Assembly (NCBI GenBank): GCA_964455285.1
Contig: CAYVVG010000012.1
Span: 672-64,671, forward strand
DNA length: 64,000 nucleotides
Direction of reading: 5' to 3'
Origin: an uncultured Prolixibacteraceae bacterium
GTDB taxonomy: Bacteria > Bacteroidota > Bacteroidia > Bacteroidales > FEN-979
In this document: one piece after another, positions 1-64,000 of the stretch
Layout: every line of letters begins with the position of its first letter
How positions within the stretch are numbered: the stretch's first letter is position 1
Notes under the pieces: model-generated
Told to the model about the DNA's origin: nothing
Seen by the model: the letters and a program-made list of their open reading frames with translations, nothing else
Database searches by the model: none
Translations under genes and position numbers: made by a program

Positions 1-510
1 CAAACCTGCCGGAATCACTGCGAGATACAAGGTCCGAACGGACGGCAGGCATTGACGGTCCCGGTCAGGAAGGCGGAGGGGAACCACACCCGGACCTGCG
101 ACGTCAGGATATTATACGATCAGCCCTGGCATAAACTCCACTGGCGATCCATTGAAACGGCGTACAGCAATTCGCCGTTTTTTCTTTATTACCAGGACGC
201 TTTCCGGCCATTTTTTGAACGTGAGTTCACCTTTCTCCTCGATCTTAATTGTGAGCTCCTGCAGGTGCTTCTCGACTTGCTGAATGTCGGGATACCCATC
301 ACCACCTCCCGTCAATACGAGGCTATCCCTGCCGGAATGACCGACCTGCGCGAAAAACTGGGTGGCAAACACACGCTGAGGCACTACGAACACCCACCCT
401 ACACCCAGGTATTCGAACCCCGCCACGGGTTCCTTCCCGGCCTGAGCATCCTGGATGCCATCTGCAACCTGGGTCCTGAAACCAACCATTACCTTCTTTC
501 AGTCCGCTGA
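1..510 (+). CDS. WbqC family protein (5' truncated by window edge)
   Basis: Frame 1 is open from base 1 (QTCRNHCEIQGPNGRQALTVPV). It carries the WbqC-typical HWRSIETAYSNSPFF and LSILDAICNLGP segments. Confidence 0.85.
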   Translation, partial: QTCRNHCEIQGPNGRQALTVPVRKAEGNHTRTCDVRILYDQPWHKLHWRSIETAYSNSPFFLYYQDAFRPFFEREFTFLLDLNCELLQVLLDLLNVGIPITTSRQYEAIPAGMTDLREKLGGKHTLRHYEHPPYTQVFEPRHGFLPGLSILDAICNLGPETNHYLLSVR

Positions 511-548
511 TTTTTTTTGTTTTTACTCCCCGGGGTGCTAATTTTATG

Positions 549-571
549 TACTTTTGCATAGAATGATTCTA
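549..571 (+). promoter_or_regulatory. Bacteroidota -7 box (TACTTTTG, 549-556) followed by perfect palindrome TAGAAT-G-ATTCTA (559-571); likely Fur-type operator of feoAB
   Basis: Both elements read directly from the sequence, just upstream of an iron-uptake gene. The regulator identity is inferred. Confidence 0.6.
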
Positions 572-577
572 AATTAA

Positions 578-2980
578 TTGACGACCCTCATCGATCTCCG
601 GCAAGGTGAAACCGGCATTATCCTGAAAGTCAAAGGCAGGGGTGCTTTCCGTAAAAGGATCACGGAAATGGGTTTTGTCAGCGGGCGGCAGGTAACCGTG
701 ATCAAAGCCGCACCGCTGCAGGATCCTGTCGAATACCGCATCATCGGGTACCACCTGTCGCTGCGGCGGAGTGAAGCTGCCCTGATCGAAGTGGAGCCAG
801 TGTCGGCTGCGAATCCTGAGGCAGGGAGCAGGCCAATGCTTTTTGACTACCGGGGAACCATCCGGGAAGAGACCCCTCGCACGGAGACGGGCGACCGGGG
901 GAAGACCATCGAGGTGGCGCTGGTCGGCAATCCGAACTGCGGAAAGACCACGCTGTTCAACATTGCTTCAGGCTCCCATGAACGTGTGGGCAATTTCAGC
1001 GGCGTCACGGTCGATTCGAAAGATGCCGTGTTCCGGCAGAAAGGGTACACCTTCAACCTGACCGACCTCCCCGGAACCTATTCTCTGACTGCTTATACCC
1101 CCGAAGAGATCTTCGTCAGGCAACATATTACCGACCGGGTGCCCGATATCGTAGTGAACGTGGTGGACGGGTCGAACCTGGAGAGGAACCTTTACCTGAC
1201 CACCCAGCTCATTGACATGGACATCAGGGTGGTGATCGCCCTGAATATGTACGACGAGTTCCTGGAAAGCGGGAACCGGATCGACCATGAAGCGTTGGGA
1301 AAACTCCTGGGCATCCCGGTCATTCCGACAGTCAGCTCGAAAGGGACCGGCATTTCAGAGCTTTTCGACCGGATCATCGAGGTATTCGAGGACCGCGATC
1401 CGGTGGTGAGACATGTCCATATCAACTATGGCACCGAACTGGAACGATCCATCCTTAAGATCCAGGAAGCCATCCGCCTTGACCAGCCGCTCACCGACAG
1501 GATCTCGTCGCGGTTTTACAGCATAAAATTGCTGGAAAAGGATGCCTCCGTACTCGAATCGCTCCGTTCATCACCCTTTTGCGGAGAGATCAGCAGCGCG
1601 GCGGAAAGAGAGATCCAGCGGCTGGAGAATATCTTCCACGACGATTCGGCCACCCTGACGACCGATGCGAAATACGGCTTTGTCTCCGGGGCTTTGCGGG
1701 AAACCATGCGAACCACACGTCCCGAAGGTCCTTCCCGCTCGGTCAGTGACCGGATCGACGGCATACTGACACACCGGATCCTCGGATTCCCGGTCTTCAT
1801 CCTCTTCCTGTGGATCATGTTCCAGTCGACCTTCACTTTCGGGGAATATCCCAAGGAGTGGATTTCCGCCGGCGTCGCGTGGATCGGTTCCGGCACCGAC
1901 ACGCTTCTTCCGGCCGGACCGTTCAGGGACCTGATGGTGGACGGGATCATCAACGGGGTGGGCAGCGTGATCGTATTTCTGCCCAACATCCTGATCCTGT
2001 TCCTGTTCATCTCGCTGATGGAGGATTCGGGATACATGGCACGCGCCGCGTTCATCATGGACAAGCTCATGCATAAAATGGGGCTCCACGGCCAGTCGTT
2101 CATTCCGCTCATCATGGGATTCGGCTGCAATGTTCCCGCCATCATGGTGACCCGGACGCTGAAGGACCGCAACGACCGGCTGCTGACCATGCTGATCAAC
2201 CCTTTCATGTCGTGCAGTGCGCGACTTCCGGTGTACATCCTGATCGCCGGTGCGGTATTTCCCGACATTGCGGGGACTGTCATCTTCGGGCTATATATAA
2301 CCGGCATCCTCCTGGCTATTATCATATCCCTGATCTTCAAAAAGTTGCTGTTTAAAAGCCGGGAGGCGCCATTTGTCATGGAACTGCCCCCTTACCGCAT
2401 GCCTACCCTCCATGTGATCTTCCGGCACATGTGGGAGAAAGGCCGGCAATACCTGAATAAAATGGGAGGTGTGATCCTGATCGCGGTGATCCTGATCTGG
2501 GCGTTGGAATATTTTCCCGGTGGCAGCAATCTCAGCTGGGAAGATCGCTTGCAGAAATCGTACATCGCCCGGCTAGGGCATTTTATCGAACCGGTGATCG
2601 CCCCGCTGGGTTTTGACTGGCGAATGGGTGTGAGCCTGATCACGGGTGCCGCGGCCAAGGAGGTAGTGGTAAGCACGATGGGCGTCCTTTTCGGGAAAGA
2701 TCACTTTCATCACCAGGAAACCCACGAATCCCTAGGAGAACAGCTTCGCGGAGCCACATACGGAGCCGGGAAAAACCAGGGTGAACGGCTTTTCACCCCC
2801 CTTGTGGGCGTTTCATTCCTCCTGTTCATACTGATCTACATGCCCTGCATCGCTGTTGTGGCAACGGTAAACCGTGAATCAGGCAGCTGGAAATGGGCTC
2901 TGTTCCTGATCACCTATACGACGCTGCTGGCATGGATCCTGTCGTTCCTGGTTTACCAGGTCGGCTCCTTAATACTATGA
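578..2980 (+). CDS. feoB: Ferrous iron transporter, FeoA-FeoB fusion
   Basis: N-terminal FeoA SH3-like domain (RITEMGF...APLQDPVEY), G1 GNPNCGKTT, DLPGTYSL, gate motifs GFGCNVPA and MSCSARLP, multiple TM helices. TTG start. Confidence 0.95.
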   Translation: MTTLIDLRQGETGIILKVKGRGAFRKRITEMGFVSGRQVTVIKAAPLQDPVEYRIIGYHLSLRRSEAALIEVEPVSAANPEAGSRPMLFDYRGTIREETPRTETGDRGKTIEVALVGNPNCGKTTLFNIASGSHERVGNFSGVTVDSKDAVFRQKGYTFNLTDLPGTYSLTAYTPEEIFVRQHITDRVPDIVVNVVDGSNLERNLYLTTQLIDMDIRVVIALNMYDEFLESGNRIDHEALGKLLGIPVIPTVSSKGTGISELFDRIIEVFEDRDPVVRHVHINYGTELERSILKIQEAIRLDQPLTDRISSRFYSIKLLEKDASVLESLRSSPFCGEISSAAEREIQRLENIFHDDSATLTTDAKYGFVSGALRETMRTTRPEGPSRSVSDRIDGILTHRILGFPVFILFLWIMFQSTFTFGEYPKEWISAGVAWIGSGTDTLLPAGPFRDLMVDGIINGVGSVIVFLPNILILFLFISLMEDSGYMARAAFIMDKLMHKMGLHGQSFIPLIMGFGCNVPAIMVTRTLKDRNDRLLTMLINPFMSCSARLPVYILIAGAVFPDIAGTVIFGLYITGILLAIIISLIFKKLLFKSREAPFVMELPPYRMPTLHVIFRHMWEKGRQYLNKMGGVILIAVILIWALEYFPGGSNLSWEDRLQKSYIARLGHFIEPVIAPLGFDWRMGVSLITGAAAKEVVVSTMGVLFGKDHFHHQETHESLGEQLRGATYGAGKNQGERLFTPLVGVSFLLFILIYMPCIAVVATVNRESGSWKWALFLITYTTLLAWILSFLVYQVGSLIL

Positions 2981-2984
2981 AAAT

Positions 2985-3146
2985 ATGGACTGGCAAATGA
3001 TTCTTGTTCTGATCGTCGTTGCAACGGCCGCCTTTTCGACCGTACGGCGCATGGTGCAGTTTTTCCGCACCCCGGCCTCACGCTGTGACGGCTGCCACGG
3101 TTGTGCGCTGAAGAACAGCGGAAAGCCACCTTTTTCCTACCTTTGA
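2985..3146 (+). CDS. FeoB-associated Cys-rich small membrane protein (53 aa; not in the ORF track)
   Basis: Hand translation: MDWQMILVLIVVATAAFSTVRRMVQFFRTPASRCDGCHGCALKNSGKPPFSYL. One TM helix plus CxxCxxC, starting 4 bp after the feoB stop. Confidence 0.8.
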   Translation: MDWQMILVLIVVATAAFSTVRRMVQFFRTPASRCDGCHGCALKNSGKPPFSYL

Positions 3147-3164
3147 CAGATCAAATCCCTCCTC

Positions 3165-3974
3165 ATGGAAAACGGAATTTGCCTGCAAAGCATAATCCCT
3201 GTCCGGTCGTCCGGTTCGCACCGGGCTGAAATGGTGTCACAACTCCTCTTTGGCGAGTTGTACACGATCACGGACCGGGAAGAGGGATGGATGAAGATCC
3301 GTTGTTTTCACGACGGGTACGAGGGATGGATCCATGAATTGCAGGCGTTCCCACTCGACGACGAGGAATTCAGTCGCCTGGCACAGGCATTTACCCCCGT
3401 CACCCTCGACCTGGTGCAACTCCTGTCGGATGAATCGGGGCATACGCTGATTCCTCTTTTGCTGGGAAGCTCCCTTCCCGGACTGGATGGGCCGGATCTT
3501 CGCATCGGGTCCAACCGCTATTTTTTCGAAGGACAGGTTTCGGAACAATCCGTCATGTCATTGAGCGGTCAGTCTGTCGCATCCGGCACTCCGGGAGGGC
3601 AATTGATCAGCGATGCCATGCTGTACCTGAATGCCCCTTACCTGTGGGGAGGACGTTCGCCGTTTGGCCTGGATTGTTCGGGATTCACCCAGATGGTTTA
3701 CAAGCTTCACGGCATCACGCTGGCGAGAGATGCCTCCCAGCAGGCCGGCATGGGAGAGGGGGTGGCGTGGATCGCCGAGGCGGAAGCCGGGGATCTGGCG
3801 TTCTTCGAAAACCCGGATGGGGAGATCATCCATGTCGGAATGCTCACCAGCCGAAGCACCATCATCCATTGTTCCGGGAAGGTCAGGATCGATCCACTCG
3901 ATCACCAGGGAATTTTCAGCGAATCACAGCAACGTTACACCCACAACCTAAGGCTGATACGGAGGATCCTCTGA
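3165..3974 (+). CDS. NlpC/P60 (C40) peptidase with N-terminal SH3-like domain
   Basis: APYLWGGRSPFGLDCSGF catalytic Cys motif, HVG His motif, N-terminal SQLLFGE. TACCTTTG promoter box at 3138-3145. Confidence 0.9.
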   Translation: MENGICLQSIIPVRSSGSHRAEMVSQLLFGELYTITDREEGWMKIRCFHDGYEGWIHELQAFPLDDEEFSRLAQAFTPVTLDLVQLLSDESGHTLIPLLLGSSLPGLDGPDLRIGSNRYFFEGQVSEQSVMSLSGQSVASGTPGGQLISDAMLYLNAPYLWGGRSPFGLDCSGFTQMVYKLHGITLARDASQQAGMGEGVAWIAEAEAGDLAFFENPDGEIIHVGMLTSRSTIIHCSGKVRIDPLDHQGIFSESQQRYTHNLRLIRRIL

Positions 3975-3991
3975 TCCCGTCCCCGGCACGT

Positions 3992-4654
3992 CTACTCTTT
4001 TTTACGTTCAACCCGGGGTTGGTTGAATACCCAGATCAGGCGTACGGTGATCACATTGTTGTACTGGTAGCGTGTTTCGGGCTGCTGGTAGGGTACCGTA
4101 TAATTCACCAGCACTTTCCGAAAGTTCTTCAAGGTATACTGGTATCGCAGGTTCGCCCACAACTTGCTCCAGATCCGCACCTTCAGGTCGGCGATCACGG
4201 CGAACTCATTGTTCGATATATTGTTCTGGTACTGGTAGATGCTGTCGTAGAAACTGTTCCTGGTCTCCTTGTAATTGATCAGCCGTCCGTAGGAAAAACC
4301 GATCCCCCCCGCGATCAGGTTTTTGTCAGTATAGTGTATCACCACCGGGATCTCGGCATAATCCAGGTTCATGCGGAAGGTGGTCGAATCTGCATCTCCC
4401 CCGTGGTAGCTTCCTTTCTGGGTGTAGAGCAACTCCATGCTGGCCGACCATTGCCGTTTCGTTCCGAACGGGACTGTCACCATCGGTCCGATGTTGAGCC
4501 CCGCTTTATGGTATCCGTAGTATTCATCACCGTCAACCTGGGTCAGGTTCATGCCGGCACTTACCGCTCCCAGGATACGCTGTGCCGGCACGCTGCCGGA
4601 CTGAAGCATCAGAACCAGCAGGATTGAAAATGAGAGAGATCTATAGCAGCGCAT
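3992..4654 (-). CDS. Outer-membrane beta-barrel protein (PorT-like/OMP beta-barrel family)
   Basis: Signal peptide ending before QR, AGMNLTQVDGD motif, alternating beta-strand pattern, terminal RLIWVFN strand. Confidence 0.7.
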   Translation of the reverse strand: MRCYRSLSFSILLVLMLQSGSVPAQRILGAVSAGMNLTQVDGDEYYGYHKAGLNIGPMVTVPFGTKRQWSASMELLYTQKGSYHGGDADSTTFRMNLDYAEIPVVIHYTDKNLIAGGIGFSYGRLINYKETRNSFYDSIYQYQNNISNNEFAVIADLKVRIWSKLWANLRYQYTLKNFRKVLVNYTVPYQQPETRYQYNNVITVRLIWVFNQPRVERKKE

Positions 4655-4686
4655 GCACCCCCGGAATAGGAACGATAGTTTAACGG

Positions 4687-6840
4687 TTAATTGCCGGTCT
4701 TAGTATTCCCGGTTTTCATGGTCAGTTGGATTCGCTTGCGTTCCTGGTCCACCTCCAGCACCTCCACCATGACTTTCTGATGAAGTTTCACCACATCGTT
4801 CGGGTCTCTCACGAACCGGTCGGCCAACTGGCTGATGTGCACCAGGCCGTCCTGGTGAACGCCGATATCGACAAAGACCCCGAAGTTGGTGATGTTGGTC
4901 ACGATCCCGGGCAGCTTCATTCCTGTCCGGAGATCTCCCATGGAATGTATATGCTTATCGAATTCGAACATTTCGAACTGTTCGCGGGGGTCGCGACCCG
5001 GTTTGGCAAGTTCCTGCAAGATATCCTGAAGGGTCGGGATCCCCACGGTGTCGCTGACAAAATCCTCCAGGCGGATCAATGACCGGAGTTCCTGCCGTCC
5101 GATCAGATCATCGACCGTGCAGTTCAGTTTTGCGGCCATGCGGGAAACTACCGGGTAACTTTCGGGGTGGACCGCGCTCCGGTCGAGAGGATTCTCTGCA
5201 TCGCGTATCCGCAGAAAACCTGCCGCCTGTTCAAAAGCCTTATCGCCGAAACGGGTCACCTTTTTCAACCCTGCCCGGGACCGGAAAGGTCCGTTCTTAT
5301 TCCGGTAATCGATGATGTTCCTGGCCAGCGCGGGTCCAAGCCCCGAAACATAGGTCAGCAGCTCCTCGCTGGCTGTATTGACTTCCACTCCCACTTTGTT
5401 GACACAGCTCATCACCGTATCATCGAGGCTTTTCGACAAGCCGGCCGGGTCCACATCATGCTGGTACTGCCCCACTCCGATCGACTTCGGGTCGATCTTG
5501 ACCAGTTCGGCAAGCGGGTCCATCAGCCGGCGGCCGATCGACACCGCCCCCCTTACCGTGACATCATAGTCGGGGAATTCCTTCCGGGCCACAGCCGAAG
5601 CAGAATAAACGGAAGCCCCGCTTTCGTTCACCACCAGGGCGATCACATCGCGGTCGAAAGCGACCGCCCGTATCAGTCGCTCGGTCTCCCTCCCCGCGGT
5701 CCCGTTGCCGATGGCAATAGCATCGATCTTGTATGCGTTGACCAGGCTTTTTATCTTATGGATCGACTCCCTGACCTCATTCTGAGGGGGGTGGGGATAG
5801 ATGGTCTCATTATGAACAAGCTTTCCCTGCCGGTCGAGGCAAACCACTTTGCAGCCGGTCCGGAAGCCGGGATCGATCGCCAGTACATTCTTCTGACCGA
5901 GCGGCGGAGCCAGCAGAAGTTGCCGGAGATTCTCCACAAAGACCCGGATGGCTTCCTGGTCGGCTCTTTCCTTGGCCCACTGCCGCATTTCCGTTTCCAT
6001 CGAAGGGAATAACAGACGTTTGCAGCTGTCACGGATCGCCTCCTTCACGATGCCGGAAGAGGCATTGCTGCCCCGAACGAAAATACGGTCAAGGATTCCG
6101 AAAGCCACTGTTTCGTCCACCCCGACCGACATGCGGAGATATCCCTCGTTCTCGCCCCGGAACATGGCCAGCAGCCGGTGCGACGGGGCTTTGGACAGGG
6201 GTTCGTGATAATCAAAATACATCTTGAAATTGATTCCATCCTGTTCCTTCCCTTTTACCACCTTGACAGCAACTTCCGATTCGCGCTGGAACAGTGTGCG
6301 GATGCGTTTCCTGGCAGGCACATCCTCGTTAACGGTCTCGGCGATGATATCGGCAGCACCCCGGATCGCCTCATCGGCCGTAGGTACACCCTTTTCAGTA
6401 TCCACGAACTTCATGGCATGGGTCTTCAAATCATGATATTGCTGCGACAGGATCAGCCGGGCCAGTGGCTCCAGCCCCTTTTCACGGGCAATGCTGGCGC
6501 GGGTCCTCCTCTTCGGGCGGTAAGGAAGATAAATATCCTCCAGTTCCGACAGCGTCGCCGCCCCCATGACGGCCGCTTCCAGTTCGGGTGTCAGCTTCTC
6601 CTGCTCCCTCAACGAGTTTAGGACCGATTCGCGCCGGGCGTCCAGTTCCTTCAGGCGGATCAGCCGGTCGCGCACATGCATGATGGCAACCTCGTCCATC
6701 GAACCGGTCATCTCTTTTCGGTACCGGGCAATGAAAGGAACTGTCGCCCCTCCTTCAAGAAGGTTGATCACATTCAGGACAAAGCCCTTATTCTGATTTA
6801 TTTCGGCTGCAATGATGCCGGCATATTTTTCACTGATCAT
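4687..6840 (-). CDS. tex: Tex family RNA-binding transcriptional accessory protein
   Basis: GATVPFIARYRKE, YqgF/RNase H-like DPGFRTGCK, IGVGQYQHDV, HhH region, C-terminal S1 domain (FGVFVDIGVHQDGLVHISQL). Confidence 0.95.
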   Translation of the reverse strand: MISEKYAGIIAAEINQNKGFVLNVINLLEGGATVPFIARYRKEMTGSMDEVAIMHVRDRLIRLKELDARRESVLNSLREQEKLTPELEAAVMGAATLSELEDIYLPYRPKRRTRASIAREKGLEPLARLILSQQYHDLKTHAMKFVDTEKGVPTADEAIRGAADIIAETVNEDVPARKRIRTLFQRESEVAVKVVKGKEQDGINFKMYFDYHEPLSKAPSHRLLAMFRGENEGYLRMSVGVDETVAFGILDRIFVRGSNASSGIVKEAIRDSCKRLLFPSMETEMRQWAKERADQEAIRVFVENLRQLLLAPPLGQKNVLAIDPGFRTGCKVVCLDRQGKLVHNETIYPHPPQNEVRESIHKIKSLVNAYKIDAIAIGNGTAGRETERLIRAVAFDRDVIALVVNESGASVYSASAVARKEFPDYDVTVRGAVSIGRRLMDPLAELVKIDPKSIGVGQYQHDVDPAGLSKSLDDTVMSCVNKVGVEVNTASEELLTYVSGLGPALARNIIDYRNKNGPFRSRAGLKKVTRFGDKAFEQAAGFLRIRDAENPLDRSAVHPESYPVVSRMAAKLNCTVDDLIGRQELRSLIRLEDFVSDTVGIPTLQDILQELAKPGRDPREQFEMFEFDKHIHSMGDLRTGMKLPGIVTNITNFGVFVDIGVHQDGLVHISQLADRFVRDPNDVVKLHQKVMVEVLEVDQERKRIQLTMKTGNTKTGN

Positions 6841-8828
6841 TGTACAATGTTCACAACACCTTTAAATACCACGTCCCCACTGGTGATGATATCCTGTCCC
6901 GGAAAACTGATCTTGACCACCCAGATGTAACTTTCCGGAGGACACACCTGTCCTCCCGCTTTGCCGTCCCACCCTTTATCCACATCATCCGATTCAAAGA
7001 CCATCTGCCCCCACCGGTCAAAGATCACCATGCTGAAGTTAATGTTACGGTACAAGCCGTTGACGCGGAACACATCGTTCAGCCCGTCGCCGTTGGGAGA
7101 AAAAGCATTAGGGATAAAATACTCGAAAACTTTTACATACGTTGTGTCGGAATGGGTGCAGCAATAAACGTCTTTCACCCTGGCCCAGTACGATCCCTGG
7201 GTCCCCGCCACAATGGTGGATGCGGCAGAACCCGTTGACCAGAGGTACTCCGGGAAACCCTCGCCCGCATGGAGGGTAATGGTTGAGCCTGTGTACAGCA
7301 ATACGGTATCCTCCAGTGTTATGAAGGGTTTCGGATGACTGACCACCCTGACGGAGTCGGTAAAAGACTGACCTTCATAAGTCAGGGTGAGTCTTACTGT
7401 ATACTGCCCGGGTGTTGAAAAAGGATGCATGGGATCCGGAAGGGACGAGGTGGCACCATCGCCAAAATCCCACGAAACTGCATCGATGTTCGCCGGATTG
7501 GTAATGCGGAACCGTGTGACATCCCCTTCGCAAACACTGTCCCAGGTGAAGGGAGGGAGATAGAGGTAGCTCTGCACCAGGTTCGGCAGGCTGTAAATGC
7601 TCTTTCTCCCCAGCAAATCGAAGCGCACTCCCGGATTATGGTCCAGCCTGTTGAGATTACAGGCCGATCCCGGCCGGTCGGGGTTGTAGATCACCTCGAG
7701 GGAATCTCTCTTTATCTTGAGATTGTTGGTCCGGCTGATGTATATCCGGCCGTCGGGGGCCAGTTGCAGGGCGTTCCACCGAACATTGGCAGCCGAATCG
7801 ATGATGACGGGGTTCGTCAGCCCGTTGTTCAGGTCGAACTGGTAAAGACAGGTTGGCTTCTTTGGGACCGTTCCTCCCAGGTAATCAAGAACGGAAGCAT
7901 ACAACATCCGTCCGCTGGGAGAAAATTCGATCCCGTAAGGATGGATATCCGGTTTGTTCACCACGTAGCTCCGCGGGTTGGATACCCGGCCGGTCTCATT
8001 GTCGAAATCGAACAGTTCGATCCGCTTGTCGTAGGTAATCGACAACGCCAGCCTGGTCCCGTCGGGAGAGCACTTCATGTATCCTACCATGTTGTTGCGA
8101 GCCAGCTTGGTGGATGCGGAATGGCGGGTTCCGACCGCGCTTACGGTCGAGTCGACGATTCCCGATCCGGTGACCAGGTAAGCATGGAATTCGTCGGACT
8201 CCCACTTATGGGCGATGACCCAGATGCCGGTCTTGCTGTGGTTGGCCACTGCAGTCAGTTTCTGGCAGGAAGGGGTGACCAGGGGCAAATTGAGAACGGA
8301 TGATACGGCATCGCCGAGCCCGTTCCGCTCCCGCATGTCGATGATGGAGTACCGGAGTCCCTGGGTCGTGTATTTCGTTGAGTCGAGCAGATCATACCGG
8401 ACCATGTCGACCGTAAAAACCATGTACTGCGATTCCTCCCTGCCCATCGGCACGATGAGGCAGGGCTGGGTGACTCCCGGATCGCCCGCCAGCCCGGTCC
8501 CGTTCGGCATCGGAGAGAACGTCGTATCCCAAACGACCTTTCCGTTCGTAAAAAAACGGAAATTGCCCACGCTGTCGCAAACCGAGGCCGTCGCCTGGAA
8601 AGCGTTCATCAGATTCCCGTCGGCTAACGGAACTGCTTGCCCGCTCCTGAAATCGATGCCCGCCTTTTCGCCGAAGTACCATACCATGGCCTGTTTCTGC
8701 GAGCGGGGGCAATTGCTCCGGGTCCATGTTCCCTGGGCTGCGGCGGGTGCGGCCGGGATCAGGAACGCTAAGCAAGTTAGGACCAGGGCGGTGTAGGCCG
8801 GCAACCGGTATTTTTGCTTGGAAGACAC
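6837..8828 (-). CDS. Secreted beta-propeller/PKD protein with T9SS type B (gliding-motility-associated) C-terminal domain
   Basis: Signal peptide, WYFGEKAGIDF start, propeller-like repeats (SPDG, FSPSG), PKD motif WDFGDG, CTD IPNAFSPNGDGLNDVF...FDRWG...WDG. Confidence 0.85.
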   Translation of the reverse strand: MSSKQKYRLPAYTALVLTCLAFLIPAAPAAAQGTWTRSNCPRSQKQAMVWYFGEKAGIDFRSGQAVPLADGNLMNAFQATASVCDSVGNFRFFTNGKVVWDTTFSPMPNGTGLAGDPGVTQPCLIVPMGREESQYMVFTVDMVRYDLLDSTKYTTQGLRYSIIDMRERNGLGDAVSSVLNLPLVTPSCQKLTAVANHSKTGIWVIAHKWESDEFHAYLVTGSGIVDSTVSAVGTRHSASTKLARNNMVGYMKCSPDGTRLALSITYDKRIELFDFDNETGRVSNPRSYVVNKPDIHPYGIEFSPSGRMLYASVLDYLGGTVPKKPTCLYQFDLNNGLTNPVIIDSAANVRWNALQLAPDGRIYISRTNNLKIKRDSLEVIYNPDRPGSACNLNRLDHNPGVRFDLLGRKSIYSLPNLVQSYLYLPPFTWDSVCEGDVTRFRITNPANIDAVSWDFGDGATSSLPDPMHPFSTPGQYTVRLTLTYEGQSFTDSVRVVSHPKPFITLEDTVLLYTGSTITLHAGEGFPEYLWSTGSAASTIVAGTQGSYWARVKDVYCCTHSDTTYVKVFEYFIPNAFSPNGDGLNDVFRVNGLYRNINFSMVIFDRWGQMVFESDDVDKGWDGKAGGQVCPPESYIWVVKISFPGQDIITSGDVVFKGVVNIVQ

Positions 8829-11092
8829 TACTCGATCACCAGCTTTTGAATGTGGGTAAACGCTTCATTGTTGATCCTGACGAGGTAGATTCCCTTCGGG
8901 AGGCCTTTCAGGTCGATGCTCACCGAAGCGGATGACTCGGTGAGGGATCCGAAAGCCAGATCGGAAATGACTTTCCCGAGGGTGGTCATCAGGGTGCAGG
9001 TGGTGTGCCCGGGCAATCCGGTGATCCTTACGGTGACCTGATCGCGGGCGGGATTGGGATATACCTTCAACCGCTCGACCGGGTTGTTCTCGCCCACGCC
9101 GGTGCAGGCATCGGTGGCAAACACGACCTGGATGGATGCCGAGGAGCGGCATCCGTGCCGGTTGACGACCTCGACCGAATAGAGCTGCGCGTCATACCCG
9201 ATGCCGGTCGTGCCAAAGGAGATGGTCCGGCTGGTGGCTCCGTTTGACCATAGGTAGGAGGAACCGGGGTTCCCGGCATCGAGTTCCACCGTATCGTAAA
9301 TGCAGACCAAAGTATCGGGCGGCCCCAGCCGGATCAACGGTTCCGGGTACAACACGACCCTGACGGCACCCTGGGAAGTGTTGTACTGGTCGTTGACAGT
9401 GACATGGTATTCGGTATTCACCCCGGGTATGACCATCGGGTCCGGTTCTGTGGAGGAAAATCCGGCCGGATCGGATGTCCAGGAATACGTGTAGTGACCG
9501 ATATTTCCTCCCCCGGCGGCCGCATAAAGCCGGGTGGAATCTCCCGGGCAGATGGAATCGGGAGCGGCAACCGGATTGACATTCAAGGCTACACCCGTCA
9601 CTTCCACCGCCACGTTGGCCTCGTTGGTGCTGATGCAGTTGGTGGCTAGGTCGGTGACCACCAGCGAATAAATGGTGGTCGAGGTGAGATTCACGGTTCT
9701 CGGATTCTGAACACCCGCATGGATCAGTTTGTCCGCCGGAGACCAGCTGAAGTAATAATCACTGTTGGCGCCGGTCACGGATCCGTCCAGAAACGTATAG
9801 GTTCCGTTGGGTATCGATTTAGGCTGACCTGCATTGGCGACCGGGAGCGGGATCACATTGACGGTGACGGAGCCGGTCACGGTATTGTATCCGTCGAAGG
9901 CGGTCACCTGGTAAGTTGAAGTCACTGCCGGTGCCACGGTCGGGTTTGGCAGCGTAGATGTGAATCCGTTCGGGCCGGTCCATTGGTAAGAATAATTCCC
10001 TGCCCCGCCGGATCCGATGGCCTGGATTTGGGTGGAGGTCCCGAAACAGATCGAGGAGGGATTGGCAACGGCGTTCACTGCCAGCGGTCCCCCCTGGATA
10101 TTGACCGTGACCATGTCGGTGGCCTGACATCCGGCTGAATCGTCGGTGACGGTCAGGGTAAAGACCTGGGCTGTAAAAAGATTCACGGTCTGGGGATTTT
10201 GTATGCTATCGTTCAGCAGTTTATTCGACGGCGCCCATTTATAGCGGTAGGCTCCGCTGCCGGCCGTACAGTTGCCGTGCAGCGTGGTGGATACGCCGTT
10301 CAGGATGGTAGTGTCATTCCCGGCATGGGGCTGGGGCTGGAACACGGCCACTGATACAACCGAGGTATCAATGCTGGTTTGCCCGTTCACGACGATACGG
10401 AGGAAATAATCGCCGGCATTGACCGTGGTTGCATTCGGAATCGTGGGGTTTTGCAGGGAGGAGGTAAAGCCGGCGGGTCCCCACCAGTAGTAGGTGGCCC
10501 CGGTCACCGACTGGGCGGTAAGCTGGAGTGTCTGGCCCTTGCAGATCGGGCTGTTACTGGTGCAGGTGGGTGGCATGATGGAGCAATCCGTGGTCCCGGT
10601 CCCGCTGGTCTGCTGGAAGATGATGTTGCAGGGGTCGTTTGAATAGTTGGTGATGACCAGCATATAAAACTGACCCGATACTGCGTTCAGGATGTCACAT
10701 GTTTCGAAAGCCAGCGGGGAGTAACTGCAGTCGACGACCTTGTTCTGGGTGAGTTGCCCGCAACACTCCTGGGAAGTGAACGGTCCCCAGCAGCAGAAGT
10801 CGATATCTTCCGAGGGCTCGCTGTGCATCTGGATGATGATATTGCCCGAGTTGGCGACCTTCATGTAGTACCAGGCCGGGTTTGGCCGGGTCTGCAAACA
10901 GGCGTAATAGGGCCCGACCTGTCCTGAACCGGCGTTCACGCCGGCGGGAAAATTATAGAGGGTGCCCGTGCAGAAAGGGGCCGCAGATTCGCACAGGTTG
11001 TTGCCTCCCTGTCCCTGCTGGGCGAAGAGGGATCCTGCGAAAAGCAGGACGACGGCGGTAAGCAGGAATATCTTTCTCATCGCGGGCCGCAT
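8828..11092 (-). CDS. Secreted Ig-like repeat protein with T9SS type A C-terminal domain
   Basis: Signal peptide then Gln, Cys-rich N-terminal domain, repeated Y.W.GP.GF.S..QNP modules, CTD VYPNPARDQV...KGIYLV...KLVIE. Confidence 0.85.
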   Translation of the reverse strand: MRPAMRKIFLLTAVVLLFAGSLFAQQGQGGNNLCESAAPFCTGTLYNFPAGVNAGSGQVGPYYACLQTRPNPAWYYMKVANSGNIIIQMHSEPSEDIDFCCWGPFTSQECCGQLTQNKVVDCSYSPLAFETCDILNAVSGQFYMLVITNYSNDPCNIIFQQTSGTGTTDCSIMPPTCTSNSPICKGQTLQLTAQSVTGATYYWWGPAGFTSSLQNPTIPNATTVNAGDYFLRIVVNGQTSIDTSVVSVAVFQPQPHAGNDTTILNGVSTTLHGNCTAGSGAYRYKWAPSNKLLNDSIQNPQTVNLFTAQVFTLTVTDDSAGCQATDMVTVNIQGGPLAVNAVANPSSICFGTSTQIQAIGSGGAGNYSYQWTGPNGFTSTLPNPTVAPAVTSTYQVTAFDGYNTVTGSVTVNVIPLPVANAGQPKSIPNGTYTFLDGSVTGANSDYYFSWSPADKLIHAGVQNPRTVNLTSTTIYSLVVTDLATNCISTNEANVAVEVTGVALNVNPVAAPDSICPGDSTRLYAAAGGGNIGHYTYSWTSDPAGFSSTEPDPMVIPGVNTEYHVTVNDQYNTSQGAVRVVLYPEPLIRLGPPDTLVCIYDTVELDAGNPGSSYLWSNGATSRTISFGTTGIGYDAQLYSVEVVNRHGCRSSASIQVVFATDACTGVGENNPVERLKVYPNPARDQVTVRITGLPGHTTCTLMTTLGKVISDLAFGSLTESSASVSIDLKGLPKGIYLVRINNEAFTHIQKLVIE

Positions 11093-11524
11093 TTATTGGT
11101 ATTTATCATGGGAGGAAAGCCACTCGTTTTTCTGCGTATCGCTCCAATCCACAGAAGTCCGGTGGGTTTGTTCCTTCAATTCCCCGAAAACACGAAGGAT
11201 CAGGTCGTCGTCGTAGGTTTTATCCGCCTTGAAGATGACACGGTCCTTGCGGAGGTCCGGATCCACGTTGACCAGTTTGCCGGTTCCGAAACTGAGGTTC
11301 ATGAACCATACGCGCTCAAACCGGGTTGAAAGCATCGAAAAGTCGGCAAGGTAATACCTGTTCGTTCCATCCTGATCGATGCGTGCGGCGAATTGCCCTT
11401 TGAAATCAAAGCTTGCGACCTTTGCTATAAACGCAGGGTCATCGGGCGACACGATAGGATGCTGTGCGAACAGGAAGGCTTGGATCCCTGTCAGGAGAAA
11501 AACCAGGATTCCCGATAGTCTCAT
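11093..11524 (-). CDS. Hypothetical exported protein
   Basis: Start MRLSGILVFLL at 11524 preferred over the track's 11602: it gives a signal peptide and follows TATATTTG on the minus strand (11550-11557). The stop abuts the next start codon. Confidence 0.7.
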   Translation of the reverse strand: MRLSGILVFLLTGIQAFLFAQHPIVSPDDPAFIAKVASFDFKGQFAARIDQDGTNRYYLADFSMLSTRFERVWFMNLSFGTGKLVNVDPDLRKDRVIFKADKTYDDDLILRVFGELKEQTHRTSVDWSDTQKNEWLSSHDKYQ

Positions 11525-11598
11525 AATATTTCGGCTAACTTGTGAAACACAAATATACAATAATTTGCATGAACGGGCATGGTGGCGGGATCCCTTGA

Positions 11599-12345
11599 TC
11601 ACCAGCCGGATGCCAGGAGATCGATGATATGAATGGTGCGGATGGGAAGGTTGTGCTTATCAATATAAGCCTGCTGGTTCATCAGGCATGATGAGTCGGT
11701 CGAGACAATGTATTCCGCTCCTGTTTCCAATGCCCGGTTAACTTTTTGTTCGGCCATTGCAGAAGAAATCGGTTCGAATTTTGCGGAGAAGGTTCCCCCA
11801 AAGCCGCAGCAGACTTCGTTGTCCTTCATTTCCCTGAGTTCCAGGCCGGCCACTCTGCTGAGAAGTTTCCTGGGTTCATCCTTCAGTCCGTATTCACGGA
11901 GGGCGGCGCAGGAATCATGATAGGTAACGGCATGAGGAAAAACAGCGCCGACATCCTCCACCCCCAGTTCATTGACCAGGAAGTCGGTAAATTCGAAAAT
12001 ATTCTTTTTCAGCTGCTTGTATTCCAGGTGGCAGGCTGTGTTGTGGAACAACCATCCGTAGTAGTTCCTGATGAAACCGATGCAGGAAGCCGAGGGCCCG
12101 ACCACGGGGCGGTCGTTGGGAAAATCCTTCAGGAACTTCTCACCCATTTTTTTTGCCTCATCCCAGAAACCGCTGTTGAATGCCATCTGTCCGCAACAGG
12201 TTTGGTTGGGATTGTAATTGACCACGATGTCCAGCTTTTCCAGGATCCGGACCATGTTTTTACCTGTTTCGGGGTAAAGCTGGTCGACAAAGCAGGGTAT
12301 AAAGATATCGACTAACAAAGGCGGAGCAAAGATTTGGGGTTCCAA
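11599..12345 (-). CDS. (Fe-S)-binding CCG-domain protein, LutA/YkgE family
   Basis: FIPCFVDQLYP, QTCCGQ, SASC, HDSC, CCGFGGTF, DSSC motifs. Minus-strand TACCTTTG at 12357-12364. Confidence 0.85.
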   Translation of the reverse strand: MEPQIFAPPLLVDIFIPCFVDQLYPETGKNMVRILEKLDIVVNYNPNQTCCGQMAFNSGFWDEAKKMGEKFLKDFPNDRPVVGPSASCIGFIRNYYGWLFHNTACHLEYKQLKKNIFEFTDFLVNELGVEDVGAVFPHAVTYHDSCAALREYGLKDEPRKLLSRVAGLELREMKDNEVCCGFGGTFSAKFEPISSAMAEQKVNRALETGAEYIVSTDSSCLMNQQAYIDKHNLPIRTIHIIDLLASGW

Positions 12346-12497
12346 CTAATTGCTCCCAAAGGTAAGAAAAATTTGTTATGGCGGATACGGCCCCGGGCAG
12401 GAATATACCCGGCATGAGAAAAAAAAGTGGCGGAATACAGGATTATCACCATAATCCTGCTCCCGCCACACATTCGTGCAGGCGATCGCCTTTGCCG

Positions 12498-12881
12498 TCA
12501 GTCGATCCAGATGCTGATTGACACGTTCCAGTCGCACTGGACCACCGCTCCCCAGCGTGCGTTGTCGATGGGAATCGAAAGCTGTTCTCCTTCATACACG
12601 ATGAAGGGACCAAAAGTGAGGACACCCCCGTCTTTCACTGCCCATACTTTGGCAAAGACCGCGGTTCCTGAAGTGGAGCTGGAGGAAACTGTCACTTCCA
12701 TGTCACGCTTTTCACGCGAAGGAGGCGGCGGAATCCGGGGCTTAATTTCCGCAAAACCCGTCATGTAGCTCGACAACGGGTAATTGTAGCTCGGGATGGG
12801 TCTGATCGGCAAATTCTGTGCCAGAAGACTGGTGATCCCTAACAGGAGGAAGAAACCGGCAAAGAGGACTAACTTTTTCAT
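12498..12881 (-). CDS. Small secreted hypothetical protein (127 aa)
   Basis: MKKLVLF... signal peptide then Gln, Pro-rich segment, beta-rich C-terminal half. Minus-strand TAACTTTG at 12938-12945. Confidence 0.8.
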   Translation of the reverse strand: MKKLVLFAGFFLLLGITSLLAQNLPIRPIPSYNYPLSSYMTGFAEIKPRIPPPPSREKRDMEVTVSSSSTSGTAVFAKVWAVKDGGVLTFGPFIVYEGEQLSIPIDNARWGAVVQCDWNVSISIWID

Positions 12882-13192
12882 AGGGTGGTTGTATTGAGTG
12901 TTTATGATGTCCGTAGAATCGAATTATACGCAGGTTTCAAAGTTAGGTTACAGGCCTAACAGACGCAATAGAGGAAATCCATAAAATTAGACTGGGGAAA
13001 ACCGCTATTTCTTCTGCAGGTTGGATTGCTAATACACTAATTTTCTGTATAATAGAATCACGATTTGGCAGCCAATCGGATCGCCACGTGTTTTAAAAAA
13101 AAACGAGAAAAAAGCAAAACGGGCAGATATCCCGGCCGGAACGGGAAGAACTTATGGCATAAAAGATAAAAATGCAGATTCTCCGGGAGGAT

Positions 13193-13822
13193 TCAGATGA
13201 TCCCTTTCTCAAGCAAGATCTTCACCAGTTCGGCATTGTTCTTTGCATCGCACCGTTCGCGGATATGTTTCAAGGTCTTCTCGACGGTCGAGACACTGGT
13301 TTTCTTGGCGTCGGCGATCTGCTGCTGGGTCAGTCCCGACGAGAGAAGGATCACCAGTTCCTGCTGGTTGGGGGTGAGATGATATTTCTGTCCGGAGAGC
13401 ACAGCAGCCAGTTTCTTCTCATAATCGGGTTCAACGAGCCCTGAAAAAACGATCTGTCCGCGGATGACTTTCTCAAGGGTGGACTTGATCTCTGCTTTAT
13501 TTGTGCTCTTAAGCAGGTAGGCCATCACCCCTGACTCGAACATCTTGCGCTGCCAGGATGCGGAATCTTCGCTGGTGAAGATCACGATGGGTTTCCCCGG
13601 GAAATGTTCCTTCAGTTTCTTAATGTTCATGAGCGGATGGGCTTCCGGCAGCCAGAGGTCAAGAAGAAATATGTCGAATTTTCCAGCATCACCCCGGGCG
13701 ACCGCATCGTCGGCGCTGCAGGCGCTATCGGTGATCTCGATTCCATCCCGCGAAGGGCGGAACAGGTTTTTCAGGCCTGTCACAATGACCGGGTGATCCT
13801 CGATTACAAACAGCCTTATCAT
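13193..13822 (-). CDS. NarL/LuxR-type response regulator
   Basis: Receiver IEDH...LLDLWLP...YLLKS, and a C-terminal HTH (LTPNQQELV...QQIADAKKTSVSTVEK). Confidence 0.92.
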   Translation of the reverse strand: MIRLFVIEDHPVIVTGLKNLFRPSRDGIEITDSACSADDAVARGDAGKFDIFLLDLWLPEAHPLMNIKKLKEHFPGKPIVIFTSEDSASWQRKMFESGVMAYLLKSTNKAEIKSTLEKVIRGQIVFSGLVEPDYEKKLAAVLSGQKYHLTPNQQELVILLSSGLTQQQIADAKKTSVSTVEKTLKHIRERCDAKNNAELVKILLEKGII

Positions 13823-13843
13823 GGTAACTGGGTTAATTTCATG

Positions 13844-15748
13844 CTATGGGTTGATGGGAAATGTGATATTCCACTGGGTTCCTTTTCCGGCCGCCGTGCT
13901 CAGGGTTGCCTGCCCCCCGACCAGTTTGGCTCTTTCGTAGATATTCCGGATGCCCATGCTGGGTTTGTTGCCCGGTCCCTGGGTGAAACCGGGACCGTCG
14001 TCGGCATACTTCAGCAAAACCCGTCCGTTCTCATGGAATATCTTCAGGGTGATGTGGCTGTCGGCCGCATATTTGCCAGCGTTGGTAAGCAATTCCTGGG
14101 TGATGCGGTAAAAATGGAGAACCAGGTCGTTGGGAAGGTCGGGAAATTGTTCGGGAATATCCAGGTTAACTTTCAGTTTCGACAATTTCTGCATATCCTC
14201 GCACAACCCCATGATCATTTCGCTGAAGGTAAAATGCTCGATCATGGCACGGTTCATCCGGTGAGAAATACGCCGGATGCTCGCACCCAGTTCGCGGATC
14301 CGGGTCCTGATCGCTTCCTTGGTCTCTTCATCGGGAAAATCGACACTCTCGATGGTGCCGGATATTCCCAGCACCAGCTGGCCGGTCAGGTCGTGAAGCT
14401 CCCGGGCGGTCCTCCCCTTCTCGGTTTCCTCCATTTCGAGGATCCTTTTGGCCGAACTGATCTGCTCCCTCGCAAATCGGGTACGGTTTCGCTGTTGAAG
14501 GACCAGGGTGGTGAATACCGAGGCCACCACCAGGAGCAGAGCAATCGCGAGCCAGAGTTCCGTTTGCTGAAGGCGGTTGGTTTGTTTCAGCAACTCCTTC
14601 TCCTCATTCTGTATGATCAATTCCTTGTTCTTCAGGTCCAGCTGTGCCGCCAGAAGCCGCACCTGGTCGGACCCGCGCTGGCGGTTGTCGATTTCGCGCG
14701 TCTTCATCGCCAGTTTCTGAAGTTCCAGCGCTTTTTTGAAATCGCCCTTTTCCACGCATACATCGGCATAGGAATCATACAGCGACGAAAGCCAGTCGTA
14801 ATCCTTCAACTCCCTGGCCCTCGGAATGGCCTGGTCGGCCAGGCACTCTTCGGCCCTGACGAGATCTTTCTTGTCGAGGTAGCTGTAGGCCATGTTATTG
14901 TAGGCACCGAACAGGATCTTTGGCAGGTTGGCGTGAAGGCCCAGGTTCAGCGCAGCCTTGTAGTAATAGAGGGCTGAATCGGGATTGACCTGTTGGGTAC
15001 CGATGTTAATAAAAACCACGGCCATCTGCTCCTCCGTGCCGCTCGCCCGGCCCAGGTAAGAAATTGCTTCTTTCTGCTGCGCGATCGATTTTTTTTCATC
15101 GTTTTCAAAAGGTTTCCGCGCAAGGTTGGCCAAAGCCATGCCCATCTGAACGTAATGTGTATCGCGACGGGCAATCTCCAAGGCGGATTCATACATTTTC
15201 CGGGCATTGACATAATCGTGCAGCCGGTAATTGATATTACCAATCTCGTTGTATGCAAGGGCGACCCCGCTACCGTCACCCGAAGCAAGGGCCAGGCGGG
15301 CCGATGAATCGAGCAATGCCAGTGCCGACTTGTAATTGCTGGATGCGCCCGACAGGACGGCCAGGTTGTAAAAGACGTGGATCTTCTGGGCGGTCAGCCC
15401 GCAGCTATCGGCGATATGCAGGGCCCTGTTGTAATAAAAATAACTCGAGTCCTTCTGGTTTTGAAGGTATGCTTTGCCCAGCCATTTATAGGCATCCACC
15501 CGGTCGGAAACCGATCGTGAACGCGCCGCAAAAGAGAGTGCTGCGCGCGCGTACCGGATGGCATCGGCGTTGTTGCTGGCCTTGTTCTTTTCAACCAGCA
15601 AGCCCAGGGCCTTCAGGGTATCACCCGGGCTTCCCATTGCATGGCCATCGGCCCGGGCCGATGGCATTACCAGGAATGCGGGTGCGGCGCGAGCTTGAAA
15701 CAGGCTAAATAACAAGATGAGGAGGAAGATAAATGACTTGTTTCTCAT
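13844..15748 (-). CDS. Sensor histidine kinase with extracytoplasmic TPR domain (HisKA_3 type)
   Basis: Start MRNKSFIFLL at 15748 is supported by minus-strand TACTTTTG at 15775-15782. TPR repeats, one TM helix, ARELHD H-box, QELLTNAGKYA N-box, DDGPGF. Confidence 0.9.
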   Translation of the reverse strand: MRNKSFIFLLILLFSLFQARAAPAFLVMPSARADGHAMGSPGDTLKALGLLVEKNKASNNADAIRYARAALSFAARSRSVSDRVDAYKWLGKAYLQNQKDSSYFYYNRALHIADSCGLTAQKIHVFYNLAVLSGASSNYKSALALLDSSARLALASGDGSGVALAYNEIGNINYRLHDYVNARKMYESALEIARRDTHYVQMGMALANLARKPFENDEKKSIAQQKEAISYLGRASGTEEQMAVVFINIGTQQVNPDSALYYYKAALNLGLHANLPKILFGAYNNMAYSYLDKKDLVRAEECLADQAIPRARELKDYDWLSSLYDSYADVCVEKGDFKKALELQKLAMKTREIDNRQRGSDQVRLLAAQLDLKNKELIIQNEEKELLKQTNRLQQTELWLAIALLLVVASVFTTLVLQQRNRTRFAREQISSAKRILEMEETEKGRTARELHDLTGQLVLGISGTIESVDFPDEETKEAIRTRIRELGASIRRISHRMNRAMIEHFTFSEMIMGLCEDMQKLSKLKVNLDIPEQFPDLPNDLVLHFYRITQELLTNAGKYAADSHITLKIFHENGRVLLKYADDGPGFTQGPGNKPSMGIRNIYERAKLVGGQATLSTAAGKGTQWNITFPINP

Positions 15749-15878
15749 CACCGTCAGTACTGCATCTAATTTTCCAAAAGTACAAATAATATTCACACCC
15801 GGCTGATGGATAGCAGGATTATCGCCCACTCCTGCCGGCACGCTCTCCGCTGCCGGCAACCTCACTTGCAGGAACAGA

Positions 15879-16757
15879 TCATCCGGCCGGTTCCCGCGAA
15901 CTCTTCAGGGGCACGATCCCGGCCATCTCTCCGAGCACATTGACCAGGTCGGATCCCGCGGGTACCACGATCTTGGCATTGTCTCTCAGAGCTGCCTCCA
16001 TAGCCTGTATCTTCCTTAGAATCTGTGCGTTGCCGATAAAGTACTTTTCCGCTGCTTCATTGACCAGGGCGATCGCCTGGGCCTCTCCCTCCGCGCGCAG
16101 GATCTGGCCCTGCTTCACCCCTTCGGCCCTGCGGATCTCCGCCCTCTTCTCCCCGTCGGCTTTGGTTTCCGCTGCCGTGGCGTAATCGATGGCGGCGATC
16201 TTTTCATTTTCCGCCTTCACGATCTTGTTCATGGTCTCCTGCACATCCTTCGGCGGATCGATCTCCTTCAGCTCGGTGCGGATGATCTGGATCCCCCAGC
16301 TCCGGGTCTCCTCGAGCAGGGTGCCGTGCAACTCCTTGTTGATCTTGCCGCGCTCGCTGTTGGCCGATTTCAGGGTCATCGTCCCGATGATGTTACGCAA
16401 GGTGGTGCGGGCCAGGTTGACGATCTGGTACTCAATGCTGTTCACGTTGTACTGCGAGTTCTTGACACTCTCCTCGTCGTTGTTGATCTTGAAATACACC
16501 TGCGCATCAACCTTGGCGTTCAGGTTGTCGTTCGTGATGATCTCCTGCGGCTCCGCATTGATCATCTTCTCGGTTATGTTGATCTGGTACATCTGATCGA
16601 TAACCGGTATGACCCAGTGAAACCCGGGACCGGCAAACCGGTTGTACTTCCCGAACCTCTCGATCAGTCCGCGGTGTGTGGGTCTAACGATCCGGATACC
16701 GGCAAAGAACAGCAGGAACAGGATCCCGGCAAGGATTAGAATGAAAAGATTGCTCAT
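15879..16757 (-). CDS. SPFH/band 7 (stomatin-like) protein
   Basis: N-terminal TM, IERFGKY...PGFHWVIP, QEIITNDN, LRNIIG, WGIQIIRTELKEI, C-terminal AEG repeats. Confidence 0.92.
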   Translation of the reverse strand: MSNLFILILAGILFLLFFAGIRIVRPTHRGLIERFGKYNRFAGPGFHWVIPVIDQMYQINITEKMINAEPQEIITNDNLNAKVDAQVYFKINNDEESVKNSQYNVNSIEYQIVNLARTTLRNIIGTMTLKSANSERGKINKELHGTLLEETRSWGIQIIRTELKEIDPPKDVQETMNKIVKAENEKIAAIDYATAAETKADGEKRAEIRRAEGVKQGQILRAEGEAQAIALVNEAAEKYFIGNAQILRKIQAMEAALRDNAKIVVPAGSDLVNVLGEMAGIVPLKSSREPAG

Positions 16758-16891
16758 GGGGCTCGAATTAAGGGTGGATCTGAATATAAATTTACAAACA
16801 TATGACTATTTCCGGAGGAAGTCAAGCGATTGCCGCCGGAGATATGAACGCAGTATTTGTTAATTTCGCAAAAACATAAAAGATATCCGTT

Positions 16892-18553
16892 ATGAAATCC
16901 AAACTGATCATGATGATGATGCTGGTTGCCACCGTGGCTTTCTGCCTCTCCGGTTGCAACCGACGCGGAAGCGGCCCGGGAGCAGGCAACCCCGGCGATT
17001 CCCTCCTGCGTGCCAGGATCGGCGAGTTTGCTCAGGTCACGCTGAAAACCGATCTTTCCAACCTGACGGAAAAGGAAAAACAGATGATCCCGCTGCTGAT
17101 CGAGGTCGCAAAGATCATGGATGACCTTTACTGGGAACAGGTGATCGGCGACAAGCACGCATTCCTTGACACCATCCGCGACTCACTGGCCAGGGTTTTC
17201 GCGGGAATCAACTACGGTCCCTGGGAAAGGCTGAACGGCAACCAGTCTTTTATTGCCGGCATCGGTGAGAAACCGGCCGGGGCCAATTTCTACCCGCCCG
17301 ACATGACGAAGGAAGAATTTGAAGCCTGGAACGAGAAATCGAAGACCAGCCTGTATTCAGTGATCCGTCGCAACGATGACCGCACCCTGAAAAACATCAT
17401 GTACAGCGAGGTCTACCGTGTGAAGCTGGAGAAAGCGGCGCAGTTGCTTGAACAAGCGTCCGTACTTGCCGAAGACGAGGGTCTGAAAAAGTATCTTTCG
17501 CTGCGGGCCAAAGCCCTGGTCACCGACGATTATTTTGCCAGCGACATGGCCTGGATGGAGATGAAGAACAACACGATCGACTTCGTGGTCGGGCCGATCG
17601 AAAACTACGAGGATGAACTTTTCGGATACAAAACCGCCTTCGAGGCCGCCCTGCTCATCAAAGACAAGGAGTGGAGCGGGAAGCTGGCAAAATTTGCAAA
17701 ATTCCTTCCCGAACTCCAGGCAAAACTTCCCGTGGAGGAGAAATACAAAACGGAGAAACCCGGCACCGATTCCGACCTGAACGCGTACGACATCATTTAT
17801 GTGGCCGGTCATTCCAATGCCGGAAGCAAGACAATTGCCATTAACCTGCCGAATGACGAGAAGGTGCAGATGGCCAAAGGCTCGCGGCGCCTCCAGCTGA
17901 AAAACGCCATGCGGGCAAAATTCGATCACATTCTGGTGCCCATCTCCCAGGTCCTGATCGATCCCGGGCAGCAATCTCAGATCAAATTCGATGCCTTTTT
18001 CTCCAACGTGATGTTCCATGAAGTGGCCCACGGGCTGGGGATCAAGAAAACCCTCACCGGCAAGGGAACGGTGCGGGAAGCGCTGAAGGAGAAATACTCG
18101 TCGTTCGAAGAGGCGAAAGCCGACATCCTGGGATTATTCATGACGACCCAGCTGATCGAAAAGGGGGAAGTGACCGGGATCACGGCCGAAGACTGCTTCG
18201 TCACTTACATGGCAGGGCTGATCCGTTCGGTCCGTTTCGGGGCGGCCAGTGCACACGGCAAAGCGAACATGATGTGTTTCAACTTCTTTGAAACAAAGGG
18301 CGCCTTTGAGCGCAGCACCACCGGAACCTACCGGGTCAACATGGAGAAAACACGCCTGGCCATGAACGAATGGGCGGCAATGGTCCTTCATTTCGAGGGT
18401 GACGGCGATTACAAAGGAGCATCCGATTACCTGGAGGCCAACGGAAAGATCGGCGAAGGCCTTAAAGAGGACCTTGCACGGCTCAGGACCGCCAACATCC
18501 CGGTTGACATTGTGTATGAGCAGGGGCCGGAAGTGCTCGGACTCGTCAACTAA
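16892..18553 (+). CDS. Peptidase M49 (dipeptidyl-peptidase III-like) Zn-dependent lipoprotein
   Basis: Lipobox LSGC, GANFYP, GPIENYED, zinc motif FHEVAHG, second motif EEAKAD. Confidence 0.85.
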   Translation: MKSKLIMMMMLVATVAFCLSGCNRRGSGPGAGNPGDSLLRARIGEFAQVTLKTDLSNLTEKEKQMIPLLIEVAKIMDDLYWEQVIGDKHAFLDTIRDSLARVFAGINYGPWERLNGNQSFIAGIGEKPAGANFYPPDMTKEEFEAWNEKSKTSLYSVIRRNDDRTLKNIMYSEVYRVKLEKAAQLLEQASVLAEDEGLKKYLSLRAKALVTDDYFASDMAWMEMKNNTIDFVVGPIENYEDELFGYKTAFEAALLIKDKEWSGKLAKFAKFLPELQAKLPVEEKYKTEKPGTDSDLNAYDIIYVAGHSNAGSKTIAINLPNDEKVQMAKGSRRLQLKNAMRAKFDHILVPISQVLIDPGQQSQIKFDAFFSNVMFHEVAHGLGIKKTLTGKGTVREALKEKYSSFEEAKADILGLFMTTQLIEKGEVTGITAEDCFVTYMAGLIRSVRFGAASAHGKANMMCFNFFETKGAFERSTTGTYRVNMEKTRLAMNEWAAMVLHFEGDGDYKGASDYLEANGKIGEGLKEDLARLRTANIPVDIVYEQGPEVLGLVN

Positions 18554-18585
18554 CCCATTCCGCCCCTGTTCCAGGGGAATTTTCT

Positions 18586-18620
18586 GCGATCCCCGGGCCT
18601 CATCCCCGGGGATCGCTTTT
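18586..18620 (+). terminator. Intrinsic terminator hairpin at the convergent M49/dnaE junction
   Basis: 12-bp perfect stem GCGATCCCCGGG/CCCGGGGATCGC followed by TTTT. It overlaps the dnaE stop codon. Confidence 0.7.
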
Positions 18621-21600
18621 TAACGGCATCTTGGCCATTTTATCCACTTCCAGGCTGGGAAACCCGAATTCCTCCACAATTTTACCCCCCACGAGGTAGA
18701 TCCCGTCGCCCCGGAATGGATAAGCAGTCACCGTTTTCGGAAAGTGCACCGTATCGAAGAAACGCCCGTTCACATCGATGAAAGTCCCGAAGTGCATCCA
18801 CTCTTTCCTCACGGTACGCACATACTTGATCGTGACCAGCAAACCCAGCATGCGCACCTTCTTCCCGATGTGATCACTCATCTCATGGGCCAGAATATCG
18901 CCCCGGAACTTCGTTTCGAGAAGTTCAAAATAGGAATGGGTGACCGGGAAACCTAGCAGTTCGATCTCATCGTACACGTCGGCGAGAAGGTTTTGCTCCA
19001 GCACAGGCAGTTCGAACCTTTTGGCGGGGGGGGCGGGGAAAAGTGACGCGTGACGGGTGACGCTCGTCCGCTCGTCCGCTCGTCCGCTCGTCCGCTTGTC
19101 CGCTCGTCCGCTCGTCCGCTTGTCCGCTTGTCCGCTCGTCCGCTCGCCCGCTCGCCCGCTTGTCCGCTCGCCCGCCCCGACCAGCATATGCGCTTCCCAG
19201 AGCAGCACGGCCTTAGGTTTCCCGGTGAAACGGAACGCCCCGACCCTGATTAGAATGATCAGCTGATCCAGCGTAACGGGCACCCTGCTTACGAAATCCT
19301 CCAGGTCCTTATACAATTTTTCCTTCCTTCCATTCCGATCGTCGATCGTACATCGCAGATCGCAGATCGCCCTTCCCACCTCCGCTTCCAGGTTGTTCAC
19401 ATGGATAAACCCCAGGAAGATATCGGTTCCCCGGATGGAGGTCTTGTATTCGCTCCGGTTCACACAGGGTGCATGCAGCCGGCCCCCCGACACCCGGGCC
19501 TCGTTGAAGTACACCCAGGAAGCATAGAAGCCCCCGAAATTATTGATCACACCGGTGATGAACTCCAGGGGGAAATGGGCCTTGAGGTAGAGGCTCTGGT
19601 AGCTTTCGACGGCGTAGGAGGCGGAATGAGCCTTGGAGAAGGAGTATCCGGCGAACGATTCGATCTGCCTCCACACTTCGCGGGTCACCTCTTCGGGGTA
19701 GCCGAACTCGCGGCAGTTCGCGAAGAACTTGTCGATGATGCGCTGCAACTCTTTTTTCGAACGGTATTTACCGCTCATGGCCCGCCGGATCACGTCGGCA
19801 TCGGCCAGGTCGAGGCCGGCAAAGTGGTGGCAGATCTTCAGTACATCCTCCTGGTAAACCATCACCCCGAAGGTCTCCTTCAGTTGTTCCTCCATCACGG
19901 GGTGCAGATAGGTAAAGCGGCCGGGATTGTGGAACCGCAGGATATACTCCTTCATCATGCCCGAACGCGCCACCCCCGGCCGGATGATCGAACTGGCGGC
20001 CACCAGGGTGCGGTAGTTGTCGCACTGCAGCTTTTTCAGCAGGCCGCGCATGGCCGGGCTTTCGACATAAAAGCAGCCGATGGTGCGGGCGCTCCGCAAC
20101 TGTTCTTTAACCTGCTCATCCTCCTTGAACGCCCGCACACGGTGCACGTCGATCGCAATGCCCCGGTTTTTCCTGACCAGCTCGGCTGCTTCATAGATGT
20201 GTCCGATCCCCCGCTGACTGAGGATGTCGAGCTTCTCGAAGCCGATGTCCTCGGCAGTGTACATGTCGAACTGCGTGGTGGGGAATCCCTTGGGGGGCAG
20301 GTCCAGCGCCGTGTAGCAGGTGACGGGCTCTTCGGAGATCAGCACCCCGCCGGCATGGATGCTGCGCAGGTTGGGAAAGTCCGCCATCCTCTCCCCGAGT
20401 TCGCTGATCTTCCGGATGATGTGGTTCTTATGAATGGCCTCATCCGGCGACTTCAGGAAGGAATCGATCTCTCCCTTGGGGAGCCCGTGCACCTTCCCCA
20501 GCTCGCGGTAGATCGACTTGTCGCGGAAGGTCGACATGGCGCCGAGCAGGGCCGTATGCCGCCGCCCGTACCGTTTAAAGATGTAGTCGATCACCTCGTC
20601 GCGCTCTTTCCACGAATAGTCGATGTCGAAATCGGGCGGCGAAGTGCGTTTGGGGTTGATGAAACGCTCGAAGTAAAGGTCGAGCTCGATGGGATCCACA
20701 TCGGTGATCCTCAGGCAGTAGGCCACAATGCTGTTGGCCCCGCTTCCCCGGCCGACATGGTAGAATCCTCTCGACATCGAGTAGCGGATGATGTCCCACG
20801 TGATCAGGAAATAGGCGGCAAAACCCATCCGGTCGATGATATCGAGTTCGTGCCTGACCCGGCTGAGGGCCCCGGCATTCCCGTCGCCATAGCGGTAGAT
20901 CAGTCCGTCCATGGCCAGCTTGCCGAGCAGGACACGGTCGTCGTAAGGGTCACCGGTAAAGGTCTTCCGGTTCTTGCAGCTTTTAAAATCGAAACCGATG
21001 GAGCAGGCCTCCGCCAAACGTTCGGTATTCGACACGATCTCAGGAAATTCACGGGTGGCTCTCCGCCAGTCCTCCGCCGGGTGCATCACCTCGTCGGGCG
21101 AGGCCACCTGGCCGGGGATCAACCGGCTCAGCAACATGTTATGGGCCACCGCCCTGAAATTACGGTGAAGCTCGTAATCCTGCATGGTCCGGAAGGTGAC
21201 CGGCGCCATGATCACCATCCGGGGGATCAGGTCGCGATACCGGGAAAGAACCAGCGGCGTGAGTTCCGAGGGAAGGAGACCGATGAAGGATTGACGATTG
21301 ACGATTGACGATTGACGATTGACGGGTTTCGCCATTTCGCCATTTCGCCATTTCGCCATTTCGCCATTTCGCAACGGGTAGATAAAAAAAACATGCTCCA
21401 ATTCGGGAGCCCGGTCGGGCAGCGGGAGACCGTTCAGGTTGTGGTGGCTCAGAAATTCGTTCAACTCCCGGAAACCCTCGTTGTTTTGCGCCAGCCCGGT
21501 GTAAAGCAGCCTGTCCTCCTGCCTGAATTCAATCCCCGCGATAGGCCTGATGCCCTTCTCCATGCATACCGATACAAACTCCATCATCCCCGTAGAGTTA

Positions 21601-21716
21601 TTGATATCGGTCAGCGCCAGCACCTTCACCCCGCTCTTCACCGCCTCGTCGGCCAGCCCCTCCACCGAAAGGGTGCCGTAACGAAGGGAGTACCAGGAGT
21701 GACAGTTGAGATACAT
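18600..21716 (-). CDS. dnaE: DNA polymerase III alpha subunit, secondary/error-prone (DnaE2-like) type, with repeat-derived insertions
   Basis: PHP domain (CHSWYS, LTDIN), GRGSGANS, catalytic PDFDID, SFSKAHSASY, C-terminal OB region. Linked to dinB and a LexA-like gene. Confidence 0.92.
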   Translation of the reverse strand: MYLNCHSWYSLRYGTLSVEGLADEAVKSGVKVLALTDINNSTGMMEFVSVCMEKGIRPIAGIEFRQEDRLLYTGLAQNNEGFRELNEFLSHHNLNGLPLPDRAPELEHVFFIYPLRNGEMAKWRNGEMAKPVNRQSSIVNRQSFIGLLPSELTPLVLSRYRDLIPRMVIMAPVTFRTMQDYELHRNFRAVAHNMLLSRLIPGQVASPDEVMHPAEDWRRATREFPEIVSNTERLAEACSIGFDFKSCKNRKTFTGDPYDDRVLLGKLAMDGLIYRYGDGNAGALSRVRHELDIIDRMGFAAYFLITWDIIRYSMSRGFYHVGRGSGANSIVAYCLRITDVDPIELDLYFERFINPKRTSPPDFDIDYSWKERDEVIDYIFKRYGRRHTALLGAMSTFRDKSIYRELGKVHGLPKGEIDSFLKSPDEAIHKNHIIRKISELGERMADFPNLRSIHAGGVLISEEPVTCYTALDLPPKGFPTTQFDMYTAEDIGFEKLDILSQRGIGHIYEAAELVRKNRGIAIDVHRVRAFKEDEQVKEQLRSARTIGCFYVESPAMRGLLKKLQCDNYRTLVAASSIIRPGVARSGMMKEYILRFHNPGRFTYLHPVMEEQLKETFGVMVYQEDVLKICHHFAGLDLADADVIRRAMSGKYRSKKELQRIIDKFFANCREFGYPEEVTREVWRQIESFAGYSFSKAHSASYAVESYQSLYLKAHFPLEFITGVINNFGGFYASWVYFNEARVSGGRLHAPCVNRSEYKTSIRGTDIFLGFIHVNNLEAEVGRAICDLRCTIDDRNGRKEKLYKDLEDFVSRVPVTLDQLIILIRVGAFRFTGKPKAVLLWEAHMLVGAGERTSGRAGERTSGQADKRTSGRADKRTSGRADERTSVTRHASLFPAPPAKRFELPVLEQNLLADVYDEIELLGFPVTHSYFELLETKFRGDILAHEMSDHIGKKVRMLGLLVTIKYVRTVRKEWMHFGTFIDVNGRFFDTVHFPKTVTAYPFRGDGIYLVGGKIVEEFGFPSLEVDKMAKMPLKSDPRG
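19043..19173. repeat. In-frame tandem repeat in dnaE: about 3x GTGACG(C/G), then 14x octamer GCT(C/T)G(T/C)CC
   Basis: Counted directly; octamers span 19062-19173. They translate as (ERTSGRAD/ADKRTSGR)n. Confidence 0.95.
19336..19370. repeat. Degenerate 5x heptamer (CGATCGT/AGATCGC) inside dnaE
   Basis: cgatcgt cgatcgt acatcgc agatcgc agatcgc, read directly. Confidence 0.6.
21289..21374. repeat. In-frame compound repeat in dnaE: 5x GATTGAC plus 5x TTTCGCCA (and one variant)
   Basis: Perfect heptamers at 21289-21323 and perfect octamers at 21327-21366. They translate as RNGEMAKWRNGEMAKPVNRQSSIVNRQS. Confidence 0.95.
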
Positions 21717-21788
21717 GGCGAGGTAGCGAAATGGTGAAATAGCGAAATGGCGAAATGGCGAAATGGCGAAATAGCGAGGTAGTGAAAA
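21717..21788. repeat. 9x octamer (A/G)G(C/T)GA(A/G)(A/G)T abutting the dnaE start codon
   Basis: ggcgaggt agcgaaat ggtgaaat agcgaaat ggcgaaat x3 agcgaggt agtgaaaa. Confidence 0.92.
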
Positions 21789-21791
21789 TTA

Positions 21792-21831
21792 TGATTAGTT
21801 TTTAGTCATATTTCGGGTTATAATATAATCA
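21792..21831. promoter_or_regulatory. Tandem putative LexA-like operators upstream of dnaE (TGATTA-N5-TAGTCA; GGGTTA-N5-TAATCA)
   Basis: Same palindrome and same 23-bp offset as the pair upstream of dinB/lexA. Confidence 0.7.
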
Positions 21832-21883
21832 TTTTTCGGATGTAAAATTCCTGCTTATATAATTATATTTGCAGGAAATCGTC

Positions 21884-23380
21884 ATGGCTGGTCTTGTGAA
21901 ACTGTTCGAGCAAAAAACTCCCCGGATCTATTTCCTGGGCGCCGTCGTATTCCTGATGACTGCCTGGTTCTCGACGGGATACAACCACTTCGACGAGCAC
22001 TTCCAGGTGATCGAATTCGCGGGGCTGAAACTCGGTCTCACCGAAGCGGCGAACCTGCCCTGGGAGTACGGCTGCATGATGCGCCCGGCGATCCAGCCGC
22101 TGGCGGTGGTGGTGCTTTACCGGGCAGCCGGACTGGCCGGCATTTCCGACCCGTTTCTGATCGCTTTCATCATCCGGCTTTTCGCAGCCCTGCTTACCTT
22201 CTGGTCGATCCACCTGGTCATCCGGTTGTATTCGCCCGGCCTGCACAATCCCTGTCTTCGCCATGTGCTGCTGCTGCTCTCCTTTTTCCTCTGGTTCATC
22301 CCGTACAATGCCGCCCGTTTCGCCTCCGAGACGATGGCCGGCCGTATCTTCCTGGTCGGCATGGCCCTCCTGTTCCTCCGGCGGGAGCAGCGGGCGGGCG
22401 ACCATCTTCTCAACGGGCTGATCCTGGGACTCGCCTTCGTGTTCCGGTATCAGGCGGGATTCATGATCGCCGGCTATTTTGCCTGGATGGCCCTGGTGCG
22501 GCGAACGGGATTCCGGAATCTCGCTTCCTTTGCAGCCGGGATCCTGCTGTCGGTTGGCGCAGGGATCGTCATCGACCGTTGGTTTTACGGCCGGTGGGTG
22601 TTTACCTCCTGGAACTACTTCGCCCAGAACCTGGTGGAAGGCAAAGCGGCCACCTTTGGAACCAGTCCCTGGTGGTACTATATCGAACAAACCTTGGTCA
22701 ACGCCTTCCCGCCGCTGAGCCTGGTCCTGGTGGCTGCCGTGTTCCTGTACTTCATCCTGTTCCCGAAAGATATCATTACCTGGACCCTGGTGCCCTTCCT
22801 GGCGGTCCATTTTCTGATCCCGCACAAAGAGATCCGTTTCCTGTTCCCGGTTATCGGGTTTCTGCCGGTCATGATCGTCCGCACACTGGATCTCCTGGCC
22901 GAAAGATACCCTTCTGCCCGGCCGGAGCGACGGCCCTTCCGGGTGTCAGCGAAAATATTCTGGTTCCTCAACACGATCATGCTGGTGATCCTTGTCTTCC
23001 GGCCGGCCGACGACGGGATCGCCCTCTTTAAAACCCTGTGGGACCGTTATGACCGGCCGGCCCGGCTCTGTTACACCGGCGACAACCCTTATCACCGGGC
23101 AAAGGTTGACGTTCACTTTTACAAGCGGAAGAGCTTGGTGCTGCAGCAGGTGGATTCGGTGAACCGGATCCGGCCCGTGAGGGACACGGTAACGCTGGTG
23201 GTAACCTCCCGGCCCCTTGTCATGACCGGCACCTCCTCCGGGGCTGAGCTGGTTTATTCCACCTACCCGGCGTGGGTCCGGCGATTCAACATCAACCACT
23301 GGCTCGACCGCACCAGTTTCTGGCATGTTTACGAGATAAAACCCGTTACTCCTTCACCCGGCAGTCATGAAACGGAATGA
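21884..23380 (+). CDS. GT-C fold glycosyltransferase, Alg9/PIG-B (GT22)-like mannosyltransferase
   Basis: HFDEHFQVIE, LPWEYG, IPHKEIRFLFP motifs, more than 10 TM helices. ATG 21884 follows TATATTTG (21864-21871). Confidence 0.8.
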   Translation: MAGLVKLFEQKTPRIYFLGAVVFLMTAWFSTGYNHFDEHFQVIEFAGLKLGLTEAANLPWEYGCMMRPAIQPLAVVVLYRAAGLAGISDPFLIAFIIRLFAALLTFWSIHLVIRLYSPGLHNPCLRHVLLLLSFFLWFIPYNAARFASETMAGRIFLVGMALLFLRREQRAGDHLLNGLILGLAFVFRYQAGFMIAGYFAWMALVRRTGFRNLASFAAGILLSVGAGIVIDRWFYGRWVFTSWNYFAQNLVEGKAATFGTSPWWYYIEQTLVNAFPPLSLVLVAAVFLYFILFPKDIITWTLVPFLAVHFLIPHKEIRFLFPVIGFLPVMIVRTLDLLAERYPSARPERRPFRVSAKIFWFLNTIMLVILVFRPADDGIALFKTLWDRYDRPARLCYTGDNPYHRAKVDVHFYKRKSLVLQQVDSVNRIRPVRDTVTLVVTSRPLVMTGTSSGAELVYSTYPAWVRRFNINHWLDRTSFWHVYEIKPVTPSPGSHETE

Positions 23381-24551
23381 GTACTTCAACGGTTTCACCC
23401 TGTTCGTTGCGCTGGCATGCCTGCTCAACCTGGTGATGAACCTGATCAACCACCGCTTTCACCCGGGCGATTTCCAGGTATATTACAGCGCGGCGGAACA
23501 GCTTGTGTCGGGAGATCCTGTATATATGGTATCCTTTTACACCGGCAGCGGGTATTACAAATACAGTCCCGTCATCCTCCTGTTCTTTCTGCCTTATCTT
23601 CCCTTCCCGCTGTTCACTGCCTCCGTTCTCCATTTCCTGGTGCAGAGTGTTGCCTTCTATCTGACTTTCCGGGTGATCCGCCGGATCCTTCAGGACTTTT
23701 TCTCCTATCCCGCAGGGGGTCGGGGGAACCTGCTGCTGACACTTTCCTTCGCGGGCATCCTGATACACCTCACGCGGGAACTGTACGTGGGCAACATCAA
23801 CATCCTGCTGCTGCTTCTCACGTTGCTTTCACTGCAGATGTTCCTTGAGGGGAGAGAGAGGCCTGGCGGCATCCTTGCCGGCATTGCCCTCCTGGCCAAA
23901 CCCTACCTGGCGATCCTGCTGCTGCCTATGGTGATGCGGGGAAGGTGGAAAGCGACCGGATGGGCGGCTGCGACCGTCCTGGCCGGGTTGCTTCTGCCCT
24001 TCCTCTACCCGGGCCCTGTGAGGGCGGCCGAACTGTACTCGGGCTGGTACCGAACACTCACCATGCACGCAGGAGGATTCCCCGGCATGACCTCGGTCGA
24101 CTACCTGGCCGCGCGGTACATCGCCGGATGGCCCTCCTATGGCAATCTGCTGATATTCTTGCTGCTCATGGCGTTGGCCGTGGTTTTCATCCGCGGCAAC
24201 ATCCGGATTGAAAGAACGGACGTCAACCCGGACCGGGCCAACGCAAATGCCGCCTTCGAATGGTTTCTGCTGGCTGCACTGATCCCCAACCTGATCAAAA
24301 CCGACTGGGTATTGCTGTTGTTCAGCGCCCCGCTGATCGCCTTCATGGTGTTCACGGTCGCCGCCCGGAAAAGCTACGGCTGGATCCCGGTGCTGGTGGT
24401 CCTCCTCTTCTTTTATGGCGCCAATTCCGACGACCTTCTCGGGCGGGAGCTTTCGCGGAAGATCCTCCATTCGGGGCTGATGGGACTCGCCAATTTCCTC
24501 CTGGTGATCGTGGCGGCGGTCATGTACCGGACCGTCAGAATAAGATCGTAG
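23367..24551 (+). CDS. GT87/DUF2029 family membrane glycosyltransferase
   Basis: GDFQVYYSAA...L..G..VY, YKYSPV, GNINILL, ALLAKPY motifs; polytopic. Overlaps the upstream gene. Confidence 0.8.
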   Translation: MKRNEYFNGFTLFVALACLLNLVMNLINHRFHPGDFQVYYSAAEQLVSGDPVYMVSFYTGSGYYKYSPVILLFFLPYLPFPLFTASVLHFLVQSVAFYLTFRVIRRILQDFFSYPAGGRGNLLLTLSFAGILIHLTRELYVGNINILLLLLTLLSLQMFLEGRERPGGILAGIALLAKPYLAILLLPMVMRGRWKATGWAAATVLAGLLLPFLYPGPVRAAELYSGWYRTLTMHAGGFPGMTSVDYLAARYIAGWPSYGNLLIFLLLMALAVVFIRGNIRIERTDVNPDRANANAAFEWFLLAALIPNLIKTDWVLLLFSAPLIAFMVFTVAARKSYGWIPVLVVLLFFYGANSDDLLGRELSRKILHSGLMGLANFLLVIVAAVMYRTVRIRS

Positions 24552-24557
24552 TTGCCG

Positions 24558-24579
24558 CCCGTCACCCGTCACCCCTTCA
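24558..24579. repeat. Short GTGACGG-family repeat at the dinB stop codon
   Basis: cccgtca cccgtca ccccttca. The TGA of dinB lies inside the repeat. Confidence 0.6.
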
Positions 24580-25720
24580 CCCCCACCCCTCTCATCACCA
24601 CCTTCTGCCCGTACTTTCGCCGGATCCGGTCGAGGGCCTGGTAGAGGTTCACCATTCCGGCATTGTCGTCGAACAGGTTGAGTTGCGGGTTGCCGGAGAT
24701 GAGGTTGCTGAAGCGCACCCCGATGAGCCGGATCAGCATGCGCCGCTGGTAGAGCCGGTCGAAGAGGCTTTTCACCAGGGGGATGAGCTCATGGTCGAAG
24801 GCGGTATAGGGAACGCGCTGCTGCAGGGTGTGGGTGTCGAAGTTTGAGTAGCGGATCTTGACCGTGACGCAGGAGGTAAGTTTCTGTTTGTCGCGCAGTT
24901 CGAAAGATATCTTCTCAACCATCTTCACCAGGATCTCCTTCATCCGGACGATGTCGATGCTGTCCTGCTCGAAGGTATTTTCGGTACTGACCGATTTGGC
25001 TTCGTGCCAGGGGTAGACGGGGGTGGGGTCGATGCCGTTGGCCTTTTCCCAGATCACGATGCCGTTTTTCCCCATCACCCGTTCCATCATGTCGGGCGGG
25101 ATGCGGCGGAGGGTGTCGATGGTCACCACCCCCATCGAGCGCAGGAGCCGGTAGGTCTTCTCCCCGATCATGGGTATCTTGCGGATCGACAGGGGGGCCA
25201 GGAAGGGATCCACCGCCCCGCGCTCCACGTACAGTTCACCGTTGGGCTTGGCTTCGCCCGTGGCGATCTTCGACACCGTTTTATTCACGGAGAGTCCGAA
25301 AGAGATGGGCAACCCGGTGTTGCGGATGATCGCCTCCCGCAGTTCATGGGTCCATTGCCGGATCCCGAAGAAGCGGTCCATGCCGGTGATGTCGATATAG
25401 TGCTCGTCGATGGAGGCTTTCTCATAGAGAGGCGCCTTTTCGGCGATGATCTCCGTAACGGTGTCGGAGTATTTCGAGTAGAGCTCCATGTCGCCCCGCA
25501 CCAGGATGGCGTCGCCGCAGAGGGCGCGTGCCATCTTCACCGGCATGGCCGAGTGGACGCCGAACTTCCGCGCCTCGTAGCTGCAGCTGGCCACCACTCC
25601 CCGGTCGGAGGTGCCGCCGATGATCACCGGCTTGCCGACCAGTTCGGGGCGGAGCAGGCGTTCGACCGAAACGAAGAAGGTGTCGAGGTCGAGGTGAACG
25701 ATATTTCGGGAGGAGGACAC
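24569..25720 (-). CDS. dinB: DNA polymerase IV (Y family)
   Basis: HLDLDTFFVSVE, SCSYEARKFGV, SIDEHYID, SVNKTVSKIA, KIRYSNF. GTG start. Confidence 0.95.
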   Translation of the reverse strand: MSSSRNIVHLDLDTFFVSVERLLRPELVGKPVIIGGTSDRGVVASCSYEARKFGVHSAMPVKMARALCGDAILVRGDMELYSKYSDTVTEIIAEKAPLYEKASIDEHYIDITGMDRFFGIRQWTHELREAIIRNTGLPISFGLSVNKTVSKIATGEAKPNGELYVERGAVDPFLAPLSIRKIPMIGEKTYRLLRSMGVVTIDTLRRIPPDMMERVMGKNGIVIWEKANGIDPTPVYPWHEAKSVSTENTFEQDSIDIVRMKEILVKMVEKISFELRDKQKLTSCVTVKIRYSNFDTHTLQQRVPYTAFDHELIPLVKSLFDRLYQRRMLIRLIGVRFSNLISGNPQLNLFDDNAGMVNLYQALDRIRRKYGQKVVMRGVGVKG

Positions 25721-25752
25721 AAATAGTGAAATAGCGAAATAGTGAAATGGTG
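25721..25752. repeat. 4x octamer AAAT(A/G)G(T/C)G abutting the dinB start codon
   Basis: aaatagtg aaatagcg aaatagtg aaatggtg. Same family and same position as the tract before dnaE. Confidence 0.85.
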
Positions 25753-25756
25753 AATT

Positions 25757-25796
25757 TGATTATTTTTTAATCATTTTGCCGATTACAATATAATCA
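25757..25796. promoter_or_regulatory. Tandem putative LexA-like operators between divergent dinB and lexA-like genes (TGATTA-N5-TAATCA; CGATTA-N5-TAATCA)
   Basis: Perfect palindrome at 25757-25773 and a 1-mismatch copy at 25780-25796, directly upstream of TATATTTG (25798-25805). Confidence 0.8.
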
Positions 25797-25829
25797 TTAT
25801 ATTTGCAACAACCCATTTATTTTTTCGCC

Positions 25830-26633
25830 ATGTTTTTCAGCAGCAACATCAAATTTCTGCGGAAGCGCCGGGGGCGCACGCAGGACGACGTGGCCGCGGC
25901 CCTCGGGATGAAGCGGTCCACGCTGAGCGGGTATGAGAACAACATCGCCCAGCCTGGGTTCGGGGCGCTGGTCGCCTTCTCGAACTATTTCAACACCGCC
26001 ATCGACACCCTGATCCGGGTCGACCTGGCTTCCATCGCCGAGAGCCAGGTGCGCCAGCTGGAGAGGGGTTATGACGTATTTCTCAGGGGGTCGAACCTGC
26101 GCATCCTGACCACCACCGTTGGCCCCGACAACGAAGACAACATCGAGCTGGTTTCGGAGAAGGCCAAGGCCGGGTACACCAGCGGGTTTGCCGACCCGGA
26201 ATACATCAGCATCCTGCCCACCTTCCGCCTGCCCTTCCTATCGAAACAGAAAAAGTACCGCACCTTCCAGGTCAGCGGCGACTCCATGCTGCCCATCCCC
26301 CACGGCGCCTGGGTCACCGGGGTCTTTGTTCAGGACTGGAACACGATCCGCAACCGCGACGCCTACATCATCCTGACCATGGATGAGGGAGTCGTATTTA
26401 AAGTGGTGGAGAACCGGATCACGGCGGAGGGGAAACTGGTGCTCCACTCGCTGAACCCGGTGTATGAGCCGTATGACATCCGCACAACCGACATCCGCGA
26501 GATCTGGCAGTTCGTTCACTTTATAAGCCCGAAGCTGCCCGAGAACCCCGGCTCGGAAAATTACCACCTGGTGGAAACGGTCCGGCAGTTGCGCGACGAC
26601 ATCCGCGTGATCCAGACAAAACTGAACATCTGA
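25830..26633 (+). CDS. LexA-like repressor: XRE-type HTH plus S24 autopeptidase
   Basis: NIKFLRKRRGRTQDDVA HTH, Ala-Gly site KAKAGY, Ser nucleophile GDSMLP, Lys in VVFKVV. Divergent from dinB. Confidence 0.88.
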   Translation: MFFSSNIKFLRKRRGRTQDDVAAALGMKRSTLSGYENNIAQPGFGALVAFSNYFNTAIDTLIRVDLASIAESQVRQLERGYDVFLRGSNLRILTTTVGPDNEDNIELVSEKAKAGYTSGFADPEYISILPTFRLPFLSKQKKYRTFQVSGDSMLPIPHGAWVTGVFVQDWNTIRNRDAYIILTMDEGVVFKVVENRITAEGKLVLHSLNPVYEPYDIRTTDIREIWQFVHFISPKLPENPGSENYHLVETVRQLRDDIRVIQTKLNI

Positions 26634-26705
26634 GCAGCACAGCCCGGGCAGGATGAAATATTTTCCTACTTTTGTTGTTGATATACCAACAAAAACTGCC
26701 AGATC

Positions 26706-28031
26706 ATGAAAGTTGCCATCGTGGGATCGGGGTATGTCGGGCTGGTCACCGGCACCTGCTTCGCCGAAGTAGGGATCGAGGTCACCTGCGTCGATATCGA
26801 CAAGCAAAAGATCGAAAACCTCAACAAAGGCATCATCCCCATCTATGAACCGGGTCTCGAGGAGATGGTTCACCGGAATATGAAAAAGGAACGGCTCCAT
26901 TTCACCACCGATATCGCGCAGGCGCTGAAGGGTTGTGAAGTGATCTTCAGTGCCGTTGGAACCCCGCCCGACGAAGACGGCAGCGCCGACCTGCAGTATG
27001 TGATCAGCGTGGCCCGTGACTGCGGACGTCACATGCAGGATTACCTGCTCATCGTGACCAAGAGCACCGTTCCGGTCGGAACCGCCGAAGCAGTGCGGAA
27101 GGCGGTCAGGGAGGAGCTCGATATCCGGGGGGTGAATATCCCCTTCGACGTGGCCTCCAACCCGGAATTCCTGAAGGAAGGCGCCGCCATCGACGATTTC
27201 CTGAAACCCGACCGGATCGTGATCGGATGCGATTCGCCCCGTGCCGAAGAGCTGATGAAGGCACTCTACAAACCCTTTACACTGAACGGCCATCCTATTA
27301 TCTTCATGGACATCACTTCGGCTGAAATGACGAAGTATGCCGCCAACTCCATGCTGGCCACCAAGATCAGCTTCATGAACGACATTGCCAACCTGTGCGA
27401 GATCGTGGGCGCCGACATCAACAAGGTGCGGAAGGGAATCGGGTCCGACAGCCGCATCGGCAACAAGTTCATCTACCCCGGGGTCGGATACGGAGGATCC
27501 TGCTTCCCCAAGGATGTTAAAGCACTGATCAAGACGGCAAAAGACTACCATTACCCGTTGCGTGTGCTGACCGCGGTGGAGGAGGTGAACGAAGACCAGA
27601 AATCGGTGCTCTTCCGGAAGTTCCTGAAACATTTCGGGGGCGATGTGGCAGGGAAGACAGTAGCCGTATGGGGCCTTTCGTTCAAGCCGCAAACCGACGA
27701 CATGCGCGAAGCTCCATCCCTTGTGATCATCCGAAGCCTTCTCGAGGCAGGAGTCAGAGTAAAAGCGTACGACCCGGTCGCCATGAACGAGACCCGGCGC
27801 ATCCTGGGAGAGGTGATTGAATATGCACCCGACCCGTACGACGCCCTGACCGGGGCCGACTGCCTGATGCTGATCACGGAATGGCCCGAGTTCAAAGTTC
27901 CCAATTTCACCCTTATCAAAGAGCTTTTGAAAAACCCGGTTGTGTTCGACGGCAGGAATATTTACGGGATCGAAACCATGAAACGCGACGGGTTCACTTA
28001 CTATTGCATCGGCGTGGACACGACAAAATAA
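26706..28031 (+). CDS. ugd: UDP-glucose 6-dehydrogenase
   Basis: [41 protein letters not shown] at 26667-26674. Confidence 0.95.
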
Positions 28032-28052
28032 GTCATCCCAACCCCTGAGCCC

Positions 28053-28991
28053 ATGATACGGAAAAAGATTCTGGTCACCGGCGGCGCCGGCTTCCTCGGT
28101 TCCCATTTATGCGAGCGGCTGCTGCTCGAAGGGCATGAAGTGGCATGCCTCGACAACTACTTCACCGGACAAAAGCAGAATGTCGTCCACCTGCTGGACA
28201 ACCCCTATTTCGAGCTGATCCGCCACGACGTCACCATGCCTTTTTTCATCGAGGTCGATGAGATCTATAACCTCGCCTGCCCGGCTTCTCCCATCCATTA
28301 CCAGTACAATGCCATCAAAACGGTGAAGACCTCGGTGATGGGAGCGATCAACATGCTGGGACTCGCCAAGCGCATCAAGGCAAAGATCCTCCAGGCCTCG
28401 ACCAGCGAGGTGTACGGCGACCCCGAAGTGCACCCCCAGCCGGAAGCCTACTGGGGGCATGTCAACCCGGTCGGGGTGCGTTCCTGTTATGACGAAGGGA
28501 AACGGGTGGCTGAAACCCTGTTCATCAATTACCACAAACAGAACAACGTCAGGATCAAGATCATGCGCATTTTCAACACCTACGGTCCCCGGATGCATCC
28601 CAACGACGGCCGCGTGGTGTCGAATTTCATCCTGCAGGCACTGAGGGGCGAAGATATTACGGTGTACGGTGACGGGTCGCAGTCGCGAAGCTTTTGCTAT
28701 GTCGATGACCTTATCGATGGCATGATCCGGATGATGAATTCCCGCGAAGCATTCACCGGGCCCGTCAACATCGGCAATCCCAACGAGTTCACGATCATGG
28801 ATCTGGCCGAAAAGGTGATCCGGCTCACTGGATCCGCTTCGAAGATCGTCCACCAGGCTTTGCCAGCCGACGATCCCGCCCAACGTCAGCCCGACATCAC
28901 ACTGGCCAGGAAAGAACTTGGCTGGGAGCCGAAGATCATGCTGGAAGAAGGCCTCGGCCGGACCATTGAATATTTCCGATCCATCCTATGA
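28053..28991 (+). CDS. UDP-glucuronate decarboxylase (UDP-xylose synthase family SDR)
   Basis: [44 protein letters not shown]. Confidence 0.92.
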
Positions 28992-29875
28992 CCGAAACGA
29001 ATAGTCGCCGGGTAATCCTCGTAGCGGGTGCCGACGGACAGCTCGGGAACGAACTGAGGGTGCTCGCACCGATGCATCCGGGAATGGAGTTTCATTTCAC
29101 GGATGTCGGAGAACTGGATATCACCAGCGAGACGGCCGTCATGGCCATGACCGGTCGGCTCCGGCCATCGGTGATCATTAACTGCGCTGCCTATACTGCC
29201 GTCGACAAAGCCGAACAGGACGAGGAGAGAGCCACCCTGCTCAATGGCACTGCCCCCGGCATCCTGGCACGCGCGGCCGGTATGACAGGGGCGCTGCTGA
29301 TCCATGTCTCGACCGACTACGTGTTCGACGGCCGGGCCTGCACTCCCTATGCGGAAGATCACCCGGTTGCCCCGGCATCGGCTTACGGGCGCAGCAAGCT
29401 GATCGGCGAACAGCAGGTCAGGGTCCACGCCAGCCAGGCCATCATCCTTCGCACCTCCTGGCTCTATTCGTCGTTCGGACACAATTTCGTCAGGACGATG
29501 ATGAAGTATGGCAGAGAAAGGGGAAGTTTGCGGGTGGTGTTCGACCAGGCGGGCTCCCCGACCTATGCCCGCGACCTTGCTTCCGCCATCCTGCAAATCG
29601 TCGAATCCGGCCGGCCCGTCGAGGGTACGGAGGTTTTCCATTATGCCAATGAAGGCGTGGCAAGCTGGTATGATTTTGCCCTTGCCATCCTGGAGACAGG
29701 TGAGATCCCATGCATCGTGACCCCCATCCTCACCCGAGATTATCCCCTTCCCGCCGCAAGGCCGGCGTACAGCGTATTCGACAAAGCAAAGATCAAGGAG
29801 CGTTTCGGGATCCAAATACCCTACTGGAGAGATAGTTTGAAGGATTGTATGCGGGTGATAGGGGAAGAGCGATGA
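28988..29875 (+). CDS. rfbD: dTDP-4-dehydrorhamnose reductase
   Basis: [39 protein letters not shown]. Confidence 0.93.
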
Positions 29876-29938
29876 GATTGAAGATTGAAGATTGAAGATT
29901 GAAGATTGAAGATTGAAGATTGAAGATTGAAGAATTGA
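29875..29938. repeat. 8x perfect heptamer AGATTGA (plus one variant) between rfbD and pgm
   Basis: Counted directly at 29875-29930; begins at the last base of the rfbD stop codon. Confidence 0.95.
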
Positions 29939-29958
29939 CTTTAGAAGATGGATGAATT

Positions 29959-31686
29959 ATGGACACGATGATCTTGGAACGGGCGCAGCAGTGGCTGGCC
30001 GGCAGTTTTGACGACGAGACGAAAGCCGCCGTGCAAAAGATGATGGACAACGATCCGGCGGAACTGACCGATTCGTTTTACCGCGACCTCGAATTCGGGA
30101 CGGGCGGACTTCGCGGGATCATGGGTGCAGGGACCAACCGCATGAACCGGTACACGGTGGGAATGGCCACCCAGGGCCTGGCTAACTACTTGAAAATGAT
30201 GTTCCCGGATTTAAATCCGGTCAAGGTGGCGGTATCGCACGACAGCCGGAACAACAGCAAGTTCTTTGCCCGGGTCGTCGCCGAAGTGATGTCGGCGAAC
30301 GGTTTCCTGGTCTATTTGTTCGAAGACCTGCGTCCCACGCCGGAATTGTCGTTCGCCATCCGTCACCTGGGCTGCCAGAGCGGGGTGATGGTAACTGCAT
30401 CGCACAACCCGAAAGAATACAACGGGTATAAGGCATACTGGGACGACGGAGCCCAGATGATCGCGCCCCACGACGAGAATGTGATCAGGGAGGTTCAGAA
30501 GATCACCTCCATCGACGATGTCAGGTGGAACGGAAGGGCTGAAAATATTATCCCCCTTGGCAAAGAGATCGACCATGAATACCTGTCGAGGGTGCAGGCA
30601 TTGTCGCTTTCGCCCGATTCGGTGAAGCGGCAGAAGGCGTTGAAGATCGTATACACGCCACTGCATGGATGCGGCCGCACCCTGGTGCCGGAGATCCTTC
30701 GCCTCAATGGATTTGAAAACATCCATGTCGTGAAGGAGCAGGCGGTGGCCGATGGCAATTTCCCAACGGTCCACTCCCCCAACCCGGAGGAGCAGAGTGC
30801 ACTCGATATGGCGATCAGCCTGGCTGAGGAGGTCGGCGCCGACCTGGTGATGGCCACCGATCCCGACGCCGACCGGGTCGGCATTGCGATCCGCGACCCC
30901 CGGAACCGGATGATCCTGCTGAACGGGAACCAAACGGCCGCCCTGGTTTTCTATTACATGCTCCTCCGGTGGAAAGAGCTGGGCAGGCTCACCGGCAACG
31001 AGTACATCGTCTCCACGATCGTCACCACGCGACTGCTGCCTGAGATTGCAGCCTCGTTCGGTGTGACCTATTTCGAATGCCTCACCGGCTTCAAATGGAT
31101 CGCCGACGTGATCCGAAGGCTGGAAGGGGAGCGAACCTATATCGTGGGCGGCGAGGAGAGTTATGGCCTGCTGATCGGCGACTTTATCCGCGACAAGGAT
31201 GCCATCAGCGCCTGTGCCATCATCGCCGAAACTGCAGCCTGGATGGCCGACCGGGGTCTCTCCCTGTTCGACCTGCTGCTGGATATCTACGAAAAGTACG
31301 GATTTTTCAAGGAGGGGCTGATCTCCGTGACCCGCAAAGGGAAATCGGGAGCGGAGGAGATCGAGGCAATGATGGTGAATTTCCGGACAAACCCGCCAGC
31401 GGCTATTTCCGGATCCCAGGTCGTTTTGATCCGGGATTACCTGTTGCAGAAGGAGTCGGACCGGTTGACGGGGACAGAAAAACCCATCGACCTTCCGAAG
31501 TCGAATGTCCTCCAGTTCCTGCTGGCCGATGGCAGCATCATCAGTGTGCGTCCCTCGGGGACCGAGCCCAAGATCAAGTTCTATTTCGGTGTGCGGGAAA
31601 AACTGGCGCGACGGGATGCATACGAAGAAACCGAGCGACAGCTCAACTCCCGTATCGAATCGATTATCAGCGAGTTAAAATTATAA
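29959..31686 (+). CDS. pgm: Phosphoglucomutase/phosphomannomutase
   Basis: FGTGGLRG, phosphoserine motif TASHNP, metal motif DPDADR, GEESYG, RPSGTEPKIKFY. Confidence 0.93.
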   Translation: MDTMILERAQQWLAGSFDDETKAAVQKMMDNDPAELTDSFYRDLEFGTGGLRGIMGAGTNRMNRYTVGMATQGLANYLKMMFPDLNPVKVAVSHDSRNNSKFFARVVAEVMSANGFLVYLFEDLRPTPELSFAIRHLGCQSGVMVTASHNPKEYNGYKAYWDDGAQMIAPHDENVIREVQKITSIDDVRWNGRAENIIPLGKEIDHEYLSRVQALSLSPDSVKRQKALKIVYTPLHGCGRTLVPEILRLNGFENIHVVKEQAVADGNFPTVHSPNPEEQSALDMAISLAEEVGADLVMATDPDADRVGIAIRDPRNRMILLNGNQTAALVFYYMLLRWKELGRLTGNEYIVSTIVTTRLLPEIAASFGVTYFECLTGFKWIADVIRRLEGERTYIVGGEESYGLLIGDFIRDKDAISACAIIAETAAWMADRGLSLFDLLLDIYEKYGFFKEGLISVTRKGKSGAEEIEAMMVNFRTNPPAAISGSQVVLIRDYLLQKESDRLTGTEKPIDLPKSNVLQFLLADGSIISVRPSGTEPKIKFYFGVREKLARRDAYEETERQLNSRIESIISELKL

Positions 31687-31778
31687 TAGCAGCATCAATC
31701 GGGGTCGGATCTCTCCAGTCGACGGAGGGAAGGCATACCCCGGCACACCTAGCAGGTAACCGTAAACGGAGGTTGACC

Positions 31779-32324
31779 ATGACCGAAAACAATGCGATGG
31801 CGGGGAGTGATCCCTTGTATTCCACCCAGGTGCTGGAGTTGATCACTGTAGCCAATGAGTACTGCCGTTTCCTGGAGAAAGCCGACGAGTATGAGCCTGC
31901 GGAAATCATGGGATTCCTGCAGAAAGTCGGTCCCCTGATCTACCTGAAAAGTGTGCTGTTACCGGAAGTGGAGGTGGCAGATGAGGATGCCGTTGAACAT
32001 TATGTCACCGAGGAGCAATGGGAGGCGATGTTCAACGTGCTCCACAACAAGTTCGGAACCCGCGATGAATTCTATTACGTCGATCTCCGTGAGAGAAGTC
32101 ATCACGATCCGGTCCGTGGAAGCCTCGCCGAATGTTGCACCGACACATACCAGGACTTGAAAGACTTCCTGATGCTGTACCAGCATCCGAAACGGCACTT
32201 TAAGGAAAATGCGGTTCGGGAATGCCGGCGCTTGTTTGAAAACCGCTACGGATTCAGCCTGGTGCACGCCCAGGAAGCCCTTCACGGGATCATGTATCCG
32301 GCGGGCGATGAGATCACCTGGTGA
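31779..32324 (+). CDS. DUF5063-like conserved Bacteroidota protein
   Basis: True start is MTENN at 31779; the track ORF 31077 is an upstream extension. VANEYCRFLE, LIYLKS, YVTEEQW and DTYQDLKDF resemble this family, from memory. Confidence 0.7.
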   Translation: MTENNAMAGSDPLYSTQVLELITVANEYCRFLEKADEYEPAEIMGFLQKVGPLIYLKSVLLPEVEVADEDAVEHYVTEEQWEAMFNVLHNKFGTRDEFYYVDLRERSHHDPVRGSLAECCTDTYQDLKDFLMLYQHPKRHFKENAVRECRRLFENRYGFSLVHAQEALHGIMYPAGDEITW

Positions 32325-33330
32325 TCCGGTCGAGCCGGTTCAGCCCTTCTATCGCCTTTTCGTAATTCACATGCACTTTCAGTGCCTGTTGGTAGTCGGC
32401 GTACGCTTTCTTGTAATCCCCCGCCAGTTCGTAGGCATATCCCCTGTTATACCATGCTTCGGTGTAACCGGGATCTTTCTTCAGCGCCTCGGTAAAGAAC
32501 TGCACCGCTTTGGGAAAGTCCTGCAGGAAAACAAGGCAGATATAACCCGGATTGTAATAGGCCTCCCTGGAGGTTGTGTCGGCAACTGAAAGGCGGTGGT
32601 AGGTGGCGATCGCCTTTTCATAATTCCCGGTTTCCTGATAGAAAAGCCCAAGCATGTAGAGTGCTTCACGGCTGACCGGGCGCAGGTTGAGGGCCTGGTT
32701 GAGGTAAAGCTCGGCCAGCCTGTCCTTGCGCATGGAGTAGAGTTCGCCGAGTTGCACCAGCGCTTCGTAATACTCCTGGTTATAGTCAACGGCCTTTTTC
32801 AGGTCATCGACAGCCCTCAGGGTATCGCCCTGTTCCAGCAGGGCCAGTGACCGGATGTAGTAACCGGGGGCAAAGCTGTTGTCGATGGCCAGCAACTTTT
32901 TAAGGGTTTCGTGACAACTGCGGTAGTCCTTCATGATCAGGTACAACTTGGCCAGTTTCATCAATGCATCGGTGTTTGAAGCATCGATGCGCAAGGCGGT
33001 TTCGAGCGCATTTTTGCTTTCGCCCGGATTGGCCATCAGCAGGTAGATGTCGGAGAGGGTGACAAAGTAACTGGCGTTGCGCGAGTCGAGCGATATCGCC
33101 TGACGGATATCTTTCAGGGCGAGATCGAACTGCCGTTCCAGCAGGTAAAACCTTGCCCGCCGGTTGTACGGGGCCGGGTTGGAAGGATCGTCGGTGATCA
33201 GGCGGTTGAGCGAAGCAAGTTGCAATTGTGCCGAATCGCCTGCCGGCGCCTTTCCCTCATCGCGGGTTCCTCCCGGGCCGCACGAAGCCAGCAGGGCCAG
33301 GCAGCATACAGCAATAACCAGGTTTCTCAT
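32314..33330 (-). CDS. Tetratricopeptide repeat lipoprotein
   Basis: Lipobox LASC after start MRNLVI (33330), then serial TPR helices. Confidence 0.85.
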   Translation of the reverse strand: MRNLVIAVCCLALLASCGPGGTRDEGKAPAGDSAQLQLASLNRLITDDPSNPAPYNRRARFYLLERQFDLALKDIRQAISLDSRNASYFVTLSDIYLLMANPGESKNALETALRIDASNTDALMKLAKLYLIMKDYRSCHETLKKLLAIDNSFAPGYYIRSLALLEQGDTLRAVDDLKKAVDYNQEYYEALVQLGELYSMRKDRLAELYLNQALNLRPVSREALYMLGLFYQETGNYEKAIATYHRLSVADTTSREAYYNPGYICLVFLQDFPKAVQFFTEALKKDPGYTEAWYNRGYAYELAGDYKKAYADYQQALKVHVNYEKAIEGLNRLDRITR

Positions 33331-33334
33331 GCAT

Positions 33335-34339
33335 TTACGGGTGACTGATAAGAACTTCCTTGATCTTGGCTTCGAGTTCATCGGCCAGCTCCGGGTTATC
33401 CATGATGATCTTTTTAACGGCGTCGCGTCCCTGTCCCAGTTTGGTATCTCCGTAACTGAACCACGAACCGCTCTTTTTGATGATGTTCATCTCGGTCGCC
33501 ATGTCGATGATCTCATACCCGCGGGATATCCCTTCACCGAAGATGATGTCGAATTCGGCTTTCCGGAACGGCGGGGCGACTTTGTTCTTGACCACCTTCA
33601 CCTTCACGTGGTTCCCCACCACCTCCTCCCCCTCTTTGAGCTGGGTTTGACGGCGGATATCGAGACGCACCGAGGCATAGAATTTCAGTGCATTTCCTCC
33701 GGTGGTCGTTTCGGGGTTGCCGAACATCACGCCGATCTTTTCGCGGAGCTGGTTGATGAAGATGCAGCAGGTCGCCGTTTTGCTGATCGTCGAGGTCAGC
33801 TTTCGCAAGGCCTGCGACATCAGCCGGGCCTGGAGCCCCACCTTGGCGTCGCCCATCTCTCCTTCGATCTCGCTTTTTGGGGTGAGTGCCGCCACCGAGT
33901 CGATCACGATGATATCGATCGCGCCCGAACGGATCAGGTTTTCAGTGATCTCCAATGCCTGTTCTCCGTTGTCGGGTTGCGATACCAGCAGGTTCTCGAC
34001 ATCCACCCCGAGTTTCTGGGCATAGAAGCGGTCGAAAGCGTGCTCGGCATCGATAAACGCTGCGATACCGCCCGTTTTCTGGGATTCGGCAATGGCATGC
34101 AGGGCCAGTGTCGTCTTGCCGGATGATTCCGGACCGTAGATCTCGATGACCCTTCCCTTGGGAAGTCCCCCGATGCCGAGGGCGGCATCGAGCCCGATCG
34201 AGCCGGTATGGATCACGTCGACAGGCTCTACTACGTTGTCGCCCAGGCGCATGATGGTCCCTTTCCCGAAGGTCTTTTCCAGCTTGTCGAGGGTCAGCTG
34301 CAGGGCTTTGATCTTTTCCTTGTTCTGTTCGTTTGACAT
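33335..34339 (-). CDS. recA: Recombinase A
   Basis: GPESSGKTT Walker [39 protein letters not shown]. Confidence 0.98.
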
Positions 34340-34389
34340 GTTCTTTTCCTCCTTTTTTACAGGGGCGCGCCGGTGCACGCCCTTTCGGG

Positions 34390-34860
34390 TTAATCTTGAT
34401 CCAGGACCTTCAGGATCTGGGCGGTGTGGTTTTTTGTATCGACTTTTGTGATGATATGAGCGATCCGTCCATCACCATCGATAAGATAGGTGGTGCGAAG
34501 CAGTCCCTCATATTCCTTTCCATACAGCTTTTTTTTGCCCCAGGCTCCGTAGGCCATGATGATATTCTTTGCTTTATCGGAAATAAGGGCAAAAGGTAAT
34601 ACGTATTTTGAAGAAAAATTTTTATGCGACCTCTCATCGTCCGGACTGACTCCCAGCACGACGATGCCCTTTTCTCTGAGGATCTGAAAGTTATCCCTGA
34701 GATTGCAGGCTTCGGCCGTGCATCCGGGAGTGTCGTCTTTCGGATAAAAATAGAGTACCACCCGGCTTCCCCTGAACTGTTTCAGGGATACAGGGTTGCC
34801 CGATTGGTCCACCGATTCGAAATCGGGGGCAGGATCGCCCACTTTCAATTTCATGTTCAT
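34390..34860 (-). CDS. bcp: Thioredoxin-dependent thiol peroxidase (BCP/PrxQ)
   Basis: [15 protein letters not shown]. Minus-strand TAACTTTG at 34896-34903. Confidence 0.95.
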
Positions 34861-34900
34861 GATTGTCCGGATTATCTGATCAAAGAATTATTCTCCAAAG

Positions 34901-35539
34901 TTAGGATAATTCGCGGTGATATTTGCAGTATTCCCTGATCCCGCATTCACCGCACCTGGGTTTTCGCGCCTGGCAAACGTACCGTCCGTGAAGGATCAGC
35001 CAATGGTGGGCGATCGACAGAAGTTCCTCCGGGATATATTTTACCAGTTGCTTTTCCGTTTCCAGGGGCGTTTTTGCCCCCACCGAAAGTCCGACGCGTG
35101 CAGCCACCCGGAATACATGGGTATCGACGGCCAGGGCAGGCTTGTTGAATGCCACCGAGACCAGCACGTTGGCCGACTTTCGGCCGATGCCGGGTATCTT
35201 TTGAAGATCATCTGCCTCTTCGGGCAACCGGCCGCCATAACTTTCCATCACTTTCCGGGCCATGGCGATGAGGTTCCGGGTCTTGTTATTGGGATACGAA
35301 CAACTTCTGATGAGGGCGAAGACGTCCTCGGCCGCGGCTTCCGCAAGAGTCGGGAAAGTCGGGAAGGAGGCGAAAAAAGCCGGTGTGATCAGGTTGACCC
35401 TCTTGTCGGTGCACTGGGCCGACAGGATGACGGCCACGGCAAGTTCGTAGGGATCGCGGTATACCAGTTCAGTTTCTGCCACGGGGCGGTTCTCACGAAA
35501 CCAGTCGAGCACCCGCCTGAATCGCTCCTCTCTTCTCAT
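34901..35539 (-). CDS. nth: Endonuclease III
   Basis: LSAQCTD, HhH PGIGRKSAN, VDTHVFRV, 4Fe-4S motif CQARKPRCGECGIREYC. Confidence 0.95.
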   Translation of the reverse strand: MRREERFRRVLDWFRENRPVAETELVYRDPYELAVAVILSAQCTDKRVNLITPAFFASFPTFPTLAEAAAEDVFALIRSCSYPNNKTRNLIAMARKVMESYGGRLPEEADDLQKIPGIGRKSANVLVSVAFNKPALAVDTHVFRVAARVGLSVGAKTPLETEKQLVKYIPEELLSIAHHWLILHGRYVCQARKPRCGECGIREYCKYHRELS

Positions 35540-36702
35540 TATTTCCCCCGGAGAACGGTCAGGGATCCCTTTCTAAGGTAGGTGGTGGTCTGTGCGGTGA
35601 GTTTCAGCACATAGAAATAGGTGCCATCGGCCAGGCGTTCGGCTTCCCAGTCTTCGCTTTTATAATTCTCCGCGCTGAAAACCTTTTTCCCCCACCGGTC
35701 GAAGATCACCAGTTCGTTGGTGAGGAAGGCCTCGCGGAAATCGCGTTCGCGGTCATCAACCAGTTCAATGGCGAATTTGTCATTGACGAAATCTCCGTTG
35801 GGGGTGATCAGGTTGGGGATGTCAAGTTCGGCCGGTTTCAGGCTGATCATGCGGGTGTACGTGGTATCGCACCCGTTGTGGTCGGTAACGGTCAGCCGCA
35901 CCTTCACCTGCCCCTCTTTCAGCGTATCGGCATAGGTGTGCGCCACCGGGTTCACGTTGGCGGCCGAAGTGGAATCGCCGAAATTCCATGTCCAGTTGGT
36001 GATCTCGGGGAGAAGTGTCGCGGGAAAACTCACCTCGAAAACAGGTTTGGTCAGGTAAACGACACTGTCGGGGAGGATCTCGAAAGTTCCTTTCGGAGAA
36101 TGAAGGAAATCGACCAGGTAAGCGCTGTCGAGGGAACAGCCGGCCGAATCGGTCACCCGGAAGGTATAACGACCGGGACAGAGCCCGTAGATCAGGGTAT
36201 CTTCCGAAAAACCGGCGGCATTCCATTTATAAATGTATTTGCGGTCGCCCGTGAAGGGGGTCCCTCCGGAAACGCTGACGGCATATTGCCCGATGCAGTT
36301 CCGCTTGTATTTTCCGCTCTCAATCTTCAGCAGGCATCCCAGGTCGTTGTACCGGTACAGCGTATCAATGTACATCCGGGGCCGCATCCGCAGGAGGGCA
36401 TCGTTGCTCGTGTCCGTACCAGCCCCTTCCACGGTCACAATGCACCGGTAAATACCCTGCGAGGAGCCATCGACCGGATAGATCTTCAGCAAGGAATCCG
36501 AAGCACCTGGACCGGTATAGTCGATATAATTCTTTTGCCAGCGGTAGGTGATCGTTCCGGTCCCCGCCCCGGTGATCAGTGTACGGTAGATGACACTGTC
36601 GCGGAAACACACGGTGGTATCGGCCGGGTTGACCGTAACGGACACCTGGCCCCGGGCTGTCGCAAGGCTGAGCAGGAAAATGGCAGCGAGGAGATGCTTC
36701 AT
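35539..36702 (-). CDS. Secreted Ig/PKD protein with T9SS type B C-terminal domain
   Basis: Signal peptide then Gln, Ig-like YRWQKN...YRC, PKD WNFGD, CTD IPNLITPNGD...FDRWG...GTYFY. Minus-strand TACTTTTG at 36722-36729. Confidence 0.85.
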   Translation of the reverse strand: MKHLLAAIFLLSLATARGQVSVTVNPADTTVCFRDSVIYRTLITGAGTGTITYRWQKNYIDYTGPGASDSLLKIYPVDGSSQGIYRCIVTVEGAGTDTSNDALLRMRPRMYIDTLYRYNDLGCLLKIESGKYKRNCIGQYAVSVSGGTPFTGDRKYIYKWNAAGFSEDTLIYGLCPGRYTFRVTDSAGCSLDSAYLVDFLHSPKGTFEILPDSVVYLTKPVFEVSFPATLLPEITNWTWNFGDSTSAANVNPVAHTYADTLKEGQVKVRLTVTDHNGCDTTYTRMISLKPAELDIPNLITPNGDFVNDKFAIELVDDRERDFREAFLTNELVIFDRWGKKVFSAENYKSEDWEAERLADGTYFYVLKLTAQTTTYLRKGSLTVLRGK

Positions 36703-36924
36703 CGGGTTGTCAATACCGGGGCAAAAGTAACAAATTCTTTTGATTCTCCGGAGATACGCTTAACGCAGGAAAGCCGTCTTTAGTATAAAGTTTTTCACAC
36801 ATGGGAACAGCCAAAAAGGCCGGAATCCGGCGCATGCCCTGCCAATTTTTCATCCTTTCGGGCCCTGAACGGTCGTGGCCGGGATTTTGCGGGGGGTCAG
36901 CCGGACACAAACGGAGGAATTACG

Positions 36925-39516
36925 ATGAACTTTAACAATTTTACTGTAAAGGCACAGGAAGCGGTGCAGAAGGCCCAGGAGGTGGCTGCTGCTTTCCAGA
37001 ACCAGGCCGTGGAGAACATCCACATCCTGAAGGGGATCCTGGCCGTCGATGAAAATGTCGCACCCTACCTGTTGAAGAAGGTGAATGTCAACGTTCAGAC
37101 CATCCAGCAGGTGACCGACCGGATGATCGGGTCGTTGCCAAAGGTCGGCGGCGGGGAGCAGTATCTGTCGCCGGAAGCCTCCAAATCCCTGCAGAAGGCC
37201 GTCACCCTGTCGAAGGAGATGAAAGACGATTTTGTTTCGATCGAACACCTGCTGCTGGGCATCATTGAAGGGAACGATCCGGCCGGCCGGTTGCTCAAGG
37301 ACAGCGGCGCCACGGCGAACGATCTGGTGACCGCCATCCGGCAGCTTCGCCAGGGAGGCAAGGTCAGCAGTCCTACTGCTGAGGACACCTACCATGCCCT
37401 TCAAAAATATGCCCGCAACCTGAACGACCTGGCCCGCGAAGGCAAACTCGACCCGGTGATCGGCCGTGACGAGGAGATAAGGAGAATCCTGCAGATCCTG
37501 TCGCGGAGAACGAAGAACAACCCGATCCTGATCGGGGAACCCGGCACGGGAAAAACTGCTATCGCCGAGGGCCTGGCGCACCGGGTGATCGACGGCGATA
37601 TACCCGAGAACCTGAAATCCAAGCAGATCTATTCGCTCGATATGGGAGCATTGATCGCCGGCGCCAAATACAAAGGCGAATTTGAGGAACGTCTGAAGAG
37701 CGTCGTCAAAGAGGTCATCTCCGCCGACGGCGAGATCGTTCTCTTCATCGACGAGATCCACACGCTGGTGGGGGCCGGAGCCGGTGAAGGCGCCATGGAT
37801 GCGGCGAATATTCTGAAACCCGCACTTGCCCGCGGCGATTTGCGCGCCATTGGCGCCACGACGCTGAAGGAGTACCAGAAATATTTCGAGAAAGACAAAG
37901 CGCTCGAGCGCCGGTTCCAGCCGGTCATGGTGAACGAACCCGATGTTCCCGACGCCATTGCCATCCTGCGTGGATTGAAGGAACGGTATGAAACACACCA
38001 CCATGTAAGGATCAAAGATGAGGCGATCGTAACGGCGGTGGAGCTTTCGCAGCGGTACATCACCGACCGGTTCCTCCCCGACAAAGCCATTGACCTGATC
38101 GACGAGGCGGCTTCCAAACTCCGGCTGGAGATCAATTCGGTTCCCGAAGAACTCGAGAAGACCGAAAGAAAGGTGCGCCAGATGGAGATCGAGCGGGAAG
38201 CCATCCGGAGGGAAGATGACGCCGAACGATTGAGCGAACTCAATACGGAGATCGCCCAGGTCAAAGGGGAGCTGCAGGAGCTCCGCGCACGCTGGAAGGC
38301 GGAGAAGGAACTGGTGGAAGCGATCCAGTTGCAGAAAAACGAGATCGAGACCCTGAAACTGGAAGCCGAGCAGGCCAACCGGGCCGGCGACCTGGGCAAG
38401 GTGGCCGAGATCCGGTACGGCAGGATTCCGAAAAAAGAGAGGGAGATCGATCAGTTGAAAGCGAAGTTGTCGGAGATCCAGAAAGAGAACCCGATGGTGA
38501 ATGAGGAGGTTGGCACCGAGGAGATCGCCGCCGTGGTAAGCCGCTGGACCGGCATCCCCGTCAGCCGGATGCTGCAGGGGGAAAGGCAGAAATTGTTGCT
38601 GCTGGAAGAAGAGTTGCACCGGAGGGTGGTCGGCCAGGAGGAGGCGATCCGTGCAGTAGCCGATGCCATCCGGCGGAGCCGCTCGGGGCTGCAGGATCCG
38701 AAACGCCCGATCGGTTCCTTCATCTTCCTCGGCACCACGGGTGTGGGAAAAACGGAACTGGCGCGGGCCCTGGCCGAATTCCTTTTCAACAACGAAAACA
38801 GCATGGTGCGTATCGATATGTCGGAATACCAGGAACGGCATACCGTGTCGCGGCTGGTCGGGGCTCCCCCGGGCTACGTGGGTTACGAAGAGAGCGGGCA
38901 GTTGACCGAGGCCGTCAGGCGGAAACCCTATTCCGTGGTCCTGCTCGATGAGATCGAAAAAGCCCATCCCGACGTTTTCAACATCCTGCTGCAGGTGCTC
39001 GACGATGGTCGCCTGACCGACAACAAAGGCCGGACGGTCGATTTCAAGAACACCATCATCATCATGACCTCCAACATCGGCTCGCACATCATCCAGGAGA
39101 GCCTGGCCGGGACGACGGAGATAAACCGGTCCGAAAAGATGGAGAAGAGCCGTGAACAGGTGTTCAGCCTGCTGAAATCGACGATCCGTCCCGAGTTCCT
39201 CAACCGGGTCGACGAGATCATCATGTTCAGCCCGCTCTCGATGGACGAGATCGTGAAGGTGGTCGCCATGCAGATCGCGGGCGTGCAGCAGATGCTGGAG
39301 AAGAACGGGGTGAAGCTCACCGTTACGCCGGCGGCAGCCGGCCATATCGCCCGCTCGGGGTTTGACCCGTTGTACGGGGCCCGCCCCATCAGGCGGGTGA
39401 TCCAGCGGGAGGTGCTGAACGAACTGTCGAAGATGATCCTGGAGGGGAAGGTCGAGCGGGATTCGGAGATCAGGATCGATGCGGCAGGAGGCGGACTGGT
39501 GTTCTCAAACGGATAA
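36925..39516 (+). CDS. clpB: ATP-dependent chaperone ClpB
   Basis: Two AAA+ modules (GEPGTGKT, GTTGVGKT), coiled-coil M domain, GARPIRR. Confidence 0.97.
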   Translation: MNFNNFTVKAQEAVQKAQEVAAAFQNQAVENIHILKGILAVDENVAPYLLKKVNVNVQTIQQVTDRMIGSLPKVGGGEQYLSPEASKSLQKAVTLSKEMKDDFVSIEHLLLGIIEGNDPAGRLLKDSGATANDLVTAIRQLRQGGKVSSPTAEDTYHALQKYARNLNDLAREGKLDPVIGRDEEIRRILQILSRRTKNNPILIGEPGTGKTAIAEGLAHRVIDGDIPENLKSKQIYSLDMGALIAGAKYKGEFEERLKSVVKEVISADGEIVLFIDEIHTLVGAGAGEGAMDAANILKPALARGDLRAIGATTLKEYQKYFEKDKALERRFQPVMVNEPDVPDAIAILRGLKERYETHHHVRIKDEAIVTAVELSQRYITDRFLPDKAIDLIDEAASKLRLEINSVPEELEKTERKVRQMEIEREAIRREDDAERLSELNTEIAQVKGELQELRARWKAEKELVEAIQLQKNEIETLKLEAEQANRAGDLGKVAEIRYGRIPKKEREIDQLKAKLSEIQKENPMVNEEVGTEEIAAVVSRWTGIPVSRMLQGERQKLLLLEEELHRRVVGQEEAIRAVADAIRRSRSGLQDPKRPIGSFIFLGTTGVGKTELARALAEFLFNNENSMVRIDMSEYQERHTVSRLVGAPPGYVGYEESGQLTEAVRRKPYSVVLLDEIEKAHPDVFNILLQVLDDGRLTDNKGRTVDFKNTIIIMTSNIGSHIIQESLAGTTEINRSEKMEKSREQVFSLLKSTIRPEFLNRVDEIIMFSPLSMDEIVKVVAMQIAGVQQMLEKNGVKLTVTPAAAGHIARSGFDPLYGARPIRRVIQREVLNELSKMILEGKVERDSEIRIDAAGGGLVFSNG

Positions 39517-39530
39517 TTCCGGAAATGTCC

Positions 39531-40229
39531 TCATTGTTCCGGTTCGGTTTTCAGAAGGATCCCCTTCTGATAGAACTCTTTTTTACGGACGGATCCGTTG
39601 GGGTCGTAATAGGTCCATTCGCCTTCGGGGTGACCCTGGAGATACTTCCCTTCCATCATCACCTCTCCTGAATTGTAAAAAGTCTTCACGGCACCGGATT
39701 TCTCACCCGCTTTAAAGGCGCTCCTCAATCTCAGTTTCCCGTCGGAGTAATACTGTTCCCACAGTCCATCTTTGACACCCATCCTGTAGTACTGCTGTTC
39801 CGACAGGGTGCCGTCGGGAAAGTAGATCCTGGCCATTCCGTCGATCTTCCCTTCGCGATAGGGTTCCCTGGAAGCCAGGGCACCCGTATTCTCGCCATAG
39901 AAAAGCCAGACGCTGTCGCGCTGTTCGTTCAGATACCGTCCCTCGGCCATCTTCTTTCCGCTGGGAAAGTAGGATACGGTCAAAGCCCTCTTTCCCCCGG
40001 CCGAGATCGCGGATGCCATTTTCAATTTCCCGTCGGGGTAGAAGTAACGGAAGTCGCCGTCGGGTTTCCCATGGATAAAACGACCCTCATATACGATCCT
40101 CCCGGCTGTATCGACCTTTCTCCAGAATCCGTGCTTTTGTCCCCGGCTGTCGGTAACATTGAGGGTATCCTGCGCATAGGACGAAAGGAAACCAGGGAGC
40201 AACAGGACGAACAAGCAGATCCGGACCAT
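39531..40229 (-). CDS. Exported MORN-variant/YwqK-like repeat protein
   Basis: Signal peptide from MVRICLF (40229), then repeated G..DG...YF/YY..G.....EG.Y modules. Confidence 0.8.
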   Translation of the reverse strand: MVRICLFVLLLPGFLSSYAQDTLNVTDSRGQKHGFWRKVDTAGRIVYEGRFIHGKPDGDFRYFYPDGKLKMASAISAGGKRALTVSYFPSGKKMAEGRYLNEQRDSVWLFYGENTGALASREPYREGKIDGMARIYFPDGTLSEQQYYRMGVKDGLWEQYYSDGKLRLRSAFKAGEKSGAVKTFYNSGEVMMEGKYLQGHPEGEWTYYDPNGSVRKKEFYQKGILLKTEPEQ

Positions 40230-40272
40230 AACGGGAAATGATTTATTTTTGCAAAGTAAACAATAAATTTCC

Positions 40273-40881
40273 TTGCAGACCCAACCCTCCAGGCTCCTTG
40301 AACAAGCCGTAAACGAGCTGGCCAAACTTCCCGGGATCGGCCGTAAGACGGCGCTGCGCATGGCGCTCCACCTCCTCAAGCAGAGCCGGGCCGAGGTCGA
40401 ATCCCTCGGTACGTCGCTGATCAGCATGCGCAGCGAGGTGACCTATTGCCGCGAATGCCGCAACATCTCCGACCAGGAACTGTGTGCCATCTGCGTCAAC
40501 CCGAAGCGGGATCATGCGACGGTGTGCGTGGTCGAGGACATCCGGGATGTGATGGCCATCGAGAACACGGGGCAATACTCAGGGGTGTACCATGTGCTGG
40601 GAGGGATCATCTCGCCGGTGGCGGGCATCGGCCCCCGTGACCTGCATCTCGATCACCTGGTGACCCGGGTGGCGTCGGGTGGCATTGAGGAGGTGATCCT
40701 GGCGTTACCCACAACCATCGAAGGGGATACCACTTCGTTTTATCTCTTCCGGAAACTCAATGAATTCAGCCTGAAACTTACGACCCTTGCCAGGGGGGTA
40801 TCGGTCGGCGACGAACTCGAACACACCGACGAGGTGACGCTAGGCCGGTCTATCCTGCAGAGGATGCCTTATAAGGGGTGA
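40273..40881 (+). CDS. recR: Recombination mediator RecR
   Basis: LPGIGRKTA, zinc finger CRECRN...CAIC, Toprim VVED, YHVLGG. TATTTTTG at 40244-40251. Confidence 0.96.
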
Positions 40882-40898
40882 GTCGTGAGTGGTGAGGA
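40878..40898. repeat. 3x GTGAGT(C/G)-like heptamer at the recR stop codon
   Basis: gtgagtc gtgagtg gtgagga. The first unit contains the TGA stop. Confidence 0.55.
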
Positions 40899-40916
40899 AC
40901 GGGTGTGGGGTGGCGA

Positions 40917-41144
40917 CTAGAAGAGTTGCAGTTGTTCGTGTTTTTCGGGTTTGTTGGGGGCAACGGCGAGGTCGGCGTATTTCTCGAGCATCGGACGGAT
41001 CGCCTTCTTGATCAGCTTGTTGGGCGTGGTGTGATGCAGGCGGGCGCAGTTGACAAGAGACTTTTTCTGGCGGGCGGTCACCTGAAAAGCGATCACCTTG
41101 TACTTTACCGGTTTCCTTGCTTTTTTAGCTTTCTTCCGTGGCAT
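40917..41144 (-). CDS. Small basic hypothetical protein (75 aa), possible ribbon-helix-helix
   Basis: Starts 3 bp after the glmM stop. Lys-rich N-terminus, beta-alpha-alpha-like core (VIAFQVT...KKSLVNCARLHHTTPNKLIKKAIR), ends QLQLF. Confidence 0.65.
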   Translation of the reverse strand: MPRKKAKKARKPVKYKVIAFQVTARQKKSLVNCARLHHTTPNKLIKKAIRPMLEKYADLAVAPNKPEKHEQLQLF

Positions 41145-41147
41145 GGG

Positions 41148-42542
41148 TCATCGGTTGTTGAGGATATCCTTGAAATCGTTCAGTATCTTTCTTGCCAGGT
41201 TGTCGGCCTTGGCCGGCATATCGCTTTCCGCGTAAATGCGGATGATGGGCTCGGTGTTTGAACGTCGCAGGTGCACCCATTCGTCGCCGAAATGGATCTT
41301 GATCCCGTCGATGGTCGTGATGGGATGTTTTTGATACTTTTCGACGATCGCGGCCAGGATACCGTCGATGTCCAGGCCCACCGGGAACTCGATCTTGTTT
41401 TTCGAGATGTGAAAATCGGGGTATTGTTGCCGCAGCAGCGAGCATTTTTTCCCGGATCCCGCCAGGTACGACAGGAACAGGGCAATGCCGGCCAGGGCAT
41501 CGCGGCCGTAATGAAGCCGGGGATAAATGACTCCGCCGTTGCCTTCGCCGCCGATCACGGCCCCGGTCTCCTTCATCATCTGCACCACATTCACTTCGCC
41601 GACGGCCGATGCGGCATAATTTCCGCCCTTACGCTCGGTCACAATTTTCAGCGCCTGGCTCGACGAAAGGTTGGAAACCGTATTTCCGGGTTCATGCTGC
41701 AGCACGTAGTCGGCCACGGCCACCAGGGTATATTCTTCGCCGAATGGCTCGCCCGTTTCGGTAATGATGGCCAGCCGGTCCACATCGGGATCAACCACGA
41801 ACCCGAGATCAGCGTTGTTGTCGGTGACATGTTTGCAGATCTCGCCAAGGTGTTCCGGGAGCGGCTCGGGATTGTGGGGGAAGTGACCGGTGGGTTCGCA
41901 GTACAGGCAGTCGATCGTATTCACCTGCAATGCCCTGAGCAACTCGGGCACCGCAATTCCGCCGGTGCTGTTCACGGCGTCGACTGCAACGCGGAGGCGT
42001 GCACGCCGGATCGATTCGGGATCGACCAGGGGAAGGGCGAGGATCTGTTCGATGTGCTTCCTGATCCAGGTGTTGTCATAGGTACAGGATCCCAGGTCGG
42101 CAACCGGCGCATATGAGTACGCACCTTCGGCGGCCAGCGCAAGGACCCGCTCGCCGTCGGCACCTGAGAGGAATTCGCCCCGGTCGTTCAGGAGTTTCAG
42201 GGCGTTCCAGTTTTTGGGGTTGTGGCTGGCAGTAAGAATGATACCGCCAGAGGCCCGCTCCCCGATCACCGCGATCTCTGCCGTCGGGGTGGTGGTCAGG
42301 CCGATATCGACCACATCGGCACCCATTCCCAACAGGGTCCCGATCACCACATGGTTGACCATGGTCCCGGAGATGCGTGCATCGCGGCCCACCACAAAGC
42401 GAAGCCTTCCTTCAGGCCGGGTTTCGCGAATGAACGCAGCGAACGCCGAGGTGAACCTGACCAGGTCGGCCGGGGTCAGGCCTTCTCCCGGCAATCCTCC
42501 GATGGTCCCGCGGATGCCCGATATGGATTTTATCAGCGTCAT
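41148..42542 (-). CDS. glmM: Phosphoglucosamine mutase
   Basis: True start is MTLIKSISGIRG (42542). TASHNP, DPDVDR, GGEGNGG, RRSNTEP. Confidence 0.92.
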   Translation of the reverse strand: MTLIKSISGIRGTIGGLPGEGLTPADLVRFTSAFAAFIRETRPEGRLRFVVGRDARISGTMVNHVVIGTLLGMGADVVDIGLTTTPTAEIAVIGERASGGIILTASHNPKNWNALKLLNDRGEFLSGADGERVLALAAEGAYSYAPVADLGSCTYDNTWIRKHIEQILALPLVDPESIRRARLRVAVDAVNSTGGIAVPELLRALQVNTIDCLYCEPTGHFPHNPEPLPEHLGEICKHVTDNNADLGFVVDPDVDRLAIITETGEPFGEEYTLVAVADYVLQHEPGNTVSNLSSSQALKIVTERKGGNYAASAVGEVNVVQMMKETGAVIGGEGNGGVIYPRLHYGRDALAGIALFLSYLAGSGKKCSLLRQQYPDFHISKNKIEFPVGLDIDGILAAIVEKYQKHPITTIDGIKIHFGDEWVHLRRSNTEPIIRIYAESDMPAKADNLARKILNDFKDILNNR

Positions 42543-42620
42543 GGCCGATTTTAGCGCAAATGTATAAGAATTCCGGATAGGCGGTATTTGTTTTTTTCGT
42601 AAGTTTGCAGAAATCTCCTG

Positions 42621-44027
42621 ATGGAAGAACCGTTTGATCCTTATTTTGACGGCGAAACGCTGTCGCTGGTCGGGCGCTATGAACAGATGCTCCGGGAGGA
42701 CCGGCATCTGTTTTTCGATGTGGATGAGTTCGAGGAGATCATCGAATATTACTTTTACCGGAACGAGCAGCGCAAAGCCTACCTGACGATCCGTCGTGCG
42801 CTGGAACAGCATCCCGGAGCTCCTTCCGTCATGTTCAAGCTGGCCCAGTATTACATCAATGTCAAGCGCGACCGGGAAGCACTGCGTATCCTGAAGGAGA
42901 CGGAACCGGCCACGCCCCACGACAGCGACCTCTTCATCGCCCGCGGCAACCTCTTCAGCCAGCTGGAAAAACCCGAAAAAGCGATCGGTGAATATACCCG
43001 GGCGCTCGAAGGCGCCGACCACCCCGACGAGCTTCATTCGAGCATCGCCTTCGAATACGAGAATATGGGAAAATATGACAAGGCCATCGAGCACCTGCTC
43101 CTGGCCCTTGAAGCGAATCCCGACAACGACCCGGCGCTTTATGAATATGCTTTCTGCTGTGAAGTATCCCAGCAGACCGCGCAGGGCATCGAGTACCTGA
43201 ACGGTTTTCTCGACCGGAATCCCTATTCGGTGGCCGCCTGGTTCAACCTGGGCATTGCCTACAGCAACATCGACCTGTACGAAAAAGCGATCGAAGCCTA
43301 CGACTTCGTACTTGCGATCGACGAGACATTCTCTTCGGCATATTTCAACAAGGCAAACTGTTACGCCAACATAGCGGAGTACGGAAAAGCGATCGAGACA
43401 TACCGGGAGACCCTCTTTTATGAAGAGGCCGAACCGGTGACCCATTATTACATTGCCGAATGTTACGAAAAGCTGAGGGATTTCGAGCCCGCCATCGGGT
43501 CTTATCGCAAAGCCGTCGAACTCGACCCTGAGTTTGCCGATGCCTGGATGGGACTGGGTGTGTGTTATGACGAGTCGGGACGACACCAGGAGGCCCTTCC
43601 CTTTATCCAGAAAGCCATCCGTCTCACCCCGACGATCCCGGAATACTGGTTTATCCAGGGAGACATCCAGATCAAGCTGGGCGAGACCGACGAGGGGATC
43701 CGTTCCTACCGGAAGGTGATCGAACTCGACCCGGAGGATGTTGATATCTGGCTCGACCTGTCGATCGTATATGCCGACCGGAAAGAGTTCGACGAGGGGT
43801 TCCGGGTTCTCGAGGAGGGATTGCAACACCACCGCGACCATCCCGACTATTATTACGGCATGGCCTATTACCTCTACGTGATGGGTAGAAAACAGGAAGG
43901 CGAAGAGTATCTGCTGAAGGCGCTGGAAATGGACTATGAGGGGCACCAGCGCCTGTTCAAGACCTTTCCCGAAGCCCGCAACCATCCCGGCATTACGGCC
44001 GCCATCGGTTCCTACAGGATTTCCTAA
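42621..44027 (+). CDS. Tetratricopeptide repeat protein
   Basis: Serial TPRs (AWFNLGIAYSNIDLYEKAIEAY etc.). TAAGTTTG at 42600-42607. Confidence 0.9.
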   Translation: MEEPFDPYFDGETLSLVGRYEQMLREDRHLFFDVDEFEEIIEYYFYRNEQRKAYLTIRRALEQHPGAPSVMFKLAQYYINVKRDREALRILKETEPATPHDSDLFIARGNLFSQLEKPEKAIGEYTRALEGADHPDELHSSIAFEYENMGKYDKAIEHLLLALEANPDNDPALYEYAFCCEVSQQTAQGIEYLNGFLDRNPYSVAAWFNLGIAYSNIDLYEKAIEAYDFVLAIDETFSSAYFNKANCYANIAEYGKAIETYRETLFYEEAEPVTHYYIAECYEKLRDFEPAIGSYRKAVELDPEFADAWMGLGVCYDESGRHQEALPFIQKAIRLTPTIPEYWFIQGDIQIKLGETDEGIRSYRKVIELDPEDVDIWLDLSIVYADRKEFDEGFRVLEEGLQHHRDHPDYYYGMAYYLYVMGRKQEGEEYLLKALEMDYEGHQRLFKTFPEARNHPGITAAIGSYRIS

Positions 44028-44044
44028 TCCAAAAACCGTTACAT

Positions 44045-44833
44045 ATGACTCAGATCACAATGCCCTACCTGCCTGACCGCACCGTCAAACCCCGGCAAAA
44101 CGGCATCGCCATGGTCATGGACAAAGGCCTCAGCATCCGCGAGGCGGAAGATTTCGTCGAAGCAGCCGGGCACCTGGCCGATTTTGTCAAACTCGGCTTC
44201 GGGACCTCGATGGTGATGAATGGCGTGAAGGAAAAGGTGAATATCTACCGGCAGGCCGGGATCCGGGTCTATGTGGGCGGCACGCTCTTCGAAGCTTTTG
44301 TGGTACGCAACCGGTTTGACGATTACCTCCGGTACATCGATGAACTGGGACTCGACACGGTCGAGGTGTCGGATGGCTCGATGGTCATGGACCACGATAT
44401 CAAATGCGGATTCATCAACAAGCTGGCGAAGAATTACACGGTGCTTTCCGAAGTCGGCTCCAAAGAATCGGGCATCATCATCGCCCCGGGCCGCTGGATC
44501 GAAATGATGCAGAAAGAACTCCAGGCCGGGGCGCTCAAAGTGATCGGCGAAGCCAGGGAGAGCGGGAACGTCGGGATCTACCGGGCAACCGGAAAAGCCC
44601 ATGTTCAATTGATCCACAAGATCTTATCCAAGGTACAGGCGGACAAGATCCTCTGGGAAGCCCCACTGAAAACCCAGCAGGTATGGTTCATCAAGAACTT
44701 CGGCGCCAATGTGAACCTGGGCAATATTGCCCCGGCGGAACTGATCCCCCTGGAAACCCTGCGGCTGGGACTGCGCGGCGATACCTTTTTCAGTTTCCTC
44801 CCGGCGAAAATGAAGAAACAACAGCCGAAATAG
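44045..44833 (+). CDS. Phosphosulfolactate synthase (ComA) family protein
   Basis: MVMDKGL, KLGFGT, VEVSDG, SEVGSK, EARESG, WEAP, NVNLGN, LETLRLGLRGDT. Confidence 0.88.
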   Translation: MTQITMPYLPDRTVKPRQNGIAMVMDKGLSIREAEDFVEAAGHLADFVKLGFGTSMVMNGVKEKVNIYRQAGIRVYVGGTLFEAFVVRNRFDDYLRYIDELGLDTVEVSDGSMVMDHDIKCGFINKLAKNYTVLSEVGSKESGIIIAPGRWIEMMQKELQAGALKVIGEARESGNVGIYRATGKAHVQLIHKILSKVQADKILWEAPLKTQQVWFIKNFGANVNLGNIAPAELIPLETLRLGLRGDTFFSFLPAKMKKQQPK

Positions 44834-44851
44834 CGAAAAAAACTATCACAG

Positions 44852-45592
44852 ATGATTTTTGGGTTGATCGGGTTTCCGCTGGAGCATTCCCGGTCGCCGG
44901 AATGGTTCCATGCGAAATTCCGGGAAACCGGCCGCCGTCATGACGAATACCGGCTCTTCCCGCTCCCATCGCTGACCGGTTTTCATGACCTGCTGCACGA
45001 GCATCCTTCACTGGCGGGCCTCAATGTCACCATTCCCCACAAGATCACCATCCTTCCACAGCTTGATGCAGTCGATGAAACGGCCAGGGCCGTCGGTGCC
45101 GTAAATACGATCCTCATCCGAAGGATGGGAAACATCGTTCACACGACCGGCTACAACACCGACGCACCCGCCTTTTTATCCTCGCTGGAGGGATTGCCGG
45201 TAAGGGGACCCGCCCTCATCCTGGGAAACGGTGGCGCATCACGGGCCGTGGCATATGCCCTGACCCTGAAACAGATCCCTTTTCACATCGTCACCCGTCA
45301 CGCCGGTGCCGGGATCTCCTTCGCGACCCTCACTGCGAAGATCCTCAGGGAACACCCTTTCATCATCAACACCACACCGCTGGGTATGCATCCGGGTACA
45401 GCGGAGTGCCCGCCTCTTCCCTATGATGGCCTCACCCCCGGCCACCTGCTGTACGACCTTGTTTACAACCCTGAACAAACCCTCTTCATGAAACAAGGGC
45501 ATGCCCGGGGAGCCGCCACCGTCAACGGCATGGCCATGTTGCACCTGCAGGCGGAGCTGGCTTACCGCCTCTTTACGGTTGAATACTTTTAG
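44852..45592 (+). CDS. aroE: Shikimate dehydrogenase
   Basis: [47 protein letters not shown]. Confidence 0.93.
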
Positions 45593-45636
45593 CTATTTTC
45601 ATACGTTCCTGTTTGGCAAGTATCCGCCATTTCTCT

Positions 45637-45644
45637 TATTTTTG
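45637..45644 (+). promoter_or_regulatory. Bacteroidota -7 promoter box (TATTTTTG) for the cytochrome operon
   Basis: Matches TAnnTTTG about 40 bp upstream of ATG 45687. Confidence 0.5.
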
Positions 45645-45686
45645 TCGGAAAACGGACCCATACAACCGGTCACACCCATTTCTGCT

Positions 45687-46418
45687 ATGACCCGACCCAC
45701 TTATATCACGTACATATGCCTTCTGGTCATCCTCGTGGCAGCCTCCCTGCTCTTTCTTACGCTGAACGGATGGACATATTACCACCTGGGGCTGGAGGAA
45801 CGTGCCTTTCATCCCGATTACCTGTCGCTGAAGCCCAGCGGCCCCTGGGGCCACGGGCTGGGGATCGCCGGCTCGTTGTGCATGCTCGCCGGAGTGGGTT
45901 CCTACATGGCACGGAAACGGGTACGATCGCTGTCGCGGCTTGGGATCTTACGCCACTGGCTCGAATTTCACATTTTTCTGTGCACCCTGGGACCCATCCT
46001 GGTACTGTTCCACACCTCGTTCAAATTCGGCGGACTGGTATCGGTCAGTTTCTGGAGCATGGTGGCGGTTTTCCTCAGTGGTATAGCAGGCCGGTTCATA
46101 TACATCCAGATACCCAGGACAATTGAAGGACGGGAGATGAGCCTGCAGGAAGTCAGGACGGTAAAGGACGACCTGGAACGGCAGATCCGTGAAAGGGAGA
46201 CGGCCGGCGCCGGGACGGGAACGGCCGGCGACCGCGAGTTCCGGCGGATGGTAAAGCGAGACCGGATCCTGTCGCGACGGATCGCCCGGCTGACTGCCAT
46301 GCAGAACCTGTTCCGCTACTGGCATGTCGCCCATCTTCCCTTTGCCATTGTAATGCTGATCATCATGATCATTCATGTCGGTGTGACCATCCTGTTCGGC
46401 TACCGATGGATCTTTTAA
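45687..46418 (+). CDS. Polytopic inner-membrane protein with ferric-reductase-like paired histidines (putative diheme cytochrome b)
   Basis: About 5 TM helices, with two intramembrane His pairs 14 residues apart ([16 protein letters not shown]; [16 protein letters not shown]). Confidence 0.7.
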
Positions 46419-46429
46419 TCCTGCAGGCC

Positions 46430-54353: not shown

Positions 54354-56549
54354 ATGAATGGAATAATAAAAACCTTCAACCTGCCCGATGGTCGGGAGGT
54401 CATGATCGAAACCGGCAAGCTGGCCAAGCAGGCCGACGGCTCCGTGGTTGTCAAGATGGGCGATACCATGTTGCTCGCCACCGTGGTTGCCATGCAGGAT
54501 GCCAAGGAGAATGTCGATTTCATGCCGTTAACCGTTGAATACCGTGAAAAATATGCTGCCGCCGGACGTTTCCCGGGTGGCTTTTTCAAGCGTGAAGCGC
54601 GTCCGTCGGACTACGAGATCCTCATCTCGCGGCTCATCGACCGTGCCCTGCGCCCGCTTTTTCCCGACGATTTTCACGCCGAAGTCCAGGTGATCGTAAC
54701 CCTGATCTCGGCCGACACCAACTTCCTGCCCGATGCCCTCGCCTGCCTGGCGGCTTCCTCGGCACTGACGGTCAGCAACATTCCCTTCCACGGACCGATC
54801 TCGGAGGTGCGCGTCGCCCGCATCGACGGCCAGCTGGTGATCAACCCCACCATCGATTCGATGACCAATGCCGACATCGACATCATCGTGGCAGCTTCGA
54901 TGAAGGACATTGTGATGGTCGAGGGTGAGATGAAAGAGGTATCCGAAGACGACATGGTGGAAGCGATCCGATTCGCCCACGAAGCCATTAAAGTGCAGTG
55001 CCGCATCCAGACCGAACTCGGCGACCTGGTCGAGAAGTCGAAGACCAAGCGTGAATACTGTCACGAGGTGAACGATCCGGCCTTTAAAGAACGGGTGCGC
55101 CAGGCCACGTACGGAAAGATTTATGAGATGGCTTCTGCCGGCATCGCCAACAAGCAGGAGCGGAAGCGGATCCTCGATTCGATCAAGGAGGACTTTGTTG
55201 CCACCCTGACCGAAGAGGAACTCGCGGCAACCGCACCCATGCTCGGGCGTTATTATCATGATATTGAGAAGGAAGCCATCCGCAATGCCACGATGGACAA
55301 ACGCCGGCGGGTCGACGGTCGCGGGCTCGACGAGATCCGTCCGATCTGGTCAGAGGTTGACTATCTCCCGGCCGCTCATGGTTCGGCGATCTTCACCCGC
55401 GGTGAAACACAGTCGCTGACCACGGTGACACTCGGCACCAAACTGGACCAGCAGTCCATCGACGGCGCCATCATCGAAGGCAAATCCAGTTTCCTGCTAC
55501 ATTACAACTTTCCCTCTTTCGCCACCGGCGAAGTGAAACCCATCCGGAGCACGGGCCGCCGCGAGATCGGCCACGGCAACCTGGCCCTCAGGGCGCTGAA
55601 AAGCGTGATCCCGCAGGAGCCCGAAAACCTTTACACCATCCGCGTGGTTTCCGATATCCTCGAATCCAACGGCAGTTCTTCCATGGCCACTGTGTGCGCG
55701 GGAACGCTGGCTCTGATGGACGCCGGTATCAAGATCGCAAAGCCCGTGTCGGGGATCGCCATGGGGCTCATCACCGACAGCAAACGGTACGTCGTCCTTT
55801 CCGATATCCTGGGCGATGAAGACCACCTGGGCGACATGGACTTCAAGGTATGCGGCACCCGTGACGGCATCACCGCCTGCCAGATGGACATCAAGGTAGA
55901 CGGCCTTTCGTATGACATCCTCCGCGAAGCGCTTGCCCAGGCACGCCAGGGCAGGATGTTCATCCTCGGGGAGATGCAGAAGACCATCGCCGAACCGAGG
56001 GAAGATTTCAAACCCTTCGTTCCCAGGATATTCCAGATGAAGGTTCCGAAGGAATTCATCGGCGCCATCATCGGACCGGGAGGTAAGGTGATCCAGGAGA
56101 TGCAGCGCGAAACCGGTACGACCATCGTCATCGAAGAGATCGGCGATTTTGGTGTGGTCGATATCGTGGCCGACAACCTCGAGGCCCGTAACAAGGTGAT
56201 CGAGAAGATCAAGCGGATCGCTTCCGTACCCGAGGTGGGAGAGATCTACAAAGGCAAAGTGAAGAATATTCAGTCGTTCGGCGCTTTCATCGAGATCCTT
56301 CCCAACCAGGACGGCCTTCTTCACATTTCGGAGATCGACTGGAAACGGCTCGAGAAGGTGGAAGAGGCCCTGAAAGTGGGCGACGAAGTAGAGGTGAAGC
56401 TGATCGATGTGGACCAGAAGACCGGCAAGCTGAAACTCTCCCGCCGTATCCTGCTCCCGAAACCGGAGGGCTATGTGGAGAAGAGGCACGAGCCGAGGCC
56501 CGATCGCGGGCACGGGCACGGCGGCGAAAACCGCGGCCCCAGAAATTAA
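54354..56549 (+). CDS. pnp: Polyribonucleotide nucleotidyltransferase
   Basis: Two RNase PH domains ([23 protein letters not shown]), KH (IIGPGG) and S1 domains. Confidence 0.98.
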
Positions 56550-56617
56550 TTCCGGCGTAACCCGCCTTAGATTTTTACGTAGACTGGACCATCCATCAGA
56601 CACTTAATCCGGTTCTC

Positions 56618-57481
56618 ATGAGGCAGCTTAAAATTACCAAGCAGGTTACCAACCGTGAAACTGCATCGCTCGACAAGTACCTGCAGGAGATCGGGAAAGT
56701 GGAACTGATCACCGCCGACGAAGAGGTGTCGCTCGCCCAGAGGATCAAACAGGGCGATATGGCAGCCCTGGAAAAGCTTACCAAGGCCAACCTCCGCTTC
56801 GTCGTTTCGGTATCCAAGCAGTACCAGAACCAGGGCCTGAGCCTCCCCGACCTGATCAACGAAGGAAACCTCGGACTGATCAAAGCAGCCCAGCGTTTCG
56901 ACGAAACACGCGGGTTTAAATTCATCTCCTATGCCGTTTGGTGGATCCGCCAGTCGATTCTCCAGGCGCTGGCCGAACAATCGCGCATCGTACGTCTTCC
57001 GCTGAACAAGATCGGCTCGATCAACAAGATCAACAAAGCCTACGCCCAACTGGAACAGAAATACGAACGGGAACCCAACGCGGGAGAGATTGCATTCCTG
57101 CTGGAAGTATCTGAAAACGAGGTTAAAGAGTCGATGCGCAACTCGGGAAGGCATGTCTCCATGGATGCCCCCCTGGTCCAGGACGAGGACAACACCATGT
57201 ACGACGTCCTTCGCAGCGAAGAGAACACCACCCCCGACAACGGCCTGCTGTACGAGTCACTTAAAAAAGAGATTGAACGAGCCGTTTCCACGCTCACACA
57301 GCGGGAAGCCGACGTAGTTCGCCTGTACTTCGGGCTGAATGGAAGTCATCCCATGACCCTCGAAGAAATTGGCGAAAAGTTTGACCTCACCCGCGAACGG
57401 GTCCGGCAGATCAAGGAAAAAGCCATCCGGCGGCTCAAGCACACGTCAAGGAGCAAGATTCTGAAGACTTATCTGGGGTGA
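56618..57481 (+). CDS. rpoD: Primary RNA polymerase sigma factor, RpoD/SigA family (short Bacteroidota type)
   Basis: [57 protein letters not shown]. No region 1.1. Confidence 0.95.
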
Positions 57482-57533
57482 CGGCGTGACGGTGTGACGA
57501 CGTGACAGCGTGACGGCGTGACGGCGTGACGAA
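57478..57533. repeat. 7x octamer GTGAC(G/A)(G/A)(C/T) starting at the rpoD stop codon
   Basis: gtgacggc gtgacggt gtgacgac gtgacagc gtgacggc gtgacggc gtgacgaa. Confidence 0.92.
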
Positions 57534-57560
57534 GAAACAACCGTAAATCGGAAAACGTAA

Positions 57561-58211
57561 ATGGCCATCATAGCTCCATCCCTGTTGTCAGCCGATTTTC
57601 TCAATCTGGGCAGGGATGTAGAGATGCTCAACCGGAGCGAGGCGGAGTGGTACCATCTCGACATCATGGACGGGCTCTTTGTCCCCAACATCACTTTCGG
57701 ATTCTCCGTGATCAGCCAGATACGCAGGGTCACCACCAGGATCCTCGATGTTCACCTGATGATCGTCGATCCCGTCAGGTACCTCGAGCGGTTCAGGAAA
57801 GCGGGTGCCGACATCATCAGCATCCATGCCGAAGCTTGCGACGACCCGGCTTCGGCGCTCAGGACCATCCGCGAACTGGGAGCCCGCGCCGGGATCGTGA
57901 TCAACCCGGAAACCCCTGTACATTCCATCAGCGAAATAATCGGCCTGGCCGACCTGGTGCTCATCATGTCGGTGCATCCGGGATTCGGCGGGCAGTCGTT
58001 CATCCCCGGGACCATGGACAAGCTGGCCGCGGTGCGGGATCTTATCCATACCCGTAATCTGCCGGTGACCGTCGAGGTGGATGGCGGCGTAACAACCTCC
58101 AATGCCCCCTCGCTGATCGGTGCGGGCGTGGATGTACTCGTCGCCGGCAACACCATCTTCTCTTCCCCCGACCCCCTGCAGACCATCCGGCAACTGAAAC
58201 AGTCAGCCTGA
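57561..58211 (+). CDS. rpe: Ribulose-phosphate 3-epimerase
   Basis: APSLLSADF, HLDIMDG.FVPNIT, DVHLM, MSVHPGFGGQ, VDGGV. Confidence 0.96.
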   Translation: MAIIAPSLLSADFLNLGRDVEMLNRSEAEWYHLDIMDGLFVPNITFGFSVISQIRRVTTRILDVHLMIVDPVRYLERFRKAGADIISIHAEACDDPASALRTIRELGARAGIVINPETPVHSISEIIGLADLVLIMSVHPGFGGQSFIPGTMDKLAAVRDLIHTRNLPVTVEVDGGVTTSNAPSLIGAGVDVLVAGNTIFSSPDPLQTIRQLKQSA

Positions 58212-58280
58212 CCTTCCCGATGAAAATCTTCACGACCGGATCATTTCCGGACGGATTTGTTATATTTACAAAAAAAATGC

Positions 58281-58865
58281 ATGGATTACAGGGCGGCGCA
58301 CGATTATATCACCGGCCGGCTGAAGGAGGAGCTGCATCCTTCCCTGACATACCACTGCCTGGATCACACGCTGGATGTCACTGAAGCTACCCTGCGGATT
58401 GCCGGATCGGAGAAGGCCGGGGAGCGTGAAACGCTCCTGCTGCTGACTGCGGCCGTGTACCATGACTCGGGAATGATGGTCCGTTACCAGGACCATGAGA
58501 CGGCTTCGGCCGGGCTGGCCAGCGAGACCCTGCCGCAGTTCGGGTATTCGGCGGATGAGATCGGGGAGGTTAATAAGCTGATCATGGTGACCCGGCTTCC
58601 GCAACGTCCCTCCACTCCTTCCGAAATGATCATTTGCGACGCCGACCTTGATTACCTGGGCAGGGACGATTATTTTCTGAGGGCATTCCAGTTGCAGTAT
58701 GAATGGAACCGTTTCGGGATCCTCAAAACCGACCTGAAACAGTGGCTCAGGATACAGGTCGGCTTCCTCTCCGACCATCATTATTTTACACGGTCGGCTT
58801 CCGGCCAGCGGGAGGAGACAAAACAGAAGCATCTGGCCATGCTGCTCGGGTTATGTGGAAAGTAG
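58281..58865 (+). CDS. HD-domain metal-dependent phosphohydrolase
   Basis: YHCLDHT, AAVYHDSG, HE..SA, ICDADLDYLG. Confidence 0.88.
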   Translation: MDYRAAHDYITGRLKEELHPSLTYHCLDHTLDVTEATLRIAGSEKAGERETLLLLTAAVYHDSGMMVRYQDHETASAGLASETLPQFGYSADEIGEVNKLIMVTRLPQRPSTPSEMIICDADLDYLGRDDYFLRAFQLQYEWNRFGILKTDLKQWLRIQVGFLSDHHYFTRSASGQREETKQKHLAMLLGLCGK

Positions 58866-58880
58866 CGGGCCGGAGTAAAA

Positions 58881-58968
58881 GCGGACTAGCGGACTAGCGG
58901 ACAAGCGGACTAGCGGACTAGCGGACAAGCGGACTAGCGGACTAGCGGACAAGCGGACTAGCGGACAG
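58881..58968. repeat. 11x octamer GCGGAC(T/A)A with 24-bp higher-order period
   Basis: Unit endings run (TA,TA,AA)x3, then TA, AG. Counted directly. Confidence 0.95.
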
Positions 58969-58999
58969 TTTTTTTTCTGAAAGTTATAAACCAACCCAT

Positions 59000-61926
<2,927 letters not shown>

Positions 61927-61931
61927 CCTGC

Positions 61932-62666
61932 TTATTCCACTTTACGGATGGAACCCGCGCCGGAGACCGACTGATCGACTTCGGAGGGGGATCCCTTGTA
62001 CTTGACACTTCCGGCACCGGAGATCTCAGCGCGGATCTTCTTCGACACATTCAGCTGGGCATTCCCGGCGCCGCTGATCTCAATATCGCACATCTCGGTC
62101 AGAAGATCATAGGCAAAGATGTCGGAAGCGCCCGACAGATCCATGGCCAGGCTGGCGGCCGATCCCGAAAAGCGGATCTTGCTGGCGCCGCTGCAGTCGA
62201 GAGAAAGTCGCTGAACGGCGATCTCCAGCTTCGAATCGGAAGCGCCCGAGGCATCGATGTCCAGTTCCGGAACGCTGATACGGCCTTCCGTTTCGATATC
62301 GACGGCGCCACTGACATCCATGTGGCGGAGGTCCTTTACCGTGATAAAGACCTTCATGGTCGTGGCATGGCGCACCGGCTTTTTGGTTTCCACCCTCAGG
62401 GTGTTACCCACAACCTCGGTGCGGATCACCGGAAGCAGGTTGGCATCCGCCTCTACCACTACCTCTTCAACGGTTCCCTGTTTCAGTACGATGTCGAAGG
62501 CACCCGACACGTCGATGGCATCGAACGGGCTCACCTTGCGGGTTTCCTTGAGTACGTTACCGTCGCCGCGCACGCCGCCGGCTACATTGCATCCTGCCAG
62601 TATCCCGGAGATCCCGAAAAAGAAAAGCACCAGGGTTAGCGAGGGAAAGAATCTTGTCGTTTTCAT
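61932..62666 (-). CDS. DUF2807 (head GIN domain) lipoprotein
   Basis: Lipobox LAGC, GDGNV..ETR, repeated SGAS/SGAG beta-helix units. Confidence 0.85.
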   Translation of the reverse strand: MKTTRFFPSLTLVLFFFGISGILAGCNVAGGVRGDGNVLKETRKVSPFDAIDVSGAFDIVLKQGTVEEVVVEADANLLPVIRTEVVGNTLRVETKKPVRHATTMKVFITVKDLRHMDVSGAVDIETEGRISVPELDIDASGASDSKLEIAVQRLSLDCSGASKIRFSGSAASLAMDLSGASDIFAYDLLTEMCDIEISGAGNAQLNVSKKIRAEISGAGSVKYKGSPSEVDQSVSGAGSIRKVE

Positions 62667-62696
62667 GATTGCTGTGTTTGTGTGTTATGTAATGGA

Positions 62697-63746
62697 TTAA
62701 TTCAGACTGACATCACCGTACTCGGAACGGATCACGACCTTCGACAGGGGCGATTCGCCGCCAATGGTTCCCTTCAGCGACTTTCCCGTATGGGTGACCG
62801 ACCGGTAAGAGAACCGGGCATGTTCTTCGGGATAGTCGATATCGCAGAACTTCAGCTCGGCTTCGAGGGAGTATTTCGCCTCTTTGCCCAGTCCGACATT
62901 CACATCGCCGTACTTGTTGCGGATATTCACCAGGGTAAATCCGGGAGCCATTTCCCTGACCTCGCAGTTGCCGTACTGGATATCCAGGCTGAGGCTCTGT
63001 TCGATGCGGCCGATGTCGATATCGGAGAATTTTGACCGGCTTTCCACGGCCGATGACTTCTCCATGTTCAGCTTGCCGCCTTCAAAGACGACATTCAGGG
63101 CGATGATCTTTTCGGCATCCAGGTCTGAAAATTTTGAATCAAGCCGCAGGCTGCCCGCATAATCGATATCCATTTCCGAATATTTCAGGGTCAGTACGGC
63201 GCCTTTTATCCAGTTCACCCTCGCCTTGCTGAATTTAATATCCAGCAGGTTATCGGAATTCCCCAGTTTCTTCACCTCAAGATTGCCGTACCCGAGGTCG
63301 ATCCTTGCCCTGCCCTGCACCTCGTTGATGTATATATCGCCGAATTTGTTCACGATATCGAGGTTCAGCCCGACCGGCATGGAGATCTTGTAATCGATCG
63401 AGAACCTCCCGTTGTTCGAGCCTTTCGTATCGTCGAGACGGGTGACCGCAGTGACCGCATCGGGGGTGCCGGTGATATCGATCGCGATCCGGTCGAGTTT
63501 CCGGTTGGCGGCTTCCTGGCCCGTGGCGGCAACGGTGATCGTAACCTCGATGGCAACGATGTTCTTGTCCCAGTTGGTGCAGTGAACCTTACCGAACCGG
63601 TTGTTCACCGTCAGCTGCGCATCGGCATTGACGGCAAACTCTTTGCGGATCACCCGGGAGTACTCGTCCCCGGCCTTAACTCCTTTGATGCCCAGCATGA
63701 GCAGGAAAGCGAGGATGAAGAACGAAATCTTTACGATGGGTTTCAT
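62697..63746 (-). CDS. Exported beta-strand repeat protein (DUF4097-like)
   Basis: Signal peptide, NRFGKV, NKFGDI, NKYGDV and SEYGDVSL repeats. Confidence 0.65.
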   Translation of the reverse strand: MKPIVKISFFILAFLLMLGIKGVKAGDEYSRVIRKEFAVNADAQLTVNNRFGKVHCTNWDKNIVAIEVTITVAATGQEAANRKLDRIAIDITGTPDAVTAVTRLDDTKGSNNGRFSIDYKISMPVGLNLDIVNKFGDIYINEVQGRARIDLGYGNLEVKKLGNSDNLLDIKFSKARVNWIKGAVLTLKYSEMDIDYAGSLRLDSKFSDLDAEKIIALNVVFEGGKLNMEKSSAVESRSKFSDIDIGRIEQSLSLDIQYGNCEVREMAPGFTLVNIRNKYGDVNVGLGKEAKYSLEAELKFCDIDYPEEHARFSYRSVTHTGKSLKGTIGGESPLSKVVIRSEYGDVSLN

Positions 63747-63756
63747 GGCAGCCTGG

Positions 63757-63999
63757 TTATTTGTATTTTATTTGTGTAAGACTGGTTATCAGTGTATTAA
63801 GTACTGTTTCTTTCATTTGTTGGTTTCGCACAATCGCATCGAGGATCTGTTCATTGCCCGGGTCGGCCGACAGTGATCGGCGTAATTCAACGGTGGAGGC
63901 ATCGAGTGCCCGGAGTTGGCCGTCGGCCGCCTTGCCGGCATCGCCGGTCCCTGAAATACCGGCCGACAACCGGTTCAGTGTCTTCACCTGTTCGGCGGC
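63757..63999 (-). CDS. C-terminal fragment of a hypothetical protein (possible anti-sigma-like; truncated by window edge)
   Basis: Frame is open to the edge; helical ELRRSL...NEQILDAIVRNQQMKETVL. Lies 10 bp upstream of the next gene. Confidence 0.55.
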   Translation of the reverse strand, partial: AAEQVKTLNRLSAGISGTGDAGKAADGQLRALDASTVELRRSLSADPGNEQILDAIVRNQQMKETVLNTLITSLTQIKYK

Positions 64000-64000
64000 C

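Follow-up and report, generated by a model that had tools for sequence, protein, structure and literature searches.

The window, a stretch of 64,000 nucleotides from an uncultured Prolixibacteraceae bacterium, encodes a DinB-associated paralogue of the DNA polymerase III α subunit (Pol III α) whose intact reading frame contains tandem arrays of 7- and 8-nt units. As seen in sister species, the gene is unusually mutable through these slippery tracts, and natural populations of those species hold both working and broken copies of the polymerase; a purposeful on/off switch is a proposal only. The account that we favor, to which we give about an even chance, is that the arrays are dispersed 7- and 8-nt repeat passengers tolerated in permissive loops, and that the gene behaves like a contingency locus as a by-product, not as a designed mutator switch. 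To our knowledge, nearly all known cases of simple-repeat phase variation concern host-adapted bacteria, in their surface, restriction-modification and metabolic genes. Here, the one gene of its neighborhood that is loaded with slippery non-triplet arrays is a conserved DNA-damage polymerase of an environmental Bacteroidales bacterium. Were switching adaptive, mutation supply would be a bet-hedged trait, and the contingency-locus idea would reach free-living bacteria and take in the mutagenesis machinery as well. If they are no more than tolerated, the arrays still offer a clean natural system in which to study the spread of 7/8-nt repeats, their filtering by selection on reading frame and stop-codon content, and the mutational load that a working gene can bear.

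The first array-bearing site (site 1) spans codons 115-143 and comprises two tracts that Tandem Repeats Finder scored at 100% matches, both on the minus strand. The heptamer array at 21289-21324 (unit GATTGAC, period 7, 5.1 copies) reads (GTCAATC)x5.1 on the sense strand and corresponds to codons 131-143, which are translated into PVNRQSSIVNRQS. The octamer array at 21327-21372 (unit TTTCGCCA, period 8, ~5.75-5.8 copies) reads (TGGCGAAA)x5.75 on the sense strand and corresponds to codons 115-130, giving the peptide RNGEMAKWRNGEMAK. A 2-nt spacer, GG, separates the tracts, and the whole amounts to 36+2+46 = 84 nt, or 28 codons; in the ORF translation the two tracts together encode RNGEMAKWRNGEMAKPVNRQSSIVNRQS. 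Both are perfect repeats of non-triplet unit length (7 nt and 8 nt) within an ORF, and the heptamer unit is free of stop codons in every frame only in its sense orientation here, GTCAATC. The repeats are confirmed to be real and far beyond chance: double-unit patterns matched 18 times in the window for the octamer and 12 times for the heptamer, compared to 0.31 and 0.68 matches expected from shuffles. A sequence-only reading of this DNA had counted five copies of each unit; the perfection of the repeats stands, but the octamer has 5.75 units rather than 5. Its placement of the tracts at about codons 115-143 of an intact frame agrees with the 1038-residue ORF, which aligns with orthologs over residues 1-1038.

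The host gene (18600-21716, minus strand, ATG start, frame intact) encodes a short, DnaE2-like protein of 1038 residues, or ~977 residues without the inserts. Its Pfam domains, PHP (residues 3-96), DNA_pol3_alpha (264-499), finger (507-670) and HHH_6 (746-836), follow the C-family (Pol III α) architecture in a protein shorter than the replicative DnaE. The score against the error-prone DNA polymerase model NF004225 is 435.8 bits, below the curated cut-off of 939, and the protein reaches none of the cut-offs of the curated DnaE equivalog models. The earlier assignment to an error-prone polymerase of the DnaE2 type agrees with the C-family domains, but the curated DnaE2 cut-off was failed, and in place of ImuB the gene has a catalytically intact DinB as its partner. 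The paralogue usually shares an operon with a DinB-type polymerase gene, dinB lying directly upstream in 104 of 136 baseline loci and 14 of 21 clade loci. In the window, the DinB/Pol IV-type Y-family polymerase (24569-25720, minus strand, 383 residues; Pfam IMS and IMS_C) scores 280.7 against the NCBIfam model NF002677 (cut-off 256) and retains the catalytic DLD and SIDE motifs. It is parted from the paralogue by two glycosyltransferase genes on the opposite strand, and no imuA was seen among the window ORFs scanned. The null and truncated alleles assembled in sister-species populations suggest a dispensable, non-replicative role for the paralogue.

The inventory of the sequence-only reading fell short, as Tandem Repeats Finder located further arrays in the gene and its leader, all on the minus strand. 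The largest in-gene array (19061-19175) has the sense sequence (RAGCGGAC)x14.4 and fills codons 848-886 in the linker after HHH_6; it is directly followed by the heptamer array (CGTCACS)x3 at 19043-19063 (codons ~885-892). The third variable site, at codons 783-791, bears (TGCGATC)x3.9 (19344-19370), and at the matching site a sister species has frameshifting PASRIPH arrays (cluster 2). In the leader, an octamer array with the sense sequence (TTTCRCYA)x7.9 (21715-21777) reaches the ATG at 21716, and the in-gene octamer array of site 1 is its reverse complement. Arrays often end a few nucleotides from a start codon (21715-21777, 25721-25754 and 29875-29938). Four array families of the paralogue recur in the dinB, pgm, rpe and usp leaders; within the paralogue, these shared families are present only as stop-free variants or orientations.

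The sequence-only reading had suggested confirming the loop placement of the insertion, and both the ortholog alignment and the local confidence of an AlphaFold2 model put it in a variable loop. Residues 118-140 have a pLDDT below 50 and lie between the confident strands 109-114 and 143-147; the whole-protein model is poor (mean pLDDT 54.6, pTM 0.38), and only the locally confident PHP strands were used. A phmmer search against the PDB aligned only residues 2-92 and 171-240 to the E. coli α subunit, so that the insert is placed only broadly, in the part of PHP between these two aligned stretches. At the first site, the loop of baseline orthologs (~977 residues) is 9 residues long, and their linker at the fourth site is 36 residues; other lineages have independent low-complexity insertions in the same first-site loop. 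In 82 of 82 aligned orthologs, differing repeat-derived peptides occupy the same place. Within the gene, 50 arrays were counted in 25 clade loci (0.66/kb), compared to 3 arrays in 112 kb (0.027/kb) of other long ORFs near the clade loci, which makes the gene ~24-fold enriched; the intergenic DNA of these loci holds 1.08/kb. The intergenic array density is 0.68-1.08/kb versus ~0.02/kb in ORFs. Array-bearing sites persist across 20-30% protein divergence, and in-gene arrays are absent from the gene in the 138 baseline loci.

Slipped-strand frameshifting does occur in sister species, and intact alleles dominate. Between two loci of ~99% identical DNA (L164 and L166), L164 is short by one 7-nt unit at the homologous site, and this deletion splits the gene into ORFs of 153 and 943 residues; the two leaders also differ by one unit. 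The slippage frameshift that had been postulated for the window is thus seen in a sister species, where the tract is neither invariant nor varied in multiples of 3 bp only. Frameshifted alleles are also found at other arrays of the gene (clusters 2 and 7). Comparison of strains, likewise proposed beforehand, showed that in-frame and frameshifted alleles both occur in sister species, with OFF alleles in three species-level clusters (2, 3 and 7). By estimate, ~4-20% of the counted contigs have a null allele as their assembled (majority) sequence. In one sister species, the best sampled, three independent null alleles all fall inside the 74-nt site-1 tract of the 3.3-kb gene; two of these three are nonsense substitutions, which would not easily revert.

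Within clusters at ≥90% identity, full-length alleles differ by 7, 8, 14 or 16 residues, corresponding to three or six units, and each of the 21 full-length clade loci reads through in one frame. In the leaders, arrays differ by one unit at a time (59 versus 52 nt), whereas in-ORF variants mostly differ by three, a contrast that indicates selection on the reading frame and points to purifying selection for the ON state rather than balanced switching. Among 80 genome and 80 metagenome loci, a best-match sample biased to intact genes and with only ~23 loci in the repeat-bearing clade, no frameshift was found in full-length matches. The window organism's own protein cluster has one member, and the unit variation was observed in sister species; the same array dynamics probably operate in the window organism, and OFF alleles are probably for the most part mildly deleterious or neutral. 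Several candidate alleles were set aside. Two short homologs with no PHP match are not array-related, as P0047 starts ~70 residues in (3-kb contig) and P0113 is short by ~45 N-terminal residues. P0114 and P0092 are not simple frameshifts, as the gene gives way to unrelated upstream DNA at the very position of the array. Of the short N-terminal fragments P0209-P0211, two are due to nonsense substitutions within the array, and the third stops where its contig does.

Our preferred account runs as follows. Both tracts of site 1 belong to families of 7- and 8-nt arrays that are dispersed through the genome and normally reside in intergenic leaders. In one Bacteroidales sub-clade, such arrays would have colonized the 5′ leader and four permissive places of the DinB-linked Pol III α paralogue, namely the PHP-barrel loop between two strands, two other variable sites and the inter-domain linker. 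With the polymerase under purifying selection, only stop-free units or orientations with a total length divisible by three would have survived. By slipped-strand mispairing, the arrays would go on mutating. Gain or loss of one or two units would shift the frame and create null alleles that may persist for a while, and three-unit changes would yield harmless length variants. A gene subject to such local hypermutation, with ON and OFF alleles in nature, would consequently behave like a contingency locus. Some observations nevertheless exceed simple tolerance, namely the ~24-fold enrichment and the persistence of the same sites over 20-30% divergence; in addition, other dispensable genes nearby are without arrays. 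Moreover, the clustering of three nulls in the 74-nt tract could reflect selection for loss of function, and nulls assembled in ~4-20% of contigs are frequent for a purely deleterious class.

Alternatively, the non-triplet arrays may have been retained because a reversible, stochastic ON/OFF state of a damage-inducible polymerase is advantageous, yielding subpopulations with and without error-prone synthesis. We consider such an evolved switch possible but doubtful. It is consistent with tracts that are non-triplet, perfect and multi-unit, with the unit-loss frameshift at the homologous site and the frameshifts within other in-gene arrays (clusters 2 and 7), and with the frequency of OFF alleles in three species-level clusters; the array enrichment, the retention of arrays throughout the sub-clade and the concentration of independent nulls in the tract also fit. 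However, ON is the large majority everywhere, and the mostly three-unit steps within the ORF, set against the single-unit steps of the leader arrays, argue that frameshifts are being purged. The nonsense substitutions among the nulls of the best-sampled species are poorly reversible, five to six units of 7-8 nt make a modest tract, and a literature search found no precedent. An elaborated form, in which the SOS-type error-prone polymerase is under a two-layer switch, with the arrays of the four loops toggling the frame and an RNA helix between the leader and in-gene octamers tuning translation by repeat number, appears unlikely; if true, it would make mutability a heritable, bet-hedged trait outside host-adapted pathogens.

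The helix itself might suffice as an explanation, with the in-gene octamers acting as an anti-leader. They would pair with the leader and either sequester the translation-initiation region or form a double-stranded RNase target, which would throttle the mutagenic enzyme in a manner tuned by unit number; in a DNA-level variant, recombination or inversion would take place between the inverted arrays. An inverted repeat of 49 nt with 94% complementarity indeed connects the in-gene octamers to 21723-21771, 347 nt away. The predicted mRNA fold (MFE -206 kcal/mol, z = -4.57, 0 of 100 shuffles as stable) closes a long-range helix of 46 bp whose end is 7 nt short of the AUG, and the leader:site duplex is predicted at -82.9 kcal/mol (z = -9.7). 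Within the window, the octamer family is limited to the two polymerase leaders and site 1. Leader-site complementarity is also significant in L001, L088, L093 and L099, and local hairpins (z ≤ -2), among them non-array GC palindromes at the same site, are predicted in the site-1 inserts of ~10 of 21 clade loci. However, complementarity reaches significance in no more than 5 of the 21 loci, and about half have hairpins; conservation is thus partial, which ranks the structure reading as a minor rival, and we judge it quite unlikely. Leader and site unit variants co-vary in L094 and L088, but pairing follows automatically from arrays present in both orientations, and such co-variation is explained by the concerted evolution of a repeat family. 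Furthermore, the helix would melt under translating ribosomes, the inverted allele was seen in no locus, and the search of Rfam matched nothing relevant. A protein-level role of the repeat-encoded peptides, e.g. in spacing or in partner interaction within the PHP domain and linker, where they would form a flexible spacer or a contact segment, is very improbable: every clade ortholog carries some insert at the first site, as do unrelated lineages, but the sequence, length and even unit reading frame differ freely between close species, the segment is without modelled structure (pLDDT below 50), and baseline orthologs are without the insert.

Simple-sequence contingency loci undergo slipped-strand phase variation, Moxon's "localized hypermutation", for instance at tetra- and pentanucleotide tracts in Haemophilus and Neisseria genes. 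The present gene shares with them non-triplet units in an ORF, frame shifts upon unit gain or loss, and ON and OFF alleles that coexist in sister-species populations. It differs in that the host is a free-living, uncultured Bacteroidales bacterium instead of a host-adapted pathogen, the affected gene encodes a DNA polymerase and is not a surface or restriction-modification gene, several 7- and 8-nt arrays are distributed over four sites and the leader, and ON strongly predominates. No case of this type is listed in the review PMC11868660. Heptamer arrays of the type known as long simple sequence repeats (LSSR) or short tandemly repeated repetitive (STRR) sequences (Mrazek 2007, via PMC4679880) include the cyanobacterial STRR and the TAACTGA repeats of Beggiatoaceae, Cyanobacteria and a few Bacteroidetes; TAACTGA is untranslatable in the forward orientation (PMC4679880). 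The arrays described here similarly have 7-8-nt units, form dispersed families at several loci, are longer than chance, and are mostly intergenic, often just 5′ of start codons. Compared to LSSR/STRR arrays, however, they also lie in frame within a conserved ORF at intergenic-like density, and their units are diverse instead of one favored heptamer, with all in-gene units stop-free, unlike TAACTGA. Rickettsia palindromic elements, reportedly described by Ogata et al. in 2000, are said to be selfish repeats inserted in frame in protein-coding genes. In both cases an otherwise conserved enzyme gains an additional surface segment encoded by repeat DNA, and the insert is palindromic in many orthologs (~half). 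In contrast to those elements of 100-150 bp and fixed sequence, the inserts here are very short-unit arrays of variable length concentrated in one gene, not many, and the insert of the window gene, taken alone, is no palindrome.

The two polymerase genes resemble the SOS-regulated dinB-Pol III α cassettes of Bacteroidetes with non-canonical LexA (PMC8565304), in that a Y-family gene lies directly upstream in most relatives and dyad-N5-dyad palindromes are found upstream of both genes. Unlike known cassettes, the operon in the window is split and the control region duplicated; unlike the imuA-imuB-dnaE2 mutasome, the partner is a catalytically intact DinB rather than a catalytically dead ImuB, and the window ORFs scanned include no imuA. 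Upstream of the leader array, two GATTA-N5-TAATC-type dyads on the minus strand (21793-21807 and 21816-21830, together 21793-21830) form a putative SOS-type operator pair. The dinB control region (25721-25795, minus strand) consists of a TTTCRCYA-family octamer leader array (25721-25754) and two perfect GATTA-N5-TAATC dyads (25758-25772 and 25781-25795). The upstream regions of the paralogue and dinB align, each gene having its own copy of the control region. A scan for sigma-70 promoters and terminators, which is unsuited to Bacteroidetes promoters, found nothing. The dyad architecture resembles that of the SOS motifs in PMC8565304, with GATTA-N5-TAATC here versus CTAA-N5-TTAG or GGA-N5-TCC in known systems. 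The window has five GATTA-N5-TAATC-type sites, four of them upstream of the two polymerase genes, and the paired dyads are a candidate SOS box for this lineage.

The minus-strand ORF containing both repeat tracts (18600..21716) encodes a protein of 1038 aa, with the Pfam domains PHP (3-96), DNA_pol3_alpha, finger and HHH_6. The usual first PHP motif is H-x-H; here, it reads LNCHS (codons 1-6, window 21716-21700), and the PHP domain may be without metal-binding or exonuclease function. By NCBIfam, the protein belongs to the Pol III alpha superfamily, below the DnaE equivalog cut-offs and with a score of 435.8 against the cut-off of 939 for the error-prone polymerase model. A Y-family polymerase gene lies directly upstream in 104 of 136 baseline loci (more distant orthologs with no in-gene arrays) and in 14 of 21 clade loci, those of the repeat-bearing Bacteroidales sub-clade. 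The partner in the window is a DinB/Pol IV-type Y-family polymerase (24569..25720, minus strand), which exceeds the NF002677 cut-off and possesses intact catalytic DLD and SIDE motifs. The two genes, adjacent in most relatives, are separated in the window, where plus-strand glycosyltransferase genes (21869-23380 and 23367-24551; GT22/Alg9-like, GT87) are wedged between them. The polymerase gene is therefore the Pol III alpha component of a dinB-polIIIalpha cassette, which is predicted to be SOS-regulated in Bacteroidetes (Sanchez-Osuna et al., PMC8565304). It differs from a canonical member of imuA-imuB-dnaE2 in that its partner is of the DinB/Pol IV type with intact catalytic motifs.

Equally spaced pairs of the palindrome GATTA-N5-TAATC are located upstream of the Pol III alpha paralogue (21793-21830) and of dinB (25758-25795), these two regions holding four of the five sites in the window. 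An alignment of these two regions, at ~85%, extends through both the dyads and the octamer leader array, which points to a duplicated control region. Since the architecture is similar to that of the non-canonical Bacteroidetes LexA SOS boxes (dyad-N5-dyad; PMC8565304), the dyads are a candidate for the SOS operator of this lineage.

The perfect in-frame repeats at 21289-21374 that the sequence-only reading described are present as noted, and the ORF is intact. Tandem Repeats Finder gave a heptamer array of GATTGAC x5.1 (21289-21324) and an octamer array of TTTCGCCA x5.8 (21327-21372), both with 100% matches. On the sense strand, codons 115-130 correspond to (TGGCGAAA)5.75 and codons 131-143 to (GTCAATC)5.1, which together encode the peptide RNGEMAKWRNGEMAKPVNRQSSIVNRQS. 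The tract length of 36+2+46 = 84 nt equals 28 codons, so the reading frame stays open. Double-unit patterns match the window 18 and 12 times, compared to 0.31 and 0.68 expected from shuffles; the two tracts are thus beyond chance. A tandem-repeat scan added arrays which that reading had missed: the largest in-gene array, an octamer x14.4 (19061-19175, codons 848-886), two small in-gene heptamer arrays (19344-19370 and 19043-19063), and an octamer array in the leader, the DNA before the start codon, which extends to the start codon itself (21715-21777).

Homologs with 65-81% identity, which all come from MAGs and metagenomes of uncultured Bacteroidales, are 984 to 1160 aa long. Alignment of 82 homologs revealed a low-complexity peptide of variable length, different in each sequence, between the conserved IYPF and IGIRPSDLNPL, with the recurring motifs NSEIAKWRNG, VNRQSSIVNRQS, HASRVTRHD, HHFTISP and SLPRYLATSL. 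At this first insertion site (site 1), a loop of just 9 residues is present in more distant Bacteroidales orthologs (~60% identity, ~977 aa), which have a 36-residue linker at the position of the 14-unit array of the window. Unrelated low-complexity inserts occupy the site-1 loop of two other lineages. In the AlphaFold2 model, which is poor overall and was used for local placement only, residues 118-140 (pLDDT <50) are flanked by two strands of the PHP barrel, 109-114 and 143-147, that are modelled with confidence. The suggestion that the insertion sits in a loop agrees with both the orthologs and the model, by which site 1 is a permissive loop. Site 1 of L085/L086 and L095, three ortholog loci, has no tandem arrays and harbors GC-rich perfect palindromes, CCCCCTCTCCTtcAGGAGAGGGGG and AGTCCTTCCCCgaaGGGGAGAGGACT, which are translated in frame.

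Across 25 clade loci, 50 arrays lie inside the polymerase gene (0.66/kb), compared to three in 112 kb of other long ORFs (0.027/kb) and a density of 1.08/kb in intergenic DNA; across 138 baseline loci, the polymerase gene has none, other long ORFs 0.020/kb and intergenic DNA 0.68/kb. In array load this gene is a genuine outlier, and the 7/8-nt arrays are a genome-wide class. The other 7/8-nt arrays of the window are all intergenic, mostly lying between a stop codon and the next start (29875-29938, 57478-57531, 58880-58966, 25721-25754 and 24558-24602). Window genes are preceded by AGATTGA x9 (phosphoglucomutase, pgm), GTGACGGC x6.8 (rpe) and AGCGGACT x10.9 (universal-stress-protein gene, usp). 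In-gene and leader arrays share unit families, the in-gene copies being stop-free variants or orientations only: RAGCGGAC matches AGCGGACW of the usp leader, whereas GTCAATC and CGTCACS are the reverse complements of the pgm and rpe leader units, respectively. Baseline loci have 31 arrays within 100 nt upstream of the polymerase gene start; in L009 (3200-4000), L017 (3869-3974) and L060 (3935-3997), 7/8-nt arrays just upstream of the start codon have units (such as AGACTGA and GACTGAA) resembling the TAACTGA repeats (PMC4679880). Heptamer arrays, TAACTGA repeats included, are already known as LSSR and STRR (PMC4679880); in our literature search, neither a polymerase gene with arrays of this kind nor a dnaE2 subject to phase variation turned up.

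Within protein clusters of at least 90% identity, full-length alleles differ at array sites by 7, 8, 14 or 16 aa, equivalent to three or six repeat units. Truncated alleles exist as well: four of the 15 listed members of cluster 2 leave the frame inside a PASRIPH heptamer array, one allele of cluster 7 is frameshifted inside an in-gene array, and the gene of cluster 3 is split on several contigs. At the DNA level, the intact L166 (1110 aa) and the split L164 (153 + 943 aa) of cluster 3 are ~99% identical and syntenic; L164 has one 7-nt unit fewer in the in-gene array and, independently, one fewer in the leader array. The leader arrays of this species are 59 or 52 nt long, whichever the in-gene allele. 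This unit loss and the frameshifted alleles indicate that slippage frameshifting occurs at the tracts; by these comparisons the mechanism operates in sister species of the window organism, and the tract is neither invariant nor confined to multiples of 3 bp, the outcome that would have spoken for a neutral loop. Two more nulls of this species result from nonsense substitutions (GCGAAAA -> GCGTAAA, GCGAAAT -> GCTAAAT) in the same 74-nt tract of site 1. These substitutions, in L167 and L169, are independent and both to T, and the tract is hairpin-forming and also the site of the unit-loss frameshift. Such a grouping of nulls could mean that the tract is a mutational hot spot, or that loss of function was selected repeatedly.

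Natural null alleles in sister species indicate that the polymerase gene is dispensable, from which we infer that it is not the replicative enzyme. Estimated very roughly from contig counts of listed cluster members, null frequencies are 10-13% in cluster 3, ~20% in cluster 2 and ~4% in cluster 1. The unconstrained leader arrays vary by single units, compared to mostly three-unit steps for in-ORF arrays, and all 21 full-length clade loci keep a single reading frame, which argues clearly for selection for the ON state. Our preferred reading, with about even confidence, is that the arrays would be dispersed repeat passengers which a dispensable yet selected SOS polymerase tolerates in its permissive loops, and that contingency-like behaviour would be a by-product of the tolerated repeats. 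The alternative of an evolved phase-variable mutator, as the sequence-only reading proposed, retains its slippage mechanism, given the frameshifting in sister species, but intact alleles dominate, and we consider it possible though unlikely.

Over 49 nt, the octamer array at site 1 is the reverse complement of the leader array (94% complementary, 347 nt apart), and this octamer family occurs in the window only at site 1 and in the polymerase and dinB leaders. The mRNA is predicted to fold with a closed 46-bp helix that ends 7 nt short of the AUG (z = -4.57), and the leader:site duplex has an energy of -82.9 kcal/mol (z = -9.7). The insert of many orthologs forms a palindrome by itself: (TGGCGAAA)-type units make up its left arm and their complement its right arm. 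L099 has a near-perfect 33-nt match with the unit variants in the same order. A cis-acting anti-leader structure, at the RNA or DNA level, would fit this complementarity; however, the signal is partial (duplex significant in 5/21 loci, local hairpins in ~10/21), and arrays in both orientations would give such pairing anyway, leaving it a minor and rather improbable rival. A protein-level role of the repeat-encoded peptide is scarcely credible.

In sample ERZ27313539 (L081 1-1100, L083 3500-4200), the break in the polymerase gene falls exactly at the (TCGTCAA)n array. One contig joins the N-terminal 149 aa and the array to a radical-SAM/BioB-like gene, and the other joins an LptF/G-like gene and the array to the C-terminal 882 aa, as if either the arrays of two loci had undergone reciprocal exchange or the assembly were chimeric. 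In the homologous protein P0092 (L082), a DUF218 gene is fused in frame at the same array point.

Follow-up and report, generated by a model that had tools for sequence, protein, structure and literature searches.

The closest described counterparts of the repeats reported here are the LSSRs, the heptameric STRRs of cyanobacteria and the TAACTGA repeats of Beggiatoaceae, Cyanobacteria and Bacteroidetes (PMC4679880, with a summary of Mrazek et al. 2007), namely, tandem arrays of 5-11-nt units, mostly of 7 nt, that occupy many loci per genome, show a patchy, lineage-specific spread, are mostly intergenic, often end a few nucleotides from a start codon and differ between relatives by indels of whole units. 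When examining a window of 64,000 nucleotides from an uncultured Prolixibacteraceae bacterium (GenBank assembly GCA_964455285.1, contig CAYVVG010000012.1, positions 672 to 64,671 of the forward strand; all coordinates below are those of the window), we observed arrays with these properties in the leader and in the coding region of a gene for an error-prone DNA polymerase. In their unit size, their many unlinked, lineage-restricted loci and their whole-unit copy changes, the tracts are dispersed short tandem repeats and belong to this long-unexplained class of bacterial 7-8-nt repeats. They differ from the described systems in that 8-mers and 7-mers are here equally common, unit families coexist in their dozens, the ATTTCRCY family to which the tracts belong shows no orientation bias, a conserved enzyme contains arrays within a domain that looks essential, and a start codon is bracketed by two of the arrays as a 49-nt inverted pair.

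The gene encodes an intact DnaE2/ImuC-like protein of 1038 aa with the Pfam domains PHP, DNA_pol3_alpha, finger and HHH_6 (18600..21716, minus strand; hereafter dnaE2); a separate DnaE paralogue of 1192 aa is encoded on C47. The N-terminus, MYLNCHS, aligns with those of all orthologues and so fixes the ATG start codon at 21714..21716 (minus strand). Directly 5' of the ATG lies the leader array, eight octamers of the ATTTCRCY/ACCTCGCY family (21717..21780, minus strand; TRF, 7.9 copies, 81% matches), which on the mRNA strand, from 21780 to 21717, reads ACCTCGCT (ATTTCGCC)x3 ATTTCGCT ATTTCACC ATTTCGCT ACCTCGCC and fills the whole gap between the second of two LexA-like boxes and the start codon; as an aid to annotation, we point out that the open frame continues upstream through this array. 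Within the gene, 5.75 perfect copies of CGAAATGG, a unit reverse-complementary to that of the leader, encode RNGEMAKWRNGEMAK (21327..21372, minus strand; TRF, 100% matches; also recovered as an inverted-repeat arm). In the direction of the mRNA, this array (21372-21327) is followed by 5.1 perfect copies of AATCGTC, which encode VNRQSSIVNRQS (21324-21289, minus strand; TRF). Thus, as proposed in the first-pass annotation of this DNA, an octamer leader reaches right to the ATG and a tract in the coding region is complementary to it. The units of the leader (8 nt) and of the coding tracts (8 and 7 nt) are not triplets, but the two in-gene arrays and their junction total 84 nt, so the reading frame is kept. 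In both the leader and the in-gene octamer tract, the units are arranged head to tail (7.9 and 5.8 copies by TRF), and a 14-copy array of an 8-mer is present at 19061-19175, also within the coding region.

We consider it probable that the two complementary tracts are copies of a dispersed octamer microsatellite family and that their pairing is incidental rather than a selected regulatory device. Both would represent a single family, ATTTCRCY with an ACCTCGCY variant, that is apparently specific to one uncultured genus of Bacteroidales and is part of a much larger population of arrays that lie mainly at gene boundaries and that would grow, shrink and become homogenised through replication slippage and would survive only at tolerant spots. 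Altogether, this genome contains ~414 arrays whose unit is 7 or 8 nt long (TRF: 213 and 201), and perfect arrays of at least three copies number 90 and 94 for periods 7 and 8 versus 4 and 12 for periods 5 and 6. Arrays of ATTTCRCY occupy ~45 loci in this genome (G000); a pattern of three such units was detected in 15 of the 19 genomes of the genus, with up to 176 matches, and in 0 of the 12 other genera, and the reversed control also gave 0. Upstream of start codons, the family is found six times in the sense and five times in the antisense orientation, although these figures, like the other whole-genome statistics that use gene calls, rest on crude greedy ORFs, and the proportions are approximate.

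Arrays that lie close to each other in this genome often share the unit in either orientation: among the 222 pairs up to 2 kb apart, 42 had a common unit, 21 direct and 21 inverted, against an all-pair background of 6.4%. For the ATTTCRCY family, random placement of ~45 arrays predicts ~0.16 opposite-orientation pairs closer than 600 nt, but three or more exist, and the placement is therefore not random; no other opposite-orientation pair of the family in this genome is as long as that at dnaE2. A two-array hairpin was considered as the elementary form of the family and rejected, given that only C16 and C33 fit and most arrays are solo. On C70, C9, C65, C94 and C20, inverted arrays of one unit are 340-490 nt apart, a range into which the 347 nt of dnaE2 falls; the related known systems are ORF-bearing intervening sequences (IVSs) of 23S rRNA and cassettes with PF05635 (four-helix-bundle) or PF13366 (GxxExxY) genes. 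True inverted-array cassettes, in which small genes are bracketed as in intervening sequences that RNase III processes, are indeed present elsewhere in the genome. However, such cassettes enclose a small accessory gene, whereas the segment between the dnaE2 arrays consists of codons 1-115 of the host gene, which are conserved; the 347 nt encode the N-terminus of the polymerase and not a PF05635 or PF13366 protein, so we rejected the pair as an IVS-like cassette. Furthermore, ATTTCRCY units flank no PF05635 gene in this genome.

Two spots at dnaE2 would be tolerant of arrays under the interpretation that we favor, namely, the stretch of 5'UTR that separates the paired LexA-like operators from the ATG, and a surface loop of the protein. 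In an AF2 model of the protein (mean pLDDT 85), residues 115-143, which are encoded by the in-gene arrays and have a pLDDT of ~50, sit between the strands 109-114 and 143-147; in this model, the array product forms a disordered loop at the surface of the PHP domain, flanked by two beta-strands. The intact frame combined with the structural model shows that the array is translated as a predicted loop insert. By the same approximate gene calls, dnaE2 holds 4 of the 48 truly internal arrays of the genome, with an expectation of ~0.04. It shares this highest number per gene with a gene on C11 for a large surface protein (1991 aa), in which repeated domains may account for part of the arrays. This concentration is a hint that more than tolerance is involved.

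Comparison of orthologues from ~25 assemblies showed that the leader and the loop are hypervariable hot spots of arrays. The leader array comprises between 0 and ~9 units: it is found at the identical position and in the sense orientation in L003, L004, L005, L010, L014, L015, L021/L112, L023 and L102 but is absent in L002, L006-L009, L011 and L022. The loop consists of 12-102 aa encoded by 7/8-mer arrays within the genus versus 12 repeat-free residues outside it. Its octamers are antisense only in L001, L009 and L103, sense only in L007 and present in both orientations in L014/L023, L102, L021/L112 and L024; L003, L004, L005, L010 and L015 have the leader array without loop octamers, and in L002, L006, L008, L010 and L011 the AATCGTC heptamer array occupies the corresponding loop site. 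Both spots are likely to have carried arrays since before the diversification of the genus. The loop array of this genome would be a freshly homogenised run that, by happenstance, is antisense and is therefore complementary to the leader. However, four lineages (L001, L014/L023, L102, L021/L112) have antisense octamers in the loop together with a sense leader, which could reflect a retained ancestral pairing. In all these orthologues, the gene is in frame, and the locus presents a clean case of repeats that have colonised a conserved enzyme, solely through its 5'UTR and disordered loops, always in frame and with genus-wide persistence.

The setting of the gene is that of the SOS response, in line with the SOS control to which the first-pass annotation referred. 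Upstream of dnaE2 are two TGATTA-N5-TAATCA boxes, both found in a genome-wide motif scan and traced in the orthologues: box 1, TGATTATATTATAACCC on the minus strand (21815..21831), which probably overlaps the promoter, and box 2, TGACTAAAAACTAATCA on the minus strand (21792..21808), which is conserved. The sole other double box in the genome precedes a dinB-like gene and adjoins a gene for an XRE-HTH + S24 repressor (25830-26633). This architecture resembles the non-canonical (XRE-HTH + S24) LexA regulon of Bacteroidetes (PMC8565304), in which dyad-N5-dyad palindromes, likewise in two copies, precede error-prone polymerase genes and the divergent repressor gene; unlike the CTAA/TTAG, GGA/TCC or TTAC/GTAA dyads of that regulon, the putative dyad here is TGATTA/TAATCA. 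Between the two LexA-like boxes of the dinB-like gene and its GTG start there is a paralogous leader array of ATTTCACT/ATTTCGCT octamers (25721..25754, minus strand), so that both double boxes of the genome are followed by octamers of the ATTTCRCY family. A role of ATTTCRCY as an SOS-specific regulatory motif was nevertheless rejected, given its genus-wide occurrence and its ~45 loci beside unrelated genes.

In orthologues that lack the leader tract, the ATG lies 0-20 nt after box 2, so the promoter is at or upstream of the boxes, and this position of operator and promoter suggests that the tract is probably within the dnaE2 transcript. A start of transcription upstream of the leader, which the first-pass annotation had presupposed, is accordingly the most likely one. 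The weak -7-like box on which that proposal drew is present, one base away from the range given for it, as TAATTTTC (21784..21791, minus strand), a candidate that departs from TAnnTTTG at a single position and is unique of its kind on the minus strand, but it is not conserved in the orthologues.

The pairing itself, which had been put at about 40 bp in several registers, is readily recovered. An inverted-repeat search yielded arms of 49 nt (21327-21375 and 21723-21771) that are 94% complementary, share 30 nt of perfect identity, are separated by 347 nt and pair in several registers with 8-nt offsets; the longest uninterrupted pairing, G-U pairs counted, is 42 nt. Folding, which the first-pass annotation had recommended as a check, agreed: a 521-nt RNA is predicted to form a leader/in-gene helix of 36+9 bp that stops ~8 nt upstream of the AUG, with a minimum free energy of -205.3 kcal/mol versus -169.4 +/- 5.5 for shuffled sequences (z -6.55), and the two arrays folded alone give -82 kcal/mol. 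With the in-gene array present, the mean unpaired probability of the region from -25 to +12 drops from 0.51 to 0.30, and reversal of that array restores 0.51. The strength of the duplex is far beyond chance for random sequence but not far beyond expectation for this genome, in which neighbouring arrays frequently have a unit in common, direct or inverted.

A functional fold-back of the mRNA, in which the 5'UTR array would pair with the in-gene array so that the initiation region is occluded and/or a substrate for RNase III is made, and basal or poorly translated dnaE2 mRNA is silenced, has known analogs. Translation of read-through transcripts of the IS10 transposase gene is inhibited by fold-back, and the duplex is a target of RNase III; in the long-distance interaction of the MS2 coat and replicase genes, long-range pairing of the mRNA similarly inhibits translation. 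In each of these cases, as at dnaE2, a sequence tens to hundreds of nucleotides away pairs with the initiation region, but those sequences are unique and conserved and their pairing was shown by experiment, whereas the dnaE2 arms are dispersed repeats whose predicted pairing is not conserved among orthologues. The predicted duplex and the change in accessibility, the probable presence of the leader in the transcript, the RNase III homologue encoded in this genome, the small genes that inverted arrays bracket elsewhere and the partial leader/loop complementarity in L014/L023, L102 and L112 are all compatible with such a mechanism. However, with the longest uninterrupted leader/CDS pairing as the measure, L001 has 42 nt versus 20, 18, 13 and at most 14 elsewhere; among the ~25 orthologues, the pairing is neither conserved nor covarying, most have one partner or neither, and the long clean duplex is seen in this genome only. 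In the lineages with loop octamers in both orientations, the loop's own adjacent inverted partner would compete with the leader. Moreover, the ATTTCRCY family lacks orientation bias upstream of genes, and the contrast between heterogeneous leader copies and uniform in-gene copies gives no indication that the two arrays were maintained together. Ribosomes, finally, can load ~345 nt ahead of the synthesis of the partner strand. A functional fold-back is thus distinctly unlikely, and the proposal that the pairing adds a regulatory layer to SOS control is not supported by the ~25 orthologues, in which either array often stands without the other and the loop array varies in orientation, nor by the spread of the octamer over the whole genus. 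If functional, the pairing would be a new way of restraining an SOS mutagenic polymerase. Under incidental pairing, which we favor, the leader would be transcribed, the loop array is translated, and the two could pair in naked RNA, as computed, but in vivo coupled translation would usually pre-empt the duplex, since synthesis of the partner strand comes ~345 nt later than that of the start codon. The locus is a caution against inferring regulation from repeat-derived complementarity.

Conceivably, the arrays themselves, rather than their complementarity, are of consequence, and dnaE2 is a contingency locus where slippage in the coding and leader arrays switches the mutagenic polymerase ON and OFF or tunes it, with the complementarity being irrelevant or only raising instability. 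There is precedent in the mutability gene mutL, which is switched through 6-bp repeats (PMC2955026), and, as in mutL and classical contingency loci, tandem repeats are located here within a gene that determines the mutation rate. The arrays are perfect, in frame and made of 7- and 8-nt units, neither length being divisible by 3, and gain or loss of a single unit therefore shifts the frame; they persist at fixed sites across the genus yet stay homogeneous, and the excess of internal arrays in dnaE2 fits as well. Whole-unit turnover is evident from an 8-nt indel between the leaders of L004 and L010 and from the single leader indel by which copy number differs between L014 and L023 (2.3% diverged). 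Unlike the known contingency loci, however, dnaE2 has low copy numbers, with just 5-6 per tract, there is no OFF allele in ~25 assemblies, and no length polymorphism distinguishes L021 from L112, independent samples that differ by 1 nt in 1900 and carry identical arrays. With all orthologues in frame and these arrays identical, turnover looks species-level rather than hypermutational, and we regard a contingency locus as rather unlikely. The dnaE2 locus is, in any case, a tractable place to measure the instability of 7-8-nt repeats.

Segments that invert between flanking inverted repeats are a known feature of Bacteroidales. An interaction at the DNA level, whereby recombination or template switching between the 49-bp arms would invert the 347-bp start-codon segment (codons 1-115) as an ON/OFF flip, or the in-gene array would be an inverted copy of the leader, would be in keeping with this, with the length and identity of the arms and with the local clustering, direct and inverted, of same-unit arrays, a sign of local copying. 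Yet the inverted arrangement of the segment was not found in any orthologue assembly, and there is no recombinase among the neighbours checked (GT22, GT87, dinB-like, XRE-S24). In addition, L009 and L103 have antisense loop octamers without a matching leader array, so the loop array need not derive from the leader, and we consider both variants very improbable. There is also little probability, in our estimation, that dnaE2 of this genus is a repeat-controlled mutator in which the long-kept non-triplet arrays, at three sites in dnaE2 and in the dnaE2 and dinB leaders, switch expression ON/OFF or set dosage, while an RNase III-cleavable fold-back or a flip of the start codon adds self-silencing in this genome; if true, SOS mutagenesis would be gated a second time, heritably or post-transcriptionally.

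Searches for additional copies of the locus were of limited yield. The DnaE2 protein of this genome has no exact record in a protein look-up, and an exact 36-mer scan of JGI metagenomes gave no match; a second metagenome scan recovered three orthologues, none of them a same-species copy. An exact look-up of the GT22 neighbour protein returned one Logan contig, which ends inside the leader array.

The DnaE2/ImuC-type polymerase of the window is encoded by an ORF of 1038 aa at 18600-21716 on the minus strand, with PHP, Pol III alpha, finger and HHH domains; a second, longer DnaE paralogue is encoded elsewhere in the host genome (contig C47). On the mRNA strand, eight octamers, namely, ACCTCGCT, three copies of ATTTCGCC, ATTTCGCT, ATTTCACC, ATTTCGCT and ACCTCGCC, abut the ATG (21780 to 21717), and on the coding strand 5.75 perfect copies of CGAAATGG, the reverse complement of the leader unit, occupy 21372 to 21327, followed on the 3' side by 5.1 perfect copies of the heptamer AATCGTC (21324-21289); the octamers and heptamers within the gene jointly make up an in-frame insert of 84 nt. 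The first-pass annotation, which proposed an mRNA duplex enclosing the start codon, described this geometry accurately: the repeat search recovered arms of 49 nt with 94% complementarity, 347 nt apart, that pair in several registers offset by 8 nt. RNA folding agreed with it as well, in that the predicted fold of the RNA from 21800 to 21280 contains a 36+9 bp helix between the leader and in-gene arrays, with a z-score of -6.55 against dinucleotide shuffles and a predicted energy of -82 kcal/mol for the two arrays on their own. The predicted accessibility of the start region is 0.30 with the in-gene array compared to 0.51 without it and 0.51 in the reversed-array control. The helix and the drop in accessibility speak for a functional fold-back or RNase III switch.

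The double TGATTA-N5-TAATCA box, with 23 nt from start to start, is present in only two places in the genome, upstream of dnaE2 (21792-21808 and 21815-21831, spanning 21792-21831) and at 25757-25796, upstream of a dinB-like gene (24569-25720) and facing a divergent plus-strand gene (25830-26633) for a 267-aa protein with HTH_3 (XRE-type) and Peptidase_S24 domains, a candidate non-canonical LexA. Operators of the dyad-N5-dyad form and non-canonical LexA proteins have been described in Bacteroidetes (PMC8565304), and the boxes and the XRE-S24 gene agree with that operator and LexA type, so SOS control of dnaE2 and the dinB-like gene is a reasonable inference from the sequence. The double box appears to represent a novel dyad variant of that operator, with a very small predicted regulon. 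In both leaders, box 1 is followed by box 2, the octamers and the start codon. In orthologues that lack leader octamers the start codon lies 0-20 nt past box 2; judging by this spacing, the promoter most likely overlaps the boxes or precedes them, and any leader array would then belong to the 5'UTR. The -7-like box TAATTTTC (21784-21791) pointed out previously is indeed the one near-match to TAnnTTTG that this strand contains but is not conserved in orthologues; were it used, the transcript would still begin at the array's 5' edge. In several relatives (L012, L017, L019, L024-L026, compared with 21717-25720 of the window), dnaE2 directly follows a dinB/imuB-like gene; in the window, glycosyltransferase genes (GT22 and GT87) of the opposite strand lie between them, and the box-box-octamer leader is duplicated.

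About 25 dnaE2 orthologues, taken from genomes of the genus, from GTDB genomes and from metagenomes, were compared. This showed a sense leader array in L001 (the window locus), L003, L004, L005, L010, L014, L015, L021/L112, L023 and L102, and none in L002, L006-L009, L011 and L022; where dnaE2 directly follows dinB, antisense units take its place (L012, L024, L026). The in-gene array falls in a loop flanked by the conserved motifs IYPF and IGIRPS; this loop comprises 12 repeat-free residues outside the genus and 12-102 residues of 7/8-mer arrays within it. Loop octamers of the ATTTCRCY family, that of the leader array, are antisense only in L001, L009 and L103, in both orientations, as a local hairpin, in L014/L023, L102, L021/L112 and L024, and sense only in L007; most other orthologues lack them. 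Uninterrupted pairing between leader and CDS reaches 42 nt in L001, 20 in L014, 18 in L102, 13 in L023 and 10 in L112, where the interrupted helix amounts to -43 kcal/mol, and is at background level in the remaining orthologues. The retention of one arm without the other and the mixed orientation in the loop are not the pattern expected of a selected pairing; this argues against the additional layer of SOS control that had been proposed, and we consider it distinctly improbable that a fold-back or RNase III switch operates here. In the DnaE2 tree, L001 and L009 branch apart from each other and from the L014/L023/L024 clade, and the combination of sense leader with antisense loop units in four lineages leaves room for an ancestral pairing.

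We favor, with some reservation, the explanation that the two arrays belong to one octamer microsatellite, dispersed and specific to the genus, copies of which occupy two permissive sites, their complementarity being incidental; inversion or copying at the DNA level is, in our assessment, a very unlikely explanation of the dnaE2 arrangement. The 3.75 Mb assembly (124 contigs, 55.6% GC), assigned to an uncultured Bacteroidales lineage because Bacteroidales MAGs are its nearest database records, contains 90 perfect arrays (three copies or more) of period 7 and 94 of period 8, compared to 4 with period 5 and 12 with period 6; TRF found 213 arrays of period 7 and 201 of period 8. These arrays are located at gene boundaries (random positions, about 10% for each), and only about 48 are truly inside genes. 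ATTTCRCY arrays occur at about 45 loci adjoining unrelated genes, and 5' of start codons show no orientation preference (6 sense, 5 antisense). The three-unit pattern was detected in 15 of the 19 genus genomes, with up to 176 matches, whereas the 12 other genera of the order that were scanned yielded no match, nor did the reversed control. Array pairs no more than 2 kb apart share their unit 3 times more often than background, with 21 direct and 21 inverted shared-unit pairs (n=222 pairs).

The loop and the 5'UTR of dnaE2 are sites that tolerate length change. In an AlphaFold2 model of residues 1-300 (32 aligned sequences, mean pLDDT 85), the repeat-encoded residues 115-143 are modelled with low confidence (pLDDT about 50), as a loop joining strands 109-114 and 143-147. 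An adaptive slippage switch appears unlikely, given that every one of the approximately 25 orthologues examined is in frame and that L021 and L112, which were obtained from different sources and show a single difference in 1900 nt, have identical arrays. One leader indel separates L014 from L023 (2.26% divergence), and one leader unit and several loop indels, the lengths of which sum to a multiple of three, separate L004 from L010 (16.5%). Thus, in this comparison of consensus assemblies only, array turnover looks species-level rather than hypermutable. Internal arrays are nevertheless in excess in dnaE2 (4 of the 48, against about 0.04 expected), a hint that more than tolerance of length change may be involved; the gene ties for the most with a 1991-aa surface-protein gene on contig C11, in which the arrays could be due in part to repeated domains. 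Additional in-frame dnaE2 arrays lie at 19043-19175 and 19344-19370 (GTGACGC x3, CGCTCGTC x14.4 and GATCGCA x3.9). The GTGACGC and CGCTCGTC arrays fall within a C-terminal linker whose length varies across all orthologues of the genus, with alignment segments breaking near residues 790-890.

Elsewhere in the genome, inverted same-unit array pairs 340-490 nt apart enclose small four-helix-bundle (PF05635) or GxxExxY (PF13366) genes. Genes of these two families lie between inverted arrays at C70:86-564, C9:35802-36413, C65:9707-10303, C94:6961-7470, C20:52642-53248 and C93:1674-2263, each cassette with one 7-, 8- or 10-nt unit that differs between cassettes. Hairpin-type ATTTCRCY pairs, ordered as antisense array, 6-19 nt gap and sense array, are intergenic at C16:13358-13430 and C33:27792-27862. 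The heptamer families AAATCGT, ACATCGT and AATCGTC are found 5' of start codons 22 times in sense and 0 times in antisense, a one-sided bias that the octamer families lack and that hints at a strand-specific, RNA-level role for this group. The peptide pattern RNGEMAKW, the translation of GAAATGGC-type octamers, matches many unrelated metagenome contigs (L126-L139, e.g. Ga0126343), so similar octamer arrays occur beyond this genus. Among the longest tracts of the window is a near-perfect array of nine AGATTGA heptamers at 29875-29938.

Follow-up and report, generated by a model that had tools for sequence, protein, structure and literature searches.

The window, by which we mean the whole 64-kb stretch of DNA analysed here, carries a gene for a putative 267-aa repressor that is transcribed divergently from dinB, with a tandem pair of 17-bp boxes in the intergenic region, and a second such pair lies before a gene for a short DnaE-family polymerase (Table 1). 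This gene context of dinB, a lexA-like gene and dnaE was named in the original prediction and is confirmed by Pfam and NCBIfam assignments. The dinB product scores 280.7 bits against NCBIfam PRK02406, exceeding the cutoff of 256, and the predicted GTG start of the gene is 36 bp from box 1. The DnaE-family protein falls under the NCBIfam cutoffs of both the replicative DnaE and the error-prone DnaE2, and is probably a DnaE2-like partner of dinB; the ATG of its gene (21716) is 75 bp from box 1′ (21792). Two glycosyltransferase genes lie between dinB and dnaE and, judging from synteny with relatives, divide an ancestral operon in the window lineage. Rfam gave no family match in positions 18000-27000.

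Table 1. Genes, boxes, repeats and promoter elements of the dnaE to lexA-like region, in window coordinates
Feature	Position	Strand	Description
Short DnaE-family polymerase gene (1038 aa)	18600..21716	-	Pfam PHP, DNA_pol3_alpha, finger, HHH_6
8-bp tandem array, dnaE leader	21715..21777	-	GAAATGGC x8 on + strand, between box 1′ and ATG
Box 1′, dnaE pair	21792..21808	no strand	TGATTAGTTTTTAGTCA, 1 mismatch, 25.2 bits (PWM)
Box 2′, dnaE pair	21815..21831	no strand	GGGTTATAATATAATCA, 2 mismatches, 15.4 bits (PWM)
-7 box before glycosyltransferase genes	21864..21871		TATATTTG, from sequence
Two glycosyltransferase genes	21884..24551	+	GT22 21884-23380, GT87 23367-24551 (Pfam)
dinB (DNA polymerase IV, 383 aa)	24569..25720	-	Pfam IMS, IMS_C, IMS_HHH
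8-bp tandem array, dinB leader	25720..25754	-	GAAATAGY x4 on + strand, between box 1 and start codon
Box 1, dinB/lexA-like pair	25757..25773	no strand	TGATTATTTTTTAATCA, 0 mismatches, 33.2 bits (PWM)
6-bp gap between boxes 1 and 2	25774..25779	+	Contains TTTG at 25775-25778
Box 2, dinB/lexA-like pair	25780..25796	no strand	CGATTACAATATAATCA, 1 mismatch, 21.3 bits (PWM)
-7 element match, lexA-like promoter	25798..25805	+	TATATTTG, TAnnTTTG match, starts 2 bp past box 2
Gene for putative non-canonical LexA-type repressor (267 aa)	25830..26633	+	Pfam HTH_3, Peptidase_S24

Four boxes of the sequence TGATTA-N5-TAATCA had been predicted to start at 25757, 25780, 21792 and 21815. A mismatch scan found all four at exactly these coordinates, and at up to 2 mismatches they are all the matches in the 64-kb window; the sequence itself holds as a consensus but is exact in only one box of the four, that at 25757 (0, 1, 1 and 2 mismatches, respectively). 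Box 1 is a perfect palindrome, the proximal box with respect to dinB and the distal one with respect to the lexA-like gene, while the 17-mer of box 2 recurs identically in many orthologous promoters and both mismatches of box 2′ fall in its left arm. The equal offset claimed for the two promoters was also measured, at 23 bp in both pairs (17-bp boxes plus a 6-bp gap), and the second-box spacers are nearly identical as described (CAATA in the 25780 pair and TAATA in the 21815 pair). Over the boxes the two modules agree in 33 of 40 bases, with a common layout of 8-mer array, box 1, 6-bp gap and box 2. Of the two pairs, that at dnaE departs further from the consensus and scores lower.

As a count of single boxes, four observed against 1.2 expected is weak evidence alone, with 8 of 100 shuffles reaching four. 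Pairs set 22-25 bp apart, of which the window has two, appeared in none of 200 whole-window simulations and in none of 2000 Markov simulations modelled on the AT-rich (37% GC) part of the window. In a scan of the window with the position weight matrix (PWM), the next best site after the four boxes scored 8.1 bits; the matrix was built from pattern-selected sites, which makes the information content of its arms circular.

The promoter consensus of Bacteroidetes consists of TTTG at -33 and TAnnTTTG at -7. We take the TTTG at 25775-25778, within the gap, to be the candidate -33 element of the lexA-like promoter; this TTTG is not strictly kept in relatives. With TTTG in the gap and TATATTTG after box 2, box 2 would fill the spacer of the repressor's own putative promoter. 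Among 131 unique lexA-like upstream regions, 21 have the window layout, with TAnnTTTG starting 2 bp past the proximal box, and in 86 the element overlaps the distal box (TAnnTT-TGATTA), the two layouts together accounting for 107. Both would put the predicted repressor on core promoter elements. No promoter was identified in the dinB or dnaE sense, TAnnTTTG being rare on their strand and found in few dinB leaders.

Focusing on the protein encoded at 25830-26633, we found HTH_3 at residues 7-60 (Pfam, E = 3e-13) and Peptidase_S24 as the C-terminal domain, in agreement with the XRE-S24 LexA-like architecture proposed for it, and no Pfam match to LexA_DNA_bind. Against the full-length, EMSA-validated non-canonical LexA of Pontibacter actiniarum (P0121, a P. 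actiniarum protein 100% identical to the WP_025606010.1 C-terminus) it shows 42% identity over 236 aa (E = 1e-64), and close homologues bear the NCBI name 'LexA family transcriptional regulator'. The predicted cleavage site Ala114-Gly115 and the dyad Ser152/Lys191 comprise four residues that are all invariant in 37 homologues, and in the alignment of PMC8565304 the segments KAKA114-G115Y, GDS152M and VFK191 line up with their counterparts in the family and in E. coli LexA. Searching the PDB by sequence returned XRE-type HTH relatives only, the best being ImmR of ICEBs1, CylR2 and HipB, and no structure of the non-canonical LexA family; chain 2kpj, which is called LexA, matches via its N-terminal HTH region only (E = 0.007).

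An AF2 model built from a 37-sequence alignment had low overall confidence (pLDDT 57.8 on average and below 50 in the S24 domain), so that its usable parts are the HTH bundle and the C-terminal helix only. The N-terminal part is modelled as a five-helix bundle (pLDDT 82-89) and residues 240-264 as a helix (pLDDT 82 for 251-260, 74 for 261-267, 58 for 241-250, and below 50 up to 243); in alignments this segment corresponds to the region of the C-terminal helix in P0121 and in the Data S5 sequences (PMC8565304). Its sequence places the protein in the non-canonical LexA family of Bacteroidota, nearest the CTAA group introduced below. No second paralogue of it was found within the 64-kb window.

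The SOS response of Bacteroidota was described in 2021 by Sanchez-Osuna et al. (PMC8565304), who published GGA-N5-TCC as an operator found mainly in Flavobacteriaceae, CTAA-N5-TTAG as a widespread one, and the diverged TTAC-N5-GTAA, validated for an Elizabethkingia paralogue. The original prediction named GGA-N5-TCC as the usual operator, which proved misplaced here: the nearest known group uses CTAA-N5-TTAG, the C-terminal domain being 42-46% identical (E ~1e-46) to the CTAA group as against 31-36% to the GGA group (Data S5, PMC8565304). The window matches CTAA-N5-TTAG once, at 8768, where the site falls within a GC-rich ORF, and both promoter regions lack it; GGA-N5-TCC has 38 window matches against 31 expected, none of them in 21717-21883 or 25721-25829.

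In the notations searched, TGATTA-N5-TAATCA is written in no paper of the library covered. Two published sites come close to it. Table S10 of the 2021 survey lists ACTA-TAATT-TAGT for a Draconibacterium sp. M1 regulator without the CTAA motif, and in its Data S4 one D. orientale DinB/UmuC promoter reads TGACTAAATTATAGTCG, the other having a CTAA-like site (PMC8565304). Both ACTA-TAATT-TAGT and TGACTAAATTATAGTCG are one-base-per-arm variants of TGATTA-N5-TAATCA, and TGACTA and TAGTCA arms also occur in the orthologous loci studied here; the Draconibacterium data hint that members of that group have two paralogues, each with a motif of its own. The predicted reading head differs as well: the recognition helix KRSTLSGYEN is invariant in close homologues and nearly so across the motif-keeping clade, and the CTAA-type P. 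actiniarum protein has KRSLVGAYEE at this position. The helix difference, together with the common dyad-N5-dyad layout, fits a co-divergence of recognition helix and operator within one repressor family.

A protein-based scan with one genome per species yielded 80 loci at 43-94% identity, comprising MAGs of 'Bacteroidales', Prolixibacteraceae and Draconibacterium as well as Flavobacteriales (Crocinitomicaceae, Cryomorphaceae). Complete genomes with the orthologue exist too, CP070654.1 being one. The phylogenetic footprinting suggested with the prediction was carried out on 67 non-redundant upstream regions chosen by protein homology alone, enumerating all 5-mer dyads with spacers of 0-15 bp. 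In this unbiased enumeration GATTA-N5-TAATC was the top 5-mer dyad, kept in 35 of the 67 orthologous upstream regions against 0.04 in shuffles, and TAATC-N8/9-GATTA, which is the box-box junction, also ranked high. The box had been called lineage-specific, a description that its range contradicts: the motif spans Prolixibacteraceae-like 'Bacteroidales' MAGs to Flavobacteriales, down to 43% protein identity. Species differ in their box-1 spacers but keep the arms, and the 40 pairs measured are all spaced either 23 bp (21 loci) or 24 bp (19 loci) from box to box. The spacing shared by the two window promoters was correctly read as 23 bp, but follows a constraint on the whole family, which allows 23 or 24 bp only. 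Within 472 kb of related loci, matches with at most 1 mismatch lie almost all before the lexA-like gene, a displaced dinB or a split-off dnaE, a gene association that is computationally exclusive apart from one stray match.

Many of the closest full-length relatives (L001-L006, L008, L010, L014 and L016; 80-85% protein identity) have degenerate left arms in both boxes, examples being TGCCAT-N5-TAATCA and CGACGA-N5-TAATCA. In these relatives the -7 box is shifted upstream and the recognition helix is unchanged; either the full palindrome is dispensable or control has been loosened in those lineages. As to taxonomy, Bacteroidales are stated to lack non-canonical LexA regulators (PMC8565304), which is not contradicted, since NCBI taxonomy places Prolixibacteraceae in Marinilabiliales.

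Scanning metagenome contigs for the exact pattern of the tandem pair, blind to genes, we obtained at least 120 loci. The original prediction had proposed a motif scan of the genome; on metagenome contigs, such a scan placed the pair mainly at DNA-damage genes, with 101 of the 120 matches listed lying at most 350 bp upstream of a lexA-like, dinB or dnaE start. Directly upstream of a lexA-like orthologue, at a median distance of 11 bp, stood 91 of the 120 listed. Among the other 19 listed, one pair abuts a gene for an SOS-response-associated peptidase (SRAP), one is 10 bp from an S24-only UmuD-like gene, four lie 0.5-1 kb from a lexA-like, dinB or dnaE gene, and five are low-complexity GATTAAT repeats. 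The tandem pair also occurs on 9 viral contigs, where the adjoining phage ORFs mostly have no Pfam or PHROGs match. The 425-aa neighbour of the pair at locus L201 is a phage portal protein.

Synteny indicates an ancestral layout in which the lexA-like gene is divergent from a dinB-dnaE operon, and dnaE is the second gene in most relatives. In the window and at L007, L012, L013, L045, L090, L093, L101 and L105, dnaE is split from dinB and has its own pair. The neighbours of the separated dnaE genes are mutually unrelated (GT22/GT87, Omp28/T9SS cargo, AAA_14-DUF4143 and DUF3307), so the pair tracks dnaE itself and not a neighbour, and displaced dinB genes in relatives likewise have the pair upstream. 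The copy at the window dnaE belongs to a module of 8-mer array, box 1 and box 2 that accompanies dnaE in several lineages.

In many relatives, as in the window, arrays of 8-bp repeats fill the dinB leader between box 1 and the start codon. A further array of the window is at 21327-21372. The window repeats would form a 49-nt long-range duplex around the dnaE start codon. Complementarity of arrays between leader and trailer was considered as a general conserved device and rejected, with 10 of 98 dinB loci showing it against 5 of 291 permuted pairs. A search of the literature on 8-bp tandem arrays in Bacteroidota found nothing useful.

Taken together, we consider it likely that the boxes are operators of the repressor encoded at 25830-26633, which would hold down its own gene, dinB and dnaE until DNA damage occurs. 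Autoregulation combined with control of dinB and dnaE by the adjacent repressor was the central claim of the original prediction, and it gains support from the footprinting, the metagenome scan and the homology to a validated LexA. We infer physical binding, cooperativity, cleavage and damage induction as follows. In the undamaged cell, one repressor dimer would occupy each 17-bp palindrome, and at operators 6 bp apart (23 bp centre to centre) two dimers would bind cooperatively, as at adjacent lambda CI operators; cooperative binding by two dimers is plausible by this analogy, the like geometry making it a reasonable expectation. The pair at 25757-25796 would span -33 to -7 of the repressor's own promoter, leading to autorepression, and from its position 36 bp from the dinB start codon could also repress dinB, by occlusion or as a roadblock. 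The weaker second pair, 75 bp upstream of dnaE, would repress the dnaE gene that has been cut off from the dinB operon. Upon DNA damage, RecA would stimulate the repressor to cleave itself at Ala114-Gly115 by means of Ser152/Lys191, and the polymerase genes would be freed from repression; RecA-dependent cleavage at this site is plausible.

Several other explanations were weighed against this one. The boxes might be chance AT-rich palindromes, or mere promoter elements of AT-rich intergenic DNA, given that the single-box count is not significant alone and that an AT-rich motif lies in AT-rich intergenic DNA beside a -7 box. We give this virtually no credence: a chance origin is ruled out by the dyad enumeration (35 of 67 upstream regions against 0.04), the metagenome scan and the pair simulations (0 of 2000 AT-rich simulations with a pair), conservation extends to the arms but not to the box-1 spacers, and the pair is kept in two promoter architectures. 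A different regulator could bind the boxes instead, either a non-canonical LexA paralogue encoded outside the window or a transcription factor of another kind. Marinilabiliales genomes are labelled with two L2-type paralogues in the published survey (PMC8565304), and the window is only about 64 kb of its genome; moreover, at L042, L043, L054, L061 and L073 the pair accompanies dinB, and the lexA-like gene lies 1-1.4 kb off with no box in the 300 bp upstream. Such a regulator nevertheless appears very unlikely, considering that the pair co-occurs with the family of the 25830-26633 protein from 43% to 100% identity with an invariant recognition helix, that 91 of the 120 gene-blind matches listed directly precede an orthologue of the lexA-like gene, and that autoregulation is the rule in the non-canonical LexA family (PMC8565304).

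The dinB/lexA pair could also be working and the dnaE copy be a decaying duplicate with little or no effect, leaving dnaE constitutive or otherwise controlled. The dnaE boxes have 1 and 2 mismatches and reach 25.2 and 15.4 bits, where those at dinB/lexA reach 33.2 and 21.3 bits, and they are 75 bp from the ATG with a 63-bp array between. However, separated dnaE genes in independent lineages have intact pairs (L007 and L045, with 0 mismatches in box 1 and 1 in box 2), which indicates selection for dnaE control, and L012 and L013 have a separated dnaE with a 0-mismatch box 1. In the window dnaE copy, both right arms and the box-2 spacer are intact, and most species have an imperfect box 2 even in the pair that looks functional; we regard decay of the dnaE copy as rather unlikely. 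As for the signal, the switch might answer something other than DNA damage, or act by a route other than RecA, for example as an immunity repressor of phage type that has become domesticated; the N-terminal domain belongs to the XRE/CI class, with ImmR of ICEBs1, CylR2 and HipB as its best PDB matches, and the same tandem pair is present on the 9 viral contigs. On the other side, the pair stands at typical SOS genes, namely dinB and dnaE in the window and SRAP and umuD-like genes at other loci, neither the Ala-Gly site nor the Ser/Lys dyad varies, and homologues at 42% identity are mitomycin C-induced and bind SOS promoters (PMC8565304), which leaves a non-damage switch only a slight probability.

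With the boxes read as operators of the adjacent repressor, what is new is the TGATTA-N5-TAATCA motif, the repressor family being already known. It adds a further motif to the two published motifs and the one validated divergent motif, in a large and mostly uncultured set of Bacteroidia, and is predicted to be specific to the error-prone polymerase pair. It also gives a defined sequence from which damage-inducible mutagenesis could be predicted in Bacteroidia of environmental samples and of hosts, and a natural example of operator and recognition helix co-diverging, with KRSTLSGYEN accompanying TGATTA and KRSLVGAYEE accompanying CTAA. The general picture is unchanged, as paralogue-driven motif divergence was already predicted by the published model (PMC8565304).

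More speculatively, the system could represent a third major specificity class of non-canonical LexA with an insulated, 'mutagenesis-only' circuit, two cooperating dimers and a portable operator-array cassette, in which the repeats may add post-transcriptional control. We offer this broader view tentatively, as possible and on balance doubtful. Were it correct, the circuit would consist of the repressor itself, dinB and a DnaE2-like polymerase, sometimes with SRAP or umuD; the changed helix and operator would insulate it from the general CTAA-type SOS regulon in the same genomes; and the operator pair with its 8-bp repeat leader would re-establish control whenever dnaE or dinB is relocated.

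Among known systems, the CTAA-N5-TTAG ('L2') group, represented by WP_025606010.1, is the closest, sharing the XRE HTH, the Ala-Gly site and Ser/Lys dyad of the S24 domain, and the additional helix at the C-terminus. There too a dyad-N5-dyad operator lies in the promoter of the repressor gene, promoters often have several sites, and the regulon includes translesion synthesis (TLS) polymerases, like the set in the window. The half-site differs, being (TG)ATTA / TAAT(CA) here, with 2 of 4 core positions per half-site coinciding and conserved arms that are 6 bp long; the regulon seen here is small (lexA-like gene, dinB and dnaE), in contrast to the broad SOS regulon of the published group. The EMSA-validated Elizabethkingia anophelis paralogue WP_078407279.1 presents a similar case, in which the dyad-N5-dyad is kept, the half-site is changed and the gene is divergent beside an error-prone polymerase gene, yet its TTAC-N5-GTAA half-site is unlike the one found here. 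TGATTA-N5-TAATCA is neither defined nor analysed in that study (PMC8565304). The GGA-N5-TCC ('L1') group, exemplified by WP_075324850.1 of Salegentibacter agarivorans, controls dinB and often a dinB-dnaE operon, which is the ancestral layout here, but is more distant in its C-terminal domain (31-36% identical), and GGA-N5-TCC is absent from both promoter regions of the window.

Lambda CI likewise fuses a CI-like HTH to a self-cleaving S24 domain. The OR and OL operators of lambda are 17 bp long and 6-7 bp apart (23-24 bp centre to centre), and are bound cooperatively in pairs. The same geometry is seen here, with an offset of 23 or 24 bp in 40 of 40 pairs, but the C-terminal domain has no detectable sequence similarity to that of CI (E = 2.3), and the protein is predicted to be a chromosomal regulator of polymerase genes and not a lysogeny switch. 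The extra C-terminal helix of the family is absent from both LexA and CI (PMC8565304). Compared with canonical LexA (PF01726), the predicted logic of a self-cleaving S24 repressor, autoregulation and repression of TLS polymerases is the same, while the DNA-binding domain here is of the XRE type instead of a winged helix.

The polymerase genes of the window are surrounded by clustered tandem arrays with a period of 7-8 bp, which lie outside as well as inside the dnaE open reading frame (ORF), and further arrays were observed elsewhere in the window. Across 49 related loci with 3-kb flanks taken symmetrically, the dinB/dnaE side carried 28 arrays versus 1 on the opposite side; 17 of the 28 were found at dinB gene edges and 4 within dnaE. 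A period of 8 was constant across lineages, while the sequence of the unit varied (GAAATAGC, GCTACTTA, CCAACTTA and GCTACCTC).

Positions of tandem arrays and associated features in the window
Feature	Position	Location
Tandem array	19061-19175	inside dnaE ORF
Tandem array	21289-21324	inside dnaE ORF
Tandem array	21327-21372	inside dnaE ORF
Tandem array	21715-21777	dnaE leader
Tandem array	24558-24602	
Tandem array	25720-25754	
Tandem array	29875-29938	elsewhere in window
Tandem array	57478-57531	elsewhere in window
Tandem array	58880-58966	elsewhere in window
Inverted repeat, one arm	21327-21375	array within dnaE ORF
Inverted repeat, other arm	21723-21771	dnaE leader array
GT22 -7 box	21864-21871	32 bp past box 2'
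GT22 and GT87 glycosyltransferase genes	21884-24551	between dinB and dnaE
UDP-glucose 6-dehydrogenase gene	26706-28031	72 bp after lexA-like gene

The arrays internal to dnaE, at 19061-19175 and across 21289-21372, are in-frame insertions specific to this lineage, and they occupy two variable linkers, one following the PHP domain and one following the HhH domain; relatives carry different low-complexity inserts of varying length at the same two points of DnaE. Two of the arrays form a 49-nt inverted repeat, with arms that are 94% complementary and 347 nt apart; between them lie the dnaE start codon and roughly the first 115 codons of the gene. In the predicted fold of the dnaE mRNA, both arrays are paired in a single long helix, and the predicted energy is -205 kcal/mol versus -169 +/- 5.8 for shuffled sequences (z = -6.3). 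For two related loci outside the window (L005 and L014), dinB is flanked by similar inverted arrays, but leader-trailer complementarity of at least 16 nt was found at only 10 of 98 dinB loci versus 5 of 291 permuted pairs.

In the lineage of the window, the ancestral dinB-dnaE operon is split by the GT22 and GT87 genes, an insertion also listed for L002, L003, L004, L005, L014 and L066, and GT22 has a -7 box of its own (TATATTTG). Most relatives share the synteny of the lexA-like gene with the UDP-glucose 6-dehydrogenase gene (74-94% identity). Both boxes of the tandem pair upstream of the lexA-like gene retain only the right half-site in many of the nearest full-length relatives (L001-L006, L008, L010, L014 and L016), where they read TGCCAT-N5-TAATCA and CGACGA-TAATA-TAATCA. 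These relatives have a TAnnTTTG promoter box upstream of box 1 and keep the recognition helix of the lexA-like protein unaltered; in L002, an inserted promoter-like segment appears to separate the box-1 arms.

Tandem pairs directly adjoining a gene for an SOS-response-associated peptidase (SRAP; L085 2858-2897) and an S24-only UmuD-like gene (L174 515-554) show further putative regulon members in other genomes. On phage contigs from IMG/VR, the same pair lies 2 bp upstream of a gene whose product, a hydrophobic protein of 83 aa, is conserved and contains a CPKC motif (loci listed: L204 7261-7300, L206, L207, L208, L202 and L086). This protein had no Pfam or PHROG matches, and the phage fragments carrying it with the tandem pair had no LexA-like gene; its gene may be a phage gene that the host repressor controls. 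At L133 (3607-3849), a 22/23-bp unit, TGATTATGGTATAATCAGTTTTA, is repeated head-to-tail in ~10 copies, in effect a row of operator-like boxes with their natural spacing.

Follow-up and report, generated by a model that had tools for sequence, protein, structure and literature searches.

A five-helix membrane protein and its iron-sulfur flavoprotein partner: a putative NAD(P)H-driven entry to a porin-cytochrome conduit in Bacteroidota and other phyla

INTRODUCTION

The IMP of the PCC3 and PCC4 systems was described by He, Barco, Emerson and Roden in 2017 as a protein of ~300 aa with five helices, of which the third and the fifth carry W-x3-H-x13-H and the fourth carries SGxxG (PMC5566968). The same work likened it to ferric reductase/NOX and predicted two b hemes (PMC5566968). 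In the literature of 2023-2025 the function of the PCC3/PCC4 IMP was still unverified.

To our knowledge, the known bacterial routes of extracellular electron transfer start at quinol dehydrogenases. CymA, ImcH and CbcL form the inner-membrane entry of porin-cytochrome routes; they are fed from the quinone pool and carry mostly c-type hemes. In the FRE/NOX enzymes, electrons pass from NADPH to a flavin, then to an inner heme b, to an outer heme b and on to an acceptor outside. MsrQ belongs to the ferric-reductase family, takes its electrons from a separate soluble NAD(P)H flavoprotein, Fre, and hands them on to MsrP. DUF4405 proteins have six helices and four central His and are linked with flavinylation (ApbE) systems; heme b binding has been shown experimentally for a DUF4405 protein and for the ferrosome protein FezC (PMC11334425). 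For two-subunit complexes resembling Nqr and Rnf, it has been proposed that electrons move in one direction, from NAD(P)H in the cytosol to acceptors beyond it (PMC11334425).

Here we describe a cluster of five genes found in a 64,000-nucleotide stretch of contig CAYVVG010000012.1 (hereafter the window), which comes from an uncultured Prolixibacteraceae bacterium. The positions of the genes, of the motifs in the membrane protein and of a promoter-like site are collected in Table 1.

Table 1. Features of the cluster, in window coordinates.
Feature	Position	Strand	Basis or remark
Promoter-like site upstream of the membrane-protein gene	45611..45643	+	TTTG 45611-45614, ~21 nt spacer, TATTTTTG ~45636-45643
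Gene for five-helix inner-membrane protein, 243 aa	45687..46418	+	Putative di-heme b cytochrome, probable PCC3/PCC4-type IMP class
Helix-3 motif W91-x3-H95-x13-H109	45957..46013	+	H95 codon 45969-45971, H109 codon 46011-46013
Helix-4 motif S131-G132-x-x-G135	46077..46091	+	Conservation among 91 diverse members
Helix-5 motif W212-x3-H216-x13-H230	46320..46376	+	H216 codon 46332-46334, H230 codon 46374-46376
Partner flavoprotein, 448 aa	46406..47752	+	Pfam domains, conserved motifs
Multiheme cytochrome c with signal peptide, 542 aa, 20 CxxCH	47765..49393	+	Heme count; Pfam Cytochrome_C7, c3
Multiheme cytochrome c, 575 aa, 21 CxxCH + 1 CxxxCH	49372..51099	+	Motif count, Pfam
Secreted protein, 545 aa, predicted outer-membrane beta-barrel (porin)	51110..52747	+	N-terminal signal-like segment

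RESULTS

Sequence motifs and topology of the membrane protein

The start codon of the membrane-protein gene is the ATG at 45687, and the same Met begins all of the homologs in the alignment (14/14). Most homologs are 289 aa long, compared with 243 aa in the window. Hydropathy and an AlphaFold2 model agree on five transmembrane helices; the model, built from a 91-sequence alignment (pLDDT 93.4, pTM 0.85), replaced an earlier one from 23 close homologs that had reached pLDDT 73 and had been uninformative in Foldseek.

The first-pass annotation had pointed to two His pairs 14 residues apart, each on a transmembrane helix, and had suggested that the four His be checked for conservation in homologs. 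Both pairs are present in the translation, H95/H109 in helix 3 and H216/H230 in helix 5, and the conservation is nearly complete: among 91 diverse relatives with 30-56% identity, H95 is kept in 90 and H109, H216 and H230 in all 91. All four are also invariant in the most divergent relatives (16/16). Each of these two pairs is preceded by a conserved Trp, giving W-x3-H-x13-H, with W91 in at least 90% of the 91-sequence alignment and W212 in 91/91. Small residues (G/C99 and G102) are conserved between the His of helix 3. Helix 4 reads S131-G132-I-A-G135, where G135 is invariant and S131 and G132 occur in at least 90% of the 91 sequences. A third H-x13-H pair, H42/H56, is partially conserved. Two or more H-x13-H pairs arise in shuffled versions of the sequence with P = 0.027 (200,000 shuffles), so that the spacing taken alone is mildly unusual; the conservation of the His is the stronger test. 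A spacing of 14 residues corresponds to ~21 Å along a helix, which is roughly the distance between the hemes in cytochrome b and NOX.

By hydropathy, each pair is within a hydrophobic segment, and in the AlphaFold2 model the helices that contain them span residues 88-109 and 179-236, with the C-terminus 13 residues past H230. By the positive-inside rule, the loops at residues 76-90 and 139-208 are cytoplasmic; thus helices 3 and 5 would be parallel, both running from the cytoplasm to the periplasm. On these helices, H95/H216 and H109/H230 are predicted to sit at matched depths, an arrangement that is supported in silico. Covariation analysis, which is independent of AlphaFold (mean-field DCA, 635 sequences, Neff 355), reproduces the registers of the TM2-TM3 and TM3-TM4 hairpins and gives the TM3-TM5 contacts F97-Y211, C99-L217 and L105-I235.

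Family assignment

In Pfam and NCBIfam searches, the window protein reaches no curated family threshold. The matches that its relatives give below threshold concentrate almost wholly on four families in which transmembrane His bind heme b: DUF4405, Ferric_reduct, Ni_hydr_CYTB and PepSY_TM. The closest Pfam signal is DUF4405 (PF14358), with sub-threshold matches in 45/91 relatives; the window protein itself scores 13.7 bits against a cut-off of 26.7 bits, the matching stretch being the helix-5 motif, and two relatives pass the cut-off (P0324 with 28.0 bits and P0367 with 30.1 bits). Both His helices match the same portion of the DUF4405 model. For Ferric_reduct (PF01794, gathering score 28 bits), the window protein has no match even at E <= 1, the best relative reaches 22.2 bits, and 20/91 relatives match below threshold at profile positions 1-60. 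The best relative for Ni_hydr_CYTB (PF01292) has 20.6 bits, below the gathering score of 30.1 bits, and the 15/91 sub-threshold matches involve helix 5 only. PepSY_TM is matched below threshold by 2/91 relatives, and each remaining Pfam family by at most 2/91.

A Foldseek search of the PDB with the pLDDT 93 model returned nothing significant (best E = 0.8), the method being weak on helical membrane bundles; eukaryotic cytochrome b561 appeared only at E = 2-4, and there were no NOX, STEAP or MsrQ entries among the top 50 matches listed. Sequence searches of the PDB, whether the query was the protein itself or the family profile, found no match. Aligned by hhalign to E. coli MsrQ, the family profile gave E = 0.15, which is not significant with a single sequence as a weak template, and the alignment was confined to the W..H...H stretch of helix 5, where it needed a gap of one residue; the comparison with E. 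coli YodB, likewise a single sequence and a weak template, was not significant either.

These results qualify the first-pass annotation, which had named the protein a stand-alone NOX/ferric-reductase-like transmembrane module. What stands is the resemblance, namely His pairs 13-14 apart on helices 3 and 5 and weak Ferric_reduct matches among relatives. The family label is not supported: in the comparison by HMM and by structure with Ferric_reduct and MsrQ that the annotation had suggested, the window protein showed no HMM match, five helices rather than six, and, among the Foldseek matches listed, no structure of the NOX, STEAP or MsrQ type. Nor is the ferric-reductase idea for this membrane module new, since He et al. 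came first in 2017 (PMC5566968). The window protein has the features published for the PCC3/PCC4 IMP: five helices, both W-x3-H-x13-H motifs, SGxxG, and cytochrome and porin neighbours, the latter a probable barrel. By this published description of motifs and gene context, membership in the PCC3/PCC4-type IMP class is the best explanation of the protein, which on the same reading is also a distant relative of the group formed by DUF4405, ferric reductase and prokaryotic cytochrome b561.

The flavoprotein partner

The start of the flavoprotein gene overlaps the stop of the membrane-protein gene by 13 nt. Its product has an N-terminal membrane anchor (residues 8-33), a 2x[4Fe-4S] ferredoxin domain (~58-120) that adjoins the anchor, and an FAD/NAD(P)H domain (~177-440). 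The Pfam matches are Pyr_redox_3 (4e-38), Fer4_10 (4e-10) and Pyr_redox (7e-9), and in NCBIfam the protein matches the YpdA-like model with 1.9e-43, which is under the cut-off of that model. All eight Cys belong to two CxxCxxCxxxCP motifs, and a redox-active CxxC disulfide is absent. The motifs GAGPAG, GGGDSA and YR..F.R.K are conserved across 99 orthologs. The NAD(P)-binding domain is also conserved and has Arg/Lys where thioredoxin reductase binds the 2'-phosphate. The earlier suggestion that the dehydrogenase half is not the usual FNR-type domain is borne out in silico: the next gene encodes an anchored 2x[4Fe-4S] and FAD/NAD(P) protein with the thioredoxin-reductase fold.

In one sequence, P0194, membrane protein and flavoprotein appeared to be fused. 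Because helix 5 and the FeS domain are both missing from it, it is more likely a deletion or an assembly artefact than a true fusion.

In the literature on Bacteroidota or Calditrichota, we found no description of a module that combines this flavoprotein with the membrane protein. What appears to be unreported in the system is thus the flavoprotein.

Cytochromes, barrel and gene order

Exactly 20 CxxCH motifs are present in 101/109 orthologs of the 542-aa cytochrome, which is probably a wire spanning the periplasm. The number of hemes in orthologs of the 575-aa cytochrome ranges from 9 to 64, and the extracellular PCC3 cytochrome is likewise variable in heme number (PMC10734462); the 575-aa protein is probably the outer or extracellular cytochrome. 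For the 545-aa protein, no Pfam or NCBIfam family placement and no PDB relative were found, the matches to OMP_b-brl, DUF2490 and BBP2_2 being sporadic and weak. Almost all of the 72 orthologs share its C-terminal ...RF, F545 being conserved in at least 90%, and the fold is probably a barrel.

In the 81 Bacteroidota genome loci, the flavoprotein gene always lies directly 3' of the membrane-protein gene (81/81), and the 20-heme cytochrome, the second cytochrome and the barrel-like protein are kept in 77, 75 and 62 loci, respectively. Loci without the cytochromes or the barrel are on contigs that end early, with the exception of L052, where the pair of membrane protein and flavoprotein is kept with no cytochromes downstream. 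Elsewhere the order differs: the flavoprotein gene is at the end of the operon in Calditrichota and in high-GC contigs, follows the barrel-279aa-TM genes in Acidobacteria, and is divergent and upstream in locus L170. There are thus four different gene orders across Bacteroidota, Calditrichota, Acidobacteria and other lineages, with the flavoprotein in the cluster each time, alongside a 20-heme cytochrome, a variable cytochrome and a probable outer-membrane barrel. In one Calditrichota locus (L165), menaquinone biosynthesis genes adjoin the cluster. No ApbE or FMN-binding partner was found in the examined clusters; the contigs of P0165 and P0267 are too short for full gene context.

Distribution and expression

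The membrane protein has more than 7,600 close homologs, which form 3,273 clusters at 50% identity, and the gene cluster occurs in at least 598 species-level genomes. Lentimicrobiaceae and Prolixibacteraceae are among the named carrier lineages, and one cultured carrier is Emticicia oligotrophica DSM 17448, whose membrane protein is WP_015031196 and where the cluster is on plasmid pEMTOL02. The runs containing the window DNA came from wastewater, sludge and sediment.

The promoter-like site in Table 1 is putative; we take it to match the Bacteroidetes consensus, -33 TTTG / -7 TAnnTTTG. The stretch 45613-45642 is picked up by a generic sigma-70 scan as well, which flags shuffled sequence at least as often. 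Contigs from a sediment metatranscriptome match the flavoprotein and second-cytochrome genes with 0 differences and the barrel gene with 1. These matches are sparse, with none clear on the membrane-protein gene, and could include carry-over of DNA.

DISCUSSION

Proposed electron path and alternatives

From the sequence motifs and how well they are conserved, together with the predicted topology, the domains and the conserved gene association, we infer, as the reading that we favour with some reserve, that the membrane protein and the flavoprotein are the cytoplasmic-membrane entry of an NAD(P)H-driven, quinone-bypassing conduit spanning the envelope, with two predicted b hemes. The two proteins would work as a complex. 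The heme closer to the cytoplasm would be bound by H95 and H216, and the one closer to the periplasm by H109 and H230. Electrons from NAD(P)H, probably NADPH, would pass to FAD and then to the two [4Fe-4S] clusters tethered at the membrane, from there through the inner and outer b hemes to the 20-heme periplasmic cytochrome, and finally through the variable multiheme cytochrome in the outer-membrane barrel to an extracellular acceptor, for which Fe(III), Mn(IV), humics, an electrode or a partner cell are candidates. One step of the proposed path would be uphill if the ferredoxin-type clusters lie below NAD(P)H in potential, as such clusters can. The quinone pool would be bypassed, and outward flow would be favoured by the membrane potential. 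The role of the conduit would be that of an electron sink or a ferric reductase, not of a step that conserves energy.

The published PCC3 model differs in that the membrane protein would be a quinone-linked cytochrome b, in electron exchange with menaquinone in the manner of CymA, CbcL and the hydrogenase cytochrome b, while the flavoprotein would be an accessory, for instance one that feeds the pool or acts in regulation or repair. He et al. proposed this for the same protein class (PMC5566968), and the weak matches of 15/91 relatives to Ni_hydr_CYTB, a quinone-reactive family, and the menaquinone genes beside the cluster in L165 agree with it. No quinone-site motif was identified, although no motif general enough for such sites exists. 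Against this model, the flavoprotein has its own membrane anchor with the FeS domain adjacent to it. The pair has also been retained through four gene orders in several phyla, and L052 keeps it alone; because of this retention, a direct partner of the membrane protein describes the flavoprotein better than an accessory does. We regard the quinone-linked model as unlikely.

Locus L052, where the pair stands without cytochromes, can also be taken to mean that the pair supplies reducing power to the periplasm, for example by keeping the large cytochromes reduced or by serving a repair system like MsrPQ, while the barrel has a separate role. E. coli MsrQ, annotated as a membrane-bound flavocytochrome beside periplasmic MsrP, is a precedent. 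Yet every other locus that is long enough has the pair together with the 20-heme cytochrome, the second cytochrome and the barrel-like protein, and no conserved periplasmic repair enzyme is found near the cluster, which leaves such a supply role improbable.

The direction of flow could be reversed: the conduit would take electrons from Fe(II) outside the cell, from minerals or from a cathode, and the flavoprotein would reduce NAD(P)+. PCC3 clusters do occur in iron-oxidising Gallionellaceae, where an inner-membrane component is upregulated during iron oxidation, and in such iron oxidisers the flow through PCC3 is presumed to be inward. On bioenergetic grounds, however, reduction of NAD(P)+ (about -320 mV) from donors at the level of Fe(II) would be strongly uphill, and an inside-negative membrane potential would oppose the inward movement of electrons. 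The named carriers, moreover, include Lentimicrobiaceae, which have been described as typically fermenters, and Prolixibacteraceae, neither of them known iron oxidisers, and we consider inward uptake very improbable. Least credible of all is a non-heme protein whose conserved His would coordinate a different metal or form part of a transport path: it would accord with the lack of a significant match to a curated family or solved structure, but not with W-x3-H-x13-H on two parallel helices with small residues (G/C99, G102) between the His, with weak matches of relatives that fall on His-ligated heme-b families, or with a cluster in which every partner is a redox protein.

If the NAD(P)H-driven reading is true, a direct NAD(P)H-fed route would be a different solution at the inner membrane, by which fermentative Bacteroidota, Calditrichota and Acidobacteria would dump excess reducing equivalents on minerals, humics, electrodes or partner cells. 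It could account for the reduction of iron and humics by fermentative lineages such as Lentimicrobiaceae and Prolixibacteraceae, or for their presence on conductive particles and anodes, where no classical respiratory chain is at work.

Relation to described systems

As in the window system, with its probable porin, the PCC3 and PCC4 genes comprise a porin, a large conserved cytochrome of the periplasm and a variable one outside the cell, but these systems were reported from Proteobacteria, and the model for them is quinone-reactive and concerns mainly iron oxidation (PMC5566968). Accounts of PCC3 mention no flavoprotein, whereas the window system has the 2x[4Fe-4S]-FAD-NAD(P)H protein as a constant fifth component. 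Supplementary Table 6 of PMC5566968 lists "other redox proteins" of 412-805 aa. The named hosts of the window-type system are Bacteroidota, Calditrichota and Acidobacteria, its likeness to PCC3/PCC4 being one of description.

With CymA, ImcH and CbcL, the module would share its place as the inner-membrane entry to a porin-cytochrome route; it differs in its predicted b hemes and in appearing to be fed by NAD(P)H through FAD and FeS clusters. The Nqr/Rnf-like complexes are built from unrelated proteins, with an NqrB/RnfD-like membrane domain, covalent FMN and no hemes. The four central His of DUF4405 proteins are found in the window protein as well, but on a framework of five helices, not six. 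E. coli MsrQ is also a stand-alone membrane flavocytochrome encoded beside a periplasmic partner, MsrP, yet it has six helices, another partner and another acceptor.

Eukaryotic ferric reductases and NOX, and bacterial NOX-like proteins, share with the module the proposed electron logic and the His pairs on helices 3 and 5. Their membrane part, of six helices, is fused to an FNR-type dehydrogenase; the module has five helices, and its flavoprotein, of the thioredoxin-reductase fold and with two FeS clusters, is a protein of its own. They pass electrons directly to O2 or Fe(III), where the window system is proposed to use a multiheme cytochrome. Tentatively, and just short of an even call, we suggest that the module is a widespread, envelope-spanning, NAD(P)H-driven and quinone-free reductase, connected to the 20-heme periplasmic cytochrome and an outer-membrane conduit, and a prokaryotic functional counterpart of the eukaryotic ferric reductase/NOX enzymes that would join an unrelated dehydrogenase (ferredoxin plus thioredoxin-reductase-fold flavoprotein) to a five-helix di-heme cytochrome.

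The membrane protein

A longer mechanical ORF, opening at 45501, encloses the membrane gene. Met 45687 is the start in all 14 homologs compared, so the gene boundaries of the first-pass annotation are correct. That annotation had also described two helices, each with a pair of histidines 14 residues apart. The pairs are present in the translation (H95/H109 and H216/H230), and both fall in helical segments. Hydropathy gives hydrophobic stretches at approximately residues 3-32, 90-143 and 208-243. With 23 close homologs as input, AlphaFold2 gave a mediocre model (pLDDT 73); with 91 diverse sequences it gave a confident one (pLDDT 93.4, pTM 0.85), which has helices at 3-32, 53-78, 88-109, 116-140 and 179-236, with a cytoplasmic hairpin at 153-172. 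Loops 76-90 and 139-208 are enriched in basic residues, and by the positive-inside rule the protein would begin in the cytoplasm and end outside the membrane. Helices 3 and 5 would then both run from inside to outside, with H95 and H216 lying about 6-7 residues above the cytoplasmic boundary and H109 and H230 fourteen residues further out.

In a shuffled sequence, two or more H-x13-H pairs occur with P = 0.027, which is weak taken alone; conservation decides the matter. The family has >7,600 close homologs and forms 3,273 clusters (50% identity, E <= 1e-3). Among 91 full-length representatives with 30-56% identity, H109, H216, H230 and W212 are each found in all 91 and H95 in 90, and all four histidines are invariant among the 16 most divergent family members. 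Conservation of the four, which the first-pass annotation had proposed as a check, is thus borne out. The conserved positions of helix 3 (W91, L92, H95, I96, G/C99, G102, P103 and H109) recur with a period of ~3.6 residues and so form one buried face. Mean-field direct-coupling analysis (635 sequences, Neff 355) gives sensible antiparallel registers for TM1-TM2, TM2-TM3 and TM3-TM4, and couples helix 3 to helix 5 through F97-Y211, C99-L217 and L105-I235. The couplings independently support a compact bundle, where the histidine-bearing helices 3 and 5 would be parallel neighbours.

A third H-x13-H pair consists of H42, which lies in the periplasmic loop, and H56, where helix 2 ends on the outer side. 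Both are invariant among close Bacteroidota relatives; in the diverse set H42 is found in 50/91 and H56 in 60/91. Direct-coupling analysis links H56 and G57 to F237 and R240, on the outer part of helix 5, and the histidine pair might serve the periplasmic cytochrome as a docking site or provide an additional ligand site on that side. The window protein has 243 residues versus 289 in most homologs: it lacks, at about residues 172-182, ~46 residues of the charged cytoplasmic helical hairpin that joins helices 4 and 5, as do a few relatives. Nothing in the family varies more than the length of this hairpin.

Family placement

The window protein has no match in NCBIfam, and its sole Pfam match is to DUF4405 (E = 0.09, on helix 5). 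Neither the protein itself nor a family profile finds a match among PDB sequences; the best Foldseek hit of the confident model has E = 0.8, and eukaryotic cytochrome b561 entries are listed at E = 2-4. When each of the 91 relatives is scanned individually against Pfam, sub-threshold matches are returned for DUF4405 (45/91, best E 5.7e-6), Ferric_reduct (20/91, 1.5e-4), Ni_hydr_CYTB (15/91, 2.7e-4) and PepSY_TM (2/91, 2.1e-3), and for any other family in at most two of the 91. Two relatives exceed the DUF4405 gathering score, with 28.0 and 30.1 bits. The Ferric_reduct matches span profile positions 1-60, corresponding to helices 2-3; those to DUF4405 and Ni_hydr_CYTB span helix 5 and sometimes helix 3. 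A purified DUF4405 protein and the related FezC bind heme b (PMC11334425). Since the sub-threshold matches are concentrated on heme-b families, the membrane protein is best placed as a predicted peripheral relative of the His-ligated heme-b membrane families. The first-pass annotation had called it a NOX/ferric-reductase-like module. Its mode of action probably is that of a split ferric reductase/NOX, but curated criteria place it outside Ferric_reduct/NOX/MsrQ, and it has five helices where those proteins have six.

Neighbouring genes

Features of the cluster and its surroundings in the window
Feature	Position	Strand	Remarks
945-aa ORF	41148-43985	-	run-on
TPR-repeat-looking gene	42621-44027	+
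Phosphosulfolactate synthase and shikimate-dehydrogenase-like genes	44045-45592		synthase: ComA, E = 2.6e-88; shikimate-dehydrogenase-like: 246 aa; precede cluster
Promoter-like site, Bacteroidetes-type	~44 nt upstream of 45687		TTTG, ~21 nt, TATTTTTG
Membrane-protein gene	45687-46418	+	243 codons
H42 codon	45810-45812
H56 codon	45852-45854
Site of missing hairpin residues	~46200-46230
Flavoprotein gene	46406-47752		13-nt overlap with membrane-gene stop codon
20-heme cytochrome	47765-49393
Second cytochrome	49372-51099		21 CxxCH + 1 CxxxCH
Secreted protein	51110-52747		545 aa; C-terminal ...RF in nearly all of 72 orthologs

The first-pass annotation had expected a dehydrogenase half that is not of the FNR type, and this holds: the FAD/NAD(P) domain of the flavoprotein has a thioredoxin-reductase fold. 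It is preceded by an N-terminal membrane anchor, a strongly basic stretch and a 2x[4Fe-4S] ferredoxin. The two cluster motifs account for all eight cysteines, which leaves none for a redox-active disulfide. Conserved across 99 orthologs are GAGPAG, GGGDSA and a YR..F.R.K stretch; where thioredoxin reductase has its HRRxxxR motif, the flavoprotein has an Arg/Lys pattern that suggests NADPH as donor. Exactly 20 CxxCH motifs are found in 101 of the 109 orthologs of the first cytochrome; orthologs of the second have 9-64 in 266-1,618 residues. The secreted protein, with sporadic weak matches to beta-barrel families and nothing more, is probably a porin.

The shikimate-dehydrogenase-like gene is upstream in just 10/81 related loci and is thus outside the unit. 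In the 945-aa ORF, the C-terminal half alone looks phosphohexomutase-like by eye; the N-terminal part overlaps the TPR-repeat-looking gene.

Window DNA is present in metagenome sequencing runs of wastewater, activated sludge and sediment. In one sediment metatranscriptome, contigs match 46663-46983 of the flavoprotein gene and 49455-49623 of the second cytochrome gene with zero differences, and a contig matches the barrel gene (51918-52160) with a single difference; the membrane gene has no clear match. These contigs may be transcripts of the cluster, or DNA carry-over.

The cluster across genomes

With one genome per species, at least 598 genomes have a relative of the membrane protein; the best 80 of these are all Bacteroidota MAGs, including Lentimicrobiaceae, Prolixibacteraceae, Draconibacterium, Sunxiuqinia and Marinilabiliales. 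In the 80 corresponding loci plus L001, the flavoprotein gene is directly 3' of the membrane gene in 81/81, and both cytochromes and the barrel come next on contigs of sufficient length; flanking genes vary. The exception is a Bacteroidota MAG (L052:8973-13749) in which the pair follows aroE as in the window, without cytochromes or barrel. A GH2 glycosidase on the other strand comes next, followed by genes of the radical SAM and HlyD families; either the pair occurs naturally in this minimal form or the contig was wrongly joined in assembly.

Other orders are found further away. In a distant clade (33-41% identity, contig GC 0.38-0.73), the membrane protein is followed by two cytochromes, the barrel and finally the flavoprotein, an order confirmed with Pfam labels in L165 (Calditrichota) and L166 (ocean metagenome, same clade). 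In Acidobacteria, two cytochromes, the barrel and a 279-aa protein precede the membrane protein and flavoprotein; L170 has its flavoprotein gene upstream, in divergent orientation. Retention of five components through four gene orders and several phyla argues for one functional unit.

The acidobacterial insert (L169:9165-10004, L083:1062-1883) lies between the barrel and membrane-protein genes; it encodes a conserved secreted protein, ~275 aa long, that lacks hemes and matches no Pfam family. Beside the main cluster, L170:1274-7824 has two cytochromes, a 496-aa protein and a further cytochrome, plus CcmE and CcmF; the conduit appears duplicated in that genome. Just upstream of the L165 cluster, on the opposite strand (L165:1-6956), are Pfam matches to UbiA, ECH_1, a hydrolase, a TPP enzyme, Chorismate_bind and Ubie_methyltran, a set typical of menaquinone biosynthesis.

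The cultured isolate Emticicia oligotrophica DSM 17448, a possible experimental host, has the whole cluster on the 100-kb plasmid pEMTOL02 (L168, NC_018749.1, 78197-90781), a location that hints at horizontal mobility. The cluster directly follows a 1,028-aa ccsA cytochrome c biogenesis gene and precedes a GW-domain protein; its membrane protein is annotated "hypothetical" and its flavoprotein "NAD(P)-binding domain-containing protein".

A 418-aa metagenomic ORF (P0194) joins membrane-protein residues 1-184 to the C-terminal half of the flavoprotein pyridine-nucleotide domain. Lacking helix 5 and the FeS domain, it was rejected as a functional fusion and is probably a deletion or assembly artefact.

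Proposed electron path

The conserved list of parts is what the analysis shows; cofactor binding, complex formation, the electron donor and acceptor, and the direction of flow are inferred from it. In the most economical reading, electrons would pass from NAD(P)H to FAD and on to two FeS clusters held at the membrane, then to the inner and outer hemes of the membrane protein, and from there through the 20-heme periplasmic wire to the outer cytochrome in the barrel and an external acceptor. Export is favoured because an inside-negative membrane potential favours outward flow, and electrons moving inward to NAD(P)+ would go uphill on two counts. Fermenters would thereby gain an electron sink; in an organism such as Emticicia, which is aerobic, the role would be reductive acquisition of iron.

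The main rival is the published quinone-reactive model of the membrane protein. The weak Ni_hydr_CYTB matches among relatives give it some support, as do the menaquinone genes beside the cluster in L165, which may be coincidence or a hint toward a quinone link. The ferredoxin-flavoprotein partner points instead to NAD(P)H, not quinol, as the cytoplasmic redox partner.

Comparison with porin-cytochrome conduits

The inner membrane protein of the PCC3/PCC4 conduits has ~300 residues, five helices, SGxxG on helix 4 and W-x3-H-x13-H on helices 3 and 5; He et al. pointed out its resemblance to the FRE/NOX ferric-reductase domain and to cytochrome b, and proposed that it reacts with quinones and, as a prediction, carries two b hemes (PMC5566968). 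By its sequence, the window protein fits every one of these motifs, with W91-x3-H95-x13-H109, S131-G-x-x-G135 and W212-x3-H216-x13-H230. The membrane module and its comparison with ferric reductases have thus been known since 2017; the constant ferredoxin-flavoprotein partner appears unreported in the literature searched. PCC3 was labelled functionally unverified in papers as late as 2023 and 2025. Its periplasmic cytochrome has 21-27 hemes and its extracellular cytochrome 10-35, and the same pattern of a fixed inner and a variable outer cytochrome is seen in the window cluster.
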